Assembly: GCA_050178385.1 (NCBI GenBank)
Contig: JBFXGD010000083.1
Span: 1 to 14,407 of the forward strand
Source of the DNA: Calditrichaceae bacterium
GTDB taxonomy: Bacteria > Calditrichota > Calditrichia > Calditrichales > JBFXGD01
DNA: 14,407 bases
Reading direction: 5' to 3'
Below the pieces are notes generated by a model. It was not told the origin of the DNA, did not search any database, and saw only the letters and a list, made by a program, of their open reading frames with translations. Positions 1-14,407 of this stretch are shown here, piece by piece. How positions within the stretch are numbered: position 1 is the stretch's first letter; each line of letters starts with the position of its first letter. The position numbers were made by a program, and so were the translations under genes.

Positions 1-13
1 TAACCACCATCCG

Positions 14-3000
14 TCACTCTTTGTATTTATCACCCCATAGCCTTACTTTAATATTATCACCCATTTGTTCAAATATAATATAACCAATCGGAATAATCAG
101 CAGTGTCAGCAGTGTACTGGGTGTCAGGCCGCCGATGACCGCTCTGGCCAGCGGTGCCCAGCTTTCAGAACCGGAACCAATCTCAAGGGCGAGAGGTACC
201 ATACCGAGAATCGTTGTCAACGCCGTCATTAAGACAGGCCGTAACCGGACCTTTCCCCCCTCTTCCACCGCGTCGTAGAGATCATGTCCACCACGTCTTC
301 TCTGATTTATATAATCAACCATTACGATTCCGTTATTTACAACAATTCCGGTAAGCATCACAAGACCGACGAGTGCCATCACGCTTATGGTGGTTCCCGT
401 GATAAAAAGAGCGAGAAAAACACCTATTATTGACAGCGGAACGGTGAACATAATGATAAAAGGATCGATGAGCGATTCAAACTGCGAGGCCATGATCATG
501 TAAACCAGAAGGATCGCCGCAAAAAAAGCGATGGTCAGATAATAAAATGATTCGGCCTGGTCTTCCGCCGATCCTCCAATCACAATCTGGTATTCAATCG
601 GGATGGGAGTATCCCGGATAATTTCATTGATTTTTGTTACCGCCCCGGATAAATCTATTCCTGAAAGTTCGCATCCCACCGACACATACCGTTCCTGATT
701 CTCTCTGAAAATGGTGGTTGGGGATGTACTTTGCTCGATTTTGGCTACCTGCTGCAGAGGGATCATTTTACCGTTTATGGTCGGGAGCAGAAGATTAGAC
801 AGCGCTTCCCTTTGCTCACGGAACGGCTTATCGAGTTGAACAAAAACATTATACTCGTCTCCACCCTCCCGGTATTGCGCGGCCACTTTCCCCTGTATGG
901 CGGTTGAAATCATATCAGCCACCTGAAACGCGCTTAATCTTAGATCATTCAGACGGTTGCGGTCGGGAATGATGCGCAGCTCCTGGCTCCCCTCCTGCAT
1001 GTTGATATCAATATCAACCAGCCCGGGAATCTGTTCCATCCGCTTTTTTATCTGCTCCGCGATGGTCTTTGATTTCAACAGATCATATCCGAATATTTTT
1101 ACTTCGACCGCCCGCTGGGTCGAGAAGGAACCGGGTTGTATAAACTGATAGGTGATGCCGGGAATTCTGTCAAACGATTCGCGCAGCTCACTCTCGATTT
1201 CCTTTTGGCTTCTGCTGCGATCTTCTTTTGGAGAAAGTCGGATCCTCAGGTTTATTCCATGGCTTCCGGATGCTCCGAAAAGAGAGAAAATTCCTTCCGT
1301 GCTTCCAAATAATGCAAAGATATCGGACGCTTCAGGAACTTTTTCTTTGACGATATTTTCTATTTCCAGAACACTGAGCCGGGTCTTGTCCAGCGGGGTG
1401 CCCCTCTCTCTGTTAATCGTGACCGAAATAAAGCCCTGATCATCATGCGGAAGAAACTCACCGCCGAGAAACGGGATCAACCCCAATGAACCAATAAACA
1501 AAATCGTTGTCATCAACAGCACTATTTTTTTATGGTACAGCGACCAGTGCAGAATTTTGCCGTACCGGGTAGTTAATCTTTCAAGGAAATTGGTAATCCA
1601 TGTTTTTAGTTTTTTTAGCCGGATCCGGGGCATTTCCTTGTCAGTTAACAGGATTTTGGATGAGAGCATGGGGACAAGAGTCAACGCGATAATAAGTGAT
1701 GCAAACAGACTGAATGTAATTGTCACAACCATGTCATTGAACAGTTCACCCGCGATTCCGGGAACAAATAGCACCGGTAAAAACACTCCGATGGTCGTCA
1801 GAGTCGAGGCGGTGATCGCCATACCGACTTCTGAAGCGCCGCTGGACGCGGCCTCGGTCAGTTCCCGGCCATCTTCCCGGTAGCGGTAAATATTTTCCAG
1901 TACCACAATGGAGTTGTCCACAAGCATACCAATGGCCAGGGCAAGTCCGGCCATTGAAATAATGTTTACCGTCAGATTAGACAGCATCATAACCGCAAAA
2001 GTGGAAATAACAGAAATGGGAATGGCTAAGCCCATTATCAGGCTTCCCCTGATATTCCGCAGGAAAAAATATATCACTAAAAATGCCAGTATAAAAGCAA
2101 TCACCGCTGTTTTGCCGAGATTGCTGACCGCAAGCAGAATGTATTCCGACTGATCATAAACAACCTTGAACTCCGTACCTTCGGGTAAAATCGCTTTTAT
2201 CGCTGGCAGAACTTCTGTTACGTTCCGGCAGGCCTGAACCGTATTGGCGTCCGATTGTTTAAAAAGACGCATATAAACGCTTTGATTGTAGTTCGCCCTG
2301 ACATCACCGATGAGCTCTTTGTATCCGTTTTCGACTTTTGCTATGTCTTCAACTTTCAGCGGATAATTATTTTCATATTTAATGATGGTCTTTTTTATCT
2401 GATCGATTGAATTATATTCGCTCAAAATACGCAGATTAAAATTTGTCGTGGATGTCTCAATCTTGCCGGCGGGGAATAATCCGCTTTGCGCCCTGATCGC
2501 GTTCACTACATCCAAAGGTGAAAGATTGTGAGCCGCAAGCAGAACGGGATTAAGATTAATATTAACCTGACGCTCGAGACCTCCCTGGGTTTCAACACTG
2601 GCCACACCCTCCACACGCTCCAGCAATGGTTCGATTCGTTCTTCACCAAGTTGCCGAAGTTCGGCCGGTCCGAGATATGGGGAGTTCAAAAGCATGAACA
2701 TAATAGGCGCCATTCCCGGGTCAAACGCAAAGGTAATCGGATCATCTGATTCATCGGGCAGAAAACCGCGGATCAGATCGATTCTTTTTCTGACATCCGC
2801 CTCCGCCTGGTCGATGTCTGTACCCCAGTCAAATTCAAGAATCACAAGACTGATCCCCTGGGAACTTTGGGAAGTTACTTTTTTTACGTTTTTTGTTGCG
2901 GAAACGGCTTCCTCAATGGTGCGGCTGATAAGATTTTCAATATCTTCGGGTCCAACCCCTGAATACTGTGTAATAATACCAATCACAGGAAAGTCGATTT

Positions 3001-3115
3001 CAGGAAACAGATCAACTTTTAACTGCGAATATGAGAAAATTGCAAATCCGATGATGATGAGATACATCATCGTAAGCGTAACACGTTTTTTTATTGAAAT
3101 TTCTACCAGTTTCAT
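14..3115 (-). CDS. RND-family efflux transporter, permease subunit (AcrB/AcrD/AcrF family, SwrC-like)
   Basis: 1033-aa ORF with RND hallmarks: N-terminal TM then 'DLFPEIDFP', 'GPEDIENLISRTIEEAV', TM4 'GLALAIGMLVDNSIVVLENI', 'EFLP..DQG', TM10 'GIVVNNGIV', 'RLRPVLMT'. SD-like GAGAGG upstream on the minus strand. Confidence 0.95.
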   Translation of the reverse strand: MKLVEISIKKRVTLTMMYLIIIGFAIFSYSQLKVDLFPEIDFPVIGIITQYSGVGPEDIENLISRTIEEAVSATKNVKKVTSQSSQGISLVILEFDWGTDIDQAEADVRKRIDLIRGFLPDESDDPITFAFDPGMAPIMFMLLNSPYLGPAELRQLGEERIEPLLERVEGVASVETQGGLERQVNINLNPVLLAAHNLSPLDVVNAIRAQSGLFPAGKIETSTTNFNLRILSEYNSIDQIKKTIIKYENNYPLKVEDIAKVENGYKELIGDVRANYNQSVYMRLFKQSDANTVQACRNVTEVLPAIKAILPEGTEFKVVYDQSEYILLAVSNLGKTAVIAFILAFLVIYFFLRNIRGSLIMGLAIPISVISTFAVMMLSNLTVNIISMAGLALAIGMLVDNSIVVLENIYRYREDGRELTEAASSGASEVGMAITASTLTTIGVFLPVLFVPGIAGELFNDMVVTITFSLFASLIIALTLVPMLSSKILLTDKEMPRIRLKKLKTWITNFLERLTTRYGKILHWSLYHKKIVLLMTTILFIGSLGLIPFLGGEFLPHDDQGFISVTINRERGTPLDKTRLSVLEIENIVKEKVPEASDIFALFGSTEGIFSLFGASGSHGINLRIRLSPKEDRSRSQKEIESELRESFDRIPGITYQFIQPGSFSTQRAVEVKIFGYDLLKSKTIAEQIKKRMEQIPGLVDIDINMQEGSQELRIIPDRNRLNDLRLSAFQVADMISTAIQGKVAAQYREGGDEYNVFVQLDKPFREQREALSNLLLPTINGKMIPLQQVAKIEQSTSPTTIFRENQERYVSVGCELSGIDLSGAVTKINEIIRDTPIPIEYQIVIGGSAEDQAESFYYLTIAFFAAILLVYMIMASQFESLIDPFIIMFTVPLSIIGVFLALFITGTTISVMALVGLVMLTGIVVNNGIVMVDYINQRRRGGHDLYDAVEEGGKVRLRPVLMTALTTILGMVPLALEIGSGSESWAPLARAVIGGLTPSTLLTLLIIPIGYIIFEQMGDNIKVRLWGDKYKE

Positions 3116-3170
3116 TAAAACCTCTCGGGATTAAAAATTGTGCTTCCATTGAAAATATACAGGCACTTTG

Positions 3171-4283
3171 TCACCGCGGCGCGATAATATTTACCTCTTG
3201 TCCTTCCTTTACTATTTGCTGACCAACGACAATTACCTGATCATCTTTCTTCAGTCCGTCGGTGATTTCAATCCTGCTGTTTTCCTGAAGACCGGTCATA
3301 ACTTCCACTAATCGGGCCGTGTCGCTTTCGGCAATAAAAACATAAAACCGCTGATGCGTATAGGTTTGTCCCGTGTTCGGATCTACTTTTACCTCAGTTC
3401 TCCGGATCAGCGCGTTATCGGGGATTACAAAAGTATTTGTTCGCATCTCAATTTCAATGCTGAATTGTCCGTACATGCCTGATTTAAGTTCACGATGGAT
3501 GTTGTCGAATATGGCCTCCGCTTCCGCGGTTCGGCTGATCGCGTCGATTGCCGGATTTATACGGGTAATTCTGCCGGAATATATCTTCTCCGGAAGGGGA
3601 GGAAATTCCGCGTAAACGGTTTGTCCCTGTTTTAATTTATTCATAAAGATATCGGAGATATTGAGTTTCGCTCTCATTAAATCAGTATTGATAATTTTAG
3701 CCACCGGCTGGCCCGCCGGCACCATCTGACCGATTTCGAACAGGAGACTGCCGACTATCCCGTCGAAAGGGGCCTTAATATAGGTGTTTTCAAACTGTTC
3801 CTTTGTCTGCGCATAGGCGGCCCGCAGCTGAGCCAGAGTGGCTTCGGATTCCTGCAAAGCGGATCTTGTTTTTTCCCATTGCTGCTCACTAACAGCTTTT
3901 TCACTGTAAAGTCTTTTATAGCGGTCATAATCCTGTTTGACCTGATCGTATCTTGCCTGCATGGATTGAAAAGATGCCTCCGCCTGTTTCATGGCCTGTT
4001 CCCAGATTTTATTTTCCAGTACTGCGATGACTTCATCTTTTTTTATCTTGCTGCCCACAGGTTTGATAATTCTGTCCAGCTTTTCCGAAACCTGGCTGTA
4101 GACGAAGGCGTCATTCATGGCTTCAAGGTTACCTGTGATTTCAATGTTTGTGGAAATGGAGTCGGGGCGAATTTGGTAAACCTGGACAGGTACAACGATC
4201 TTTTTCAGTTCTTCATTATTTTGACTGCATCCTGTTAAAAGTATCAGAATAATCCAAATGAGACTCGCAGAGACTTTATTCAT
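3171..4283 (-). CDS. Efflux RND periplasmic adaptor subunit (membrane fusion protein), probable lipoprotein
   Basis: 370 aa; signal peptide with lipobox 'LTGC'; lipoyl halves and coiled-coil hairpin; 'IKAPFDGIV', 'L.SGMY', 'IEITDGLKKDDQVIV.G'. Start overlaps the stop of the TolC-family gene by 8 bp; AGGAG upstream. Confidence 0.93.
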   Translation of the reverse strand: MNKVSASLIWIILILLTGCSQNNEELKKIVVPVQVYQIRPDSISTNIEITGNLEAMNDAFVYSQVSEKLDRIIKPVGSKIKKDEVIAVLENKIWEQAMKQAEASFQSMQARYDQVKQDYDRYKRLYSEKAVSEQQWEKTRSALQESEATLAQLRAAYAQTKEQFENTYIKAPFDGIVGSLLFEIGQMVPAGQPVAKIINTDLMRAKLNISDIFMNKLKQGQTVYAEFPPLPEKIYSGRITRINPAIDAISRTAEAEAIFDNIHRELKSGMYGQFSIEIEMRTNTFVIPDNALIRRTEVKVDPNTGQTYTHQRFYVFIAESDTARLVEVMTGLQENSRIEITDGLKKDDQVIVVGQQIVKEGQEVNIIAPR

Positions 4284-5658
4284 GATTATTCTCCTGTTGA
4301 TTCCATATAGTTTTGAGTTTTCCGATTGATCTTAGCAAACGCAGCTGAGAGACATTATATTGATAGATGCCGTTTCGGTATTCTTCTTCACTGGTGATAA
4401 ATGAGAGCTGGGCGGTAAGGACTTCCACCTGGGTGATGATTCCCTCGCGGTAATTAAGATCGGCAAGCCGCAGCGCTTCCTTTGTTTCCTCCGAAGCTTC
4501 CTTTAGACTAACAAGATTAGTACGGGCCTCCCTGAATCGGTTGTAATTATTCTCAACATCGAGATAAATCGATTTTTTTAGCAAATCCAGTTGAATAGCG
4601 GATTGCTTGTTTTTGATTTTGGATTGCTGCAGGTCGATTAAACGTTTTCCCCCCTCAAAAAGCGGAAGCTGAACGGACAATGTCGCGCTTTTAACCCTGA
4701 TATAATCCTCTGATGATACATCGCTGGTGTTTGACTGTGCCTGATGCTGAACTGACGCGTTCATGGCAACCGAAGGCAGAAATCTCGAAGCAGCAATAAT
4801 TCTCTGATCACCCACAGCTTTGTTTTGGAATTCCATACCGGCAATATCAGGCCGGTCTGTGATGGCGTTTTCCTGAAGTTCGGACAATGGGGACAGGTTG
4901 TTCTCATCAAGAAACATCATTTGTTTTAACTGATCCAGTACTACGAGAGAGTCATCTTTATCGATGTTCAGAAGAAATTTAAGATTCTGCTCCGCCATTT
5001 TTTTTGAGTTAACCGCTGTTGTCATAGGGGGCAGCGTGGATGAATACCTCGCTTTAGCCCTCAGATAATCCAGTTTTGACGCCGCGCCGGCTTCATAAAA
5101 TTTCTCCACCTGATCGAGATTCGCCTTCGCTGCTTCAACGGACTGACTGTTCACATCGATCAGACTGGAAGCGAGCATGAGATTGAAGTATGCTTCAAGG
5201 GATTGAAGCACGATATCATCTTCCTTATCCCGCAGTTGTTCCCGGACTGATTTTTTGAGATTTTTCTGAATTCGCCAGTTCGCGAAACGCGATCCTCCGG
5301 TGAAAATCGGAAGGCTCAACTGAAACGCGTGGGTAAAATTGTAATCCGCGCCGACGCGGACTTCCTGTCTTACTGTCTGTCCCATTTCCTGGATTTCAAA
5401 AACGAAGACCGGCAATTCGATGTTTTTTGTAACCTGATACTGATAATCCACCGATGGAAGAAAATCTGAGATCGCTTTCCATTCGTTATATTTCTGATAC
5501 TGATATTCCTTTTTTTGAATAGCCAGGTCCAGATTTTCGATCCTGCTGATCCCGACAACATCATTCCATGTGAGCACGATTGTGTTTTGTGCTGAAGCGG
5601 GATTGATGAGTGAACCGGTTAAAAAAACTATTAAAAAATATGGGAAAAGCCTCAGCAT
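4276..5658 (-). CDS. TolC-family outer membrane efflux protein
   Basis: 460 aa; signal peptide ending 'ASA'; two OEP repeats ('LSLPIFTGG'/'VQLPLFEGG', 'FYEAGAASKLD'/'NYREGIITQVEVL'); GGAGG RBS upstream; first gene of the OMF-MFP-RND operon. Confidence 0.92.
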   Translation of the reverse strand: MLRLFPYFLIVFLTGSLINPASAQNTIVLTWNDVVGISRIENLDLAIQKKEYQYQKYNEWKAISDFLPSVDYQYQVTKNIELPVFVFEIQEMGQTVRQEVRVGADYNFTHAFQLSLPIFTGGSRFANWRIQKNLKKSVREQLRDKEDDIVLQSLEAYFNLMLASSLIDVNSQSVEAAKANLDQVEKFYEAGAASKLDYLRAKARYSSTLPPMTTAVNSKKMAEQNLKFLLNIDKDDSLVVLDQLKQMMFLDENNLSPLSELQENAITDRPDIAGMEFQNKAVGDQRIIAASRFLPSVAMNASVQHQAQSNTSDVSSEDYIRVKSATLSVQLPLFEGGKRLIDLQQSKIKNKQSAIQLDLLKKSIYLDVENNYNRFREARTNLVSLKEASEETKEALRLADLNYREGIITQVEVLTAQLSFITSEEEYRNGIYQYNVSQLRLLRSIGKLKTIWNQQENNHE

Positions 5659-5888
5659 AGTTACCTCCGCTGATTCAGATTAGAGAAAATGTGATTTTTT
5701 CAAAAATCTATGAGAATATCTGTTTTTGATAATTAATTGTACTTTTACTCAACGTAATGTATAAATATTTCATTCGATTTATTGTACTTTGGATTATATT
5801 TGCGTAAATCATGACACACGGAGATGGATTTGATATTTAACAGATATGCCGGCATTTTTGTAAAGTTCTCCGGTTTGATTAAATAATG

Positions 5889-6080
5889 TTTAATTTACCG
5901 ACCTTCCGGTAAACCGGTCAACATGTAAATTAAAAACCGCCGGCCTTTGACAGACAGCGATAAGCGCGCATAAACAGAGATTTATCGCGGTGATTATTGA
6001 ATTATCGGCGCGTGGGTCCAGACTCGGCAGGGGACAGCCTGTAGTGAGAAGGGATTCAATTCCTATTAAATGAATCTCTT
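5889..6080 (+). other. Block of inverted repeats in the divergent intergenic region; candidate structured ncRNA/leader or operator array
   Basis: Stems: 5889-5898/5925-5934 (10 bp perfect), 5938-5943/6005-6010, 5957-5963/5982-5988, 6049-6058/6071-6080. No RNA family recognised. Confidence 0.35.
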
Positions 6081-6107
6081 GCATTATTTTTAGTAAATTT
6101 GTAAAAT
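6079..6107 (+). promoter_or_regulatory. Putative sigma70-type promoter for the cutA operon
   Basis: TTGCAT (6079-6084), 17 bp, TAAAAT (6102-6107); ends 27 bp before the cutA ATG; AGGTG SD-like element before the ATG. Confidence 0.6.
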
Positions 6108-6134
6108 TATTTAGTAATCATTATAGGTGTATTC

Positions 6135-6458
6135 ATGAAAGATAATGCGATTATTGTATTCTGTACTGTCCCATCACCTGAGATCGCTGACATCATAGCT
6201 TCAAAAATCGTCGTAAATAAGCTTGCCGCGTGTTGTAATATTCTTCCGGGAATTAAATCCATTTACCGTTGGAAAGGAAAAATAGAGTCCAGTAATGAAT
6301 TATTGTTGCTGATAAAATCTACTGAAAATAATTTCAAACGGCTCGAAAGCGAAATTAGCATTCTGCATCCCTATGAGGTGCCTGAAATTATTTCGGTGCC
6401 GGTTCAGAACGGTCTTTCCGATTATGTGGAATGGATCAAACAAAACACGATAAGGTAA
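6135..6458 (+). CDS. cutA: Divalent-cation tolerance protein CutA (PII-like trimer)
   Basis: 107 aa with CutA signatures 'LAACCNILPGIKSIYRWKGKIE', 'E.LLLIKS', 'HPYEVPEII'. Confidence 0.95.
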   Translation: MKDNAIIVFCTVPSPEIADIIASKIVVNKLAACCNILPGIKSIYRWKGKIESSNELLLLIKSTENNFKRLESEISILHPYEVPEIISVPVQNGLSDYVEWIKQNTIR

Positions 6459-7361
6459 ATGATGAAAAAATCATTTGAAAATATCATGCATGATAATCAC
6501 TCCGGTTCACTTTCTCTGACAAAAAAGATGCTGAATCTTTTCAGAGAAGAATTGAAATCCGCGGATTCTAACGCGACACCGGCTGATGATATCTACAAAT
6601 CTTTGCAGAATATGTCCAAGTTGCTTATCAAGCGTCAGCCCAATATGGTGCTTCTGCGGAAGACGAGCAGCGCGTTGTTGTTGTATTTTAAGAGAAGCCT
6701 TAATTCAGATAAGCAGCTGCATGAAGTAGTTGAATCCATTCAGGGGAAAATCGACCTGTTGGAAGAAGAGCTGGATAAGAATGTCGAAACAATTTCTCAG
6801 CTCGGATCAAAGATTATCGCTAATTTTAATAAAGTGATGACCCTCAGCAACAGTACGATGGTCAGAAACATTCTTCTGACCGCTTCCCGCCATAAGCGGA
6901 AGTTTGATGTTTTCTGCCTCAAGAGTCATCCCCCGGACGAAGGCGCTATTCTTGCTGAAGAATTGGCAAGACAGAACATCAAAACAACTTTGATTCCGGA
7001 TACGGGCGCCGGGTTTTTTATGCCGGAAATGAATCTTGTCCTACTGGGCGCTGACAGGCTGTATGAAACAGGGTTTGTCAATAAACTTGGAAGCCTCCAG
7101 CTCTGCCTGGCGGCAAAATTTTTGAATGTTCCTGTATATCTGGCGGTAGAGACCACAAAAATTTTAATCGAAAGTGAACGCGCCATTAAAATTGCTTACC
7201 AGAATCCAGACGAAGTGTATGAAAGCAAAAGTAAAAGCAAAGATCTGGATATACAAAATGTGTACTTTGAGAAAGTGCCTATAAGTCTTGTGCATAAAGT
7301 TATCTGCGAAAATGGAGTTTTTGAAACAAGCGAGTTTATAAACTGGTATCTAAAGGAGTAA
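6459..7361 (+). CDS. IF-2B (eIF2B alpha/beta/delta) / ribose-1,5-bisphosphate isomerase family protein, probably not a canonical isomerase
   Basis: 300 aa; 'RQPNM', 'TLSNSTMV', 'SHPPDEG..LA..L', 'TLIPD', 'VLLGADRL', 'VNKLGS..L.LAAK..NVPVY', 'FEKVP..LV..VICENG' follow the IF-2B family pattern. ATG directly follows the cutA stop. Confidence 0.85.
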   Translation: MMKKSFENIMHDNHSGSLSLTKKMLNLFREELKSADSNATPADDIYKSLQNMSKLLIKRQPNMVLLRKTSSALLLYFKRSLNSDKQLHEVVESIQGKIDLLEEELDKNVETISQLGSKIIANFNKVMTLSNSTMVRNILLTASRHKRKFDVFCLKSHPPDEGAILAEELARQNIKTTLIPDTGAGFFMPEMNLVLLGADRLYETGFVNKLGSLQLCLAAKFLNVPVYLAVETTKILIESERAIKIAYQNPDEVYESKSKSKDLDIQNVYFEKVPISLVHKVICENGVFETSEFINWYLKE

Positions 7362-7367
7362 GGAATT

Positions 7368-7577
7368 ATGCCATCGGGAACGTTTATGATTGAAATTTCC
7401 ACCAGAAATCAGATTGATATTCCGGCGGAGATAGTAAATCGCTTAAAACTGAATGAAGGGGATAAGGTCGAGATTTTAATAAAAAAAATCCGGTCGAAGA
7501 GAATGGATATAAATATCACGAAAAATCCGCTGATGAAATTGCTTGAACTTTCAGCGGAGGAGCCTGCAGAACTATGA
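7368..7577 (+). CDS. AbrB/MazE/SpoVT-family DNA-binding protein, putative antitoxin (VapB-like)
   Basis: 69 aa; 'ISTRNQIDIPAEIVNRLKLNEGDKVEI' fits the AbrB swapped-hairpin motif; RBS AAGGAGTAAGGA; ATGA overlap with the PIN gene. Confidence 0.8.
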   Translation: MPSGTFMIEISTRNQIDIPAEIVNRLKLNEGDKVEILIKKIRSKRMDINITKNPLMKLLELSAEEPAEL

Positions 7578-8005
7578 AAATAATGACTAGTTTTATCGAT
7601 ACTTCTGCCTGGATTGCAATCATCGACAAAAATGATCCCGAACATGAAAGGGCCACAGCATATTTTAAGAGTCTCATTGAGAACGACGCCAAAATTTTCA
7701 CCAATAATATCATAATCGACGAAACAGTAAACCATATCAGAGTAAATCTCGGGAACGATCTGGCGAGGCGGTTTTTGTCGATTATCGAAGAAAGTATTCT
7801 GACTATCAATCTGAGATCGGACTGGATTTCGCGCAGGGTCAGGAAAAACGGACTTAATTTTTGTCTAAAATCGAATGATAAAGAACTTGAACTCAGACAT
7901 TATTTTATAAGGGAAACCCTTAAAAGAAAAAGAGTAGATATTATTTTTTCATTTGACCGAAAGTTGAAATCTTTCGGACTGCCACTAGTGCCCCAGGCGG
8001 ATTGA
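7574..8005 (+). CDS. vapC: PIN-domain protein, VapC-like (third acidic residue apparently replaced)
   Basis: 143 aa; 'FIDTSAWIA..D..D..H..A', 'TNNIIIDET', 'IFSFDR'; directly downstream of an AbrB-type gene. Confidence 0.85.
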   Translation: MKIMTSFIDTSAWIAIIDKNDPEHERATAYFKSLIENDAKIFTNNIIIDETVNHIRVNLGNDLARRFLSIIEESILTINLRSDWISRRVRKNGLNFCLKSNDKELELRHYFIRETLKRKRVDIIFSFDRKLKSFGLPLVPQAD

Positions 8006-8170
8006 ACGCAGGGTAAATTGATCTTATCCGGAGCTATGTTTCCTGCATATCCGTTGGATGTTTAACAAAGACTCCAAATTACATTTTTGAATTTATTTAT
8101 TGTCATATTGATATTCTCCGTTCCGGAGTTCATTGAGAACAAAGTGGGGAAGAGGAAGGGATAGCGCAAA

Positions 8171-9004
8171 ATGAAAAGGGTTCTGATAGCGGGATCGAAA
8201 GATTTAGGAACCGCGTGCGCGGTGAGGCTTTTCCGCAGCGGTATGCGTGTTACTATTGTAACTTCTGACCGACCGCTTGATATTCATTATCTCCGAACAT
8301 TCAGCGGAGCAGTTCATAGCGGATCGAGGACCATCGACGGCACAAAGGGAATCACCATTTCCGGAGCGATAGAAAGCGGTGAGTTGGAACCCGATATTTC
8401 TGTAAAATCATTTGTGGATTATCAGCATGCCGACAGAAAAATTGCGATTTTAACCGCTGCGGATATTTCATCGGTAGATGCAATTCAGTCTGATTATTTT
8501 GTCATCACTGATGAAGATGTCTTCCAAAATATCCGGTCCATGATCAGGGATGAGGCAAAATTAATCGGATTTTCAGGAAATACGGGCGAATATAAACCCA
8601 ATTATTTGATCGGGGTAAAACCGCCACATACAGGAAAGGTTCTCTATCCGTTCATTGATGATGTATCGGCGGAAGATGATAAGCCCGTCGATATCCGGTT
8701 AAATAAGAATCAGGTCAAAGCTCCGCTCGAAGGTGTGTTTACGGCATCAAAACAATGCGGCGATCATGTTTTTGAAAAAGATGAAGTTGGAAGAATCGGT
8801 GAAATCCCCATTCTATCTCCGGAGCCCGGGCATATTACAGGTTTATTAAACAGCGGAATCATAGTAAAAGCCGGCGAGGTTTTTGCTGAAATCTCACATG
8901 CTGTGAACAAGAACGCTCACATGCAGATACCGGATTATAATTTCAGTCTAGCGGGAGGAGTGCTGGAAGCAGTTATGTACGATCAATCTTTAAACAGGGA
9001 GTAA
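8171..9004 (+). CDS. yqeB: Divergent YqeB / EF2563-family selenium-dependent molybdenum hydroxylase system protein
   Basis: N-terminus '[21 protein letters not shown]' resembles the YqeB pattern 'VLIRGGGDLASGVA.RL..aG'; C-terminal lipoyl-like 'VKAPLEGVF....QCGDHV...P..G.ITGLL..G..VKAG' and terminal 'LAGGVLEAV'. Central motifs are degenerate. Confidence 0.7.
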
Positions 9005-9005
9005 T

Positions 9006-10526
9006 ATGGCTGATCAGCTTCTCGAGTTTTTCAGACAGCTAAGCGATCTTGTCTGGGGGGTACCTCTTCTGGTGTTGCTGGTTGGAACCGGGATTTATTT
9101 ATCAGCCAGATTACGGGCGATTCAGCTCACTAAACTCGCGCACTCATTGTACCTCGGTCTCATAAAGAGAAAAGAAGAAGGTGATCAGCCAGGAGACATC
9201 AGCCATTTTCAGGCTTTGATGACCGCGCTATCAGCAACGGTGGGAACGGGAAATATAGCGGGTGTCGCCACAGCGATTGCGACCGGCGGCCCGGGAGCCC
9301 TTTTCTGGATGTGGGTCACAGGCTTATTTGGAATGGCGACCAAGTATAGTGAGGCGGTACTGGCGGTTCATTACCGGGAAGTGGATGAAAACGGCGCCAT
9401 GAGCGGCGGCCCGATGTATTATATTCACAAGGGCCTGGGAATGCGCTGGCTTGGGTTGCTATTTGCCGTTTTTGCCGCCATCGCGGCATTCGGTATCGGA
9501 AATATGGTTCAATCCAATTCAGTCGCTCAGGCCTTGAATCATTCATTTAATATTCCCAATACATGGACGGGAATTATATTAATGGTATCAACGTCGGTTG
9601 TCATTGTCGGCGGAATCAAAAGTATCGGACGCGTGACCGGTATTTTGGTGCCCTTTATGATTGTCTTCTATTTTATCAGCGCTTCGGTGATCCTGTTGAT
9701 TCACTTTGAAACTATTCCCGCAATCTTTTTACAGGTGATCGAAGGGGCCTTTAGCGGGACGGCAGCCGCCGGAGGATTTCTCGGCGCTTCGGTAATGATG
9801 ACCGTAAAAATGGGTGTCGCAAGAGGGGTGTTCTCAAATGAATCCGGTTTAGGGAGTTCACCGATCGCGGCGGCCGCGGCCATAACCAAACATCCTGTTT
9901 CACAGGCGCTTGTCTCAATGACACAGACATTTATTGATACCATTATAATTTGCACTCTGACGGGATTTGCCATAATCGCCTCGGGGCTATGGCAGAGTGA
10001 TCCTCTGTTGACGGGCGCGGAACTGACATCAGCGGCTTTCTCGCAGGGATTGCCCGGAAATACGGGGGGAACGGTTGTTTCCGTAGGATTGGTTTTGTTT
10101 GCTTACTCCACGATCCTAGGATGGAGCTATTACGGCGAAAAGGCTTTGGAATTTATTGTCGCGACGGGCGAAAAGACAAAGAAAGTGGTCATGTATCTGT
10201 TAATAATTATTCTGGCACTACCGCTCTGGATTGTTTTACAGACAGGTACCGGCGCGCTGTATATGAGCTTATTTATTTTACTGATGTACGCGTTCGTATT
10301 TATGAAAATCAGAAAAAGACTAACGACGCCAGATCTGAATACCATCAATATTCTGTATCGGGGAACGTTCAGCGTTTATGTTCTGGTTGGAACAATCGCT
10401 GAACTTGATCTGGTATGGACAATGGCGGATGTCTTTAACGGACTGATGGCTGTTCCAAATTTAATAGGACTGCTGGGTCTCTCGGGAATTGTGGTAAAAA
10501 TCACCAACGATTATTTCAAAAACTGA
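9006..10526 (+). CDS. Sodium:alanine/glycine symporter (AGCS family, AlsT/AgcS-like)
   Basis: 506 aa; '[37 protein letters not shown]', 'GGPMYY', '[12 protein letters not shown]', 'FIDT', 'WSYYGE', '[12 protein letters not shown]'. Starts 1 bp after the yqeB-like stop. Confidence 0.96.
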
Positions 10527-10597
10527 CTTAAAAAGCAGTGAAAATTGCCTGCGAATTACAGGATGAAAAGTTTCTGATTAAAAATCCGGTGATTAGG

Positions 10598-10626
10598 TTG
10601 ACAGATATTGATTATATCCTTATATT
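10598..10626 (+). promoter_or_regulatory. sigma70-type promoter of tRNA-Lys(TTT)
   Basis: TTGACA (10598-10603), 17 bp, TATATT (10621-10626). Confidence 0.85.
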
Positions 10627-10654
10627 AGCGACTCTATTTTGATAAAAACAATGA

Positions 10655-10727
10655 GAGCCAGTAGCTCAGCTGGTAGAGCAGCGGCCTTTTAAGCCGTTGG
10701 TCCGGGGTTCGAATCCCCGCTGGCTCA
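10655..10727 (+). tRNA. trnK: tRNA-Lys (anticodon TTT)
   Basis: Acceptor GAGCCAG/CTGGCTC with discriminator A; D arm GCTC/GAGC; anticodon arm GCGGC-CT TTT AA-GCCGT; T arm CGGGG-TTCGAAT-CCCCG. CCA not encoded. Confidence 0.97.
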
Positions 10728-10736
10728 CATCAAATT

Positions 10737-10771
10737 AAGCCTGATTCTTTTTCATGGATCAGGCTTTTTTT
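10737..10771 (+). terminator. Rho-independent terminator after tRNA-Lys(TTT)
   Basis: AAGCCTGATTC, 8-nt loop, GGATCAGGCTT, running into a T7 tract. Confidence 0.85.
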
Positions 10772-10924
10772 ATTGCTAAAAATATCCTGTCAGATTTGAA
10801 TTAATCATACCTGCAAATTGGATATATGATGCCGGCAGGTCATCTGAAATATTCCCGGATCACTAAAGACAAGAGATGCTGAAATCATAGATTCGATAGC
10901 TTTGGTTTTATATTTTGCGGCATA

Positions 10925-13900
10925 TCAGCCGTTATCCTGATGGTTGTCGAGGACAGAGCGTATTTTGCGCACCAGGGCCAGGGGAGTGAAGGGCTTTTGT
11001 ATAAATTCAGTGCCGGGGTTAAGTTTACCCTGATGCACGATGGCGTCATCGGTATAACCGGACATGTATAATATCCGGGTATCCGGACGGATGGGATGCA
11101 AGTTTTCGACCAGTTCCCGACCATTCATTTTTGGCATGACCACATCGGTGAGCAACAGGTCAATATGCTGTTTGTACCGTTTTCCGACCAGGAGCGCCTG
11201 ATCTCCGTCGGGTGATTCGAGTACTCTGTAGCCTCTTTCCCTCAAGGTCTCACAGATTACCTGACGGACCCTCTCTTCATCCTCAACGACCAAAATAGTT
11301 TCGGAACCATTTAAGTTGTTTTCAGATATTTTGCCATTTTCTGATGTGTTACTGACCATCTCATCTGCCTTAAGGAAGTAAACACGGAATGTGGTACCTT
11401 CGCCGGCCTGGCTATCCACAAGAATATGACCTTCACTTTGTCGTATGATGCCGTAAACAGTCGCCAATCCTAGGCCGGTATGTTTTGCTTTCCCTTTTGT
11501 CGTAAAAAATGGTTCAAAAATATGCGGCTGAATATCCTTGTCAATGCCGTGTCCTGAGTCGCTGATCTGCATTGAAACATAGTTGCCGGTCTTAAATCCC
11601 GGATAATGGTAAAGATTATTTATGTCAACAGACAGTAGTTTTGTCTCGATTATTAATTTGCCACCGTCCGGCATGGCATCTCTGGCGTTCAGGACAAGGT
11701 TCATGATCACCTGTTCGATTTGTCCCGGATCGGATTTTATATTCAGCAACCCGTGACTCAGATTTGTGCTTACCTCGATATTTTCCGGAATTAAACGCGT
11801 AAGAATGTTCTTGGTTTTAATAATCATTTCGTTCAGGTCAAGTATCTTTGGCTGGAGAATTTGCTTTCTGCTGAGGGCAAGGAGCTGCTGCGTAAGTGAT
11901 TCCGCTCTGCGCGCCGCGTCGTCAATCTGTGTGATACTTTTTATTAGGGAGTCATTGTCTTTTACTTTTATCTGTAATAGTTCACAGTAGCCCCGGATAA
12001 TCGTTAATAAGTTGTTAAAATCATGCGCGACCCCGCCGGCGAGCTGCCCGATTGCCTCCATTTTTTGAGATTGCTGTAACTGGTTCTCGAGACGTTTTCG
12101 TTCAGTGATGTTTCTCGCGACACCGATCAGGGCGATTGGTTTTCCGCGTTCATTTCTGATAGCCGATGTGGAGAGAAAAACAGGTATTTTTGATCCGTCT
12201 TTTCTGATGTTGATGATTTCGCCCTGCCAGCCCCCCATCAATGTGTCAGGCAGAATTTTGCGGGCCTCAGCGAGCGAATCTTCGGGAGAGCGTATTATTG
12301 TGATCGGCTTTCCGATCAATTCTTCCTGCCGGTATCCGTAGGTTTTCAGAAACGCGTCATTGATAAATAATATATTATCTTCCTTATCGGTAATACTCAC
12401 ACATTCGCTGATACTTTTAATCGCGTGAGCGAGCATACTCATCTCGTTCTCAACTTTCTTCCGGTCTGTAATATCTCTCCCCATACCGATGATTCCGGTG
12501 ACGTCGCCTTTTTTATCCAGTATGGCGCTGTCAACCCAGCCAATCCATCTCCAGCCGTCTTTTGTCATCGCCCGTTGTTCAACATAAATCGTATGAGGCG
12601 GTTTATATAGTTGTTCCATTGCCTTAAGAGTGCTTTCCTGGTCATCCTCATGTACAAGGGGCATAAATTTCTTCCCAAGCAGCTCTTCCTCGGTTTTTCC
12701 AAAAACTTTGCAATATGACGGGCTCACAAATAAAAACTGACCATTTTTATCAACCTTAACAACGAGATCGGATTGGTTTTCAACAAGTAACCTGTATTTT
12801 TCCTCACTTTCCTGAAGCGCTTTTTCTGCCCGTATCCTTTCGGAAAGCTCCTTTCTAAGTTGTTCAGTTTTTACAGTCACTCGCTTTTTTAAAAGCCAAA
12901 ACCAGTAAAATACAATAAGAATGATTGCCAAAACCGGCGTGATGATATACACCGAATATTTCATAAGCTGTTGAAAAAATGTCTCCCGTTCATATACGCC
13001 AAACCACTTCTGGTAAATCTTGTCATATCTACCCGTTGCTTTCAGGATACTCAACCCTTCATTTAATTGAGCGAGAAGAACCAGATTGCCATCATGTACC
13101 GCAAAACAATAATTTACCGGATTGACCGGAGGCCCCACAGGTTCGATGTTTGTCAGCTTATAGCGGTGTATGAGGTATTGACCGGCAAGTGTGGCAAGAA
13201 GGGCGGCGTCATGTTGTCCTGATGCCAGCAGACGAAGCGCGTCTATCTGGTCATTGACAGTGATTAATTTCCCGGAAATATTATGCTTGACCGCAAACTC
13301 ATGCATCACATCGCCATTCTGGACGATCACTTCTTTGTCCTTTAAATCGGATAGCCGATTAACAGGAGAATCCTTCCGCACAAAAATTGTGTGGGATACA
13401 ATAATATGAGGCGTGGTGAAGTCAATTACTGAATCCCGGTCTTCGGTGAAATACATACCGGTGATCATATCAATCTTTCCGGCTTCAAGTTCTGATTTAA
13501 CATCATTCCAGGGACCGAGTGTCAATTTCAAATCAAAGCCCATCACATCTGCCACGGCTCTAATCAGATCGATATTAAATCCTTCAGGCTGATTTTTATC
13601 ATTCAGATATTCATACGGCGGGTAGTTATGATCCCCTTTAGCGGTTATGGTCATGTTTTTCTGCGCCGGGGCGGGTGAAAAGCTCAGTAGTGTAAAGGCC
13701 AGGATCAGAAAAATGCGTTTCCATGGTTCGGCAGCCAAATAACCGGCTTTAATAAGCGGAACAGAAAAGTTTTTCAAAAAAGGTTTTGCGAAATTGCATT
13801 TCAGGACATGTTTTTTGGTCATGATCAGGTCTTTATAATCAGTTAAAATAAAATCATCCTGATAAAGATTAAATCCTAAACATAAAGTTAATAAATTCAT
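10925..13900 (-). CDS. Hybrid sensor histidine kinase/response regulator (periplasmic SBP family 3 domain, TM, two PAS, HisKA, HATPase_c, C-terminal REC)
   Basis: 'GDHNYPPYEY....PEGFNIDL' (SBP_bac_3); TM 'YSVYIITPVLAIILIVFYWFWLL'; two PAS ending 'RDITDRK'/'RNITERK'; H-box 'GQLAGGVAHDFNNLL'; N-box 'NLVLNARDAM'; 'IFEPFFTTK'; REC 'LVVEDE..LLTDVVMPKMNG..MSGY..KPF'. True start may be the ATG at 13822. Confidence 0.93.
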   Translation of the reverse strand: MNLLTLCLGFNLYQDDFILTDYKDLIMTKKHVLKCNFAKPFLKNFSVPLIKAGYLAAEPWKRIFLILAFTLLSFSPAPAQKNMTITAKGDHNYPPYEYLNDKNQPEGFNIDLIRAVADVMGFDLKLTLGPWNDVKSELEAGKIDMITGMYFTEDRDSVIDFTTPHIIVSHTIFVRKDSPVNRLSDLKDKEVIVQNGDVMHEFAVKHNISGKLITVNDQIDALRLLASGQHDAALLATLAGQYLIHRYKLTNIEPVGPPVNPVNYCFAVHDGNLVLLAQLNEGLSILKATGRYDKIYQKWFGVYERETFFQQLMKYSVYIITPVLAIILIVFYWFWLLKKRVTVKTEQLRKELSERIRAEKALQESEEKYRLLVENQSDLVVKVDKNGQFLFVSPSYCKVFGKTEEELLGKKFMPLVHEDDQESTLKAMEQLYKPPHTIYVEQRAMTKDGWRWIGWVDSAILDKKGDVTGIIGMGRDITDRKKVENEMSMLAHAIKSISECVSITDKEDNILFINDAFLKTYGYRQEELIGKPITIIRSPEDSLAEARKILPDTLMGGWQGEIINIRKDGSKIPVFLSTSAIRNERGKPIALIGVARNITERKRLENQLQQSQKMEAIGQLAGGVAHDFNNLLTIIRGYCELLQIKVKDNDSLIKSITQIDDAARRAESLTQQLLALSRKQILQPKILDLNEMIIKTKNILTRLIPENIEVSTNLSHGLLNIKSDPGQIEQVIMNLVLNARDAMPDGGKLIIETKLLSVDINNLYHYPGFKTGNYVSMQISDSGHGIDKDIQPHIFEPFFTTKGKAKHTGLGLATVYGIIRQSEGHILVDSQAGEGTTFRVYFLKADEMVSNTSENGKISENNLNGSETILVVEDEERVRQVICETLRERGYRVLESPDGDQALLVGKRYKQHIDLLLTDVVMPKMNGRELVENLHPIRPDTRILYMSGYTDDAIVHQGKLNPGTEFIQKPFTPLALVRKIRSVLDNHQDNG

Positions 13901-14168
13901 ACGTATATTACCATTGTTTTATATGGGGCTCATGACAGCGATTCTTACCGCATCATACAGTACGATATAAGAAAAGAATTCCCGATACCGTCCAATCCGA
14001 ATATATTCAACATAAACAAATAAAAAAAGGATATGATTGTATGAATGAAAAATACAGCAACTGTCTGATTATTCGACATATTTAGAGGGAAAATAGCAGG
14101 ATTTTTAATGCTGCGAATCATGCCTAATTAACATAAAAACAACCGGATACGCAAAAGTACCAAAATTA

Positions 14169-14184
14169 TGGCACAGTTATTGTA
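14169..14184 (+). promoter_or_regulatory. Putative sigma54 (RpoN) -24/-12 promoter
   Basis: TGGCACAGTTATTGTA versus consensus TGGCAC-N5-TTGCW: exact -24 box and spacing, one mismatch (GT for GC) at -12. Confidence 0.6.
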
Positions 14185-14194
14185 TTATTATTAA

Positions 14195-14275
14195 GCAAAC
14201 AAGGATGTCACCCCCGAGAGAGTACGGAATAAATGGATTTTTGAAAGCCGGTCGAAAGACCGGCTTTTGTTTTTT
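14195..14275 (+). ncRNA. Candidate small RNA with CsrA/RsmA-binding GGA motifs
   Basis: Lies between a sigma54-like promoter and an otherwise orphan terminator; contains ACAAGGATGT (14199-14208), ACGGA (14224-14228), ATGGA (14233-14237); no sizeable ORF. 5' end inferred from promoter spacing. Confidence 0.55.
14244..14275 (+). terminator. Rho-independent terminator
   Basis: Perfect 10-bp stem AAAGCCGGTC-GAAA-GACCGGCTTT followed by TGTTTTTT. Confidence 0.9.
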
Positions 14276-14286
14276 AGGATGTAAAC

Positions 14287-14315
14287 TTGCATCGATAATT
14301 AAAGATCATTAAATT
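14287..14315 (+). promoter_or_regulatory. Putative sigma70-type promoter of tRNA-Lys(CTT)
   Basis: TTGCAT (14287-14292), 17 bp, TAAATT (14310-14315), ending 18 bp before the tRNA. Confidence 0.65.
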
Positions 14316-14333
14316 AGCGAACTTATTTTTAAC

Positions 14334-14406
14334 GCACCTGTAGCTCAAGTGGTAGAGCAGCTGACTCTTAATCAGTTGGTTCGGGGTTCGAGTCCCTGCA
14401 GGTGTA
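14334..14406 (+). tRNA. trnK: tRNA-Lys (anticodon CTT)
   Basis: Acceptor GCACCTG/CAGGTGT with discriminator A; D arm GCTC/GAGC; anticodon arm GCTGA-CT CTT AA-TCAGT; T arm CGGGG-TTCGAGT-CCCTG. Window ends 1 nt later, so CCA status is unknown. Confidence 0.96.
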
Positions 14407-14407
14407 C

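Follow-up and report, generated by a model that had tools for sequence, protein, structure and literature searches.

CsrA is a translation regulator that occurs throughout bacteria, and its RNA decoys are known mainly from Gammaproteobacteria. Their Csr/Rsm decoys (CsrB, CsrC, RsmX, RsmY and RsmZ) are independent RNA genes that end in a terminator and carry several A(N)GGA motifs, with 5-22 sites, while McaS and other small CsrA-binding sRNAs of E. coli are about 80-95 nt long, hold few GGAs and have a capacity of about one dimer; McaS is Hfq-dependent, also base-pairs and has no sigma-54 promoter. Small RNAs transcribed from a -24/-12 promoter that has an activator site further upstream are known as well, namely Qrr1-5 (LuxO), GlmY (GlrR), CrcZ/CrcY (CbrB) and NrsZ (NtrC). 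CrcZ is a sigma-54-dependent decoy for Hfq/Crc, and to our knowledge none of the Qrr, GlmY, CrcZ/CrcY and NrsZ RNAs is a decoy for CsrA. GlmY has been described as acting on RapZ as a protein decoy (PMC4152352, PMC7073468), and NrsZ as a sigma-54-dependent regulatory sRNA (PMC4253122). The published accounts present the switching-off of CsrA in two ways, through sponge RNAs driven by GacA/UvrY in Gammaproteobacteria and through FliW in flagellated lineages (PMC4682653, PMC7652899), the latter being described as a protein and allosteric antagonist of CsrA (PMC7652899). In one survey, sRNA antagonists of CsrA were tied to BarA-UvrY in Gammaproteobacteria and anti-correlated with fliW, and 340 of 346 genomes with CsrA had a sponge RNA or FliW (PMC4682653).

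We analysed a 14,407-nt stretch of DNA (contig JBFXGD010000083.1, hereafter the window) from a Calditrichaceae bacterium of the phylum Calditrichota, in which an unannotated orphan unit on the plus strand, composed of TGGCAC-N5-TTGTA, three ANGGA motifs and a 12-bp terminator, sits between a sensor-kinase gene and a tRNA-Lys gene. At a rough probability of 45%, we read this locus as a gene in its own right, specifying a non-coding RNA some 81 nt long that would act as a minimal CsrA decoy, which is plausible because csrA occurs without FliW, the GGAs are conserved, look-alike RNAs exist in families f2 and f6, and the locus is matched by R3, a model built from f6 only. Like the Csr/Rsm decoys, the RNA is proposed to sequester CsrA in a genome with csrA, and it has one match to CANGGANG. 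It differs from them in having only two or three sites with weak or absent hairpins, in its host phylum, and in a sigma-54 promoter with a probable enhancer-type upstream site in place of a GacA/UvrY box, as read from the upstream sequence. The RNA is like McaS in size, in its few GGAs and in its presumed one-dimer capacity, but no sequence similarity between the two was found; Qrr, GlmY, CrcZ/CrcY and NrsZ share its predicted promoter architecture and belong to another phylum. In a scan against Rfam, as the initial annotation had proposed, the RNA matched no family at gathering score. The best sub-threshold match to the RNA was sroB (29.7 bits against a gathering score of 44), and the sub-threshold sroB and rnk-leader matches were mostly due to the terminator and, for sroB, the adjoining A/U-rich stretch. 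The Csr/Rsm models of Rfam 15 (CsrB, CsrC, RsmX, RsmY, RsmZ and others) were absent even at E <= 10, and the models of known sigma-54 sRNAs (Qrr, GlmY/GlmZ, CrcZ, NrsZ) gave no match either.

The predicted RNA spans 14195..14275 (+); its start would lie about 12 nt past the T of the -12 element, where sigma-54 geometry places it, and its end would fall in the T-run of a Rho-independent terminator (14242..14275, +). The terminator scan gives a stem at 14242-14269 (+) with 12 pairs, six of them G-C, a 4-nt GAAA loop and the following TTTTTTAGGA, and the region 13000-14407 holds four terminator-like sites compared with 1.0 +/- 1.2 in shuffles. The initial annotation had noticed a strong terminator with no gene to terminate, and indeed no plus-strand ORF of at least 60 aa ends there. 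The next plus-strand gene, tRNA-Lys(CTT) (14334..14407), is preceded by TTGCAT-N17-TAAATT (14287..14315, +), a probable tRNA promoter that is kept in the congeneric genome G001 and at the loci L006 and L007, and similar TTGCAT...TAAATTTG pairs are found ahead of tRNA-Lys(CTT) in other families. Since the tRNA probably has its own promoter, the sRNA terminator is unlikely to be an attenuator of the tRNA. On the other side lies a divergent hybrid sensor kinase (10925..13900, -) with SBP_bac_3, two or three PAS, HisKA, HATPase_c and REC domains; its adjacency to the RNA is seen within the genus only, where G001 too has an ORF divergent from the RNA, and 0 of 20 tRNA-Lys(CTT) loci of other families have such a unit upstream. 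All contigs from four DNA sequencing runs matched the window exactly, apart from one extra C at low depth after 14210.

The sigma-54 (-24/-12) promoter (14169..14184, +) consists of TGGCAC (14169-14174), the 5-nt spacer AGTTA and TTGTA (14180-14184), in agreement with the -24/-12-like element first proposed from the letters of the window. Genome-wide, TGGCAY-N5-TTGY shows no overall enrichment (30 sites against 10-48 in five Markov-1 simulations). Of these N5 sites, 18 of 30 are non-coding and 16 have a co-directional ORF at most 400 nt away, in contrast to 4 non-coding sites and one site with such an ORF out of 104 for the pooled control spacings N3, N4, N6, N7 and N8. We regard the promoter as credible on sequence grounds because the non-coding placement of the motif depends on the N5 spacing. 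Genes faced by the 16 sites include dnaK, clpB and three hsp20 genes, and of the 18 non-coding sites 10, including sites at dnaK and hsp20, carry the TTGT variant of the consensus TGGCAC-N5-TTGCW. The promoter is identical in G001, L006 and L007, while its flanks vary. When the window, G001 and L006 are compared, no other upstream stretch is as well conserved as the block ACAGCAACTGTCTGATTATTCGACATATTTA (14054..14085, +), which lies about 85-115 nt ahead of the promoter and contains TGTC-N9-GACA. Apart from two unrelated matches with 7-8 mismatches, the block has no second copy in the genome at up to 8 mismatches. It is the probable site of an enhancer-binding protein; none of the activators could be assigned to it. 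An activator site shared by the RNA with the heat-shock promoters was also considered, since 4 of 6 upstream regions of the chaperone/sRNA set contain GACATA and 0 of 11 others do, but this excess is not significant given that about 2,000 k-mers were tested, and TGTC/GACA half-sites ahead of the look-alike RNAs were uninformative.

All three ANGGA motifs that had been pointed out are present on the plus strand. GGA site 1 (14199..14208) holds AAGGA at 14201-14205 within ACAAGGATGT and reads ACAAGGAUGU in the RNA, a match to CANGGANG that would place the GGA at about +9 to +11; site 2 is ACGGA (14224..14228; GAGGA in G001 and L006) and site 3 is AUGGA (14233..14237; ATGGA in DNA), located inside the invariant GGAATAAATGGATTTT, so that sites 2 and 3 lie 23 and 32 nt beyond site 1. 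Among 20,000 dinucleotide shuffles, 0.29% reach three A.GGA motifs in a 49-nt body, as do 0.05% of 614,454 intergenic windows of that length, whereas at least three plain GGAs are less unusual (9% of shuffles, 3% of windows). The preferred CsrA core claimed for site 1 is there as a perfect match, but ACARGGATGT occurs 16 times in the genome against about 15 expected under a uniform base model (2 x 7.8 million positions / 4^10), and the core is not conserved (ACACGGAAGU in G001). Since the motif is found at chance rate genome-wide, the match is notable only for its location. The mini-hairpins that had been proposed around the GGAs are weak. Their 3-bp stems are marginal, the 5' 49 nt are not more stably folded than shuffled sequences (z = +0.68), and the sister species G001, where site 1 reads ACACGGAAGT (ACACGGATGT in L006), no longer has the ACA-AGGA-TGT stem. 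The whole RNA folds at -22.9 kcal/mol (z = -2.4), nearly all of it from the terminator hairpin, and the GGAs are predicted to be unpaired with a probability of only 0.27-0.59.

The unit is kept in G001, the only other species of the genus among the genomes examined, and in two metagenome contigs. BLAST over 41 genomes returned the congener as the only relative by sequence, and a search with a 27-nt pattern retrieved two metagenome contigs and one genome contig, all of the same genus. The RNA is 84% conserved in G001, and 9 of 49 body positions vary among the three known alleles, in which the promoter and all three GGAs are kept; that the nine GGA positions all escape the nine variable sites has a p of roughly 0.13-0.16 and is not significant with three alleles. 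The longest invariant body blocks are the C-rich CCCCGAGAGA (14212..14221, +) and GGAATAAATGGATTTT. The former, the best-conserved block of the body, is unaccounted for by CsrA binding.

The initial annotation had suggested looking for csrA, rpoN and enhancer-binding proteins in the genome, and all are present. A 79-aa ORF outside any flagellar locus, in the region G000:C51:20818-20973, scores 86.5 bits as csrA against a cut-off of 27, rpoN scores 196.9 bits, and 25 strong Sigma54_activat matches correspond to about 25 enhancer-binding-protein genes. FliW and Hfq were not found in the genome, nor was FliW found in the order to which it belongs. Across the phylum, csrA is present in 77 of 86 genomes and fliW is confined to families f5, f7 and f8 (36 of 37 genomes), adjoining a second csrA copy in several of them; by comparison, in none of the 49 genomes from f1-f4 and f6, most of which have csrA, was fliW found. 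Families f3 and f4 combine csrA with the absence of fliW (22 of 27 genomes with csrA), and a GGA-type orphan sigma-54 RNA was found in 0 of these 27 genomes, so that an RNA antagonist is either no general requirement or different there. A GGA-rich tandem array on contig C93 was considered as a rival sponge and rejected, because it belongs to a dispersed repeat family that has 12 matches in G001.

Families f2 and f6 also have orphan sigma-54 RNAs of the same layout. A pattern made of promoter and T-run, free of any GGA requirement, gave 59 matches compared with 18 in the control, among which orphan units were recognized in four f6 genomes (G041, G042, G043 and G049) and in G002 of f2; when a GGA at +8 to +11 was required, 12 matches remained against 1 in the control, and 8 of the 12 were such orphans. 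A fifth f6 member (G048) was recovered with the model R2, and all six host genomes have csrA and lack fliW. The f6 and G002 RNAs, which were noticed partly through their GGAs, resemble the window RNA in promoter type, length, first GGA, downstream GGA, A/U-rich spacer and terminator. From the presumed start they measure 74-83 nt, except for a second RNA of G002 with 96 nt; their first GGA lies at +8 to +11, and another, lacking in the 96-nt RNA, follows after 18-22 nt, or after 27 nt in G002, and an A/U-rich spacer then leads to a terminator that opens with AAAGCC/AAGCC in G041, G043 and G049. The f6 RNAs present their second GGA in the loop of a clear CANGGANG hairpin whose stem varies (ACC-AUGGAU-GGU, ACC-ACGGAU-GGU, CUAC-AGGGAA-GUAG), unlike the window RNA, which has no counterpart of this hairpin at the same place, no supported hairpin at its own further GGAs 23 and 32 nt on, and an additional C-rich block and third GGA. 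No regulator is common to the genes flanking the look-alikes (M48 peptidase and Zn-ADH in f6, Rho in G049, DUF4097 in G002).

When the f6-only model R3 was run on the 3.9-Mb genome of the window, our locus was the best match with 39.0 bits, the next reaching 30.2 bits. The alignment covers model positions 1-111 and pairs GGA site 1 with the first GGA of the f6 family, at rough E-values of 5e-05 in 24.8 kb and 0.0077 genome-wide, with a large share of the score contributed by promoter and terminator. The f1-only model R1, run over 86 genomes, recovered neither the f6 nor the G002 RNAs and produced only terminator-like or unrelated matches, and BLAST with the G002 RNA found no relatives. Homology of the window RNA, which belongs to f1, and the f6 RNAs is thus unproven. 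Two further candidates were set aside. A match in G004 (L029) lies within the 3' UTR of a gene without a sigma-54 promoter, and an f5 'hairpin' group (L139, L142, L143 and L145) was rejected, judged from one locus (L156, the G077 locus of L143), where a promoter-like site and GGAAG repeats occupy the opposite strand within the 3' end of an RluD-like ORF and may owe their conservation to the coding sequence. Besides, other orphan sigma-54 RNAs in f3, f2-g5 and f5 are devoid of GGA and contain CCUCC or CCCCC tracts instead, which makes the GGA types only a subset of such RNAs.

These tracts bear on the rival that survives best, which we nevertheless hold to be unlikely, namely a sigma-54 sRNA whose C-rich tract (CACCCCCGAGAGA) would pair with G-rich ribosome-binding regions of target mRNAs and either block translation or alter it, the GGAs being incidental or serving a second role. 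Exposed CCUCC/ACCCCC tracts are found in G009 and G011 (AUAUCCUCCGCACCCCC), in f3 (GCCUCCUUUACCCCCC) and in G075 and G077 (UUUACCUCC). In the window RNA, CCCCGAGAGA is the longest invariant block outside GGAATAAATGGATTTT, and the RNA, like many seed-bearing sRNAs, has an unstructured 5' half. Moreover, six of the ten best duplexes of the C-block fall at -9 to -18 from crude ORF starts, taken as the first ATG/GTG/TTG of each ORF, which is roughly where ribosome-binding sites are expected. Against this, no target was conspicuous. Duplexes of the whole body with 3,122 start regions reached -36.9 at best, compared with -37.0, -36.7 and -33.8 for shuffles, and the C-block alone reached -20.7, within the shuffle range of -18.7 to -22.4. 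Complementary k-mers (9-12-mers) were not enriched either; at K = 9 there were 80, compared with a mean of 96, and at K = 10 there were 16, compared with 25. These target tests are weak, as gene starts were called crudely. No Hfq was found in the genome, the f6 and G002 look-alikes do not contain a C-rich tract, and pairing of the tract with the csrA ribosome-binding site (GGGGGAGA), also considered, amounts to 5 bp only.

A sigma-54 regulatory RNA whose protein partner is not CsrA, or one combining decoy and seed in a dual function, appears improbable to us. Known sigma-54 decoy RNAs do act on other proteins, and two conserved blocks of differing character within one 49-nt body would suit a dual role. 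On the other hand, the genome yielded neither an Hfq gene nor any other candidate partner, and it is the GGAs that the window, f6 and G002 RNAs have in common. We give a slightly poorer chance to a transcript that has no function in trans, in which a duplicated hsp20-type sigma-54 promoter and leader, retained in a single genus only, would run into a terminator that insulates tRNA-Lys. Over 37 nt, the promoter together with the first transcribed bases shares 86% identity with the hsp20 promoter at G000:C160:5206-5241, close sequence relatives are confined to the genus, and the tRNA has its promoter-like element. This similarity to the hsp20 leader nonetheless does not extend in any real form beyond about +8, and between species that differ by 16% the RNA body is conserved as well as the promoter, the upstream block being conserved too; in addition, two other families possess RNAs laid out in this way, and it is this locus that the f6 model picks out. 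Finally, a tiny protein-coding mRNA is hardly credible, for although short ORFs are present and GGA-AUAA-AUG could mimic a ribosome-binding site, the only ORF of any length, with 35 aa (14205-14312), crosses the terminator and has its ATG replaced by AAG in G001, the mini-ORF AUG-GAU-UUU-UGA (MDF-stop) loses its stop and becomes a 13-codon frame in G001, and the short frames of f6 vary in length, with the start lost in G043.

Returning to the CsrA decoy, what had originally been proposed, a CsrA-titrating RNA under RpoN control, is supported as to its sigma-54-type promoter, its orphan terminator and the predicted non-coding character of the roughly 81-nt unit, and falters at the mini-hairpins, which are weak. 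In such a scheme, sigma-54 RNA polymerase would bind TGGCAC-N5-TTGTA, and an enhancer-binding protein, probably seated at the block about 100 nt upstream, would open the promoter upon a signal, allowing transcription from near 14195 to the hairpin and T-run near 14275. The 5' half of the RNA would be largely unpaired and would offer three GGAs, the first (ACAAGGAUGU) about 9 nt from the 5' end, at a spacing that may let both RNA-binding faces of one CsrA dimer grip a single RNA. Once induced, the RNA would keep CsrA off GGA-containing ribosome-binding regions of mRNAs and thereby relieve repression, filling the antagonist role that is held by FliW in the flagellated families of Calditrichota. 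With two or three sites its capacity would be one dimer at most, far below that of CsrB or RsmZ. More doubtful is the extension that Calditrichota lineages in which CsrA was kept and FliW, its flagellar partner, was lost employ one-dimer decoy RNAs driven by sigma-54, that the window, G002 and f6 RNAs form one old, fast-evolving family, and that enhancer-binding-protein signalling is wired in this way to the CsrA regulon; there, the signal would possibly be the stress/heat-shock branch that also drives hsp20, dnaK and clpB.

A literature search found no described sRNA for the phylum Calditrichota, and even if the decoy reading is wrong, the locus would still be a clean new sigma-54-dependent sRNA by prediction. 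The whole order considered here has CsrA and no detectable FliW. If the decoy reading is true, CsrA sponging by RNA would extend far beyond Proteobacteria, having either arisen or persisted there, a CsrA sponge could be as small as a single-dimer trap, and CsrA would be coupled to a large family of sigma-54 activators, providing an RNA antagonist system for CsrA outside Gammaproteobacteria that follows a different transcriptional logic.

Between the start of a hybrid sensor-kinase gene on the minus strand (10925-13900; SBP_bac_3, PAS, HisKA, HATPase_c and REC domains) and a plus-strand tRNA-Lys(CTT) gene (14334-14407), the final 240 bases of the window hold what we regard, with a probability of roughly 0.8, as a genuine orphan sigma-54 transcription unit, conserved and predicted to yield a non-coding RNA of ~81 nt. 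The promoter, the three GGA motifs and the orphan terminator named in the initial annotation were all located at the positions it gave. On the plus strand, sequence reading gives TGGCAC (14169-14174), a 5-base spacer and TTGTA (14180-14184), followed by GGA site 1 (ACAAGGATGT, 14199-14208), a C-rich stretch 3' of it (CACCCCCGAGAGAG), GGA site 2 (ACGGA, 14224-14228) and GGA site 3 (ATGGA, 14233-14237), and a terminator scan places a 12-bp G+C-rich hairpin with a GAAA loop at 14242-14269, followed by a T-run. Judged solely from promoter geometry, the RNA would start near 14195. An ORF scan of the window found no plus-strand ORF of at least 60 aa ending at this terminator, and the sole small ORF at the locus (14205-14312, 35 aa) passes straight across it. 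The one further species of the genus among the genomes examined (G001; contig title 'Calditrichaceae bacterium') carries the unit with 84% identity; there, the 35-aa ORF has AAG in place of its ATG and the stop codon of an MDF mini-ORF is absent, so that translation is unlikely. Two metagenome contigs bring the number of distinct alleles to three, across which the promoter, the terminator stem and the body blocks CCCCGAGAGA and GGAATAAATGGATTTT do not change, while the body as a whole varies at 9 of its 49 positions. The Rfam search that the initial annotation had called for assigned the RNA to no family at gathering score. Among the public sequencing runs, none from RNA was found to contain the locus.

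Downstream of the terminator, TTGCAT-N17-TAAATT (14287-14315) is conserved ahead of the tRNA gene. Many Calditrichales, other families included, have a TTGCAT-N17-19-TAAATTTG pair ahead of tRNA-Lys(CTT), and this pair is probably what housekeeping promoters look like in the group. The tRNA gene thus probably has its own promoter, and the RNA hairpin would not be a tRNA attenuator. At three further loci (L046, L055, L059; genomes G023, G029, G012), the first 15 bases of tRNA-Lys(CTT) (GCACCTGTAGCTCAA) are repeated ~100-150 nt upstream and followed by unrelated structured sequence, representing 5' fragments that were duplicated or else a tRNA gene that is interrupted.

The genome of the window (G000; 3.89 Mb, 320 contigs, 94% complete, 41.8% G+C) encodes RpoN and ~25 proteins with a sigma-54 activator domain. 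TGGCAY-N5-TTGY occurs there at 30 sites, without excess over a Markov model, and hence the motif by itself is no proof. Scored on a crude ORF map (89% coding), however, 18 of the 30 sites are non-coding, 16 of which face a co-directional ORF at most 400 nt away, compared with 4 non-coding sites and one facing a gene among 104 sites with the same half-sites and control spacers of 3, 4, 6, 7 or 8 bases. This spacing-dependent placement, together with RpoN and the activator-domain proteins, bears out the sigma-54 promoter proposed initially, which we consider well supported. The 16 genes include those for DnaK, ClpB (N-terminal part, at a contig end), three Hsp20 proteins, a serpin, pyruvate:ferredoxin oxidoreductase, Cas6 and others; only two non-coding N5 sites in the genome have no protein gene downstream, namely the window site and one at a contig end. 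From -27 to ~+8, the window promoter is 86% identical to one hsp20 promoter (contig C160), the RNA and this gene having a core promoter in common. The best-conserved intergenic block (14054-14085), ~100 nt upstream of the promoter and unique in the genome, holds TGTC-N9-GACA and is rightly placed for a putative activator site; comparisons with the upstream motifs of heat-shock promoters and of look-alike RNAs assigned no activator to it. Sigma-54 promoters ahead of dnaK (C110:1818), clpB (C165:544) and hsp20 (C160:5236, C140:8622, C165:1479), and likewise ahead of clpB in an f3 genome (G022, L085), suggest a sigma-54-dependent heat-shock regulon in Calditrichota. A Cas6 gene lies behind such a promoter in two families (G000:C8:33252; L023, G031:C308).

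The initial annotation took the RNA for a candidate CsrA/RsmA sponge, and the csrA and rpoN genes that it proposed to search for are both present. The csrA gene (86.5 bits, 79-aa ORF) lies outside any flagellar cluster, between an enoyl-CoA-hydratase-like and a membrane-protein ORF (both named by eye from translations); searches of G000 for FliW and Hfq found neither. Among dinucleotide shuffles, 0.29% reach three A.GGA motifs per 49 nt, and among intergenic windows 0.05%. GGA site 1 fits both ACARGGAUGU and CANGGANG, the consensus sequences known from CsrA SELEX and from structural work on RsmE, and the GGA spacings of 23 and 32 nt are inside the span bridgeable by one CsrA dimer. The genome has 16 copies of ACARGGATGT, close to chance expectation, site 1 decays to ACACGGAAGT in G001, and the survival of all GGAs is statistically not significant with only three alleles. 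The 5' 49 nt (-4.5 kcal/mol, z = +0.68) fold no better than shuffles, which leaves the GGA mini-hairpins of the initial annotation unsupported. The densest GGA cluster in the non-coding DNA of the genome was rejected as a rival sponge gene, being a family of dispersed repeats that is matched 12 times in the sister species; it comprises ~1 kb of non-coding tandem 20-21-nt units (G000:C93:5600-6300; L078 600-1300, minus strand), with ~5-6 copies of GGAGGGAAGG..AAA and then seven of ACGGGAAGGGGTAAAA.

Across the Calditrichota families (f1 to f8, the window and G001 belonging to f1), a sigma-54 promoter followed by CANGGANG within 8-30 nt gave 69 matches versus 9 for the reversed control. The 67 of these that were read are mostly mRNA leaders in which the motif serves as ribosome-binding site, frequently in two copies in the FliW families, like in classical CsrA-repressed leaders. 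The sigma-54 mRNA leaders L102, L118, L123, L128 and L137 (f5, f7, f8), and likewise L098, L101, L103-L105, L107, L124 and L127, carry two CAGGGA sites at a distance of ~10-15 nt, of which the second lies at the ribosome-binding site, an arrangement that would be the architecture of a CsrA-repressed leader. FlgB-like rod genes (by eye) are also found behind sigma-54 promoters in f5, f7 and f8. A few matches are terminator-ended orphan units, in G002 (f2), G049 (f6), G066 (f8) and G053 (f7). That of G066, from a FliW-bearing family (170 nt; G066:C518:7551-7746, plus strand; L125/L154), lies between two unrelated co-directional genes and contains four CAGGGA[AU]G and an AAGGAC, several in hairpin loops, and a 14-bp terminator; as a candidate, it resembles RsmZ far more than the window RNA does.

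A GGA-free pattern (promoter, T-run 60-90 nt on), used to remove GGA bias, gave 59 matches versus 18 controls and recovered G001, G002 and four f6 RNAs (G041, G042, G043, G049). When folded, these f6 RNAs show their first GGA at +8 to +10/11 and another 18-22 nt on, in a hexaloop that fits CANGGANG and whose stem varies (ACC/GGU, AACC/GGUU, CUAC/GUAG). Orphan sigma-54 RNAs without GGA were recovered as well: one RNA family in f3, with members in five genomes, one in f2-g5 and one in f5, each bearing CCUCC or CCCCC tracts; the GGA types are thus a subset and not the rule. The conserved f3 family (..GAGUUAGGUCGUUGGUUGAGAGGG..; tract GCCUCCUUUACCCCCC) is located at G008:C3:5827, G030:C148:10233, G016:C25:7169, G034:C167:193 and G024:C169:2139 (L164, L165), and other sigma-54 RNAs with CCUCC tracts occur in G009 and G011 (f2) and in G075 and G077 (f5). 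Requiring a GGA 16-21 nt after TTGY plus the T-run gave 12 matches versus 1 control, eight of them orphan RNAs: the window RNA, that of G001, two in G002 and four in f6. In the second G002 RNA (~96 nt; G002:C1:3096541-3096661, minus strand; L180), the only GGA sits in the loop of a 5' hairpin, CAUUU-GGAA-AAGUG. Model R2 brought the f6 RNAs to five by adding that of G048 (promoter TGGCAC-N5-TTGA, loop ACC-ACGGAU-GGU). All six look-alike hosts carry csrA and none of the six fliW; no such RNA was seen in the three f6 genomes without csrA, nor any GGA-type orphan RNA in the 27 genomes of f3 and f4. An f5 group was discarded, the one locus examined lying antisense within an RluD-like ORF.

A covariance model built from the five f6 RNAs only (R3) aligned the window locus over its full length, GGA no. 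1 included, at 39.0 bits, and scored 43.8 bits for G001, 43.6 for the metagenome contig L006 and 30.7 for G002. Across the whole 3.9-Mb genome the window locus ranks top (E 0.0077; next 30.2 bits), these E-values being rough. The score is carried in large part by promoter and terminator, hairpin 2 of the f6 RNAs is missing from the corresponding place in f1, and a search with an f1-only model did not recover the f6 RNAs. The window and f6 RNAs therefore share a layout and are possibly, though by no means certainly, one family.

That the RNA instead base-pairs with mRNAs, its C-tract serving as an anti-ribosome-binding-site seed, appears unlikely to us. The invariance of the C-tract, the lack of structure in the 5' half and the presence of C-rich orphan sigma-54 RNAs elsewhere in the phylum speak for such a seed. 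Duplex energies across 3,122 start regions are nevertheless at shuffle level, complementary 9-12-mers are not enriched, and the C-tract alone stays inside the shuffle range, although its best partners fall in the ribosome-binding-site region near crude ORF starts, as expected of any C-rich string; as gene starts were crude, these nulls argue only weakly against base pairing. The RNA may also have a dual function.

As for CsrA antagonism, one survey describes BarA-UvrY-driven sRNA antagonists as characteristic of Gammaproteobacteria and anti-correlated with fliW, with sRNA antagonists or fliW in 340 of 346 CsrA genomes (PMC4682653), and another source places Csr sRNAs in Gammaproteobacteria, with FliW or CesT as protein antagonists (PMC7652899). 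For Pseudomonas stutzeri, PMC8249394 gives only a negative or indirect effect of RpoN on rsmZ. Among the entries listed, by title and start of abstract, in full-text literature searches that covered subscription journals in small part, there was neither a sigma-54-transcribed CsrA decoy nor an sRNA described in Calditrichota.

In this phylum, csrA is present in 77 of 86 genomes, and fliW is restricted to f5, f7 and f8 (36 of 37 genomes; 0 of 49 in f1-f4 and f6). Where coordinates allowed checking, fliW has a second, lower-scoring csrA copy ~60-200 nt away (e.g., G079, G074, G057, G039; in G079:C161, csrA 1171-1329 and fliW 1390-1746), and two copies occur in 17 of the 37 genomes of these families. 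The FliW-less families mostly have one copy, with a score intermediate between those two. We place the reading in which the window RNA acts by holding CsrA a little short of an even chance: weak structure, few sites, an unaccounted-for C-tract and a patchy distribution hold it back, whereas the conserved GGAs, the look-alikes with proper CsrA-type loops and the FliW-less CsrA background speak for it. With no fliW found in f1-f4 and f6, the order to which the window belongs keeps a FliW-independent CsrA.
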